In this document: positions 1 through 64,000 of the stretch, piece after piece
Layout of the letters: each line of letters opens with the position of its first letter
How positions within the stretch are numbered: position 1 is the first letter of the stretch
Source: Klebsormidium nitens
Lineage: Eukaryota > Plantae > Klebsormidiophyceae
Length of the DNA stretch: 64,000 bases
Assembly: GCA_000708835.1 (NCBI GenBank)
Contig: DF237226.1
Location: forward strand, 49,956-113,955
Direction: 5' to 3'
Program-made: the position numbers and the translations under genes
The notes under the pieces: generated by a model
What the model was told of the DNA's origin: nothing
What the model saw: only the letters and a program-made list of their open reading frames with translations
The model's database searches: none

Positions 1-56
1 TTGATTGACATCTCCAAACGATCGAGATCAGAGACGTGCGCCCTTCAATCGCCCAC

Positions 57-571
57 CTGGACGAAATAGCTGAAGCGCAGCGGCCGGCCGCCGCCCCCGG
101 TTGACTGCCCCGCATCCAGAGTGACCGGGTCGCACACCCCGACCGACGTGGGCGCAGACAGGCTGACTACGGGCGTGGGGCCCACTTCCGGTCCGTCCAG
201 CGGAACGGAACCGGACGCGTTGTACGAGTTCGACGCCGCGTTCCCGATCGTGTTCGGAAGGAGATGGATCGAGTCGGGGGACGCGCTTCCGACCGGTTGG
301 ATCGTCGCGTTGTAGCCAAACTGGACGGTTAGGGTCGCCTTGTTTTGCCAGACACACGTGTACCGCGCCTGCCCGAGCTTGGCGACCACGGTTGGGTCAA
401 GAACGGTGGTGCACATCGCGGTTTGCGAGACGGAGATTTTGGGGTTAGTGGTGCCCATGTTGGTGTCCTGGTCGAAGGTGATGACCAGCGAGTTGAGCAG
501 GTTAGAGAAGCGCGCGGCGACCAGCTTGGGCGCGGGCGCGGGGGAGATGTCCGCCGGGAAGGCGCCGATGA
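57..571 (-). other. Start of a PKD/REJ-like region (last exon in the window)
   Basis: APKLVAARFSNLLNSLVITFDQDTN...C.W....TLTV...PTPVVSLSAPTSVGVCDPVTLDAGQSTGGGGRPLRFSY resembles the segment preceding or opening REJ domains in algal and protist REJ proteins. This is from recall and needs an HMM check. Confidence 0.6.
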
Positions 572-3500
572 CTGCGAATAAGCAATCGGTCGCGCGTAAG
601 CCAGGCTGATTTTCTGAGATGATTTGTTTAGGCCCACAGGACCAGGTCGGGGTGCTTGTGCATTAGGGTGGGTAGGGATATGAGCACGTTCTTTTAAGGC
701 TTACGATCTCCCATGTCGGTCGGAGCTTCTAAGTACTATATTCGTTTGTGTGGTCTTTCTTGGGTTTCATGAGAAACTGCCGGCGTCGGTGACGAGACTT
801 CGCAGAAACGAAAAGGTTGTTCGAGAGAACGCTATTGAAACTTGACAGGGAGCTGTCATTAAAGTAAGAGTCGGCAGAAACAAGGTTCCCGGGGGTTGAC
901 ACGATCTTTGTCTCCGAGAAAGGTGTGAGATGGTGAAACCTGGAACACTCTGCCATGCATTAGCAAGCTGCTTGAGTTCCGTATGATATAACTGTTTCCT
1001 TTCAGCGGAAGCCCTTACAACACAGCGCCAATGTCTTTTTGAGAAGTCAGCCCAGCCCCTTCGAAGAGGACGTCGCAGGACCGAGCCAACCATAGGCGAC
1101 CAGAAATGCACCTTCCGGGCAAGATTTGTCGCCAAAAGCAGGTTGCAAACCGAAATATGGGCCGTTCAATCAAATAAGTCTCTCCGATGCTGCTGGTACG
1201 CTTTGAGATATGAGGCTCTTTTACCCGCCTGAAAGTTTTATTACCGACCGATTCCAGGTGCACAAACGCTTACCAGTGGGCCCGTAAGCCACGATGACGT
1301 TGACCGTCCCATACTTGACGGGCGTGTAAGTCACGGCCGCCTGGCAATCCGTACCGTCCGCCGCGCACCCTGTGAAGATGACGCGGACGCTGGCAGAATC
1401 GACTGCGTCACTCGGGGAGAAGGTGACCTTGGGCAGGAGGCTGACGACATTCCCGGCGGCGTCGCGCGCGGTGACGGTAAAGGCCGCGGCAGTTCCGGCC
1501 GTTCCGACGGTGATTCCGTTGCCGGTGACGGAGCTGGTGTTCCCGGAGACGGCGCCCGGAACGACGATCACCTGCGGCGTAGGGCGCGTGAAGTCAGGTG
1601 ACGTTTGGGATTATAGATGATGACGGCTTGCTCATGATTTGTGTCTTACAAGGTCAAGTTCTGATAAACACGAAGATATTCGCGCCGAATGTTGTTACAC
1701 TAAGTGGTAAGCTGTCCTTATTGTCATTGCATAGTAAGAGAGATTTCATCTAAGTGGGGCAAGATCATTTCTGGTATTACCTGAAGTGAGCACCTCTCAA
1801 TCACACGAGATGCGGACTGAAAGGAAGTCATAATACACGCAATGTCTGGTTTACTACATTCACAGGGGAGCATTTTAGATCAGCGTTCTTTCGACAATCA
1901 AAGAAAGCTTCCATCAGGTTTTGTAAGAAACAAAAAGCCTAAGGCTTCGCTCGCTCCTCACAGAAGTCAGACCGTGGAAATCCAAGCTCAACACTTGATG
2001 GCGAAGCACGCTGCTCTGCTTGAGAACTGCCCTGTTCCTTGGACCCGCACATCCTTGAGTTTCTAACCTAGTTGCAGGAAGCCCAAATCTCTCTTGACCA
2101 TCAAAACCTTGGGGACGGGTGGGGGCAAGCAGAAAGGGCGGGCACGGGTGTGGAGCAGGTGAGAGAATGCGTTTACCTTTATAATTTCAGTGAAGCTTAT
2201 CTGACCATAAGTTGGCTACTCTGACGGAGCTGGCTTTTGAGCATTTTCAACAAAAGGAGAAGCTACGGAAGAAGGAATCTGCGCAGAAGCACCCCTCTCT
2301 CTCCCTGGTTACGATGCTCTGCAGTGCGTAAGCCCACCTGGAAATTGAGCTGGTTATAGCCTTCCTAAGAACTTATGTGCACGATCATCAGCGGTGCGTA
2401 AACATACCTGGAATGGAGACCCCGGCACGACAGCGGAGGCGTCAACGGCGTCTGCCACCGTGACCTGGTAAGTGCCCACGAGGCTAGCGGTGCAGGATGC
2501 TTGGAACTCAGAAGAGACGGCGCTTTCGGCGACCGAGCACTGGAGCGGGACCGGGCCCGCATTCATGATCACAAACGACTTGTCGCCGGTTTTGTAAGGG
2601 TTGCCGTACACGTCCCTGCAGAAGGTAACCTTGAAAGCGTAAGAGGAATTCCGATCACTGGGGCGGCATGGAAACAGAATTGACGGGGGTTGTGTCGCTG
2701 ACATGGAGAGACTCGTGCTGTTGCGTGCAAAAAGACTTCAGAGTTCAAAGCACGAATCCGTAAGAAACGAAAACATTCCTGATGCAACGTGCAATGCACA
2801 CCGCTGCTGAGTACTTTGTGCGATTCATGAGCGCTCGTCCAAACTTCAATACAAGACACAAGAAGGTGCCCGCACTTAAAGTCTCGTCCTTGCCAGCATT
2901 TTGACTCTGATACAATTCGATTTCAAAGAGCCCGTTCCGAAATGCCCATGAGTCTCGGCACATGAAACCTCCAAAACACGCCGTACTTGAAATCTGCAAC
3001 CAAATAGAGCCTAAGTCTTTAAACCTTGAGATAGAAAGACTAGAGCCGGCGAAAACCCACTTGGCCACAACTGTGAAGGCGAGCGGCGTTCCGGAGAGAA
3101 CCGTGGTCGCTGCCGCGGGCGCGGGCCGAATCGCGCACTGGGAAATGTAGAAGTTGGTGTTGACGACCGTGATTAGCATCGGCTGCGGGTTAACAGCGGT
3201 CACGACATCCCCCTTTCGCAGCGACACTGTCAGGCTGTAGACGCCCGAGACGGTCGCCGTGTAGCGGAGCTCGTACGTCCCGTCTTGCTTGTTCACGAGC
3301 GCGGCTTGCACGGTGGCGGGGCCCGTTAACACCGCGGTGTAAACGTCCCCCCCGGTCACGGCGTTGTAGACCTGCGCGTTGCCATTGGCGTCATAGGACT
3401 TGACCAGGATGACGTCCTCCGTCCCGGCCACTCTGACGTCAGCCGGTGAGAAGGGGTCGGTTCCCCCGAGCTTCAGAAGCTTGGCGTCCTTGGCAGAAGT

Positions 3501-6500
3501 CGGCCCCGGGGAAACTTGAACCGTAACCGGGGAGTTTGCGAGCTGCTTGCTAGAATCGGCGTAGCTCTGCAGCTGGATTGAGAGGGATCCCGCGACGGGG
3601 GGAGTGAACGTGACCTGGTACCGCCCGGTTCCGTCGGAAAGGGCGACCGGGGTCAGTACTCCTACATTGGGTACAATCGCCGAGAAAACGTTCGCTTCGC
3701 CGGTAGACTTGATGTCAAGCCCGTTCTCGTCGCTGGGCTGGATGAAGAACGAGGTTTCTGTTCCGACGGTTGCCTTGAGAGCGGAACTGAGCGGACTTCC
3801 GGTAGCGTCCACGGCCTTGGAGGTGGCCGGAGACACCGGCCCCGGCTGCTGCTTCAGGGCGACGCTGCTCGTGGCGACTGTGGTTCCGTCATACTTAACC
3901 GTGATGGTTAGGCCGTTCGGGTTAGCGTTAACCTGGGCGAGGGTCGGGGTGTAAGCTGCCCGGTAGACGCCGTTCCCGAGGCTCGTGACCCCCCCGGTGT
4001 TAAGATTGATGCCCGTAGGGGAGAAGGTTACGGTGAAGGCTTTCCCGGTTGGAACCGCCGGGACGATGTTATGTTGCGCATCGCGCGCGGTGATCAGGAA
4101 GCTAGCTTCGACACCGGAAGCCGCCCCCACGGTGAAACCGGATCCAACCACCAGGCAGTCGGTTGCGGAAACCGCGCCGGGGTTTACGGCGATCGAGAGG
4201 GGCTGCCCGGTCGCCTTGTCGAGAACCGCCACCTGGTTAACTTCTAACGAGAGCCTAACCAGCCCTGACGTCATCGGGGTCACGCTCACGGTGTAAATCC
4301 CCGTGGTTTGGTCCTGGGTTATGGTCGGGGTTAGGTCGGACGACGCCCCCGTCAGCCCGGAGACCGAGGTTAGTTGCAGGTTGGCCTGGCTGACGAGGTT
4401 GGTCAGGACCGGGTTAGCAAACTGGTCCACGAGCTGCACCGTGAAGGTGCCTGCCGCCCCGGCGGTTAAGGCAGAGGGGAACGTAACCACGGTAAGCTGG
4501 GGCGCGGGGGCCGCCGGCTGAACAGTGACGCTCTGGTTACCGGTCGCCGGGTAGAATTGCTGGCTGCCAAGGCTGGCGGCAAGCTGGTACGTACCGGCGA
4601 CGTTCGTTAGGAGCGTGGCCTGGTACGTACCATCGCCGTTGTCGGTTACGTTAACGGGGGACTTGACCGCCCCCCGGGCAAACTGCACGGTGAAGCGGAG
4701 GCCGCCTCCCCAGAGCTGGTTGCTGTTTGCGTCCATTGCCGTGAAGACGACCGAAGCCGGTACGCCCGCCGTCATGGCCGGAAGAGCGGAAACCTGGATG
4801 TTGGCCGGACTGACCAGACCCGGAACGGTGGTCAGCGGAACCCGGCTGACGACCGTGTCCGTGCCGGAAGCTGACGTCAGCGCGACGGTCAGGAAGCTCT
4901 TCTGGTTGGTCGCGAGCAGGCACGGGTAGCTGAAGCTGTACCGCCCGGGGCTGGCCGGCGTCATCTGGCCGGAAACGGAGTCCGTTCCGGTGACGCTGAC
5001 GGAGAAGGCGTCGCTGGTGGATGTCGCCGCGTTTGAGAGGGCGTCGTAGGCGGTGAGGGAGACGACACGTGTCCCCCCGGCGGTGCAGTTGGCGGTGGAA
5101 GCGGTGGAGAGGCGCGACGCGGCCGCGGAGGTCGCGCCTGGGAGGACCACGACGGAGTAGGGGCCGCCGCCAAGAGGAGCGTTGGAGCGAACAATGGTCA
5201 CCTGGTCCCAGAGAGCAAAGATTTTGCTTCAGAACCAAACAAATGGATTGGTATGAAACATAATCAAATGAAGGATTAATTTCTCTAAAAAGGGGTCGAG
5301 ACCGTCATTTTGGAGATGCTTCTGCTTCAGTGCGCACCGAGCTGCCTGATCGGGGGAGTTGAAAAGTTGAAGGTCTTCCTGTACGAAGTGCCTGGTACCA
5401 AATTTATAGGCTGCCAAAGTGCATCAACCAGAATTCCGACACATAGCCCGAATCCAACAGCTTGTTTGACAACCACTGGCGCTTTCTTCCGCGCCTGTCA
5501 AGGCAGGCAAGCCTCGGATATCCGCCAAAGATATGAAAAGGCAACGTTTTAGAACAACACTTTGGTTACGGAGCTTCCAGTCTCCAACTTGAGCGGCCCC
5601 ATTTGTCTTGCAGGGCATCAGAAATGTCCAGACATCCTGTTTTCCTTCGAAAAGCAAAGTCTGCACGTTTGGACTCACCGTGTAATTTCCGGCCTGTTTG
5701 GGCGTGTAGTTCACTTCGTAATGGTCAGTCACAAAGCTTTGCGAGTCGATCGGCAAAGTCGTCCCGCGTCTGCCGTTGACAACTAGGTAGAGCTGCACCC
5801 CGAAGACAAGGTTGTCGTCTGACGCCGTGTTGAGGAAGCTGTCGCGCGCGTAGATTGAGAACGTGGCCTGCGCGCCCGCGGAAAGGGCCTGGGGCGAGGA
5901 TACCGTTCCGATTCCGGTGCCGGTAGCGTAGCAAGCGGCAGTTTGGACGGCGCCTGGAAAGAACGCAGGGATCAGATCAGAGACAGCAGAGGTTTGATTT
6001 AAGGTGGCGCAACTTCAATAGAATCCGGTGTTGAGATGTTACCAGAATCAGACCCGTCCTCGCTTGCTTGTCTCGGTTCATTCGGTCCGCATCACACAAA
6101 TTGAGAGCGAGAACAATAGCCAACTGGACATTACTCTGGTTGCTAACGTCACGAGTGTGTGTGTGCAACCTGCGTCTGGTTCTTTCGCTGTCAGGTTCAG
6201 CAGTGTAGAACCAAAAACGTTCTTGAGAGTCAGTCACATCCAACCGTTGAAGAAAATCTCTGCCGAAACCTAAAACCCCAAAATCCTAAACATCCGTGCC
6301 GCTCACTCGCTCCTCCGCTCCTCTGCGGCAAACTTCAGCTTACCCGGAGTTGAAACCCTCAGCACCATAACAATTCCACTGAATTCTGTGCACTCATATT
6401 CCTGCCGTCCTTTTTGACGTATAGAAGCTGAAAAGCGCAACCGCTTACCGGACTTGACGGAGAGTCCATTGAAGCGCTGTGCCGTGTTCATCACAATGAC

Positions 6501-9500
6501 GTCCAAGTAACTATCTCCGCCGGCAATTGCAGTGTAGGTTGCCAGATAGAGAGATGTGCCGCCCGCCCCGGAGGAAAGGGCCATTGTGGCGTTCACAGTC
6601 ATGCTGGAGTTCTGGGCGGAAGTGACGATCGCGGTCGGTGGGTTAGCCCGGAGGTCGGCAGCGCTAACCGGGTTGCCACCTAAGCCAAGCACAGAGAAGG
6701 AAAGTGGGTCAGAAGAGGTAATCCGGGATGCCACCTGTGCCAAGAACAGATAAGGAAGGTGGGTTAGCCCGGAGGTCGGAAGCTAACCGATTTGCTACTC
6801 ATGCCAAGCACAGAAAAGGAAGTTGGGTTAGTCCGAAAGTCGGAAGCCTTGAACGGTTTGCCAGCTGTGTCAAGGACAGAAAGTGAATGCTCTAGGAACG
6901 TGAAGGGACCGCCCACTTCTTTCCTTCATGACAATGCAAGGGATAAGGCTTTGTGGACTCTTGAACTGCGAAGCTGAGACAGGGATGCGACACTTCGAAC
7001 TTTGTTCTTCGCCGTAATCTCCATACCGCGCAGCCAAGCTCTTCTGAGAGTCAATCGCTTTCTTCTCTGTTTGTAGACCTGAGAAAGCACTGTTGGATCG
7101 GCCTTTGCAGGTGCAGAATTGTATTTGCACCAGCTTGGCACAGAAAGAAGAGCGAACTGATACTTGAAAAACAAAAAGTACATGGAAAAGAGAACTACTT
7201 TTGTAGACACGAGGTAAAAGTACGCCGAAGCGCTCACCCGCATCCCTGAGGATGATCTGGAAGGTCGACTTGACGCCAGCCTGCGCTGACGTCACCCCCT
7301 GTCCCCGGAGCTCCGTCTGCATTGGGTCCGGCAGTCCGGTGGCCACGCTGAAGGTGATGATGTTGGATGATCCCCCTACCACCGCCGCGCCGATCTCCGG
7401 GTGCTGGGGGTTTGAATACAAGACCTGGCACTTGTAACTCCCTGCCATGAACGGATTGTACCCGGCCGAAAAGACGGTGGTCCCGTTTGCCAAGATGGAA
7501 ATGGGGTTTAGGGTCTCTGTGCTGAGGTCGGGGAGGGTTATGATAACCGAGAACGAGTCCGCACCGGAAACCAGGTAGTCTTGCGCGTTCTTGTACTTGT
7601 CGCGCGGAGCAATCTGGACGGTGAGCGGGTTAGGGACGCGCCGAACGGGGTTTTGGGGGAAGATGACTACGCTGGTGCCCATGACGTCAGTCACTGCCGA
7701 CGCAACCGTCATCGCGAAGCCGGCCGGATATGTGGTCAGCACCTTGCCGTTAACCGACACGTTTATTGTGAACATACCACTGACGGTGGGCGTGAAGCTG
7801 GCGACAAACTGGCCGTTGTTGGCGTCGACGAAATTGAGGCTGAGCCCCGCTGACGTCACGCCGCCGGCTGACGTCACGCTGGCCGCCACCGTGGAGCTCT
7901 TCCCGTTCGACAGCGGCAGGCCGTTGGCGTCGATCAGGGTGAGCGTCAGCTTCGCCGCCTGCCCGGCGACAATGACGGAATTGATGCCGTCTCCGGTGAC
8001 GGTCGTCTGGCCGGCGTCAGCCGCCCCCACGGCGGGGCGAACGTTGAGCGTCTGGGGCCCCACTGAAATGGCCTGGCCGTCGAAAGTGACGGTAATCTGC
8101 TGCGTTCCGGATGCGGATGCCGTGTAAGACACCACGCACTGAGCGGGGTTGTTCGCGTCCGGCTGCGGGCTTTGCGCGGTGATCGTCTGCGCGCCGGAAA
8201 AGGTCACCACAAACTTCGAGCACATCGCGGCCGCGGCCGCGCCCGCGGCCAGGACCGGGTTGTTGTTCGCGTCCTGGGGTGTAAGATAGATAAGCGCGGA
8301 GGTGCACCCGGTTCCGGTAAGACACGCCAGGGCGCCCTTCAGGCCGGAACCGGAAGCCAGGCAGTTGCTCGGGGAAGCAATCCCCGGGGTTACGAGCCCG
8401 GCGTAAGGGCTCCCCTGGAGGGCCGGACCGTCCGAAAAGCTGAGCGCGGTGATAAGCGTCCCGGCTTTGAGGGGCGTGTACGGAAGAATGATCTGCCCGG
8501 CACTTCCTACCGAGGGGCTTCCAACCGTCACCGCCTCCGCCCCCGAGAGAGTGACGAAGCTGCTGGAGCTTCCCACGCGCACCTGGAAGCTGGCGGTTAG
8601 CCTGCTAACCAGGCTGGTTAAGTCGTCCTGGGTCGGGTTACCGAACTGGTCGCGTGCCTGGATGACGAGCTGCGTCGCCACGCCAGCTACTGTAGAGGCC
8701 GTTCCTATTCCGTTTCCGCTGGCGGAGAAGGCGGAGAGCTTCTTGGCGCCGGCCGGAACCTGGAAGTTTTGGAGCGTGGCGGAAGTGCCCGGGCTGCCCT
8801 TGACCGGGACACCGTTCACCCGGATCGTGACGTTATACGCGCCGGCCTGGGTGGTGGTTAGCGTTAACCCGTAGGTTCCGTCGTAGTTGTTAGCGACGGA
8901 GAACCCGGTTGAAAGGAGCCCGGCGCTCGGGGCGGTCTCCAACAGCCGGCGCATGACGCTGCCCTGCCCCTGCCCGCCGCCCAGCTGCGCGTTGGTGACG
9001 GCAGCACCGCTGACGTTGTAGTACGAACCGGGGACGTAAGCGCCCAGGTTGCCAAAGGCGTCCTTGGTGGTCAGCAGGAAGGATGACGTCAGCCCGGCGG
9101 CGCTCTCGGTGGTGCTGACGAGAGTGACGGTGGATGACGCGGCATCTACCGAGGCGGGGGCGACTGCAATTTTGAAGGGGCTCCCGGCGATCGGCGCTGG
9201 TCCTCCGTCTCCGGTGTTGAGCGTGACGGCCAGGGAGTAAGCGACCGGGGTAGGCAATCCGCTATCAGAGGAGGCCGCGGACTTGGTCGCCGAGAAGGAG
9301 ATGACGTAAGATCCTGGAAGAAGCGGGTGGAGGAGGTTACAGAAAGAACGGAGAAGAACGAGTTGAGGAAAATGATGAAGAAGGAAGGAGTTCATTTCCA
9401 CCCTGGTTTGTACTCACAACTCTCGAAGCTGGACGGCGCAGTTTCTGAAGGAAAATCTGATTCGGTGCTTGTTGTGCAAGGCCCGAAGACCTTCAAGAAA

Positions 9501-12500
9501 GTTCTTTCGTTTCTGCACAGTTCGATACTCCGGGGCAACAGACCTTGCTGCTCCTTAAAAGTGATTCATTTGTCTTGGTCAAAGGTGCATAAAGCAACTC
9601 AAATTTCTGCAACCATCAAAGGTTGCGAACTTTTGAACAATCGAGAATTGAGTTTTCACCACTGGACGCTTTTAACAGAAGGTCTCAGCAAGACTAAAAC
9701 GCATAAACAGATCGACAGGGAGATCTGAATGAGCGTTCCCCAGTCCCATAACGGGTCACTTCCTCTGCACAAATCTCCCAGAACTATAAGGTAGCAGGAA
9801 GGACGCACACAAAGAAAGGCTCTACTCTTGAACAGCTCTGCCTCAGCGCACATGGAGCTCTTCGACTTTTCATATTCCTCACCGTTCGTGTTGACAAGGC
9901 TGTAGGTTGCTCCCGTCGTCTTCCCATCCATCGCAGTCGGAGGATCGAACGTGACGGTAAACGTGTCGTCCGTCTTCGTCTGCAGCTTCCCATAGATGTC
10001 ATACGTCGTCACGATCAGCTTCGTCGTCTGCCCCGCCACGATCGTTGTCTGCGCGCCGGCCGCGAGCGCGCCCGACGCGCCCGCGAGCCGCGCCGTCGTC
10101 TTCGCGGCGCTGGAAAGCGCTGCGCTGATCGTAACCGCGAAGGGCGCGCCAGACCCGATGACGGCCGTGCCGACGTATATGTATACCTTATGGGGTCCAG
10201 ACACGACCGCCGTATAAGTCGCCGTCAGCGTCCCGTCGTTGTTGTTAACCACGGTCCCGGGGAACCGGGAGTTAGTCGCCGTGGTGACCACCTGGACTGA
10301 GACCGCGCCGGGGTTAAGGACCGGGTTACCGTAGGCGTCCTTGCACGCGATGGTGAAGCTGGTCGGGACGCCGGCCTGGCCCCCGGTGGAAACCGCCGGG
10401 CCGGAGGCGCTGGACCGGGCGGCGCTCGGCGCGCCCGCGTTAACCAGAATTTGCTGCGGCTGGCCGATCGGTACAGAGACCCCGGGGAAGGCAGTCTGGT
10501 TGGCGGTCACGGTTAAGGTATACGTGCCCGCGGTTTGGAGTAACCCGATCGCGCTGTAGATGCGCTGCACGCCCTGGTAGCGCGCGCACGGGACGTCGAG
10601 AGTCGCGCCCCCGGAAGCAGTGAACGTGCCCTGGCAGGAGGCCCCGGTGTCCATCGGAACGTAGTTGCTGAAACTGTCGTAGAGGAAGACTTGGATCTCC
10701 TGGGCCTGACCGGCGGTCCAAAGGTTCGGGGTTTTGAGTGGCGCCGAGAAGGCGCCCGTCAGGAAACTAGAGGTGGCGCTCGCGAGGCCGGGGGTCACGG
10801 TAACAGTTGACGCCCCGGTCGCAATGGGCTGCCCGGCGAGGAGCACCGACAGCTGGTAACTGCTCGCGGTATTAAGCGTTACCGAGGCCTGGTAGCTTTG
10901 GTTGACGAAAGCGACCGGGTAATCCCTGATCGCTCCCCCGGTCGGCATCACCCGCACCGAAAACGCGTCCGAAGCGGCGGGGTAGTTGTCGCCGTACGCA
11001 ACCGGGTTGCTGTACGCGTCCGTCGGAACTATAACCGCCTGGACGCTCTGCCCGGCGGTGATCGCCGCGGGCGCGAACTTCGCCGCGAGGGTGGTCATGC
11101 CCGCTGCGGTGGGGCCCGGGAGGATGACGAGCGGCTGACGAGTCAGTGACGTCAGCGGCGTATCGCCCATGGAGACCGTCATCACGTACGAGCCCGCTTT
11201 GGTGTAAGAGTAGGAGACGGTATACGTGCCGTCTTTGTTGTCAATTACGCTGGTCGTGAAGGCGCCCTGCGCGGCGCCCGCGGCGGGTGGCCACACTTTC
11301 ATTTGGAAAGTCGCCCCCCCTTGGAACAGCCGGATGGCGTTTGAGTCCACGGCGGTGATGACGAACGTGGCGGTCGTCCCTGCGACTGCGCCGGCCAGGC
11401 CGACGCCGGAAGCTGACGTCTTGGTGACGTCAATCTTGCGGGTGGTGGTGGCGCTGAGGATGGAGAGCGTGACGGGGCTGCTGACGTTGGTCTGCGTCCC
11501 CACGTTCTGGCCGCCGAGCATGACTTGCATCTTGTACGTGCCCGCGTTCGCGAAGTTGTAGTTGACGCGGTACGTACCGTCGCCGTTGTCGCTGACGTAA
11601 GCGGAGCAGTTGGCGGGCGTGCAGGACGGGTCGAGCGCGCGCGCGTAGAAGGAGTCGCCACCGGTGGACTTGGCGTTGCCCAGCGAGTCGCTGATAAGAT
11701 GAAGACATCAGAAGCTTCATTATTTGCTTCGTGGTCAGATTTCTGTGAAACAAGCAGGCTTGCGTTTTGGAAAGTTAAGAAAGCTTGTGGCTCAGCTTAA
11801 CAGATCCGCATGATACTTACTATTTGAGACCACCTGTTCAAGCTCGCCCAATGAGATCGAAGCACTCTTTAACCATGCTGAAATTGTTGAGTATTTCTAA
11901 CAAGTACGCGTAAGAACGGCTTCTTGAGAGCCAGCCAATGACGAGAATGGAGGATAGGAGTTTTCGTCACTCAGTGGAACTAGATTTCAAAGAATGATCT
12001 TTCATCCATCATGTCAAGGCTAGCCCGGAGAAAAGCCCAAAATTGTTCTGGTTGGTGCCTCAGTGCTGCACGCACAGAAGTAGTCTTGAAACCAACATGA
12101 GTCTCATCAACATAGAAATTCAAACACGGCTAAACGAAGATCAATCTGCCAACAGAAACTGTGCAGATTTCAAATCAAAGCAGCTCACAAATAACGGAAC
12201 ACACCTCTTCTTGTGCTTATAGCGCTCTCAAGATTCCGAGATGGTCGTCAAATTCGGATGCATTAGGCAGAGAAGCACTTACACAGCGGTAACAGTGAAG
12301 CTGCTGCCTACGGCCGCGATGCTCCCCGCCAGCCCAGTTCCTCCCAACCGACACAGCGCCGCACTAGTTGGGCCGCTCGCAATCGTCCCCAGGAAAGGAC
12401 CAGCAGCTTTGCCGTTAACCAGGATGGCTGTCGACAGAAGTCCGGGCGTGGCCGCGGTGTAAGTGATGACGTACTGGCTCGTATTCCCGTCAAAAGTGGG

Positions 12501-15500
12501 GCCTTGGAAGGGAACGGTTGCGACGCTTTTCGTCAGAGTGCCGCTCGTGACCGTCATGCTGACGGCCAGCGCGTCAGCCGTGGCGTTGCCGCTCGTGCGA
12601 AGGTTGTTGTACCTGCACAGAAATAGCGACCGGCTTCTGCTGGGGGAATGTCAAAAGCCTAGACAGGATTGGAATATCCGAGTGGAACGGATTGGACGTC
12701 AGCAGTTCTCGCGCTGAAGTTTTATCCGCTCATTGCGGAGGAAAAAATGGAAGTACATTTCAGGTCCGAGTTTTACAGGGTCGACGAACAAAGATTGAAT
12801 GCGGCGCTAAGAAGATGCTTGTAAGGCCATAAGAGACCAAAGCTTGACGAAATATTCCTTCAAAGTCCAGGGAACGACACAAAAACGACAGGCACGGGCA
12901 GATCAACAGGCTTGAAGCGGGCTTTCAAAGCTTCCTCGTGACGTTTTCCTAGCCTCCTCACAACCGTGCCAGCTTTTTACGTCCGCTGAATGATCGAATC
13001 CACCGAAAAGGTTTGCTGCTCAGAGTGTCTGTAGTGTCTGTAGCCTCTTGACAATCTCATTCGGAAGTTCTCTAAAAGGAGAAGTCATCACATGAAGAAA
13101 GCTCTCTGACGGGGCCAGACGCCAGAACAGTTCGCGGCCTTCAACGAGCGAGCGCACACAAGTCACCTCGAAAAACAAAGATCCTCAAAACTTACGCGTC
13201 GAAGACCTTGATGAAGAAGCTGCCCGGCACTCCCACGGTCCCAAAGTACATGCTCTCGCCCGACGCGGTTGCAAAGATAGGCGCGCCCGCCTGCACTTGC
13301 AGGCTGTTGACGTTGCCCGTGTCTTTGGACGCCACGTAGACGTGGATGTCGTAACGGCCAGCCTTGGTTAGGGAGTAACCGAAGGTATAAAACCCGTTTC
13401 CATAGGAACCGGTTATGTAGAGGTTGGTTGAGCCGAACGAGAAGGAAGTTCCGTCGGACAGGGTGAGGCGCGTGCCGACGAAAAGCGACGCCGGCGGAAC
13501 GGCGGAGCTGGCGGGATTGCCAAAACCGTCCCTGGGAAAGAAAGTGGAGTTGTGAGTTTATCGGCGCAGAAAATTCGAAGTTAGTTTTTGAAAATGGTTC
13601 CTGGGATAGAGGAGCGAAGTTCTGAGACTCAATGCTTCTTCACTGAAGATCCGACTCCTTTCAAGATAAAGACGGAAATTGTGTGGAGCACTGTAGCGAA
13701 GGCATACACCAAATTTCTCGAATGGCGACAGTCCAATAAAAAGAGAGCGGGACAGGCCATCTCGCCTTTAAAAGCCAACTGGCAGTAAGATCAAGAAGCT
13801 AGTTCCTTCAGCAGACAGACCGAAAGTCTCTGGAAATGTCTCTTCTTCTTAACATCACAATCTGGCAGCAACACATTTATTGGGAAGCCACAATACTTCA
13901 TTCATAGATAATTGGCCTGATTATCAGAAGGCTCTATCTGAAAGTCTCATCAGACCAGAAACGCGAACCCAACAAGACACTCAGACGGCTGCCAGAATGG
14001 ATCAATAGTTGGGCAAGTCGGAACCTACTTGAGCTGAACCCGGAAGAATCCGGTTGCCCCCGCCGCGGTTGCGTTCCCGCTCGTTATAACCTGCGTCTTC
14101 TCCGCGGCAAAAGTTGCGCCCGCGACGTTGATAGATGAGCTGTAGACCGTGACGAAGGCGGCCGCCGACAAGCCCAGCCCAACCGTCACCTGGTACGTAC
14201 CGGCCCCCGCAACCGAGAACGGCGCCACTTGCAACCGGGACCCCTCCGCGTTCCACGTCAGCATCTGGGAGACGACCGGGTTGCCGCCGAAGGACAGCGT
14301 CAGGCTGACGTAAGCGTTGGGGACGTCGTTCTTGTTGAGCAGGTTGTTGAACGCGTCGAACAGCCCGACGGAGAGGGTTAGGTTAGAGCCGACGGTCGCG
14401 TCCTGGATGGCGCTCCCCTGGAGCCCCTTAACTATGTTGTTAACGTCGGGGGCGCCCGGGGCAACCGTGAAGTTAGCGTTGGTTAGGAGCACGCTAACCC
14501 CGCCTGAGGTGCCCGGGGCGTTTGTCGTGGCGCCGGTTTGCGCGACCACGCTGAGGGTGTAAGTGCCCCGGATCTGGAAAGTTGCGTTGACCAAGTAACT
14601 AGACACGGCGGCAGTCTGCGCTAGGAATGAGAGGGGCGAAGGTCTCGGCTCGTTAGGGGTGAGAGCCAGGGCTGGAGCAATGCCCCGGACGGCCGACAGT
14701 GACGGCTGGATCATCGCCCGGGTTGGGTTACCGAATTCGTCGACCAGATTAACGCTGAATGTGTAGACGGAACCGGCCGGGATGGGGTTAACCGGGGCGC
14801 TAACGATGGACTTCTGGGAGGAGGGGGCGCCTGGGTAGACCGTCAGCAAGAGGGGGCTTCGGTTAACCGGCTGCGAACCGAGGGTTACGCCCATGTAATA
14901 CTGCCCGGCGACCGTCTCGTTAAGGGCAAAACTGCAGCTGGGGTTTGTGCGCGTTTTGTTGAAGCAGGTGGACCCGAGGACTGGGACCATGCCCCCGAGG
15001 GTTGTGCTCGCGGCCGCGGCCGCGGCCGCGGTCGAAGGGGATACGGCGATGTTGAATGCATTTACAAGCGAGTAGGTGGTGTCGCTTGGCGCAACGTAGT
15101 ATGTCACGGGCTGGCCGACGGTTCCGTAGAGGGGACCAACAAGGTCAAACTTGTAGGCGTCACCCGCGTTGGCAATGACGTCAGCGATTACAGTGGCGAA
15201 AGGAATCCGGTCCTGTAGCAACACCAAAGCAGCAGCAATTAGAGACGACGAATCACACAAGGAGACACGGAAGCAGAGCGCTGATTGGAGAGATTGCGTG
15301 GGATGAAAGCTTCCTACACAGTTCAATATTACGGGCAGCTTCATTCTTTAGTAAAGGCAGAGCGCAGTGGAGTGGGAATGTAATGAGACACACTAAACAA
15401 GCATCTCCGTGAGCAAACTGTGTCGCGGACTGACTTGAACGAGGGCGTCTCCCTTGAAAATTATCCGATTGGCTCGAAACAAGATTGAAAATTCTAGGCA

Positions 15501-18500
15501 AAAATGGGCAAAGGACTGAGCCCATGCTCGCTTGGATGTCTATACACTAGCGCGGAGTGAAGCTGATCAGTTTTGGACGTTGACGACGCAAACATCCGGC
15601 TTCGGTCAAAAACTGAGATGATGAGCTACAGCTAGGCGCCGAGAGCACGCTGAAGGCTTTGAAGGACGCTGATGGCGTTTGCATGAGGGGGCTGACGAAG
15701 CTGCTCAAGCTTCGCAGAATCCAACCATTAGAAGTTTTCTCTTTGCAAAGACGTAAAGCTAGAAACGACACTAATATAAGACGGACGTCTAGCTTGAATA
15801 AACGGCTGGCTCTAGAGCATTCAGATCCCTCAGAAGTGGCGTTACTAAAACCAGCAGAATAGAAGGCCCATGCTACGCAGAAACCCCGCAGTATGTCTAC
15901 ATCAACCACCGAGAAGAGCTTTCCGTTCCAATTACCAGACTTCTACAGTGCTATGCCAGACATGTGATAAGCTTTCACCTCATATCCAAACTCTGACAAC
16001 GGACTCTGACAGGGGCATGTTCTCATGCTTGGCGACCAAAGACGTACCCAAAAAGGAGTTCCTGCCGCTCAAAAGTGCTGCTCACCATTGAAACCGTGAA
16101 CGTGTACCGGGCTGCCTCCAGGGGGGTGAAGCGGAAGAAGTATGTTCCGTCCAGGCGGTCGGTGAGGGACGTCCCGGTCATGTTGTGGTCCGCGGAAACG
16201 GTGAACCGGCCCCCGTCTCGCTCCTGGCCCCGCATAAGACCATTTTCGTCCTGAGCTACGATCATCAAAAACCCAGACACGCCAACACTGCCGGCGGACT
16301 GCAGGTACACTGTGGTGGTCTGAGGACTCAGGGGCCCGGTTGCGAAGACGACCGTGTCCGTCACAATGGGCGTAGCGGAGGCGCTCAGCTTGCCCGGGGA
16401 GGGGATGACGTCAGAACACGACGGAATAGTGCACACGTAAAGACCCAGGCTGTACGTTCCGCTGGTCGACATGACGAAAGAGATGTTGTAGTCCCCGGGC
16501 GGGGAAATGGCGACCGACCAGCGTGCGTACGGGGAGGTGGAGCTCGCCACGCCAGGGGCGGGGGCAGGCGTAAGCAGCGCCACGAAGTTCATCCCCGGCT
16601 TTGGAGTTCCGGCCAGGTCGCGGAACCGGAACGAGTAGTTGTGGGCGTTGGGGCTCTCCCTCTCGCTGAGCAAGTCGATGCTGCCAAGGCCCGGGATGAC
16701 CTTCGGCCCGTCATCGCCGCCACTCCCGCGGCCGCCCTGCGGCGCGGGCGCGGGCGCGAACTTGCCTCCAGCTCCGCTCGCGCCAGAGTGGAAGAAGTCG
16801 TGGGCAATCAGGGGGGAACTGGTGGTCGGGATCAGCGAGCCGCCGTTTGCGAGGTTAACAACGTCGGAGCAGTCGGGCTGGGAGCACGGGTAGAACCAGT
16901 ACTGGTAGTCAAACCCGGGGGGGACCCAGACCGTCACCGAGTACGTTCCGACGGCTGCCCAGGGGGCCGCCTTGAACTTGTAAAAGCTGCCCTGCTGCAC
17001 GTTTTGGGCGACCACGATGAACATCCGGTTGGGTGTTGGGACGCCGTTCGAGTCGGTGAAACTGAAGTAGGCGGTCCAGCCGTTGGGTTGCCCCTCGGAG
17101 GAGACGAACGAGACGGCGCCGTACCCCGGTAAATAAACCACGCGGTTCTGTGGGGGGCCGTTGGGAGCGCTAGCAAAGGTAGTGGTGTCGTGCATGATGA
17201 GGGGGGATGAGGTGGACGGCAAGAGCGCCCCCCCCGCGGCGGGGCTGATGACGTCAGTGCAGTTTGGCACCCGGCAGGCGTATACCCACTCCTCGTAGCT
17301 GCCGCTTGAGGGGACGGAAACGGTCAGGTTGTACATACCAGCCCCGGGGAAGGGGGCCGCGGTGAAAGAGTACCAGGAACCCGTATTCATGCTCCGGAGA
17401 ACCGCCAGGAAAACGCGCCCCGAAGTCGGCACGCCGTTGGTGTCGTTGAAGCGGACGATCGCCGTCCAGCCGTTGGGGCGGTCGATGCTTTGAAGCACCT
17501 CGATGGAGCCGAGACCGGGGACGTATCTGACTTGCTCCTCCTGCTGTTGGCTCCCAGAAGGCGTCATCGCGCCACCGCCGCTCGCAAGGTACAGATAGTC
17601 GTGGCTGATTTGGGGGAAGGTGGTGTTCGGGCGAAGGCCCAATAGGCTCCCCCCGGCATCCCGGTTCACCACGTCAATGCAGTCGGAAAAGCTACAGGGG
17701 TAAACCCAGGTTTCGTAGTTGGTGCCCGGGGGAACGGTTACTGTGAGGTTGTACGTTCCCGCCCCGGTCCACGGAACCGACTGGAAAGAGTACCAAAAGC
17801 CCCGGTTCACGTCCCGGAGGACCGCGACGAACCAGAGCCCCGAGGTCGGAACGCCGTTGGTGTTGTTGAAGCGGACGACTGCCGTCCAGCCGTTGGGGCG
17901 GTCGAAGTTCTGGAGCACCTCGATGGAGCCGAGACCCGGGACGTAACGAACCTGCTGCTGTTGGTTACCTCCCATTGGAGCAGGAATGGGTCCGCCCATT
18001 GAAGGAGCCATAGCAGGGGGGGCAGTGAGGAAGAGGTAGTCATGAACCAGCGCCTTCTGGTACCTTGCGTATGTGAGCTGCGGACTCTCCCCCGGCCCCA
18101 GGTTGAGCAGGCCCGCGCAGGAGGGCACGTAGCACGCGAAGAAGAAGAACTCGTAGTTCTCCCCCAAGGGAACGTTAACCTCAAGGGTGTAGCTCCCGTT
18201 TGAGGCCTTCACGGCCAGGAACTGGTACCAGCTTCCTCCCCCTTTCATACTGCGCAGCAACGCGATGAAAGAGTTCCAGGTCGATGGAATGCCGTTCTCC
18301 AAAAACCGGAATTCCGCCGTCCAGCCTGTTGGGCGGTCCACCAGCGAAAGGACTTGGAGATCCCCGATGTCTTTCATAGTGCCGTTCTGGTTGAGGGGAA
18401 GACGGGGGAAGACCCCCAGTGGGCCCCCGGTGCCAGCAGACAGGTCGCGCCAGAGTAAGGGGGACGCCGCGTCAGCAAAGAGGGATCCCCCGGCCGCCCA

Positions 18501-21500
18501 ATTGACCACGTCCGAGCAGTCGGGCTTGTTGCAGTAGTAGGTCCACACCTCGAACCGGTCGCCCGAGGGAACCGACGCGGCCATGGAGTATGAACCGGGG
18601 GTAAACTGACTGGTACCGGAGAGGAACTGGAACCAGAGGTTCCGGTTGAGGTCCCGGAACACCTGGACGAACTGGCGCCCCGGAAGTAGAGTGCCCTGAG
18701 CGTCGGTGAAAGTGAAGGAAGTTTCAACGGTGTTTCCGATTTGGGACACGTCTTTGATGACGACGGTCCCGAATCCGGACACGTTGAAACGGCTACCAGC
18801 AGAGGGACCCTGGTTAAACCCAGTCGGAGCTGGAGTAACTGGAGAAGGTGGGTCCTGACGGGGCGGTGACGGCGGCATCGGCGGGAGGACACCCAGCACA
18901 CCACCAACCTCGGTTTCGAGCGGGACCCCGCTCACCAACGTCACGACGCGGTACACGCCGTCTTGCTGCGGGGCACCGCACGTGATTTGGAGCTCGCCCG
19001 CGAAACGCATGAAGTTCCCCTGGTCGACTTTGCAAGCGGCCGGGGTGAGCACGGGGCACTGGGGGACGGTCGGGTTGGCGAAAAAGGTTGGGAGAGCGCA
19101 TATGCTGGTCTGGACGAACTGCCCGTCCCTCCCGTTGGTTACAGGCTGCCCGGCAAGGTCGTACGGGTCCAGGTAGTACGTAAACTGGCCGCCTGTTAAA
19201 ACATTGTTCTCGTTGGAAACTGTGACCGAGCGCGGGCTGATGGCGGTCGGCAGGGGGATCGGGGAGACGGTCGGTTGGAGAGGTGTGGAGTAAGCGGAGA
19301 CCGTCACTGTGAGGTTTCCGGCCGGGAAGTTGATGCTGACGTCAAGGATGTAGACGAGGTCCGTCGTGCCGTTGAGGAGGCCGGCGCGCGCTTCAAAAGG
19401 CATTTGGGAGACGGAGCTGTAGTCGGAAGAAACCGCGAGCGACAGCTTGGAGGCCTCGTCCAGGTACGAGAGGGGGCTGCCGTACTTGTCGCGGGGCGCG
19501 ACGGTGATGCTGGAGAAGGGAGAGCAAGAAAGAGGGGTTCAAGGGCTGAATATTGAAGCAGTAGAACTGGAATCTTCATGTATAGAAGGCAGAAGCTGCT
19601 GGTGGCACGCCAACAGAATACTTCTCGGTTGCAAAGACAGAAGGCTGTAAAGGAAGATGGAAACAACGGTTCAAGACATTTGTGGACAGAAGCATGGCTG
19701 CACGAAGGAAGGAGGTTCATACTGATGTCTTTCAACGTTGGGGCGGAGAGTTTAAAGAGTTTAACGACCTGAGCCTTTCCAGTTCGTACGAAAAGCTTCA
19801 AAGCTGTACAAGATCGGGCTGAAACGATCAATCCTGCGTGTAATGGCATCAGTTGAAAAGTGCAGTACTCGACTTATGAGCTCGCTACTTCGCGACATTA
19901 TAACTTCACTAACTTTCAGGACCTTATCGAGGCGTTCATGCGGGCTCAAAAGACTGACTGCTTTCGACCGCCACCAGACACGCCGATGGATTTCAAAGGG
20001 TTGACCAGTCTTGAGGATCTTGAATTGTCGGACTCATTCTTTCTGGTAATAGGTTCCGGCCCTCTTGTTGAAGCAGACACCCTTTACGTCAACGGCCAGA
20101 GTCCAAGAAAACCAACTCGCATCTTTCTAGATTAAGCACTTGATGGCTTCCGTGCCAGAAAGGGAAAAACAAATTTCTGCCAATACAGGGCTAAGAGTAG
20201 CTCCGCCGCCCACGAAAGTTCCTACTCACCTGAACCTGCCGCCAGGCTGGGTCGCGACAACGCCGCCGGGCGGAACGACGACAATAGACTGCGCCGGATC
20301 GAGCGCAACACTCCTTGCAACTCTGACGGTCACGATACCTTCGGCGACCTGCCGCCCCGTGCTGTCAATAGCAACCACGTGGTAGCCAGCGACGTAGCGA
20401 GTGGAGAAGCTCAGGGCGTATGTGTTTTGCCCATTGGGATAGACGATCGAACGGTCTTGGGATAGAACCGGGCAATACGATTTGCTCTGCTTGACGGCGT
20501 CGGAAGGTGGGCATACGAAGACACTCATGCCCCCGTACATAAGGGGATCGTAGTAATTACCAGCTGCAAGGGGAAGGACGAGGTAAGGAATTTAGACGAC
20601 GAAAGCAGAACCTGGATTTGGGCGTAAGAAGAGAAGAGAGGGGAATCCGTAGCTGTGAGTCGCACGTCAACCTGCTCATTGCACACAAAGGCAGCGAGTC
20701 TGGCAGGTCGCGCAATAAGCTCTCTGACTTGCTTCTGCACAGGCAGTGGAAAATACAATATATATGGTAGGATAAAAAGTTACTGGGCCGGTATTAAGCA
20801 GAAGATTGGGCGACAAAGTGCGCAACACAGCGTCCTCTGTTGCAGCTCACAAAATGACAAACCAACGTTCGTTAGGTGTTGTGTCTGCTCCTCGCTTTTC
20901 CGCCTTTTAGCAGAGTAAAACCAAGGTAAATGTAACTTACATGCGTCCACAATGGAGAACGATCCCGCCGCAAGACCCCACACGTCAATTTCCCATTGGG
21001 GAGGGGAGAAGGTGATTGTTCTATTGACTTGGACCGTTTCCAAGACTATCAAGCTCTGCAAGTCAAAAAATCGTCCAGATCAGAGACGTTACCGGCCCAA
21101 TTTGACAAGCGGAAAATCTCCATCTCGGATCTTTCTTTGTGACAGCCACCGTTTTAGTATTAATGACGGTCGGGCAGCGTTCAAATATTCTCAACATAGG
21201 ATGTTTTTGCTGTCACCAAAGCCTTTCACCATGTTGGCAGAAGCGTACGCTATTTGTCCAATCTTCAAAAAGAAAGTTACATCTGTACAACTCATCGGCA
21301 GCAAGACGCCGGCCGCCTAATTGAGCGGAGAACCGACGAAACCAAGTAGATTGCCAATGACACATCTGTCCGACCATCGTGAAACTTGTTGTTAGCTTGC
21401 ATCTTCTGGAACTCAGCTTGTACTGTTGCAAGGATAGACTGGTTACTGAGTAGCCCGTCTCGCAAGAGGATGAGATAAGGGTGGAATCCATTCGTTAGTA

Positions 21501-24500
21501 ACTCGTCTTTTACAAAATCCCGTAATCACTTGATATGGGTTGCCTTTGAATACTTACCTGGCGCAAGTCCAGGGGTAGATACCCACCGACATAGTCGCAG
21601 TACCCAATAATCTGCTGGCATACAGCAAGACTGGCTTTCACACTGAAAGCCCCCGCCATCGTTGGCACGAAGCTCAAGTTTCCGCTCGAAATCGGTGCTG
21701 TCACGTTGGTATATATGACTCCACCGCCCCCAAATTGCGGGAAAAGTATCAACTGCATCGTAAGATTGCCCAACCCCGCGCACAGGCTCGCGTCACCGCC
21801 AAAGTCTTTCTGGAGGCGAGAACAGTTCGCCGCAATCTGCAACTGTATCGGCTGCCCGGCGTTGGTAGCCAACTTATACGCTGAGAGGGTGGTGCCAGGG
21901 GGCACTTGATAAGCCATCGCCGACTGGGACCCGGTGAAGTCTACGTACGGCAGCATCTGGTAGTCCTTGAGGTGGGTCACGGTTATGGTGTACGTGGCAA
22001 CCGCTCCGTTGTTGGGCGCCTGGACTTGCAGGCTGACGCTGCCCACGTCAGCACTGACCGCCTTCAGCGCGCCCAGGGCGAGCGCTCCGCTCGCGGAGGA
22101 GGCGGTGAGCGTGGAGCTCGCGTCGGTTAGCGTGGCGTTCACGGAAAACGCGGCGACACTGCTCGGGAGGCGGACCGAGTAACTGAAGACGCTGCCGGAG
22201 AAGGGCGGGGAGAGGATCCCGGGGGAGATCGCCAGTTTGTTCAGGGCGGTGCCAACCGTGGGGACCACTGCTCTAACCGTGTACGTGTTCGTCGCCTGTC
22301 CGTCCTCAGAGGTTACAACAACCTGGAAGCTGTTCGTTCCGCTGAGAAGGGAGAGGGTTAGCGATCCCCCGGACACGAAATTCGTGCCGTCCAGGCTATA
22401 CTTGACTTTTGCCCCGGGGTCGGTCGGAGCCCAAGCAAAGAAGGCGGAAGTGCTCTTCCCGGCGGTAAGACCGGGCACCTGGATCGGGTTTATCTGCGGG
22501 TTAAGGGCGGTAGTCACGCCGTCAACCGTGGCGTTAACCGACTGGAGGGTTGCGTCACTTCCGGGCAGGCGGGTGAGCGTGATCAGGAAGACTTGCGTGG
22601 TGACGCCATCTTCTGCCGTCGCCGTCAGTGTGAAGAGGCTCTGAGTGTTGACAGGCCCCAGGGAGAAGGCGGTTTGGCTAACCCAGGTCAAGTTGTTGGC
22701 GATCAAAGTGGTGGGTTTGGGGACGCCGGTCACGTTGCGGCTCTCGGTGGAGAGCGTCAGAGAAGCGGCCGCGTTGGCGCGCGTGACGTAGAAGCCGAGG
22801 GTTTGAACGCCTTTGGGCACCTTCAAGGATGCCATCTGCATACGAAGAGGATAGACATATGATTGACTCACATTCAGAAACATCTAGCCGAAGCCCGAAG
22901 TTCGACGCCACCATGAGGTCTGTCAGGCCCTTTCCTCCGTTTGCAGGGAAAAGGTTCCAAGAGCGGAAAATGAAAGCTCAGATGGCTCCTCAGAGTACAG
23001 ACGACAATTGCAGGCGCTGGCCAAAAGGCAAAGTTCCGTGTTGCAGAAAAGTCCGTAGAACGATACAGGCTTTGGTACTCAACGACGGTTTTGTAGAGTG
23101 TCTCAATGAATCTGAATAACCTTCAACGATGTTTGTAGCAATCAAGCGAGGAATGAAGACGCAAGACAACGCGTATCAAAACACTTGAAAATCAGGCAAT
23201 GTGTGCTGCAAACGAAGAGACTGTTCAAAAAAGCCCAGACTGACTTACAGCCCGCCATTTCAAACGCAAGGAGGAATGAGTCACCTGAGAAATAAACCTC
23301 TAAAGCTGAAAGAAGGCGTCAAACCATTGTATTGCCATGATCTTAAATAAATATTCTCTAGAGGGATCCAGAATTTAGTATTCTCGCTAGCAAGCAGAGT
23401 GAACCTTTCAAACATCTCAGTGGTTTGAAGTGTAGCTACAACACCGAACTGCTAAGCAAACTCCAGATTGTGAAGAGTATAGACGTTCTTTACCTGCTGC
23501 TGTCCATTAGGCGTGAACAAAGTCTGCGGAATCGGTACCACGGTCCCATCCGGCAGGTAGTAGCCCAGGGCGGTGAGCGACGGGTCGTTGCTTCTGACGA
23601 TGGCGTCAACGTGGTAGCTGGTCGTAGTCCTGTTGTCCACGCCCGTGACAACGATGTCGAACTTGTTATGGCCGAGCGCCAGCGTGACAGCTGGCGGCAC
23701 CGTCCGGATCATTGCGATCGGGACGGACGTGCTCGACGGGATCGTCCGAATCCTAAGCTGCTGGCCGGGCGCGGATGCGTTGATGGAATAGACGGTGCTG
23801 GGGGGGTTGCTGGCCGAGAACGGCGGCTGCGGGGGGGATCCCCCGGCGAACACTTCCAAGCCAGAGAGGGCTGGGGGCCCGGTGCCGGACACCCCCCTCT
23901 GCACCGAGATTGTGTACAGCGTCGCGGTGTTGTCAGCCTGCTGTATCCAGACGTACAAAACAGTGGTACCGACACAGTTGACTCCCAGCGTGGCGCCCGT
24001 GGTCAGGCCCCCGGTGGTGCTTTGCCTGAAGGCGAAGCCGGCAGGAAGGGCGGAGAGCGGAGCGAGCGGAACCCCGCGGCCGCCGCGGAGGAGCGTGGTG
24101 GCGCCGCTATCGTTTTTCGGGTAAGGCAGGCACGGGCCGAACCATGGGGTCGTGTCGTCGGGCTGTTGGACGCTCACAAAAGGAGCCGGATTGTTGGCGT
24201 AAAGCGGGGGGGCGTCAAATGAGAGGTCAGGGACAGCGGAGGCGACGAACAAGCTGGGCTGTGGGGTGCCCCCGGCGGCGTTGAAGATGAGGCTGTCGAC
24301 CAGAATGTCGACGTTCATGCTGTAGTCGTAAACGCCAGACGAGAACGGGGGGGAAAGCTGGGCGCCGGGTGCTGCTGCGGTTGACATGCTGTAAGTAACA
24401 GGAACAAGACTGGTAACCACACCTGCAACGGTGCCCGTAACGGTGAGGTAATACACGTTCTGAGTGAAGCCGTTGGGAGCGGTAATCCTGATGGTGAAGA

Positions 24501-27500
24501 AGTTAGACCCGCTAACCAGCGTGGTTTGGTAGTACTGAGCCGCCCCGTTAACCGAGGCCGGGGTGAGAGTGTCAACCGAGACAATCGCCCCGGCCGCCGC
24601 TGAGGTGACCGTGAAGCCGAAAGTGGGACTGCTTGCGCTATTTCCGGACACGCGGTAGTTGGTCTGGGCGGGGGAAAACGCCGGGGAAAGCGACCCGCTG
24701 TCCGGGACAATTCCCGCCAGGTTCGCGTTCGCGGCCGCGGGGTCGTTGTTGAAGCGCACGCAGAGCTTCGCGTCGGGGGGCAGAACGGTGGGCTGGTTCC
24801 GGGGGGGGCTCAGGGACAGCACGTTGCCCAGGCCGAACAGAGGGATCCCCACGTCGGGGCTGGGGATTGGCGTGGAGGCCACACCAGTCGGGGCGACGAA
24901 CGAGAGCGGCGTCTGAACGGGGAAAGTGCTGGTCGTGTCGAAGCCGAAGGAGATGGTCTTCTGGCCCCAGCTCGTCGCGTTGGCTAAGCACCGGACGCTC
25001 GGGAAGGCGTACGTGGCGTCCGGCGGGAAGTACGCGGCGGGCGTGAGGACGTCGTCCAGCAGACACGTGGCGGCGTTGGCGACCAGGTCGAAGCGGGCGA
25101 ACCCGGCGGGGAACGGCGACTGGATGAGCTGGATGACGGCCTCGAACGGGCCCAGCTTGTCCATGACGGCGGGGACGTTGGCCACTTTGAGCGACTGGGG
25201 AGGCACTGCGGGAAAAAGCGAAGAGTCTCAAGACGAGTTCCTCGGCAGTTTCAAATCGTCAGTGCCAAGAAAGACAGGACGTCCTCTCCTGCCGGGTAAC
25301 GTGATTGAGCCATTTTGAGGGCCAAGGGGGCGCTCCCAAGAAATAGGGCTAGTTGGCTCCCCGGGAAAGCTGTGAATTTTTGCACTTCTACTGATGGCGG
25401 GCGCCAAAATTGCTGGTTCAAGGATTTCGAGGTCATTATACTCAAAAAGCAAACGTCCCCAGGAAACGCTCTTTTCGTCAGAAGGTTCTCCAAGCTGATT
25501 GTCTAGGCTGGTGTTTGAATTGAAGCGAGACTTGCAATTCGCCCAATCTTAACCAAAAGGCACTTCAACTCTGACTATAAGAACTCCCTGTTTAGAAGTC
25601 TGCAAAATGTGTTCTAAATTCTTCTACAGACACGTGTTGGGGTAGAACTCGTCGTGCTTCAACCCCTGAAAATACAGGGCGGGCGCCCTTGTTCCAAGCG
25701 GGAGGCAGACTAGAGGGCAGAGGAAACCATCAGAAAAGAGGACGGGAATCAGCCGGCTCCGGTGCCGGAGAACCAAAAGGGCAGGAAGAAACGGATTGTA
25801 GAAACGGTGAAGGTGATGAGATTGACGCGAGGAGCTTGGAGGCAGGGGATGCAAACGAAAGAAAAGCAGGGAAAGCGGAGCCAGGAACGGATCAGAGAGG
25901 ACTAGAGGCGCAAAGAGCCCGGTCGAGGCCGGTCAGATTGAAAGCTAAAACCTTTGTCGGAGGTGACGCTCCCAGAAGGTGAAACGGGAAGAATGCTAAC
26001 AAAGTGCGTAAGAAAGAATAAAAGGTAGGGGAAGAGCTGGCTTCGATCGGAAGAAGAAACGGGTATGCCAGTAGCACGGAGAGAAACAGATTCCGAATTG
26101 GAGAGTTGGAAGGATTCAAAATGGGAGGATAGAACGAGAGCCACATAAACCGCAGGCACAAGAGGGGATATATACACGTCGAAACTTTCGAAGCCTCGAC
26201 TATGGCAGGGGCTGGACAGCCAAAGAGTAATTTTACTGATTGCCGTAGCAAAGAGTCCACCAGGTAAAGTGATCAGGGCGCTTACTGAAATAAGTGAAGT
26301 TCGCGCCCGCCGTAAAGTTCGTTCCGTCGATGCTGAAGGACAGGGGCACCGTCCCACTGTTGAAGGTCGCCGGGGCCGTGCAAACGACAGATGTGCCGCC
26401 CGAAGTGACCGGTCTGTAGGACCCGGGCACCACAATTGTTCCGAACTTGCACTTTGGCGGCTTCGCGGTGGCTCCCGGGAAGGAACCGCCGATTGCGATC
26501 GTGACCTGAGTGCTGCTCGCAGAGGCGTAGCCAATGCTGGGGAAGATCGACTGCATGCAAGCCGACGACTGGTTGCCCTGGTACTGGGGCACTGCAGAAG
26601 AATTGATGAATAGATTAGATTTGGACTGAATCGACGGTTTTTTAATGCGTCCCGTAAGAAGGTGCTCTGCTGGGGAACAGGTTATTTTTTAAGCGGCCAG
26701 CTGCTACAAGTGAGTACGAAGTCCGGCTGCACAGGCCTCCTCGTCCTGCCAAAGATTGTCGCTTGATCCTCATCATTCAGAATTGCTTGCAACGTCCCTC
26801 AATGAAGGATGGAACCAGAGTCACTTGCGCATCACAATTGGCCAGCGCTCCAACGTCTCCAAAACATTCTGGCGTTAGATAACAATCTGCGGCACGGCAA
26901 GACCGACAAATCTTGGCACTAAAGTTGCGAGACGCTCGAACGAGAACTTACTCGTCTGTCCCGTATAGTAGTAGAAGTACGAGGGGACGTCGGTCGTCTC
27001 GTTGAAGAAGTAACCGGGGTCCACGTCTGCAAAGTAAACGAACAATTGTAAGAATCTGCTCGCAACGACAAGAGCACGATGCTGTAGATTGAGACGGAAA
27101 CGTGAAGCCAGAAGATCTACCAGAAAATGGTCATGAGCTACTTTGCGTGCGGGCGCACGCCGCGCGTGTTTGTCTTCCCGCCAGCGTCAGATCTTGTCCA
27201 CGTGATTCAGCGTTCAAGCGTTCAGGTAGATCTCAGGTGTCAAGTCGTCGAAAGCGTTCGAAATGTCCGGGCTTGTCGGTGAAGCGTCCAGAAGAATACC
27301 CGCCAAGCGGGACGGGTGTTTAAGCCGGTTTCCAGGAAAAGGGAACGTGGAGAATGGGGTGAAAATAAAGACAGCGGAGACGTGAGAAAGTTGTAAAGGA
27401 TGAGAAAACTTCGAAACGGTTTTTAAAAAAGAGGATTTGACGCGAAGGGAGGAGAATGGTAGGGTGTAGACAGATAAAGAACTAGGATGGGGGAAAGCGA

Positions 27501-30385
27501 TGGACACAGTTCGTGAAAAATTTGACGTTAGCAGCCAAGTAGCAGGGTTCGAATATGATCTGACATCTCTTCGGACGAGTAGAATTCGTGGCTTTCTAGA
27601 TCAAGAAAGAATTGCAAACGGCTAAAATGGTCCAGGAAAGAAGGACGAAAAGACAGTGTGAGGCTATGGTTGCAAGAGCAAGGGATGTGTGGCTTTTCCT
27701 TTCATGGCGTCGCTTCATGTTGAGCTGCAACTTTCAACCAAGCCTTAATATTACAACCCTACAGCTGCTTGTCCTACGCAGGTGCACTTCTCTGAGCCGC
27801 AATTTTGACGTAATAAAGGTCAAGGAACTAATCCTAGCGTCAAGACGCACCGTTGCTCAGTCCCTGAACTTGCAGAAGACCAATAATTATCACCACCCTA
27901 CCAGGACTCAGGATTGGAGTTTGAAAAGCTACAAAGGTTTGGTCATGAACACATGCAGACTTACTTTCTGCAATCCCATAGAAGGCGTTGTAGAATTCAA
28001 CGATGCCTCCCGTGGAGTTGGTCTCTCGGTCGATCCAGGACGTGAAGGCCTCGGGATCATGTGCTTCGTGGTCCATAGCAAGCTGGGCCGCTGCCATGTC
28101 TGTCGAGTTCATAAACGTATACCTCCCTGGGACCGGCGTATACTCCTGCCCGTTCAGCGAGACGCCCAGAGCCACAGTACCCGGGCTTCTCGGGGGAGTG
28201 CTGCACCGGACCGACGCCCAAGGGTACTTGTCCGAGGCCGGTTCGTACCGCCCAGGTCTGGTCACGTTCTGGAACGAGCATGTGATCTCCAGCAGGATAT
28301 GAAAGTCAGCGGCTGCCAGCCCCTCTGGGAAGGGCCTCGTGTTCTGGAAGCGGACATAGACTTTGTCGCCTCCGGTAGTGGGGCCAGCCGCCGGCTCAAC
28401 CGAGCGGATCATCAGGGGCTCTGCAGAGAGAAGACGAGCAGCAGTGAGCATAGAGCCTCCTGTGATATAAAAATAACATGTAGCTGCTCGACTTTGACTC
28501 TGGTGTGGAATTGACCGCATTTTGTTACTTTAGAACCTGGGGTCAGGGCTTGAAACCTTCGGGCCGGATTGAAAGGAGCGAAAGAAATTCGTGTGACCAA
28601 CAAGTTTTCCTTTCTTTGCTTCAATAAGGTTTCTGAGACTTTCTTTTAGGGCTTCAGGATACCAGATTCTACCAAAAGCAATCGTCAACTGTGCATCAAT
28701 GATATGGTAGTCACTTTGCTCGATCAAGCTGATCTCATCAGAGCACCAGAATTGTGAAGGTAATGCTGTCGAAGCTCTCGAGGATACAGCAATAGAGCAG
28801 CTAAAGCTTTCTCTTTTTCGCTCAATGTTTTTGACTTTTGGTGCTCACAGGATCTGGCCGAAGATAGTGATATCCAAGAGAAGAAGAAAGGTGCTGGCAA
28901 GAAAAGGATCCGGCATGAGTGCAGTCTACGTAGCTACATTAGCTTTGCCTCCGTCTACCAGACTGCTTGCTTGATGAGCAAGAAGACCACTCACTTAAGT
29001 CAGTAACGCCAAAAGGTCACTCACCATGGTAGATGAACTTGCCAAATACCTCAAAGGCAAGCCCGTCCACACTGAAGGCCAGTTCAATCTCCTTCTTGCC
29101 CTGGATGAAGGGGGGAACGACAAAGGTAACGGTCGGCCCCGCCGTGGCGTTTGCATTGTACGCCGCGTTGAAAACGATGACAGAGTCAAACCGGCAGTAC
29201 ACAAAGGCACCCGGCTGTCCACCAAGAGGCTTCTCCAGCATAACGGAGAGGTTTGTTCCGCCTGCAGGTAGGGAAGCAGTTGGTGGTAGCAAGACAAATC
29301 ATGATTCACAAACATCCTTACTTGCTTGCTCATGGAACTGCTGGAAAAGCGGAGTTAGGATGTCCGGTCCCCTCTAAGATACAACCCAAGAAAGCATTGG
29401 GGTCTTCAAGCAATGCATAACTTCCCAGGTAGAGGAGGTATGCTTGCTTTGCAGTGTGGTCAACTGATTGAGAGTCCAAAATTAAGAAGCTTTGTTGGCA
29501 GGTGGGGTATGTGTATCTGTTCAAGTGGACTACAGGGCATCCATCTGAGGCATTTCTGGCTTTGTCCCACCTTCAGCTTTGAACCTGTGTACATCCTTGT
29601 GCATTTTGCTGACTGATCAGAAAGGAACTCATCAGAAATTGATAAAATTTACCTTGTGAACACTGAAACTCAGATGCGCTTCCTAACCGAGGTTTTCAAA
29701 ATCATCAATCAAGAATTGCAATCAGCTACGCATCCCACAGTGTGACACACTTCTACGGAAGTGCCTTCCATCGAAAACTACATGCGTAAGGGTTTTCTGC
29801 TAAGGAACGAGCCTGCCAAGCATGTTCAGTGCTGGTAGTCAAACTTGAAGGCACCTTGGTGGAAACACGTGATTCAAGTCGTTCTGCAGCAATGTCCCTT
29901 ACCTCTGTATGATCCTACTGCTGGCCAGTAGCTGTTAACCAGCGCACCTGCAAGACAACAACACATGATGAAGGGCTTTCACACCTTTGAACACCCCCAA
30001 TGGCCAGAGAAACCAGTGATGGAAGCCACCGTGCGCAACAAACAAAGCAGTCAGTAAGTTGATATTTGCTGTGAAAGGGTCATTTTCAGCTACTAGCATT
30101 GAAAGTGCAGATAACGACATGCTTCTGCCCCTGCTATCATCATGAGGGAAATTGGCTTGGTGTAATTCTCATCCACCTTACATGAAGATACCCTTGATCA
30201 CACGTGTCAGAAGCCAACCTACTTGCAAAACAGCCTTTAGATTGCCAAAAAATCCTGAGAGCGAGCAGAGCGTCAAGCCCTTCTCTGGAAGAGTCGTTGC
30301 ATTGGTAGCTTTTAAAAATGCACTCACCATCCACCTGCGTCATGATGCCAAGCAAGACCACTGCAGAGAGCACTACAATGTGCAT
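57..30385 (-). CDS. Giant multi-exon secreted/cell-surface Ig-fold repeat protein (IPT/TIG + cadherin-like + filamin-type repeats + REJ-like region); 3' end lies outside the window
   Basis: Exons reconstructed with GT-AG boundaries and matching phases (minus strand, in order): 30328-30385, 29903-29947, 29025-29261, 27965-28420, 26952-27026, 26286-26591, 23494-25205, 21558-22835, 20941-21055, 20230-20563, 16086-19509, 14029-15212, 13196-13531, 12283-12612, 9883-11690, 7238-9313, 6449-6679, 5679-5953, 3061-5201, 2408-2615, 1274-1571, 57-571. Sum is 17,442 nt = 5,814 codons. Junctions rebuild repeat motifs (AK|DVYGN, LK|DGFGN, AV|DSLGN, RDAG|GNP). The N-terminus MHIVVLSAVVLLGIMTQVDG is signal-peptide-like. 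The last exon ends at a donor CAG|GTGGGC (57/56). Confidence 0.9.
1274..16330 (-). other. Main array of filamin/ABP280-type (Ig-like) repeats in the giant protein
   Basis: Recurrent S.A.G.G....AG....F.I..(R/K)D.(Y/F)GN ... DN.DGTY.V.Y....AG.Y...V.......GSPF.V.V pattern. I count about 27 such units here plus about 3 in 19000-21055. Confidence 0.85.
6641..6848 (-). repeat. ~66-bp tandem repeat spanning the acceptor of giant-gene exon 17 (about 3.5 copies)
   Basis: Unit gggttagcccggaggtcgg..gctaaccg..ttgc.ac...gccaagcacaga.aagga at 6641-6706 and 6761-6824, with shortened or partial copies at 6707-6760 and 6825-6848. Confidence 0.9.
16340..18800 (-). repeat. Six tandem ~115-125 aa protein repeats with a C-x4-C-x-D-V motif inside exon 11 of the giant gene
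   Basis: Consensus from the translation: (Y/V)PG(L/Y)GS(I/V)..L....PNGWTA..RF...NGVP.....F.A.L......(W/F)Y.F......G.Y...V.VP....Y..W.Y.C..P.C.DV....GG.L......P.I.HD. Copies are separated by Pro/Gly/Gln-rich linkers. Confidence 0.85.
21970..24730 (-). other. About six cadherin-like beta-sandwich repeats in the giant protein
   Basis: Repeated pattern L..L....G.LSP.F......Y...V ... V.V.A.DG.T...Y...V, e.g. LNKLAISPGILSPPFSGSVFSYSVRLP, GSDATLQSV...VVVTSEDGQATNTYTV, SNDPSLTALG...TATAEDGVTTQVF. Confidence 0.7.
26286..29947 (-). other. Three IPT/TIG domains at the N-terminus of the giant protein
   Basis: IPT-type motifs: YWPAVGSYRGGTNLSV...FSVDG, SVEPAAGPTTGGDKV...CSTPPRSPGTVALGVSLNGQEY, SIFPSIGYASASTQVTI...CTAPATFNSGTVPLSFSIDGTNF. 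Domain call is from motif recall, not an HMM search. Confidence 0.8.
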
Positions 30386-31884
30386 GCTTGCTCTTGACCA
30401 TACAATCCCCTCCTGCAAAAAGTCGTGATTCCAGCTCAATGCCCAACCATTTTGCAAGAAAGTGCAAGAAGTTTGGGCAGGGGGGCCACATTGCTCGCTA
30501 AAGTTGCCGCGACTGGTGTCAACCACTTATTTTGTAGCTGACCTCTGCGGTTTTTGCTTTGTAAATTGGTTTCTGGTTTGACTATAGTGCAGGCTGCAGA
30601 ACATGCTGGAAAGAACAGAAATTCCACCTCCCAGGCGACAACCTTTTCCAGCAGAGTTTGCGAGGACTAGCTATTGCAGGATTGGCCAACATATGTTTAG
30701 CCATCAACCCCGGCCTATGAAGGAACACGCCTCCAGCTGCCTTTTTTTGTTTCCATGTAGAGTTTCCCACCAGAGTGGATCTATAATCAAAGAAGGCTGT
30801 GGAGATTGCGTGTGTGATCGAACGACAGGTAGGTGGTTGATAGCTTACCATAGCTTAGGTACGATTGCACCAACAGCTTTGTTAGATTGTCCTGGCGTTG
30901 CAGCAACCCCTTCTCAGACGTACGTGCAGCTTGCTACCACTACAGAAAACTACACCACCTTTGCAGGTTGCTTGAAAGGCCGCCACACCTGGTACCTGCA
31001 GCGTAGCGCTGATGGCTACTACCACAGGTCCTCCAGGATAGAAATGAGTAGGCTACTGCTAGCTGCCAACCGGAGACGCCATCTTCAATTGCTGAGAAGA
31101 GAGTTCAGACATTAGTGCACCCCTTTGAGCTCTGAAAAGCTACCATTGGAGAAAACGTAATCAGCACTCAAGGCAGGGAGCTAAGTACCGTACTTTCCTG
31201 CTTCTTCAACTCATCCCTCCCGGCTCCTTGCACCGCAATGATGTCCCAAAAGCAAGCGTACAAGCATAGGTCACATGGGTTCCATGCCCGTTCCATGCTC
31301 AAGAAAGCTGTATGTAGCAATGCAGCTAGGACCGTACATCATAAGCCGTACAAGCAGTCACAGCACCCTCACAGCAAGTGTGCTAACTATCGGATCAAGA
31401 GCACCCTCCTGGATCAGCAGGGCTGAGCATGACGCTCTGGACCTTCTGCGACTAGGCTATCGACAACTTGTCACTGCACTGCATTGCACGCCTGAGATGT
31501 GTCCACCGTATCACGGACTGCCACGGGGTCGGTGGTGTCCTAACTGAATTTCTGCGGTGTTGGAACCAATCAAAAAGCCGGGATGAGATTGACACTATTT
31601 TATGCTCGTCCTACTTGGATGTGTATACCGGCGACCCCTGGTGTTCCGGGGCGCAGGGCATTTAACGAACTCTGTACCGATGGCGCGCGCGGGGCATAAT
31701 GCTCGTGCTGCTTGACCGTTGGATTGTACCTTGCAACATGATCGGATGGCTGATCGTAATTTGGAATTCAGTTGAACTAACTGGAGAGGAACTGGAGTCC
31801 GAGCGTGCGTCCAACTTCACAAGCCGCTGCCACGCACTGATGAATCATCTTCCGACCTCATCGATCATGCATCATCCTATCCTA

Positions 31885-31899
31885 GATGATGATGATGAT
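31885..31899. repeat. (GAT)5 microsatellite
   Basis: gatgatgatgatgat within a GAT/CAT-rich patch at 31860-31945. Confidence 0.7.
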
Positions 31900-34247
31900 C
31901 AAGATCTTCTGCTGTACGATTGGTTGTATCATCATGATGATACATGAGTATGGAATGGCCGGATGTCGAGACGAGTGAATTGCATCCAGGCTTGTCCTCG
32001 ACTGAGTCTTCAAGTTAGCAACCTCTTGGCAAGAATGGTACGTGGCAAGTACATAGCATTGGCTCTAGCCCGAGTTGATGCTGGAATATGGCATATAGAC
32101 ATGAATGGACTGAATGGACTCTGGCTGCGAGTGACGGTTCAGTCATGCTCGACGTGAGACCGTGAGTCCGCGGCCCACCGGGCGGGACAAGGCAATACCT
32201 AAGGACTCCAGGCTTTGGCAATATTTAGTATGTGAGCTATTAGCAGCTGCACATGTAGGGCACATATAGCGTTCTAGTCCCGTTCTAGTGTTCTAGCTGA
32301 AGAAGCTTGCAAAAGAATATGCCCCCATTGGAAGCTGCCTGATCAGTGATGGTGCTGGCATGCAGTGAGGGGGTTATAAGCTGGACCGGGATTCTGGATT
32401 AGCCAAGAATTAAGTTGATTCAGTACTGCTGATTGTGCAGAGACCAGGTACTACGTCTGAAAGTTCAGAAGTGTTCGAACGGAAGTTGTCGAGAGGTGGC
32501 AGCACTACAGCGGCTGGGGCGGCAAGCGGCCGGCGGCAAGCGCCGTGGGGTGGGGCCACAGTCAAAGCACATGATGTGCATGCGGCCAGACCGTCGTAAA
32601 CCCGTTTTTATCTGCATGGAAACCGAAGGAAATGAGCCGTCCGACTGGCATCAATGGTCCGACCCGCCGAACGGACCGCGCCTAATCCGCTCAATGACTG
32701 CAAGCTTCGTACTTCTATTAGGACCCGAAACTTTAATGTGTCCCCCGATGGATCGCCGTTCAATTGGCAATTGAGACGTCACGTAGGGCGCCTCATGATC
32801 CAATGCCAGGCAACAATCTGAAGCTACGGCCCTCCTTTATGTTCTTGCACAGCCCTGTTATGGGTCATAGAAGCGTGGCAGGCTTGCCAGCGGGCGATCG
32901 AGCATCAAAGCATGCCATCATCGATCGAAGTGCAGCTCTCAATTTGTCGATAATACACTTGCAACCATATTAAGCGCAAAGCTGGATTGGCAATTTTCTG
33001 AATCTCTTGACGGTTCGTATGGGCTGGACAGTCATTAGTAGTGACCGTCTGCAAGAACTCCGATTTGCATGACTCATGATCAGGACCACCGTCCATGGTT
33101 CAAACCTTTTCGTTGAATGACTGAGCACGCGTATGGGACGTTCATGCGGCTGTACGCTGAGCCGCGCGCCTACTAAGGCATGCGAATTGTGCATACATGT
33201 GGCGTTGAACTCGGAAAAGGTCGCGATGCGTGCAATTCGTGGCCGCGCTTTACTCAGCTTGACCGTCGGAAATTGTGTATACTCCAAAGCACTGAGCGGA
33301 GTGTCGGACTTTGCCGTGCCGGCACATGACACACATGACCGCGCGTTCTCATTTAGTCTAGGCTTTGAGTCTGTCTGCTTGCACGAGTCGGAATTGCTCA
33401 TTTCCGCTAGCTTGCCGTAGACATGACCCCGATCGTGGGTCACTTGAGGATACTATTGACTCAGAGCGCCTGTAACAGGCGCGGCCGCCTTGAGTGATCT
33501 TGCGCAAACTTCAATACAATAGTGGTAAGTGAACGACATTGCAGAGGCTGTATGTTAGTACTGAACGTCCTCAGCCAGACAAGTTATGCCCAAGGCAAAT
33601 ACATTGCAAGCCGGGCTACTAGGCTACTTTCAAACGGCTCAGCTCCAGCAAAAGTTGCTTTCTTGCCAAAGACATGCACTGATGATTGATACATTGAACA
33701 TGTATGGCAATTAGTGACACTCGCCCAATATGTACAGAAAAGAATGTCTCGGGACTTGCTAGCCTGACACGGCCCTATTGAACCTAGCTCTCCAATCTTA
33801 TTCTTGTTGGTTGACCGGATGCAATCGTTTGTTCAAGACCAATATTTCAGCGACGAACTATCGACGCAAAGCTTGTCTGGGGCTCTGCTGCCAGCTCGCA
33901 GACCGATCTGCGTAAAACCTGGCGCTTAAGACTCTTCAAAGCCCCAACACATGTTCTAGCTTTCCCGATACTCCCTTTGCCTCCACGGGCGCACTTGCGC
34001 ACATGCTCTCTCTCACTTCGTGCTAGACAACTCAGTACGTAGATGTTTGCCGGTAGCGTACACGGCTACAAGCATGCTTCCGTAACAATCAGTTCTTCCA
34101 CACCTATATTAACCCGCCCAGCAAAACCCGATTAGCCGACGGTTTACAAAAATGAGGTGGCTGGTCCGCAAAAACCTAACATGAAGCATGTGCACACCGG
34201 TCTTATTCTGAACCTCGTGGCCGGACGTCTGCCACGTGTCCCACATC

Positions 34248-37200
34248 TCATGTGGAGAAGCTGAGCCGTTGGCTGGCCACAAGGCGCGCGTAGCGCCCCC
34301 CCCGCTCCGTCAGCTCAGCGTGCGTCCCTTGCTCCGCCACCTCCCCGTCCGCCATCACCACAATCTGGTCCGCGCTCTGGACCGTGCTCAACCGGTGCGC
34401 AATCACCAGCGTCGTGCGGCCCTGTAAAGAAAAGCTCGCTGTTTTCAGGTTTTAGCTTTCCAGGATAAGGCCCTATAGCCCACAATCCCAACCGGCAGAA
34501 GTACGAGGGTTCGAGAGCCGGAACGCGGGTCTTGACCGGTAAGAGCATCACTCTCCACCAGCGCTCTCTGTAGCTCTTTTGCAAACGCCGTGTAAGAACG
34601 CAATCAGGCTCGTCATGAAGATGATGGGGTTGCCAACACGGCTGCGGATTATTTGGAGTCGCCAAATACAATCACGTCAGGCTTGTCACAACGATGGAAT
34701 TGTCAACCCGATGTACATAACAAAGTCTATGCTCTCTCCTCGAAAGAGGTTGCCCAAAAAATCAGCAGAGTATCGCTCCAGTTTCAGTTTTAGGGTTTCT
34801 GGTTTCAGGCTTCGGGTTCAGGTGCTAACCTTGACCAGGTTGTCGATGGCGTCCTGCACCAGCCGCTCGCTCACGCTGTCAAGAGCACTCGTCGCCTCGT
34901 CTGCAACACACCATCGAATACGCAGGGTTTCAGGCACACTTTCAAGTCCTCACTTCTGCGCCGATAGAATGACTGATATAGCTCATTGTATGCAGAAAGT
35001 TGACGTGAGCGCCATCCGCGGTAAGCCCGTCGGTCTGAGATTACGGCTTCACTCTTTTGAATCAGTGGGTGCCAACCCAAATGCTATATCAGCCCCTAAT
35101 GCTTGGGATTCAGGCAGCCACGTGCTCCATTTGAAGATCGCCCGGAGTCGTTACAGTCCAGAGTTGTCCAAGAATGATGCGAAGGCAAGAAATGGCATTC
35201 CGCCACTCCCCGCCTTCACCTTAAAGAGGGCGTATTCAGACGCATCTGAAATTAGCGACTGGAAAGCACAGGATACCACATCTCCGGTCGCCGCGAAAAA
35301 TTTCCTGACGTCATTGCTGCAACGACGTTGACCTGGGCTTTTGCCGCATTAGGATCTCCGCAACAGCCACGTGGGTTCCTTCAACTCCAACGCCCTCTTT
35401 AAGAGACTCACTCAGCACCAGGATGGACCAGCCCTTGACCATTCAAAGCTTCTGAACGACGCGGCTCGAAAGTCTGCCATCTCGCATCCTTCTTTTTGCA
35501 GTTGGCACTCATTCAGCAGCAGGATGGGTGGGATCTCAAGAAAAGTTCAAAAGCTCAAACGCAGGTAAAACGCGTCTGGTTTCCTGCGTCCTCGTTCTTC
35601 CAGAACGGGTTTTTACGCTCTAATTCAACCCCATAATTCAAGCCCAGTCTCACACTGGCAGTACTCCCCGCACCGGTCTTCACCCCTTCAAATTGCCTTC
35701 CGGAGTTCTCAGTATTGGCCCTCACCAAGAACTAGGATGGGCGAGTTTTTCACCAGCGCCCGCGCGATGGCGACCCGTTGCCGCTGCCCGCCGCTGAGCA
35801 GGCTGCCGCGCTCGCCCACCAGCGTATCATAACCGTCGGGGAGGCCCATTATGAAATTATGCGCGTTCGCCGCCTTGGCCGCGCGCACAATCTCGTCGTG
35901 CGGCACTGTCTTGTTGGGGGCGCCGTATGCAATGTTTTCCGCTACGGACCTGCGGCAGCACGTCAGCAGGGAAGAACGTCATTGTGAGAGCACGTCAGCA
36001 GCAGGCGGGTGGGCCTGAAGAACATATATTTCGATCAGTTCGATGAACTGCTCGCCTTAAACGAAGACTGGGATTGGGTGGCGTTAGTACGGGATAGAGC
36101 GCGTAGACCTTCGCTTTAGGGTTGACTGAAGATCTTAGTATTCATCAAAGCGAGGAGCACAAAGCGCAAAAAAAGGGGGCAGGGACGAGGTCCCCGTGAC
36201 GAGGTGCACAACAAGAAGCTGGGGAACTTATCAAGCATTTTAGGTAGCCGCAACGTGTATGAGAATCTGACGGCCCCAATCATTTAAAAAGGCGTCGAGT
36301 CTTCTTTGGCTAATCGAAATGCAAGCGTGTATTTCTCGTGCTTATGGCGTTCGTACAAGTCCCAAAAATTTGAGCCAGCTGCGACATGCTGATTAGCAAA
36401 GACGATGAACCTCTTCTACTCGGCGTTTGATACCTAGTCCCATTGCGAGGTGCTAATAGCACCGGGGGGGCGGGGGTCGCCTGGTCACAAATTAAGCAAT
36501 AGTCCTACTCGAGTCCCGACCCCCTGACGACTGCGGTGCTGGAAAGTGAAGAAAAAACAACGCGAAATGCTGACATGGCGAAGAGGACCGGCTCCTGCGC
36601 GACGAGGCTGACGGCCTGCGCCCACTCGCTCTTGTCGAAGCTGCGCACGTCCGTCCCCGCCAGAGTGATGCGCCCGCCCGTCGGCTGCATACATGAAAGC
36701 CCGATTTAGACTAAGCATCGAACCGGGAACCCGGAAACTCTGAACCCTGGAATTCCGATCCAGGCAGTGAACAAGGAGTTTCTTGGACAAAAGGAAGATA
36801 AGCTGGGACGGATGAGGTTGATATGGGGGTTAAGGGAGGTGCGGGTGCGGAGCCGTAACCCTTGAGTTAGTTCCTTGATTCGGTCGGGCGCTTACTAGTC
36901 ACTGAGCTTATTTAGTCGCTGACTGTAAAATCTACAACTTTGGCCGACAAAAAGCCTGTTCCGCTCGCTTGAGTCGTGAAATTCTTGAACGTGACTGTTT
37001 CAGAAATGAAACCAAGAGCGCCGCTGGGGAGAGTAAAGAAAGACGCGGGAGTACCTCTGCTGCTAGCACGACGGCAGAGAAAGCGGCAGAGAAAGCCTGA
37101 GGGCGGAGTGAGGCCCGAGAACTGCAACAAAAGGGGTCAGCAAAAATCGTCGATGTGAAATGGCGACTGACCGAGGACACCTTCCGCAGGCAACGATACC

Positions 37201-40200
37201 AAACTCTGAGACCCTGAAACCCCTAAAATCCATGAAGTCCGGCCACCGCGAGCCAGCAGGAATCGCCGACATAAGCCCACCAGGGCATAAGAGCATGCTA
37301 GAGCGCACAGAAAACTGAACGGGCGCGGCGTCAACGCTCACCCGCCTAAGTGCCCAAGCAACCAACAACTATGCACTTTGAACCTTCAAAAACTCGAGCA
37401 CGGCTTCATGATCCGAGAAGAAACGCGCATTCCAGTGATCGCTCTGCAGGGCGCGTGCGCACCTCGTAGAAGCGCGCGAGCAGCTGCACGACGGTGCTCT
37501 TGCCGGCGCCGCTCTCGCCCACGAGCGCCGTGACGGTGCCGCGCACCAGTGTCAGCGTCACGCCCTTGAGAACCGCCGCCTCGGGCCGCTGCGGGTACGT
37601 GAAGTGCACGTCTGCGAAGACATTCAGAACTGTAAGCGTTACGGATAAGACAGGTTACCACCCGGGGAGCAGTGGGACTGGTTTGGGGTTTGGGTGGAAT
37701 GTGGATGCGGAAAGGTCATATCCAGGGCAAAAAAACCTGTTCTTCGGTTGGAAGACTACAGTGCCAATTGGAGAAGTCGTCGTGTGCAGCAAGGCAGATG
37801 CGGAGATATGAAACGTCTGACGAAACGAGGGGCGCCGGTCCCAAAAGCACGATGCAACATAATCGCGAAGTCTCCTGTTAAAAAGGTTACACGAGCACGC
37901 ACCAACATGACAAACAGGGTTAAAGTGTTAAAGTGTGCCGCGGCTAAAAGTGTGCCCAGAAGCTATTGGTCCGCTAGTGCGCTGTGCGGGCGGCCAGACA
38001 TGTGAGGGCCAATGTAAACATGCGAGCCGAAAAGTCACGGAAGCCAGATTGACGCCAAACAAGCGACTTTTACCAACGTTCCACCGAAGATACTTAGAAG
38101 GCAATCTAACGCTGATCAGAGCCGACATATGCAGTCCGAAGGAACCAACTGGCATCCGGTGCTCCTCTTCTACCCCTCACAAACTTCGATCAACCCTGCG
38201 ACTAGCGTCCGGTCATGCACCGTTTTGAACTCCGGAACCAGACGGCTATAGAGGTACTGCAGCCCGCTCAGCGGCCCCGGCGCTCGCAATCGATTTCATA
38301 AAAGGTGAAAAAATCGCCTAAGAAATCATTGACTTGAACCGTGCTGGAAGGGGTGGAGTCATATGGCCACTCCAAACTCCCAGACTAACTTCAGAGGAAA
38401 ACAGGGCAGGTAAACTACCTCATCAGGATTCTAGCTGAAATGGGACATCTCTCTCGGGAATAGAGTGCCCGCTTACCCTCCAGCCTAACGTCGCCGCTCC
38501 ACGCCGCCTCGCACGCCCCCCGCACTGACACCCCGTTCGTGCTGGCCGCCGCCCGTCCGTCGGTACCTAGCACCGCCGGCAGCACTTCCGGCACTCCGAT
38601 GTCCTTGCGCCGGTCCCCACAGTCTCGCAACTCGCCACGCGCCTCCCTGCGTAAACAGCTCTCCGTGTCAAGCTTGCAATCTGGGTTTCAAGTCTTGGAG
38701 CATGGTTCTTGGATTGGACGTAGGGCTTGCGACCCCATAGGAGGTGCTCTCTCTCCTCAAGAACTTTCGGAGCGAAACGTTCTTCAGTCCTGCTCCCAAC
38801 AACACCTAACCGGTACACGTTACAACGATGAACGCTCAACCTTATGATCGACGATGGATGACATCGGACGGCTGAAGATGGTGGACCAAAACTTTAGTAG
38901 TGGGGTGGCAAGTTTGACACAGCATATCGCGGCAACACGCCGGGGTGCAACCTTTCGAAGCCGCCCTTCACGGAGCACGTCCCCCGAGCCTCTAGTCTGC
39001 CAGAAGCGTCCTTTGCGCAGGCGTCCTTTGCGCAGGCATCCGGTTCTCGAAACAAGCGGCCCGCGAGATTGCAAAAAGTCTCCTCCTAGCTTGCAGCACA
39101 CGCATCTACTCTAAGAGCGGGATGAAAGGGATTCATTGTTAGAAGCAAGGCAGGACCGCCGTTGGAAGGAGTGACGTGGCGATATTTGAGGTTCATAACC
39201 CCGGATCAGGCCGAGAAGGCCCCTTGAAAACCCATGTCGCTGACTTCAACAGCACTTCCAACGTAGGAACAACAAATACCGAACCAATACCGTTTCTCCT
39301 TATCCCGGCACTGTAGGCGAGCCAAGCTAAGACCCGGGCGCGTACTGACCTGTCCAATCCGACCGCAAGCGCGGCATCGGGACGGCCCTGTCGGCCGACG
39401 TTGTTGATGCGCTCGACTGCGGCAAGGGCGGTGCGGATGTCGGCCAGCGTGTTGACGAGGCCTTGGACCGCAAAGGTGAGGGTAAACGTGTACCCAATGA
39501 ACGCCACCATAGTGCCAACTGGGAGCCGGCCCTGTAAAGCATATTTTCAGTGTCATAAGTATCAAGCCGTTTAAACAATCTTGTTAAGCTCGGGAAACGG
39601 ATAGGGTTAGCTTGGGGGCTAGGCTGAGATTGGGTGCAAAAGTAAAAGTGGACGATTTTCAACAAACGCCAGCATGGTCGCCCCCGGGAGCCGGCCCTGC
39701 AAAGATGGTTCTTTGAGTCAGATACAAACAAGCCAAGAAAGCACTAAGGGACCAACACTAGCACCTTAACCTAAAAATGATCTGCTCTGCACCATTAACC
39801 ACCCCAAAAAACCCCCCACTAATCCCAGGGGAGCCGGGAGTATCCAGCGGACCATATCAAGAGCGTTCAGTCCGGTTCATTGTTCGACTGATTGACAACG
39901 AAGCAAGTACGATACCTTGTCCGGCATTGCCGGAAACAATACCATTGTCTAAATCGACAAAAGCGCTCCGTCGTGCCTGGCATTTACCCCACCAGTGCAG
40001 CATACTTATTTAAGAAGAGCGGTTCCTGTAAGCTAAATTTTCTGACGGTAACATACTTGCATAACGCAAGTTTATTTTCTGCGGGAATGTCACCACATTG
40101 CAGTCCTCACCGCCTTGACCTCGGCCCCCCCAACAACGTAGAGCACGAAAAGGGAAACATAGATCGCGATGCGCGTCCACGACTCGTTGAGGCTCTTGGC

Positions 40201-43200
40201 CACCCCGAGGCGCTCCCCGGCGCCCCGGCTGCCCGACACCTGCTCGTCGAACTGCCGGATTTGCCGCCGCTCCCCGCCAAACGACCGCACCTGTCGAAGC
40301 ATAATTCAAGCGTTCAGGGGTTTCAGGTTTAATAGGTTTAGGGTTTGCCATCCAAGGGGCGGCCCCGCGCTATGGCTGCCTGACATCTGCTCGTCGAACA
40401 CGCGGATTTCCCGCCGCTCCCCCCCGAACGACCGCACCTGCCAGGGGTTCAGAGCTTTTGAGGTTTGCCATCCCAAGGGGCAACCCCGTGCTACGGCTGC
40501 CTATAAACCTGCTCGTCAAACACGCAGATCTCGCGCCGCTCCTCACTGAACGACCGCACCTGCAGAATTGTATTGGAAGTCTTAGGGGTTCAGGGGTTTG
40601 AGTTAGCCATCCCAAGGCGCGGCCCCGCGCCATGGCTGCCTACAGACGTGCTCGTCGAAGATGCGGATCTGCCGCCGCTCCCTGCCAAACGACCGGACCT
40701 GCCAAGCACAGTTCAAGGGTTTTGGGTTTTGGGGGTTCAAGATTTTTAGCGTTTGGCCCCCCGGAGCACTCTTCTACGCCCCGACTGCCTGACGCACGCT
40801 CGTCGAAGACGCGGATCTGCCGCCGCCAAACGACCGGACCTGCCAAGTAGAGTTCAAAGTTTTATGATTATCAGGAATTGCCACCCTAAGATGTTCCCCG
40901 CGCCACGGATGTCTACAGACCTGCTCGTCAAGAGGCGCAGGTCTGCCACCGCTCCTTGCCGAACGACCGGACCTGCCGACGTTCTAGAAAGTTAGTATGT
41001 TAAGGATTTAGAAACGTAGGATTTGAAATTTCTAACATAGGCTACGGAGTGACAAACGCGCGAGAGTCGTAAGACGAGTCCCGCTTGAAACAGCGTACTG
41101 GGAATAGCGAAGGTGCTATCATCAGCCTCTCTCACTCAAGCGCATGCAAGCGCGAATGCTTTTGGGGTCGGCAGACCAAGTGAAGGACACAACAGTGGAG
41201 CATCCAACGCTGGAGGTTTTGACCGGACTGCAGCGACCGGACTCGAAGTATCTACATCAGCTTGCCCCAGTGGGTGCAGGTAGGAGGGAGCAGATTCGTT
41301 CAAAAAGATCCTTATTTGCACGGACGAAGGAGGTAATTTCAGAAACGAATCAAGCACTGAGCAAGCCCATAATCCTGCCGCACTAGCAACGGCTACCTAA
41401 TCGCTCGTGTAGCCCATTCCAAGTCTCAGGTCCGTGTTAGACAGACCGCGGCGGCATCGAAGACTCCACAGTGAATAAAAAGCGTTTGCTTCCCTGAAGA
41501 TTCTTCAGATTACTGATTTCTAGCTTCGTTTCTTGTTTCCTGTTCCCGCAGACGTTAGATGGTAAGCTGCGGTCCGGAACTAGGCAACTTTCGAAACGCA
41601 CAACACATCCCGAAACGAGAGACCGGACTGGCTGCAACAGCAGTGCGTGCAACCAGCCAACTGGATGGTGAGGAAGGTCTCGCTGCTCGCCTCTGGTTAG
41701 AAAGGTCGCTTGTGAAGATGACGTAAAGTCTCGACTCTGCGATTACAAATAGCTGACGGATCCTCCTCGCAGAACCGGAAAGAGGGACCGGATCAGGCAC
41801 GCTGCCATGCGTGCGACTCACCGTTCGAATCGCGGAGAAGGTCTCGCTGGCCGCCTCCCCAAGCCGCCCCTGCGACACCCCAAAGTCCTTGAAAGCGGGG
41901 GTTGTCGTGCGCTTGTAAATGGCTGCAGAAAGAATCGAATTCAGTAAAAGTGGCTGCAGAAGAATCGAGTTCAGTAAAAAGAAGCTGTCAGAAAGAGGCA
42001 CTCAAAGGATCCGCTTGGTCCGGATCGCCAATGACGTGGCCATGTAAGAAAGCTGCCCGTCTTGATCAGCAAGGGAGAGGCCACACGATTTCGTTCGGCA
42101 GCGGGAGAAGCGAAGGGGAAGAAAAGCATCTTGGGAGCGCGACATGGTACTAAAATGGAAAGTGCTTCTAGCTGCTGGCATCTAATACAATCCGGCTTCT
42201 AAATGCCAATCCACAATGCTGATTTTGCCGTGCATATAGCACAGGAAGGATCCGGCTGCTTCCAGGCTGGGTGATTATACTCAAATCTGCTTTTTCGACC
42301 AGTAGCAGAGCTATAACCGTGTTTAAGGTCTGATTTCTCTTTGAATCGGGGCATTGGACACATCATCAGCTTCTACCCAGCCCGCAACCGACCCTGGTTA
42401 ATCACAAGAACGCGATTATCTCCCCTGTGCCGATCTACACGCTGGTGAAGAGGCTGGCCACCACGGGCACGGGCCCCTGTGAGTCTGGACGCCGAAGTAT
42501 CAAACAGCTTCTAACCAGCCCGTAACCGACGATGGTCAACCGCCGAAACCCGGTTCTCTCACATGCGCCATTTGACACACTGGTGATACGGATGGCTAGC
42601 ACAGGCGCGAGGTGCGGGACGATTCCAAGTAATGAAAGGGTTCCTAATCAACCCGTAACCGGCCCTGGTTAACCGCTGGTTGTCTCACCTGCGCCGATTG
42701 ACACGCTGGTGATGAGGATGGCTAGGACGGGTGCGAGACGTGGGGCGAGTCTGAAGAGGATGACGAACGTGCCCAGAACTTCGGACACGGAGCGGAACCC
42801 TCGGTCGCGTGACACATTGTCCAGGACCACCGAGCGCAGCGCAGCCAGCTCCGTGGTTACCAGATTGGTCAGCTCACTAACCCGGAACCGGTCAAAGAAC
42901 TCGACCTGCAAAAAGAGAGGCGAGTGAAAGGCACTCTTGAAATCGGACATTGACAATGATGATGAAAATAAGTAACGCCACATAAGAACAGCTAGAAGTC
43001 TGGAGGAGCAAAGTAATTTCAGAAGATAGAACATGGGATCAGAAAGTTCGAGAATTGATTCACCAGCCGATCGACTCAACCAAAAAAGACCTGTTGAAAC
43101 AACCAGTCTTTAAGTCTCGCTGGAAAGGCGATTGCCTGTCAAAATTGAAGCCAAGACCCGCATGCCGATACTGACAACCCCACTCCGACCTAACCAAAAC

Positions 43201-45405
43201 CGTCTCTTCTGATGATCAAACTTCATCCGATGCCGCACGCACCCGTCTCAATGTTCTCAGCAGCAATTGGGACGGGAGTGACTTGGTCTCTTTATCTTCG
43301 ATGAGTACTGGCAGCTCTAGCTTCGACTCACAGCAGCTTGGACCAAAACGGCAGGAACCCTGGGCAGCTCAACTAGACTACGTAACCCAAGAAAAACACG
43401 CTCTCTGCACCCGCCGTCCACCCTAACCCCCTCAATAACCCCATTTGTCTCCCGCGCAGGCATCAGTGCTATGCTGACCTTTCCAGTAGTCATCCTTGTT
43501 GCAAGCTGCTGTTGGTGAAAACGAGGGTCAACCGAAGTGCGACGAGAGGGGTCCATACCTTTTGCATGAGCAGGCGCGAGTACACGTGGGAGCGCAACGA
43601 GGCCGTGACCTTCTCCCACATGGTGGTCATGCTCGTGATGTACACAACAGTCGCCAATGGCTGCGGCGCAAGAGGAGCCAAGCGGGGGAGATGAGCGATT
43701 GAGGAGAAAATACAGTGCTTTTTTTCCCCCTCGAAAACTGCTCGATTGAAAGTGTTTACATATACAGTCATCGGAGCTCGACTAAAAGTGTTTACATGTA
43801 CAGTCAATCGGAGCTCCTGGAGGAACAGATTGTAAAGACCAATCGAATGCTTTCGGAGCAACAAGCCGAAGCCAATCCTATATTGGAAAAACACTCTCCC
43901 TCGGGTTCACAGCTTGTAGAATTAGAGGTCATTCGAAGTCAAGAAGTTAAAGACAAGACAGCTTACTGACGGAAAGTGTACAGAAGCAAATTCCTTCATC
44001 TGTTGCTTCGAAATCCACTTGTGGTGCATTGACTAAGCGATGAACTCATCCAAAAGCTATCAAAATCAAGACCATGGACAGACATCAACTGCTTTTTTCA
44101 CGGGAAGGAAAATGATAGCTTAGACTGTTCTAAGACTTTTGGCTGCTGACTGACCTCTTGATCTATGTCACGTCAAAATCTTCAATCTGCAGTCAGGCGC
44201 AGTTAGGCACGACATGCTTATTCGTATTAGAATTCCTTAGAATATACCCCAATGTTTACCCAACCAAGATGTCTCGTCCGTTCCAGTTCCTGTCCTTACC
44301 TCAACAGCATAGAGTAGCCCCAGCTTCCAGAGCAGATCTGAAAGCGGCCCCGGACGAATGCCCACCAGCGTCTCAAAGAATTTGCCTGCGATGAATTGGG
44401 TAGTAAACATCAAAAGGCAGCAGAAGCCTCTACCTGCCTCTGGTCGCACAAGAAATTGGCCTCAGTCTTTGATCAATCAAACACCCAGAAAGTTTGACAA
44501 GGACTCTTGAGTTACGGGTTGAACTCTTAGAATGTCCAGACACTTTTCACCATAAGCGAGGCTCCGAAATCTTTGACTCTGTGGAAGCCATCAAGAGAGA
44601 CTCTTAGGTAAATGATTCCCCACTTGCCAAACCAGGCCAGACAACCTCCCCAACAGAACGCACGACCACCACCGCCATCGTGAAGATCGTTGTTTGTGTG
44701 ATGCATGTAGTGGTGCAACACAAAAGCATCCGCTCGTATCCCGTCTGTTTATATAACTCAAACCGAGCCCCTGGAAACCTGTCAGCATATTGCCCTCACC
44801 TAATGAACAATGTGAAGTGTGATGCATGTAGTGGTGATAGAAGCATCCACGCTTCAGTCCTGTCTGCTTGCATCGCTAAAACGAGCCCTCAAAAAACAAC
44901 AAGCGCCCTCACCCGAGAACTGTGGCATGCTGAGAGTGCATACGGTCCCCCCCGCCACCGCAAGCGCCGCCGCCGCGACCCTCAGCTTGTGCTGGCCAAT
45001 CAGACGCGCCACAAGCTGCCACGTCACCAGCGGCTCTTCTAACGACTTGGGCGTCGCGAACCCGGCGGTCGGATCTGCTGCTGCTAGCCGCGCCTCCTCC
45101 GACGGGCCCTCATGAGGCTCAGCGACGGGCGCCGAAACGTATGCCGCTCGACAGGGACGGCTTCTCCGCTGAGATGCCCGGCTTCGGAGCCCATCAGAAG
45201 GGAGCGCCGGAAAAAAGTCGGCGCTTTTGAGCGGTCGTTGTGGGCGGTTCTGAGCTGAAGCGGCTGGGCGCGGTCGAGCGTGTCGCTGCATGCGGCATGA
45301 CAGGCACACGGCATCGCCTTGCTGGCGCTGCCATCCCCTCTGTGCGATGGGCGCGGAAGGCAGCGCCGCGGCAGAGCGGGTCAAGGTGGCCGCCATGGCG
45401 GTCAT
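34248..45405 (-). CDS. ABCB28: ABC transporter subfamily B half-transporter (TMD+NBD) with N-terminal organellar transit-like peptide; ABCB28/NAP8-like
   Basis: 13 phase-consistent exons: 44913-45405, 44300-44385, 43559-43660, 42689-42905, 41822-41922, 40111-40290, 39350-39531, 38477-38646, 37463-37611, 36575-36684, 35726-35949, 34830-34900, 34248-34421 (2,259 nt, 752 aa + TGA). Walker [10 protein letters not shown]-loop QEPVLF, signature LSGGQRQR, Walker [13 protein letters not shown] and H-loop IAHRLST are present. The TMD motifs NVSRDRGFR and [17 protein letters not shown] match my recall of plant ABCB28. Confidence 0.9.
40300..40985 (-). repeat. Five degenerate tandem copies of ABCB exon 6 start plus its 3' splice site, inside intron 5
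   Basis: Units of about 120-150 bp, each containing ...ctgctcgtc(g)aa...gccgctcc...aacgaccg(c/g)ac|ctg, homologous to 40191-40300. Confidence 0.95.
42366..42620 (-). repeat. Two degenerate tandem copies of ABCB exon 4 end plus 5' splice site, inside intron 4
   Basis: Units 42366-42490 and 42504-42620 match 42640-42750 (cccgtaaccg..ctggttaa...tctcacctgcgccgattgacacgctggtga..ggatggcta); period about 137 bp. Confidence 0.9.
43741..43815. repeat. 36-37 bp tandem duplication in ABCB intron 2
   Basis: ctcgattgaaagtgtttacatatacagtcatcggag / ctcgactaaaagtgtttacatgtacagtcaatcggag. Confidence 0.85.
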
Positions 45406-45565
45406 CTGGATTTCTGAGTGAGGCAGTGCTTACCGGTAGTTTGCATGTATGACGCACCTCCACCCCTGCTACGTCAAGCGCCCTGCACCACCAGAATATT
45501 CAGAGGCCGGACGGTTCTTTCCCAAAAAGTGTAACACTGACAGAACCCTAGCGCTAGGCTGAGAA

Positions 45566-45573
45566 TAGGGTTT
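45566..45573 (-). promoter_or_regulatory. Telo-box (AAACCCTA) upstream of the ABCB gene
   Basis: Plus strand TAGGGTTT about 160 bp upstream of the ATG, among further degenerate AGGGTTT motifs and next to a GC-rich stretch (45600-45720). Telo-boxes are known plant promoter/5'UTR elements. Confidence 0.4.
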
Positions 45574-48159
45574 CCAGGGTCAGGGTTTGGGGGTTAGGCC
45601 CCAGGGCGTTGGTCGCGGGGTCGCGCGTATCAGTGCGTGACCGCCGCGCCACAGGCGCGCGCGGCGCGCGGAACAGTACTTTTGATTCGGCCGCCGGCCG
45701 GCCGCGCGTGGACTTGAGCGGCTGCGGACACGGTCAGGACGGTTCAGAGCCCGTTCAGAGTCGGAGGGCGACAGTAGAGACCTTGTCCCTCAAGAACCGC
45801 TGCCAGGCTGCCCTCTGATTCATGGTCACTGTAAAAAGTGATTGCTCAAAACGGTCACGTTTTCGGTGATGGTGACACTGGTACAACAGCACAAGACCCG
45901 ATCCGAGACCTGGAACCGCTGTTGCATCAAAGTGGGACTGGAAATCTCCGGGCATTGCTCCGGGGCCCAATACGAGTGTATAATGCTAGTTTTATGCGAT
46001 GTGAAGGCGGTGTAACCATAAAGTGATGGGAAAGTGATGCACAATTAGTGCTCACGCGTGCGGGACAGCGCGCGCCGCCGGCCGCATTGTGCGTCCCGCA
46101 CGAGCCCACGTTGGCCTCAAGTTTTCTCCTCACTCGTTCATCTATACCGTTTTGCTCGGGTGACGATGTGGTCGACTTTTATTGTAGTATACCTACGAGA
46201 ATATGAATATGAGCGGCATGTTTGAATCTTCACAACTAGGCAGTCAAACAGCAGAGCAAACAACAGGGTTCTTGTCTCCTGCCAAGCTTTCAGTGCGTTT
46301 TATAAGTCCCTTGCTTGAAAGGGGTTCTTCACGAGAGCGTCTAATGCTTCAAACCACTTACCTTATTGCATTCCTTGTCGGCCGGCGCACTAAGGTGACA
46401 ATGTTGAGCGCCGGGCCAATGTTCCGTCAAGGCAGTCTGAAAAAATCCGTACCGTGAGAGAGGGTTCACATCATCCCTTCGAGTAGAGTCCGCGGACAGG
46501 AAATTGCCAAGGGGTACGTAGCTTTGACCTGATGTATTGATCCCGAAGATACGTCACGATCGCGTTGCCATCCACACATTAAAGAGTTCGGTTCTTCGAA
46601 ACCGCTCCGCTAACGTCGTCCTTGAGAAAGGTGGGCGCAGCCCTTAAAGGTTTGTGCAGGGCGCGCTTGAAGCCGAAGAGATAACCCGCGAAGAAGAGGG
46701 CGCTGAACTTTTGTATTCATGCCTCTTGTGACACATACCTGCTTGACAAGAGCAATATCGAGTACGGAGTATAAGCGTGTCTTCGGGACTCCATTCGGCC
46801 GCGGAGGAGAAAGACCAGTTTTGAGGCCGGACGGTCCGCCATCGCTCTCTCGGCCAACCCACTCGAACTCTGACGTCGGAAACGGGTTTCGCTCGCGCGC
46901 AGCCTGAAACGTGTCCACTTCACATGGGTTTCTAAAGCCGCTTGTGCCAATACCTGGATAAGGTAGCATAGTAGATAGGTACGCCCGGAGATCAAGCTTT
47001 CCCGTCCAGTCCCGATGCGAGGCGCAAGTTGAAACGGCAGATTGACGCCGGTCTATTTGAGAAAGTTCTTATGTACAGACAGCACAGCTGCTAAAATAGA
47101 GACCGTGTTGGAATTGTGCAAAGTTGGAAAGGCGTTTCAGGGCTTCTATGCGCAATGCTTGCGACCAGTCCGATAAAGGTCGAGAATCGAGAAGGAGCGT
47201 GGAAAAAGATTTTCAACCAGAACTACACAAACTTCCTTCAAAGGTGCTTGACCCAGGTTGATGGTCCGATCTACCAGAGAGGTTTTGTTTGCTTGCAGGG
47301 CCAACTTCGAGTACGTCAGACTGAGCGAGGCCTTATGGTGATGCTTACGTCACTACTACCGACATGTAGTTCGTGCCGAGCCGCATGACAGCTGTCGCTT
47401 CAAAAAGCTGACACCTTGTCTCAATCTCTCTGCTCGATCGGATTGCACTGAATATTTTGGACGCTTGACGGAAATGTTTTGCTCCCCAAGGCCCAGTTTC
47501 GACCAAAACACTGTGGCCTTTCCCTTGCATCCCTTCCCTACCTCGACTCTCCTGTGCAAGCGTCAAAATCTATATAGCGAAGTCCTATTCCACTCGCGGC
47601 CTTGCGGAGTGGAGACATCTTTGCTAACGACGCTGGCACTGCCTCTAAGCCGTTGTTTTTGACAGGTGGCATCACATGGCGCGACATCTTACCGATATAC
47701 TCTGCTCCCTTTGCATCACAAACAACGGCTTGCACTCTAGGTGCCAGCCTGCAATACCACGACCAACGCTTCTCCATATTGAAGCTGATATGCGCTCTGA
47801 CGACGTCATCAATTGGACGTCCGGACTACCAGTGACATGCAAGCAAGTTGCTTGAGAACAAACGACTCGTCAGCTGTGCATGCTAAATCGCTTCTAGCAC
47901 CCGATCGCAAACGTATGTGTCATAGCCTTCTGCAAGCTGTACGTTTGGAGAATGCCTGCAAGGAATGATTCCGGACTCGAAGGTTGTCTGAAGAAACGAC
48001 GGCTGAGCATCTCTCGTATTGGAGTGACTACGAATGCGAGTCCGTTCCGGACCACAGTGGAGGCTAGGAATACGAGGACCTATCAGAAGGAATTCGCCAT
48101 TCAGTCACTTCAAATTCGCTCCGGACTTCGTGCTGATTCGAGCTCGCCGCCGATCGGAC

Positions 48160-49445
48160 TGTCCGCTGGTCTTCAGCGTCCGGCGTCGCGTCGTAAACTG
48201 GATTGCTTTCTCGAAGCCGTTAGATCTGCCACGTGGCGTCATCGGACGGCTGGACGTTGACGAAGATCCTTGGACCCACAAGGTCTGGTTTGCACGTAAG
48301 ACGCCTTTATATAGCCGAATACAGCCCCACTCTGCAACGCCAGCTAGGCGTTCAGGGCTGCGGTCCCTGGGTTCTGACTTCCTTACCGGGCTGCGGTCCC
48401 GGTTTTCTGACTTCCCACCGGGCTGCGGTCCCGGTCCAGGCTGCGGTCCTGGGGAACACGCGCTACGGGTGATCAATTGACATCATTAGCGCATGATCCA
48501 AACAACGTTGCACCTTTTGCTGCCAATCACAGGTCTGCGAATGCTCGATCGCAGGCCAGTTAAAAGAAGAGGATACATATGTAAGACCGGTACGGGGACC
48601 GTGACGGGCATGTGGTGCTTCATTTTCCTGTAATGCAGACATGGGTCTGATTTTGTTCAACGTTTTTCCGGGAGGTGGATGCAACCTCCGTGGCACTTTC
48701 AACACTCAAACCTTCAAATTCAAGTGCATCAAGTCAACAAAGTTGGAAGTGTCGTTGGTTTCGTCGTCTTGACCTTCTGGATATGCTGACGTCCGATTGA
48801 TTACCCACATCATTCGTTGTCTTTGTTCAGAAAACGAAGGAAAGAAGAAACTTGGGTTTGTTTAAACCCGGAATTTACAGCTACTCATGCTGCCGGATTA
48901 AGCATGGCGCGGCGCCTTTGCTGACGCATGAAACACGAACGTGTTTGCTTTGCTTTACAAGCAAGTTTCACATTTCATCCCGAGCTTAAGATCTGTGGGT
49001 GAAAGTTGGTTTGAAGCGTTGGGGAAGGAAAGGTAGTTTGGAGGGATACATGAGTGAATGGTAGAAGCGAAGATGAGTGTTCTTATGTATGATCGAAGTT
49101 GGTTGGTGGTGTGAGTTCGGTGTAGATGGTTTGCGGCAGAGAAGGTGGTGGTTCCGGGGGAGCTCCGTGGAGCACCCCTGGACAGAGGTCCTGCCCCTGG
49201 GCCGGGGGGCGCCCCGGATCGATCCGCTGAAAGATGCGGGGCCGAAGCTCGCCGTATATATCTGCTGCTTGTATGACTTTGGTGTGGGCGAACCTGGTGA
49301 CTACCCGAGAAGGACGTTCCGACCGTCCACGCGCCACGTGTCCCTCATCGGACGGTACTTCGAAACGCTGGATGTCAACTCCGGACGCGACTGTCGCTAT
49401 GGGCCTCCGAAGCGCGTCCGAAGCACAGAAGAGCGATCGGCGCTC
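48160..49445. repeat. Dispersed ~1.3-kb element, copy 1 (possible non-autonomous mobile element or duplicated non-coding transcription unit)
   Basis: Colinear homology with 54880-56160 along its length, with near-identical blocks at 48417-48475 and 49143-49234. Confidence 0.85.
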
Positions 49446-52003
49446 CCCACGCGGCATGAGCGGACGAGACTAATATCTCTATACTGACCTTCCCGGTATA
49501 AACAACGTTTTGGCAGCATCCGGCCGGGCTCCAGACTCGATCAAAGCAGCCCAAGTTTGACTTTGTGGCATCTGTGCCCTAGGATATGTTGGTCTGGCGT
49601 ACTTCTTTTTGAAGCCTCGGTGAAAGCGGAAGAGGTGAACGCCGTACGATTTCAACCAGCAGACGTTCTCTATAAGACCGATGCAAAGGCGCTACGGGTT
49701 CAAGGTGGCCTCTTAACACTGTGCTCTAGCTAACGAGGGCTAGCCTTCTTCCTTTAGGGGCTCAGAATTGCATCTTGGTTGGAGCGGTGCAATGGGCGCC
49801 ACGTGGCCAGGTTTTCATGCTGCCTGGTCGTGACCGTCGGCAGCCTGGGAGAATTTACAAGATGCTGCGTCCTTGTATCCAAAGGACTATCGATCCGCAG
49901 CTGGAAAACCTTGCACTTTTTCTCCGCAGGTAATCGTGAAGCCGCGTTCTAAAGATTCTGCGACGGGCCTAGAAAAGATGCGAGATGGCTCCCCTCTGTT
50001 TGCTCTCAATCGGATCGGATCGGTTCAATCCTCAAAGTAGACGATTAGACAGGCCTGTATCCTGCAGCAGTCGATCCAGAGACTTCCCGGAGCACTGTAG
50101 ATGGAGGGGCAGACTCATATCACAGAGCTAGGTCAAAAAGGCGACCATGTGAGATTCGGAGCAGTCGTGACTGATCATTACATTTACATTCGCGTGGCAT
50201 CCCCCACCATATCACGGCCTCTTCTCTCGTCCTTTCTCTTTCTCTGCACCGCTATACGCACAGACTTTCCTGCTCTATAAGCCGTCAATCTTGTCTAAAC
50301 ATGGAAGACCTAGTGAAGGGATAAAATCTGAGCCTAACCAACCTTCTGACAGCGCCCTTTTACTCGTGCCGTTTTTGAGTGCGCCTCGAAACGTCTGCTT
50401 TGATCTTCTTGACTGGGGAGGGTTCGACCGCTCCTAAGCCTTGATCTCTTCGCCGGTTCGATTGCCTCCCTGAGTCGCTAGTGCTCAGTGCGCCATTCTA
50501 GGGAGGTTTGTAAGGGGCTTCGCCGTTCGGAAGGGTCCATTTGTTTCCTTGAAAACATTTCTGCCGACACAAGAAATATGGTTGGCTTATTCAGATATTT
50601 TCAGAAGTAAACTAGCTGCCACGCGGGCCGACGGGTTTGGACCGTTTCATTAGCAGAACAAGTGAAGACGCAAGCGATCAGGAGGATCTAGAAGTAGCTG
50701 TCAGATGACTGACGAAAAGCGCCGCTTTGCTCAGGCACCTTAGAAGCGCCCGGCCGCCCTCCCTCTTCCTTAACCAAGGAAGCGCTCTACCACTGGGCTC
50801 TTTTTTCACTCATTTTTGGACGCGACGTAGCAAACAAGCTTCAGAGACTTTTCGATTTCCAAACCGAAAGGTCGTAGAAGAGGACGAGAGCCAGTGCTGG
50901 CGAGACGTGTCGACGAGATCTTTCACCACGTGTGCCTGACAACCCACAGTCTCCTGTGTCGGATCCATTAAACGGCTTCGTCAAACCGTCCTTCATCCAT
51001 TCCTGACAAGATCCAACCAGCGAGTAGAGCACTTGTACTCCTTCTTTCGATCGAAGTTAAGGTCCTGTTGATTCGAACTATCTTCGAAGATGCTTTTGAC
51101 CCTCAGAATCTTGTAAAGGAACAAACCCCAACGCCCAGGTCGACCAAGCATCGGAGCAGCACAGAAGTTATAATTTCATTAGGCAACTGCCGTTTGGTAG
51201 CCCATTCAATGTGCAAAAAATCTTGCAAAGATCGCCGCTCTCAGTGTGAGAGGTGAAATCAGAGTTCGGGAATGGTCGTAAACAGCATTTAGATTGCACT
51301 GCGAGGACACAACATATGTATGAGGAATGGTGCCAATCAGATCTTCGAGGATGAAAGTGAGTCACGATAAAACTGTTTGATCGCCGAGCCATTTCTTCAG
51401 CCCGGCCGCCGCCAAGGTAAGCGTTAAGATCAGGACCCACCGGAAGGTCTCGACCTTCTTAGAGTCCAAGCTTCGACAACCAAACAATACTGCTGGAAGA
51501 CTGACTGCAGCTTCTGATCACTTGCTAACTTCACACTTTTCTGCCTGCATCACGTGTGGTTGAGTAAGCTCAACAACCACTTACGTGCATTATTTATGCC
51601 TAGCTGCGTTCCTTCGTCCTTAACGAAGATCGACACCCAATGCTACCAAGTGTATCTCAAGATCGGAGTAGTGCCGCCGGCTATATATGCCGTGGTACCT
51701 GGTGACTTCATTTATGGGAGGCCTCCGTCAATGAACATTACAGACATTCGGATGGGGCTATCCGACGTAAGCGGCTGCAGCTCGAGCCTATGATCCCCGC
51801 TTGTAGACCGCCGTAAAAGGCTGCAAGCAGAAGAATAACAGAGTCATATTACCTTTAACGATATTTTTGAGCTTATAGCTATGTTGGGCGAAGTTTGGCA
51901 AGGACTCCAGTACAAATTGGCTTTCCCGTAGAAGCAAATCGAAGCTGTGACTCCGAGTCGGTAACACCTGTTGAGGAGCCAAGCGAAGAGGTGCATTTGG
52001 ACA

Positions 52004-53222
52004 CTAAGGCGACGTGCAGCAGAGAATTTTGGTAACAAAAAGCTCTTCACATTCTTTCAAAAGCCGGGCGTTGTACTGCACGTTTACCACCGACGAAACC
52101 CACCCTTCGCTTGAAAGCTGGCTGTTGAACACGAGGTCGACCCGAGTTAAGCCAGGCAAGCTTGTCATGAAGGCAGCAACTCCGGCATCGGTTATGACGT
52201 CCTCGTGCATGATGAGAACTTTCTTCAGCAAAGGGCATCGGACCGCAAAGCTCCGCAGGGTGACGTCAGTGATCCGGCATCCCTCCACAGTAATAGTTTC
52301 CAGGCCGCCGTGTGCAGTGAAGCTCTCGATCCCAGCAGATAAATCTGGACCGTTCTTGACATTCCTAACATTGAGTTGCAGTAACGATGGGCATGCGGCC
52401 GCCGCTGCCTCGAGCCCCGCGTTTGTCAGCCCACCGCAAAACTCCAGCGTCAGTCCTTGTAGCAGCTTACATCCAACGCCCTCGAACGCAGACCCACTCA
52501 ACTCCCCGCAGTTCCTTAATTCTAGACTTGACAACATTGGGCATCCTCGTAAGACTGAGGCAAGTCCTGCGTCTGAGACATGGGTGCAATCTACCAGCTT
52601 CAAATGGAGCAAACGGCGACAGCTGGGCACCAGCAACCCCAACGGCTGGTCGCCGAGAACGGTAGAGGGGTCCGGACGTGCCCCCCTTGGACAAAGGCCA
52701 CAGAACAATCTAGGCCCGCCTCTGTCTACTTCCGGCCTAGCATCCCTGATTTGAACCCCCTGGAGGTCGGGGAAGCGAGAGAGGAACCGGGGGAGGTCAG
52801 CAACTTGCGGCGCTCCCCGTAGAGTTAAAGTCTTCTTGGCATAGTTGGCCGCTGCGAGCCAATCACGGCACACCAAAGAGCAAGCCCGGAGGGCCTCGCT
52901 CGGGGTATACCAAACGTCGAGGGATTCCGGCTTGCGTTTCTCGCGCAGTTGCCACATGATGTGAATGAGACACTGCGTGTCAAGATCTTGAATTGTGGTA
53001 CCTTGTCCCTTGGTGAAATTATATATCAGTTTTGTCCGCTCCTGCCTCCCCGTCTGAAAGCCTTGGCCCCTCCATAACTATCGTTTGCTCCTGTTCTTGT
53101 CGACAGCCCACCTCACAGTACAAGGCTGCTTTGGGGTCCTCCATGGCCCCCATTTCAGCGCCACCGCACAAGCTTCGTGTCAACGCAAAACTCTTTCTCC
53201 TGAATCTCGTCAGGAAACCCAT
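52004..53222 (-). CDS. F-box/LRR-repeat protein (FBXL/RNI-like)
   Basis: F-box-like IQDLDTQCLIHIMWQL...LRACSLVCRDWLAA followed by Cys-containing LRRs (LKLVDCTHVSDAGLASV, LTLEFCGGLTNAGL, ITVEGCRITDVTL). The main exon is 52004-53008 (acceptor ttcaccaag|GGA). A probable first exon is 53112-53222 (or from ATG 53144) with donor GAG|GTGGGC in phase 0. Confidence 0.85.
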
Positions 53223-54879
53223 TTTGTTGAAGGTGTCGGTTTGCCTATTGATTGCGCCAGAGAAGTGCAGAACGGAATTGCCGAAACGGCAACTCGGCGA
53301 GGCCTCTGGAAGACCAGGCGCCAGAACGAGGATTCGAGACTGAAAGTGTGCAAGTTGGGATGCTTTGTAGAAAGAGCGGGACCTGGCTGAGAGGTACGTG
53401 ACCATTGCACGTGGTTGTCATGTTCCTCAAAACGGAGTGGGTATGATCTAGGCGAAGCCGTATGACAAGACGCGTTCGCAACCCGTCATCCTTGCGGGGC
53501 AGCGAGTCGGTACGAATCGTTCCATTTAATCACATGAGAAACTCTCGCGATTTACTAGAACGGTCTTGTCATACGATCATGAAATGGGAGCCACCCATTC
53601 TTTCGGGCTTGCCTAAAATATGTGACCTGCTCTTTCCATCAAGTGGTAATTTCTATGTATGATACGACCATATGAGATGCTCAGCTTCGGTGCGGAGCAT
53701 CCGCAACTGCAGCTTTTGTTGGGCAGAAATATCAACGCAATCGATCCCTCTTAAGTCGAGTCAGCAAGCTATGCTTCATATTCTTCGTCGACGGTCTTGC
53801 TGACAATGAAGCGTACCGATTCCCGGCCGTACCCTTTCAACGTGCCTCTTCAGAAGAGTCGAAGGATTCTTATCGGAACCTCAATCCCGCATCCTATGCA
53901 TATTACCTCATTCGGGCCAGTTGCATAGACTTAGGTGCGTAAGCACGGCGGGCTCCGTTCATTTGTAATCCCGCAGAGGCACGGAGATTGAATTTTACAG
54001 CCCCAGCGGCCAGAATAATGGTCTTCGGTGACATCTGTCTGCTTGCAGGGCCATCTCGCAAAATGAAATCTGCTTCATGTTTAATTTCAAAGCGTTGCTA
54101 TGGAAGTCGTGCCAAGCCCTGACAGCTGTCATTCTAAGAAAGCTGACACCTTGTCAGCACCTCTTGGATTTGGGTACTTGGATTATGCAATCAGTGGTTC
54201 TTTCCAATGCTTCTTTGATCACTCTGCTTCCAGAGTCTTGCGCTTCCAAGAACACTGTAATCTCCTTCCCCATGACATACTTCACCTGCCTGGCCATGAA
54301 AATTCCTTTTTCAGCGGTTAAATGTCTTTAGCGAAGCGTTTCCGCGGAGCCTTGCTGAGAGGTTTGTTCTCGGTTTGACACGCATCTTAACCGAGCTGGT
54401 TGGGCCGACGCGTAAAAGGATTGAAACCAAGACCTGCTCTGCTCTTTTCTGCCCAAATAACACGTACGGAGTTCCATTCTAGTTGCCTTACTAAACAACC
54501 AGCTGCACTCTTGTATTCCTGATGGAGCTGGTTTGCAACTCGAGACGTCAACTACTGCACCGCCAGGGCAGGCACGAAAATGCAGCCAGCGAAATGACAC
54601 AAACGCTCGATAAGAAGCGCGCACTACCTCTTGCTTGTGGAGTTTGACAGGTTACGCCGAGTGCAAGGTAATGCCAGGGAGACGTAAGACTCAAAACTCA
54701 AACATGGTTCATAAAACAGAGGGCTGAGCAAGCGGATGCATTTGAACTGCAGGGTTGTTCCGGGTCCTTTGTAATGAAGGCTCAAAAGACGCCGCCACAA
54801 AACATTCACAATGTTTCGGTCTTTGTGCGGTCTTGATCTCCGCTTCCGTACCGCTTCCCCCTTCCCAGGCTCGTCGCCA

Positions 54880-56160
54880 ACCGTCCGCTGTCGGCGTTTC
54901 AGTACGCCATCGTCGCGGCTTCGCGTCGCAGCCGACCGTCGCGATCTCGAGTGCGCTTCTGGGAGCCGTTGGATCTGACACGTGGCCTTATTGGACGGCT
55001 GGATGTGCATGTGCCAGGTTCTCTCGGCCCACAAAGTGCAAAATTCACGAAAGAAGCCTTTATATAGACAAATGTTGCCCCTCTTTGCAACGCCTGCTAG
55101 GCGTTCAGGGCTGCGGTCCCTGCAGGGCTGCGGTCCCTGTTTTCTATTTCCTTACCGGGCTGCGGTCCCGGTCCAGGCTGCGGTCCTGGGGAACACGCGC
55201 TACGGGTGATCACACATGACATCATTAGCGCATGTTCCAACAAACGTTGCACCTTTTGTTGCTGATGTGATCGCGCAAAGCTGTTGCTTGCAGGACATAA
55301 ATTGAACTGCAGCCCTCGTAAGAGCTCTGCACATGCCTCGAATTAGCAGCGTATGGTGCTTCATTTTCTGTAATGCAGACATGGGTCTCAATTTTGTTAA
55401 ACGTTCTCTTGTAAGGAGTTTGAAAGCCTCCGTGGCACTTTGTTCCTCACTCAAACATCATATTTAAGTTCACCAAGTTGGTGAAAGTTGGAGGTGTCGT
55501 TGGTTTTGTCGTCTTGACCTTCTGGTAATCCTGACGACCCATTCATTCATTCCACATGATTTGGTTGTCTTTGTTCAAGATCGAAGGAAGAAACTTGTTT
55601 CATTCAGAAGCCGGAACCTACAGCTACACATGCTACCAGATTATGTAAGGCACGGCTTGGCTGACACATGAAACATGAGAGTGTTTGTTTTCAGAATTCA
55701 TTCTGACCTTTAGATGTGTGGGTGAAAGTTGTTATGAGGCTTTGGGTACTGCGACAGGATGGCTGTGGAGAGGAATACGTGAATCCTGAAAGTGGAAACG
55801 AGTGTGGTTTGGAGGTGTGATTCTGGTGAAAGATGGTTTGGGAATGAGAGGTGGTGGTTCCGGGGGAGCTCCGTGGAGCACCCCTGGACAGAGGTCCTGC
55901 CCCTGTGCCGGGGGGCGCCCCGGATCGATCCGCTGAAAGACGTGGGGCAGAAAGCTGACCTCATATATCCGTTGCTTGACTGAATTTACTGTGGGCGAAC
56001 CTGGTGACTATTTGGGAAGAACGTTACGACCGTCCGTGGAACACGTGGCTTTCATCGGACGGCTCGAGACCGCTGGATGTCGGAACCGGACGCGTACGCG
56101 GTCAGTCGGCGGCCCTTTCCGGACGAAGCGCGTCCGAAGCATGGGAAAAGCAGGCGGCGC
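54880..56160. repeat. Dispersed ~1.3-kb element, copy 2 (direct repeat of copy 1)
   Basis: Same order of motifs as 48160-49445: agccgtt.gatct / cacgtggc / (a)tcggacggct box, tttatata, hairpin array, catcattagcgcatg, gtaatgcagacatgggtct, gtcgtcttgaccttctgg, 92-nt palindromic block, cgaagcgcgtccgaagca. Confidence 0.85.
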
Positions 56161-57409
56161 TTCTAAAGCACGTGAGAACGATTCTCAAGTCGTGCTTAAA
56201 AATCTTTCTCAACCTGTGAAACAAACCCAGGAGCAGCCTTTTGCTCTTCTCGTGGCATATGCGCTTCAGGGTACAGATGCCTTGCGGTCTGATAAGCAGT
56301 AAAACCATATTTCTGATGATATCATTGGGAAGAGGACTATTGGTCTTGACGATGGCTTCGACTCCGCTAACTCTGAAGTTAGAAGTTTTCTTCTGAACGA
56401 GCGGTCTTAGTGATAACAGTCAAGCCGCATGACCATGAAAATTACATACATCTGAATGAACGAAGTTCAACTCTCACAGCGCGCAAGGGGGACAATCGAC
56501 CCGGCTGGTGACGTCATACTTCTCATCGTCTCATTGCAGAAAGGCCTTCCTCCGAACTGCAGATCAGGCGCTGTTCCTGAGCTTCTTGTAATGGAAAACG
56601 AGCACCATTTCGGCACATATCTGCTTTTCGTTGTAAAAGACCTGACGCCCTGCCCAGGTAATATTGCCCATCAAGGTCGACTTGGTTCTCCCGTTCACGA
56701 CATTCCAACCCTTGCTTTTCGCGAATCGACCAGAAGCGAAAACGTGCGGATGGCTTACCCGCAGGTTCATTCGCCTATGAATTTGACCGATCGCCCAGGG
56801 TTTCTTTTTGGGTGATATAAAGGTTTCGTTTGTCAGGTGGCTTCTACTTTGGTGGCGCTAGAAAGCTTCCCGAAATTGTCCTCGGAAGGAAGACCGCATC
56901 ATCTTGCACCGCTCACACCGTTCGGAAGGCCCCAAATTCGTTCCTTTAAGCGTGCCCCCCAACGTAAACTGCCCTCGCGGCTTTGCTTTCCCCAAGTTCA
57001 AATCTTCCCTCCGTCCAACTCCCTCATGATCGGCGTTGACTGATGAGCAGATCTGTTGTCAAACTGCTATTACTTTCCTTTCCAACTTCCTGTCTGGCTC
57101 TAAAGTGCCCAGAAGAGAGCCAGTACATTCGCTGCCAGAGCTGAATCGACGGAAAGCCTCGTCGGCAGCACCAGATCAGAAACAGCGTCAAAAGTCGCAA
57201 ATTTGTCTCGACCATTTCCAACGATGGTGTTTCGACGGCCACAGGTTTCAGATTTCCGCACCCCTGACCGCAAGCTAGAGCGAACTCCTTCGACCCACGT
57301 GACCCTTTGGCAAAAGGCAAAACGGTGCAGATCCATCGTGCCGCCAACTCAGCTGTGCTTTGTATTCAACCGTGTCGCAAAGTTGTACTTCGTTGCTAAC
57401 ACGTGGCTG

Positions 57410-57480
57410 ACCTCGTTGCTGACCCCGTTGCCAACCTCGTGTCCAACCTCGTTGCTAATCTCGGCGCTATCCTCGACGGT
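57410..57480. repeat. 12-bp minisatellite (~6 degenerate units)
   Basis: gctgacctcgtt gctgaccccgtt gccaacctcgtg tccaacctcgtt gctaatctcggc gctatcctcgac. Confidence 0.8.
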
Positions 57481-57822
57481 ATGACGTGCGGCCGCCCTGT
57501 CTAGGTTGTACCGCAGCGCTCAGCGCTCCACCACTGCTGCCCAACAGGGCAATTAGAAGGCTGCTCCTAGACCGAGTGTCAACGGCGGAGCCTGTGAAAA
57601 TGTCGAGCAATCTAAGAAGTCAGCTTGTACGTCGCTTGACAAGTGAGGACCAATCTGAGTGTTGGTCTGCTTCGTACATGGACTTGACTACACCGCGATC
57701 GAACCATACAAAACGCTTCCAGACCGTTCATATCTTCCCATTCCAGAGACAGCTCTGTTTTTGAAGCTCCAAGCCCGCTTCTCGACATCCATCGCAGAAA
57801 CACCTGCTTATCTGCTGAGAGT

Positions 57823-57919
57823 ATGGCGCCAATCAAACTTTGTTTGGTTGCGGCAGCTGCTGGAATCCTCGCCGTCCTGCTGATGGGGTCGACGCTTGGT
57901 CTCGTCGCGGCTCAGACGG
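57823..57919 (+). CDS. Possible first exon of a secreted protein (signal peptide only)
   Basis: ATG GCG CCA ATC AAA...: MAPIKLCLVAAAAGILAVLLMGSTLGLVAAQT followed by a strong donor G|GTGAGC. No convincing downstream exon was identified. Confidence 0.45.
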
Positions 57920-60900
57920 GTGAGCTTTCAATGCATAGGTTTCTGAAAGGATACAATCAGCATTAGCGGGTTCTGATTTTCACATTGTTGCCGAGTGTTT
58001 TTGCAACCTGCTCTGGACAGAGTGGCTCCTTGGAGTGGCAAGCCGTAACTTGCATATTCGCTATTGGCATTTGCAACGCGATTAAGCACAAGCCACGTAG
58101 CTTGCGCGCTACGTGCTTCTTTGCCAGTCTTGACCCAAAGTCTGGGGCATCGCGCTTGGTTGGCTTTCCACATCCAACAGCAGCGGCGCTTGATAACGAG
58201 GCAATTAACCAAGCGTGAAAAAACAAAACGGTTAACGGAATGCCTCCCTAGCCCGTTCCTCTGGAGGCATGTCAGTGTGCGTCCATTTTTCAAACAATCA
58301 TTGAGCCGTCCGACTCAAATGATGGCATGCGATTTCCCGTGTCGCTTTAGCGAATCAAATTCCGCGCCAAGTCCATCTGCACCGTTCACGTATACACCTT
58401 TTCGGATCTATCCTTGTGCAAACTTCATGTATACATATAGTGAGCTGGGGCTCCGAGCGTGAGACGCAGCGAGGTCCAGCTGAATCCATAGGAGAACAAC
58501 AAGGCTGTCTACTATAGGCTAAGATACGGTATTCACTACACACTTTGCTAATCATGTACTAACGTGCGCATGCTTAGCTCGCCGGTTGATCAATCCGTAC
58601 TCATTGACATATAGCAAATTTGTTTACGAACCTAAGGCGTTTTCTAAATTGGTAATACGAGATATAGCGCTTGAAACAACTAAAGACACGGAGCCTAGAG
58701 GCACGGAACTGCTTACGCTCGCGCATATTATCATGCGGGAGGCTGGTGCGCGGGCGCCGCGCGTGCTAGCCTAGAGTATCCGAGGACCAAAAGTCAGATT
58801 CGTATTTTGATGGCAATGTGTTCACGAGATTGATGCCACGCTTTAGGTTACATACGTAGTGATGCCGGCCAGTACAGCAATGGTCGGATGTTTGGCACAG
58901 GGTTGCCTGGCGACTTAATATGTACTTGATCTGGCACTAGGTCAAAGGTCCTCTTTAATGGCAAGAACAACTTCATCTACACTGGATAATACGCCACCAT
59001 GACCTGACAATGAACTTCACGACAGTGGAAATTTCCGCAGATTAAGGCGGTTATTTCTTCCCGCGCGCATACTAAGCGCCTTAACTTCGATGGGCAGCTC
59101 CGGGTGTAGGGCGGTGACAGAATAGCTAACAGTCTACACAGTCCTAGCCGTTAACGACCAGTCAATAGCTCGAAAAATTACCCTTTTGAACCCGACACTT
59201 CCGCCATCACATACCCACAGATGCAAGATGCTCTGAGGACAATTACAGGCGCTGTAGACAGGCGGCTCGACTCAGAGCCGACACGAGCAGAGTATGCTTC
59301 AACGCCTGCATTAGACAAAAGATAAATCTATCGAGCGCTGAGAAACTGTCGAGGAATGCACAGCGCCTTTTAATTGATAAGGCCAGCGTGCAGTCCGGCC
59401 ACCCGGCTTTGAATCCGGCCCCGTCTGCCGAAGCCAAGAACCGTCTCTTCAGAATGAATAGAACAGGTTCCGACTGAACCACCTACTTTCTCTGCTTCCT
59501 CTACTTTCTCTGCTTCCAAACCTGATTCAAAACCTCGGAAAGAAGAGCGGAAGCTGACAAAAACATGGCGGGTACGTAGATCAAACGTGAGGCTAAAAGA
59601 ATATAGTAAAAAGCCAGAAATGGTGAGTGTTTTTCAGCGAGGAAGGAACACCTAGTTCTGAGAAATGAAAAGGTTGATTGACAGACTCTCGAAAAGACAA
59701 GAGGAGCTCCGAGTCCCTACCACGTCGATGTCCCTCCTTTTGGCCTTCTGTGCGCGCACTTCACGCCCACTTCGTAAATGCGCCGTCCGGCACATGGGCG
59801 TGCTGAAAGCCGCACTCTGTGCGCCGTACGTTCTGCGGGACAGCGGAGTGGCGAAGTGAGTGGAACTGCGGGTTTCGGTGGTGTTCCCGCGAGTTCGAAA
59901 GAGAGACCAACCCCTGTGCTGATGCGAACTTCCCGCTGCTCCAAGGTGCTAGACCTCAGACCAAGCCGTTACTTGAGTGCAAAAAGCGCATCTTCATTTG
60001 AGCACGGGAGAAGGCAAACTTCAAAGGGTTTTGGCGGCTGTCAAGCTAGTCAAAGTACACCCGTTTGTATTCTGGAAAGATTGGGGCAGCAGGGCTCACC
60101 TACTAACGGTGAGCGTGCGCGTGCCACGCACGCGATTGCCGGCGAGCTGCTGCCTGGGCGCGCGTCGTGCGGAACGCCGCCACTGCGGACGACAGCATGA
60201 CGTCAGAAACGTTACCTACGGGCGCGGGGATGCATCGATTCTCGACGAGAATCGGCTATTCTATGTGCGTCAGAACAAGAATGCGCGAGTCCGCCGATGT
60301 CAGTCTGCTGAGTTCTTTTTCATAGAGAAACGAAGGATAGAGCCAATACAGAAAGCGGCAGCGAATGATTATCGGAAACCTTCACAACGGAGCTACGGGT
60401 TGGAATCGCAGTGGAAGCAGATCGCTATGGACAGGATAGACTGGATAAGAAAACACCGCAAGAAGCCAACGAGCATGACAAAGTTCGATGTCTTTCCCGT
60501 GCTACCTGAAGCCAAAAGACGACAATGTCTTTGTAACATGGACGTTTCTGTATACACAAAAGCTGCGACTTATGCACCTTTTCTTCAAAAGTTCAACCAT
60601 TCCATGAGGGCAAAGCGACGCGGAACATGACCCTTGGCCCTTCGATTCCTAGTTGACTGGACAAACCACACATGGTCGAAAGCAAGGTAAGTTTGACTCC
60701 TCTGAAACTGCAGCTCTACTGTTGTACACGTGTTTGACAAAAGAAGAGACCCGTTCTGCTTCGTCGAGGTTGCTTCCAACCCCGAGGGTTTGATCCCGAT
60801 AAGATTGCAGCTGTTAGCCGGCTTTTGATGGGCCGCCCTTACAGAAGCGTTCAGGAAGGCAAAGTCCGGGACTTCGAAGATGTTGTTACTCTATTTCAGA

Positions 60901-61062
60901 CCCTTCTTAAAATGAAGGAGAGGAAAAAGTTGGAAGTCTGAATGGGCAGCATGGACGAGCTCCACAGCCCTCAGCTAAAGGAACGCTTCTCTCCGCCCAA
61001 AAATCAAGAATGCTCGTGGCTTTTTCACAACCTGTCCCTCCTCACCTTTGTCCGCGAATCTT

Positions 61063-63623
61063 TCACTTTCTATCCCCTGCGGGCAACCCCACCACTGCCG
61101 ATCGGGTACCTGCACTTGCCCTGCCCCTGCCGTCCTCTTCTTCCAGCCTCCCACCGCCCCTCACTCCACGTTCCTGAATTTCCGACTGCTCAACTGCGAA
61201 ACCCCTAAAGTCCAAACCAACCGTGCCGCTCCCTTCCCCGTGAGCCCCTCTTGCGGCACTCTCTTCCACAGAGGGTCCCCCTGCCAGGTTCCGCAAAATC
61301 TCCGCCGCAGCCGCCCTCACTTCCTCCAGCTCCCCCGCTTTTGAGAGGCTGTCTAGCTTTTGCACGGCGCCCGCCTCCGCAGCAATCGCCCGCCGCCCCA
61401 CGACCCCCGCCGAAAGATTTCGCAGGGCCTTAACCGCCTCTTTTGCCAGGTCCGTGGACCCAGACTCCAGAGCGCCGAGCAACCCGCGTACGCACCCCGA
61501 CACTTGAGCGATGGCTTTTGCACTGTCTGCATCCAGGGCTAGGTTCCCAAGCGCCCCGGCCCCCGCTTCGCGCATCTCGTCATGGCCGCCACGGTCAGAA
61601 GCCCCGCCAGCTTCTCAAAGATCCCCGGGAGACGTGCGACCGACTCGCGAAGCTCGCCGTCCTCTGCTAGGCCGTGGAATACCCATGCGGCGTGCTCCCG
61701 TACGGTGGCAGCTTCGCTACTCAGCAGCTCGTGCAAGACCCCGAGACAAGGTGGCGAGACGGAGACTATACTTCTTCTGCCTTCGGGATCTGAAGCCAGT
61801 TGCCCCAGGAGTGCAACTGCCGGCTCTACAAGATCCTGATAAGCGTCGTCTAACAAGCTTGCCAAGCACTCAACCGCCCCATCGACCCCCGCCACCGCTT
61901 TGCGAGTCCCGGCATCGCATGCGAGATTGTAGAGCGCCCACGCAGCAGCCCTTTGAACGTCAACCTCTTCACAATCTGTCGCCTCATCTTGCAGCAGGTC
62001 GAAAAGGGTCTGAAGGCACTCTGGCACCTCGGCTATGGCCTTGGCGAGCCCGTCATCTATCGCGAGGTTTCGTAAAGCCTGCGCTGCGTTAAGTTGCGCA
62101 TCCAAGTCCTCGCTACCTAGCAGCTCCACCAGTTTCTCAAGGCACCCTGGCACAGCTGCAATGGCCCGCAAATCGTTGCCGCCATCCGTCACCGAACTCT
62201 CTGCTAAATCCACTAGCACCCTCACCGCTTCTCGTTGCACTCTTACACTGTTGTCATCCAAAGCATCGACGAGCCCTTCAAAAAGCCCGGGGACGTTTGC
62301 CAATCTCAGCCGTTCAAGCAGAGTTTCCAGGGACTCCGTTGCCAACGCTTCTTGCCTCCCATCTTCAGATGTTGCCGCCAAGCTTGCGAGAACTTCAAAA
62401 GATACATCTGCTATCTCAGAGACATAAACAGACGCGGTCTGTCTTAATGCGAAAGCAACCAAATTCTGTACACACCCAGGAAGGCTCGCCAACAGCCCCT
62501 GGTTCACTCCCTCACAGTACAGAACCGCCTGCAGAACCCTCGCAAGCTTTCCACAGGATTCCTCATCTCCGGACTCCCCAATTTGAATCATTGACGAGAC
62601 CAGCCTCTCTAGATGTTCAGGCACCCTGCCCAAAGTCTGGTACACCGCAGGCTCCGAAGACAGCTTCTCAAGAAGAAGAGCAGTGACCGTACTGTCGGAA
62701 AAAGGTTGTTCGGGCTCGAGGAGGTCAACAAGCAATTGAAGGCTGCCAGGCATGTTGACAAAAGCCTTTCGGTTTGCAACATCCCTTTCAAAGAGGTGAT
62801 CCAGCTTATAAAGAGCACACTCCTTCAGCCTTGCACACTTGCTCCTTACAATCCTCAGCAGCATCTCCAGGCTTTCAGGAACTTGAGCTCTCTCAGGGTT
62901 TTCCAGATCCAGACCCGCGATGCCAGCGCCCCAGAAGAATACTTTCTTAATAGAGCTTGGCATTGCAGCCTTTAATTCACTGTCAGCACGATGTAGCTCC
63001 AAGCTTTGGAGTGATGGAAACGACTGGATAAACTGCTCAAACCCGGTGCTGGGGACTGCGAATCCGTATAGATATAAGACGTGCAGCGATGGAAATGACT
63101 GCAGGGGCTTCGCAAATGTCAGCGTTTTTGAAGGGGTCCTGACCCAACTATCCCACAGATTGATGTCCAGGATCGTGAGATGGACGCAAGCCTGGAGAAG
63201 CCTGAATACAATGTCCCAGTCAACGTAGAGCTCTTCATAGTGCTCGCTCTCGTCTTCCAGAAACAAGTGCACCTCCTTGAGAGTCCCCAGTGCTTGAGGG
63301 ATGAGCAATAGAAGAAAGGTCAGGAAAGATTCATCTGCTTTCAGATATAGGGCAACCCGCTCCAGGTGCCGCAAATCTGCTAAGCTTGGGAGAACGTAGC
63401 TCAGGAAGACAGCTTGACTTTCTGGAGCCAAAGTAAAGTCCCACTCAAAACTTCTTGAAGTGCGCACCAGATGTTGAAACCTCTTGCAGACGAGCTCCAA
63501 CCTGACTCGCTCCTGGGCCTTGTTTGCATCCCAATCAAGAGGACACCACAGCCTTCGGTCCAGGATTTTTGTAACCAAGTCGTCCGACAACCGCTCAAAG
63601 AGGTTCTCACTAGCTGGCGCCAT
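61063..63623 (-). CDS. F-box + LRR-like + armadillo-repeat protein, interrupted by an apparent 1-nt frameshift near 61595
   Basis: F-box-like LFERLSDDLVTKIL...RLELVCKRFQHLV, then an LRR-like stretch, then many ARM repeats (QLNAAQALRNLA, QRAAAWALYNLA, REHAAWVFHGLA). The ARM pattern continues in another frame (REAGAGALGNLA, KEAVKALRNLS) in ORF 61063-61575. No intron was found in the main ORF. Start taken at ATG 63623 (alternative ATG 63641). Confidence 0.85.
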
Positions 63624-64000
63624 GCTGCTGAGGACTCTCATGAACCTTAGTACCGATATTGCTGCATCCCAGGTGGTGAAGAAAGAAGGCGCCACCTGAT
63701 TTGTGTTTGTAGGTGGGTTTTTCCCACCGTTTGTCTGCCCTAGAGGCGTACGCTAGTCTGCGAGTTCCAGCTGATGAGCCGCACGTGCAAGACGGTATTT
63801 TCCAAAAAAAAAAAGAAGAAAGAAGGCGCAGGGGCCAGGGCAACCAAAGCACCCCCCAGAAGAACAAATTCGGATTTTTCCTGGCTGTCCGTCCAATAAA
63901 CGGCACGCCGTCTTCACTGCTTACCGTCTATTTTTACCCGCTCCAGGATGAACTCCTGCCTGACGCTTCGAGAAGCTGACGGTTCCCCAGCGGGTAGATC

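Follow-up and report, generated by a model that had tools for sequence, protein, structure and literature searches.

The plant U6-type class of Pol III genes (type-3, USE + TATA) includes U6 snRNA, 7SL, MRP, U3 and the plant telomerase RNA, and the orphan Arabidopsis RNAs AtR8 and AtR18 belong to the same class. The consensus of the plant USE is RTCCCACATCG, and the Arabidopsis U6-26 promoter carries the box TTTATATA at a TATA-to-start distance of 23 nt. To our knowledge, only few plant USE/TATA-driven Pol III RNAs have no assigned function, and we know of none among them that is an array of identical hairpins resembling protein sites. Repeated short hairpins with one loop motif, whose number shifts by duplication, are found in the bacterial sponge RNAs CsrB, RsmY and RsmZ, which bind CsrA/RsmA through GGA loops. 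A hairpin that dimerizes via kissing loops is known as the DIS of HIV-1.

The present study deals with a locus of Klebsormidium nitens, a member of the algal lineage closest to land plants. The analyzed stretch of DNA, in the following called the window, comprises 64,000 nucleotides of contig DF237226.1. The locus is characterized by promoter boxes at a fixed spacing, a strand-biased fold, paired stems around an invariant loop and clear boundaries of conservation. We consider it probable that the hairpin array forms the body of a small non-coding RNA gene that has so far escaped annotation and of which two diverged paralogues exist (copy 1 and copy 2), with a USE, a TATA box and the U6-like spacing of Pol III-type promoters (Table 1).

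The locus resembles plant U6-type genes in its external promoter, which consists of a USE with CCCACA core and the box TTTATATA 22 bp further on, with a predicted start about 23 nt past the TATA. The predicted RNA would likewise open with a terminal hairpin, close with a U run and measure about 170-185 nt. It differs from these genes by the lack of any sequence or structure match in Rfam, by the lack of a telomere template, by putative terminators that are only T4 and by a body composed of near-identical hairpins, which is found in none of those RNAs. The repeated short hairpins with a single loop motif and a hairpin number shifted by duplication are reminiscent of CsrB/RsmY/RsmZ. This resemblance is an analogy and not homology, given that the latter are bacterial and expose GGA loops, whereas the algal gene is eukaryotic, of Pol III type and has a CUGCGGU loop. 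Like the HIV-1 DIS, the algal loop carries a self-complementary hexamer, in this case on the plus strand only; unlike in the DIS, its pairing needs two G.U pairs, the loop has 7 nt instead of 9 nt and dimerization is hypothetical.

Table 1. Positions of the features of both paralogues and of the duplicated unit within the window.
Feature	Position	Strand	Basis or remark
Conserved upstream element GCCGTTAGATCTGCCACGTGGCGTCATCGGACGGCTGGACGT (G-box CACGTG + ATCGGACGG)	48218-48262	+	Second copy, equally oriented, at right end of unit
USE-like box GACCCACAAGG	48273-48283	+	CCCACAA core identical in both paralogues
TATA box TTTATATA (tttatata)	48306-48313	+	22 bp past the USE; GCCTTTATATAG identical in both paralogues
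Predicted small RNA, copy 1, ~182 nt	48337-48518	+	First base of 5' hairpin to T4 run; fold z, paralogue identity
H0, 5'-terminal clamp hairpin aacgcc-agcta-ggcgtt	48336-48352	+	Kept in copy 2 with one loop change
H1 caggg-CUGCGGU-ccctg	48353-48369	+	Sequence, stem count, pairing count
H2 accggg-CUGCGGU-cccggt	48385-48403	+	Sequence, stem count, pairing count
H3 accggg-CUGCGGU-cccggt	48417-48435	+	Sequence, stem count, pairing count
H4 ccagg-CUGCGGU-cctgg	48436-48452	+	Sequence, stem count, pairing count
H5, long 3' stem-loop domain of 47 nt (GGAACACGCGCUA...UAGCGCAUGAUCC)	48453-48499	+	Same fold in both paralogues
T4 run in CACCTTTTGC, putative Pol III terminator	48515-48518	+	Conservation collapses directly after
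Region C, 430 nt, noncoding	48588-49020		70-80% conserved between units; no codon periodicity
Block B, 89 nt, GC-rich	49150-49238		97% identical between paralogues; alignment
Right-hand CACGTG-ATCGGACGG-CTGGATGT element	49335-49375	+	Direct repeat closing the 1.1-kb unit
Copy 2 gene	55026-55257	+	Covariance model R1: 219 bits
Copy 2 USE	55026-55036	+	CCCACAA core shared with copy 1
Copy 2 TATA box TTTATATA	55059-55066	+	Alignment with copy 1
Copy 2 RNA, 168 nt	~55090-55257	+	Predicted
Copy 2 H0	55089-55105	+	
Copy 2 H1	55106-55122	+	
Copy 2 H2	55123-55139	+	
Copy 2 H3	55154-55172	+	
Copy 2 H4	55173-55189	+	
Copy 2 T4 run	55254-55257	+	

Promoter boxes and their spacing

The TATA-like box that the first-pass annotation had noticed in front of the hairpins turned out to be part of a real and conserved promoter. 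The CCCACAA core of the USE is invariant, with the box of copy 2 reading GGCCCACAAAG. In both paralogues the gap between USE and TATA amounts to 22 bp and the distance from the end of the USE to the predicted start is 53-54 bp, and 23 nt lie between the TATA and the first base of H0. Both the box TTTATATA and this distance of 23 nt agree with the Arabidopsis U6-26 promoter. The combination CCCACA-N20-32-TATAWA was found three times in the 64 kb, in all cases within the two units, compared with an expectation of 0.05. About 20 nt 5' of the USE is the conserved upstream element, which has the form CACGTG...ATCGGACGG...CTGGAYGT. The two promoter spacers (22 + 23 nt) exhibit about 55-60% identity (counted by eye on the alignment) and not a single indel, in contrast to the rest of the duplicated unit, where indels are frequent. 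Spacers that diverged in sequence without changing in length are the mark of a promoter whose boxes keep a fixed distance.

In Arabidopsis, Pol III is specified by 23-24 bp between USE and TATA, and Pol II by 32-34 bp (PMC8287931). The corresponding distances from USE to start are 54-55 bp for Pol III and 66-67 bp for Pol II (bioRxiv 10.1101/2022.07.06.498962). With 22 bp and 53-54 bp, the algal promoter is, as judged from its spacing, a member of the U6-like, Pol III-type class, by rules that come from land plants and may not be those of this alga. The initial proposal of a Pol II start is thus difficult to maintain, because the USE-TATA gap is near the Pol III class of 23-24 bp and far from the Pol II class of 32-34 bp, an Sm site and a conserved 3' box (by eye) are missing, and conservation halts at the T4 run. 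The accompanying idea that the hairpins are located at the 5' end of an RNA fared better, since a start about 23 nt past the TATA would put them there.

A Pol II snRNA of the Sm class was rejected based on the spacing (22 bp and not 32-34 bp) and the lack of an Sm-like site (RAU3-6GR). The sole match to the plant-type 3' box (CA-N4-AGTNNAA), recognized by eye at positions 48553-48565, is absent from copy 2.

Hairpin array and predicted RNA

Re-reading of the bases verified all coordinates and sequences that the first-pass annotation had given for the array. CTGCGGT is enclosed by perfect stems of 5-6 bp in all eight array copies (four at 48353-48452, four at 55106-55189), and the remaining nine occurrences in the 64-kb window have flanking stems of 0-1 bp; the background probability of a stem of at least 5 bp around a 7-nt loop is 0.0014. 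The 11-mer GGCTGCGGTCC is present exactly eight times in the window, and all of these copies are located inside the two arrays (four here, four at 55109-55186). With one mismatch allowed the number of matches rises to nine, a value that compares with an expectation of 1.9 and was not attained in any of 100 shuffles.

Pairing over the eight hairpins comprises 97.6% of the cells, which was matched by 0 of 500 shuffles, and falls to 64-67% if the partner is shifted by one column. Both-sided changes are found at three of the six stem positions, and the copy 2 counterpart of H2 is CAGGG/CCCTG, i.e., altered on both sides of the stem. The sixth stem pair is standard in seven of the eight hairpins only if G.U and U.G are allowed, which is the case on the plus strand alone. 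Loop and closing pairs are identical in all eight hairpins, and around the conserved blocks divergence has gone so far that the sequence can no longer be aligned. The first-pass annotation had interpreted the array as a recognition site composed of structure plus loop, and the stem changes that preserve pairing around an invariant loop are just what such a site predicts.

The array bears traces of tandem duplication: copy 1 is periodic at 33 nt, and copy 2 contains a perfect doublet of 17 nt. Since the hairpins were multiplied in this way, only three stem types (CAGGG, CCGGG, CCAGG) are independent. They are connected by two compensatory double changes, a covariation drawn from paralogous and tandemly duplicated hairpins that gene conversion has possibly homogenized. 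The order of elements is H1-spacer-H2-spacer-H3-H4 in copy 1 and H1-H2-spacer-H3-H4 in copy 2, where H2 is a perfect 17-nt duplicate of H1; in copy 1, H2 and its spacer repeat the H3 unit. We prefer a history starting from a three-hairpin ancestor, in which each paralogue would have gained its fourth hairpin by the duplication of a different unit. Another reading of the alignment would be a 16-nt deletion combined with a compensatory C-G to A-U change in H2. Pairing and loop identity are retained under either history.

The fold of the predicted RNA is strand-biased. The z-score amounts to -4.0 for copy 1 and -5.1 for copy 2 on the plus strand, compared with -2.0 on the reverse strand, with an advantage of 12-14 kcal/mol in minimum free energy for the plus strand. 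H5 contains one G.U pair that is possible on the plus strand only. The plus strand is favored because of this better fold and because the G.U pairs are usable on this strand alone. In both copies, the global minimum-free-energy fold pairs arms and loops of different hairpins.

The tail beyond H5 ends in CACCUUUU. Paralogue identity is 86-92% inside the RNA, i.e., in H2-H4 and the 3' domain, and drops to 34% right after CCTTTTG (48513-48519); the corresponding stretch of the identity profile ranges from 48538 to 48588. Conservation ends together with the T4 run at 48515 (55254 in copy 2). This run is only a minimal signal and is equaled in length by an internal T4 within the array (48403-48406; 55140 in copy 2), which we regard as the weaker one; four Ts are the minimum of Pol III terminators, and six or more are most effective. 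Termination at position 48403 may give rise to a shorter isoform of about 70 nt. Given that the part past the internal T4 is the best conserved one, read-through must be frequent if Pol III is the polymerase.

None of the RNA families considered accounts for the locus. A scan of the whole window against Rfam 15 gave no match at gathering thresholds; in 40-64 kb, relaxing the threshold to E<=1 retrieved nothing relevant, with one chance miRNA hit elsewhere. ARAGORN found no tRNA in the window. A telomerase RNA was discarded, because both strands of both units lack every permutation of a template for CCCTAAAA/CCTAAAA, the telomere repeat of Klebsormidium (PMC8287931). The window ORFs are short and interrupted. 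A coding tandem repeat is incompatible with the flat distribution of mismatch phases across all blocks and with the different ORFs that overlie the array in the two copies, and Pfam revealed nothing in three scanned ORFs across the unit.

A covariance model of the RNA (R1), of the kind that the first-pass annotation had recommended, was used in the search for relatives; applied to the window with the filters switched off, it returned just the two copies. A metagenome scan for two loops at a distance of 6-36 nt resulted in at least 120 loci. Nearly all of the matches listed repeat at a period divisible by three and lack a flanking stem, and were classified as unrelated coding repeats of GC-rich contigs. 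The application of R1 to 100 of the at least 120 loci yielded one score, namely 24 bits for L017, where a tandem repeat of 24 nt lies at the end of a contig, and this weak partial match was judged unrelated. Accordingly, no relatives or orthologues were found among the metagenome matches listed. Word-based protein searches with the ORFs overlying the RNA, which were aimed at transcript and genome contigs of relatives, gave no match, and the loop motif was retrieved from the full-text literature only in primers and miRNA strings.

The duplicated unit beyond the array

The duplicated unit has a length of 1.25 kb (48189-49444) and is present again at positions 54937-56161 with an overall identity of 73%, so that the two paralogues are located 6.7 kb apart. 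This extent of the unit, the USE box, the 3' stem-loop domain and the T-run end were all absent from the first-pass annotation. Conservation runs rightward from the TATA and extends only about 90 nt leftward. The 5.4 kb between the units have no protein-level paralogue elsewhere in the window (tblastn), and the duplication is therefore restricted to the 1.25-kb unit and one 50-nt element. Exact matches to CACGTG-N6-ATYGGACGG lie at the right end of each unit (49335, 56042), and the left-end copies of the CACGTG element (48233, 54982) exhibit N5 spacing in the alignment.

A gene of 180 nt leaves a further 0.9 kb of paralogue conservation unexplained, namely region C and block B, which are separated by a stretch of about 50% identity (49025-49125). 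Region C has no significant fold (z -1.0 and -1.6), and the same holds for block B on either strand. On its minus strand, block B follows a USE-like CGCCCACACCA (49290-49280) and an ATATATA (49261-49255), both of which are conserved in copy 2. The gap between these boxes is 18 bp and matches neither plant class, and no T run is located downstream on this strand. A structured minor RNA gene on the minus strand of block B is at most a tentative candidate, in view of the insignificant fold, the deviating spacing and the missing terminator. Two pairing-preserving changes concern block B and its partner in region C, and both work on the plus strand only: CCGGAAU/GUUCCGG versus CCGGAAC/GUUCCGG, and CCGC...GCGG versus CCGC...GUGG (read off the paralogue alignment).

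These observations bear on a rival reading, in which a structured long non-coding RNA of about 0.9-1.1 kb would carry the hairpins as its 5' leader. Such an RNA would be transcribed by Pol II from the same TATA on the plus strand and comprise hairpin gene A, region C and block B. The identity of 70-97% between the units for 0.9 kb past the array, the weakness of T4 runs as terminators and the two plus-strand changes in and around block B are in agreement with such a transcript. It is nevertheless an unlikely explanation, because the USE-TATA gap is of Pol III type and identity drops to 34% for about 50 nt right past the T4 at position 48515. Moreover, regions C and B are devoid of a significant fold, a conserved 3' box and an Sm site are missing, and the opposite strand of block B carries a separate set of USE/TATA-like boxes. 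A small Pol III-type RNA that would end at the T4 run is the interpretation that we favor.

Alternative origins and proposed function

Another explanation is a functionless, microsatellite-like tandem repeat that is palindromic by chance and is kept identical in the two copies by recent duplication or gene conversion. The hairpins have clearly been multiplied by slippage (33-nt and 17-nt periods), and the identity of their loops could be the result of concerted evolution instead of selection. However, the neighboring sequence of the duplicated unit has an identity of 34-50%, which documents that the duplication is old. The three different stem types are all still paired, and conserved elements enclose the array with precision: USE, TATA and 5' hairpin on one side, 3' stem-loop and T run on the other. 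We thus regard this explanation as very improbable.

The least credible alternative is a role at the DNA level, i.e., a cluster of transcription factor sites, cruciform or single-stranded DNA hairpins for an enzyme of the HUH or transposase type, as had also been considered in the first-pass annotation, or the end of a mobile element. At the DNA level, perfect Watson-Crick palindromes look no different, two dispersed copies of the 1.1-kb unit exist with a short direct repeat at their borders, and the TATA, read as TATATAAAG on the minus strand, would belong to a leftward promoter with the palindromes located upstream of it; yet the compensatory changes in two arms point to base pairing and not to dimer half-sites, a double-stranded dimer site being disfavored because symmetrical compensatory changes would harm both of its halves, the loop is asymmetric, the sixth pair requires G.U, and conservation extends rightward of the TATA and only about 90 nt leftward. 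The genomic neighborhood does not support a mobile element either. The 17 ORFs of at least 90 aa that were scanned in 44-64 kb contain only ARM/HEAT-type repeat and LRR domains according to Pfam, and neither Rep, HUH, transposase or recombinase nor RT domains were detected among them. An inverted repeat of at least 40 nt or a terminal inverted repeat is missing in 40-64 kb. The hairpin substrates of HUH enzymes or transposases are thus left without a corresponding ORF among those scanned and without a terminal inverted repeat, and the array fits exactly into the frame from promoter to putative terminator.

For the preferred small RNA gene, transcription would start at about position 48337 with the first base of the 5' clamp hairpin. 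The transcript would then pass four short hairpins, each presenting the heptaloop CUGCGGU on a G-C-closed stem of 5-6 bp, followed by the 47-nt 3' stem-loop, and end at the T4 run, so that the RNA would measure about 182 nt, and 168 nt for copy 2. Such an RNA could act as a multivalent scaffold or decoy, on which several molecules of a single RNA-binding protein would occupy the four identical sites of loop plus stem. Another possibility is that the loops might kiss each other within or between molecules. Kissing is conceivable because CUGCGG is self-complementary via two G.U pairs. The energy of its self-pairing is -7.5 kcal/mol, which ranks among the top 4% of all 7-mers and compares with -2.3 for the opposite strand, and the statistical support of about 0.04 is weak.

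The most likely function that we infer is thus that of a scaffold RNA, which either binds proteins in a multivalent manner or assembles via kissing loops. More specifically, it is tempting to envisage a Pol III-transcribed sponge or scaffold in a streptophyte alga, a counterpart of CsrB/RsmZ, whose four CUGCGGU hairpins titrate or assemble a dedicated RNA-binding protein or multimerize by kissing; drawn from analogy, this scenario is tentative and rather doubtful. The loops also match the grammar of anticodon loops with respect to the 5-bp stem, the 7-nt loop, C32-U33 (positions 1-2) and G37 (position 6), a pattern with a chance of about 1 in 16 to which we give little weight. By this likeness, a decoy for an enzyme that reads the anticodon arms of tRNAs is conceivable.

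Taken as a small RNA, the locus of K. nitens probably represents a new family of Pol III genes of the plant USE/TATA type, which is unusual for its body of repeated hairpins. Its architecture, i.e., USE, 22 bp, TATA, 23 bp and a terminal hairpin, provides a search rule for more such genes. If the array is transcribed, it would allow multivalent RNA-protein or RNA-RNA assembly to be studied on a model that is compact and easy to mutate.

Conserved blocks within the paired units

The two paralogous units, each of which carries a predicted small-RNA gene, share further conserved sequence (Table). The noncoding region C is bordered on both sides by sequence that cannot be aligned between the units; codon periodicity is absent from it and its fold is not significant. 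The GC-rich block B is preceded on the minus strand by boxes resembling the plant snRNA-type upstream promoter box (USE) and TATA, respectively, which are separated by a gap of 18 bp. No terminator was found for block B, and its fold is likewise not significant.

Table. Conserved and repeated features in the window.
Feature	Position	Length or copies	Conservation
Region C, noncoding	48588-49020; 55345-55745	430 nt	70-80% between the two units
Block B, GC-rich	49150-49290 (with minus-strand boxes)	89 nt	97% identity between the two units
50-nt element	47371-47420; 54107-54155	50 nt	82% identity between the two copies
Short CACGTG-type element	48233-48262; 49335-49375; 54982-55011; 56042-56080	direct repeat, both ends of each 1.1-kb unit	
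Direct duplication	17251-17974	306 nt	75% identity
Array	40187-40985	4-5 copies of ~122-147 nt	61-88% identity to reference copy
Local repeat	42367-42751	3 copies of ~130 nt	
Tandem repeat	57390-57475	7.2 copies of 12 nt	

A metagenomic repeat with the same core

A 24-nt tandem repeat with the same GGCTGCGGTCC core as the hairpin arrays terminates the AT-rich metagenome contig Ga0114999_10237635 (locus L017, positions 1-340). The core lies partly within palindromic arms of 7 bp, and the covariance model R1, built from the predicted hairpin RNA, scores the locus at 24 bits. The repeat is probably unrelated to the hairpin RNA.

Elements upstream and at the ends of the units

The 50-nt element, which includes GACAGCTGTC and GCTGACACCTTGTC, is located ~0.8 kb upstream of each unit; its copies share the 6.7-kb offset of the units, and their surroundings are unalignable. 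The unit-end element consists of a G-box (CACGTG) followed after 5-6 nt by ATYGGACGG and then by CTGGAYGT. It may represent a common upstream promoter element or the remnant of a past tandem array.
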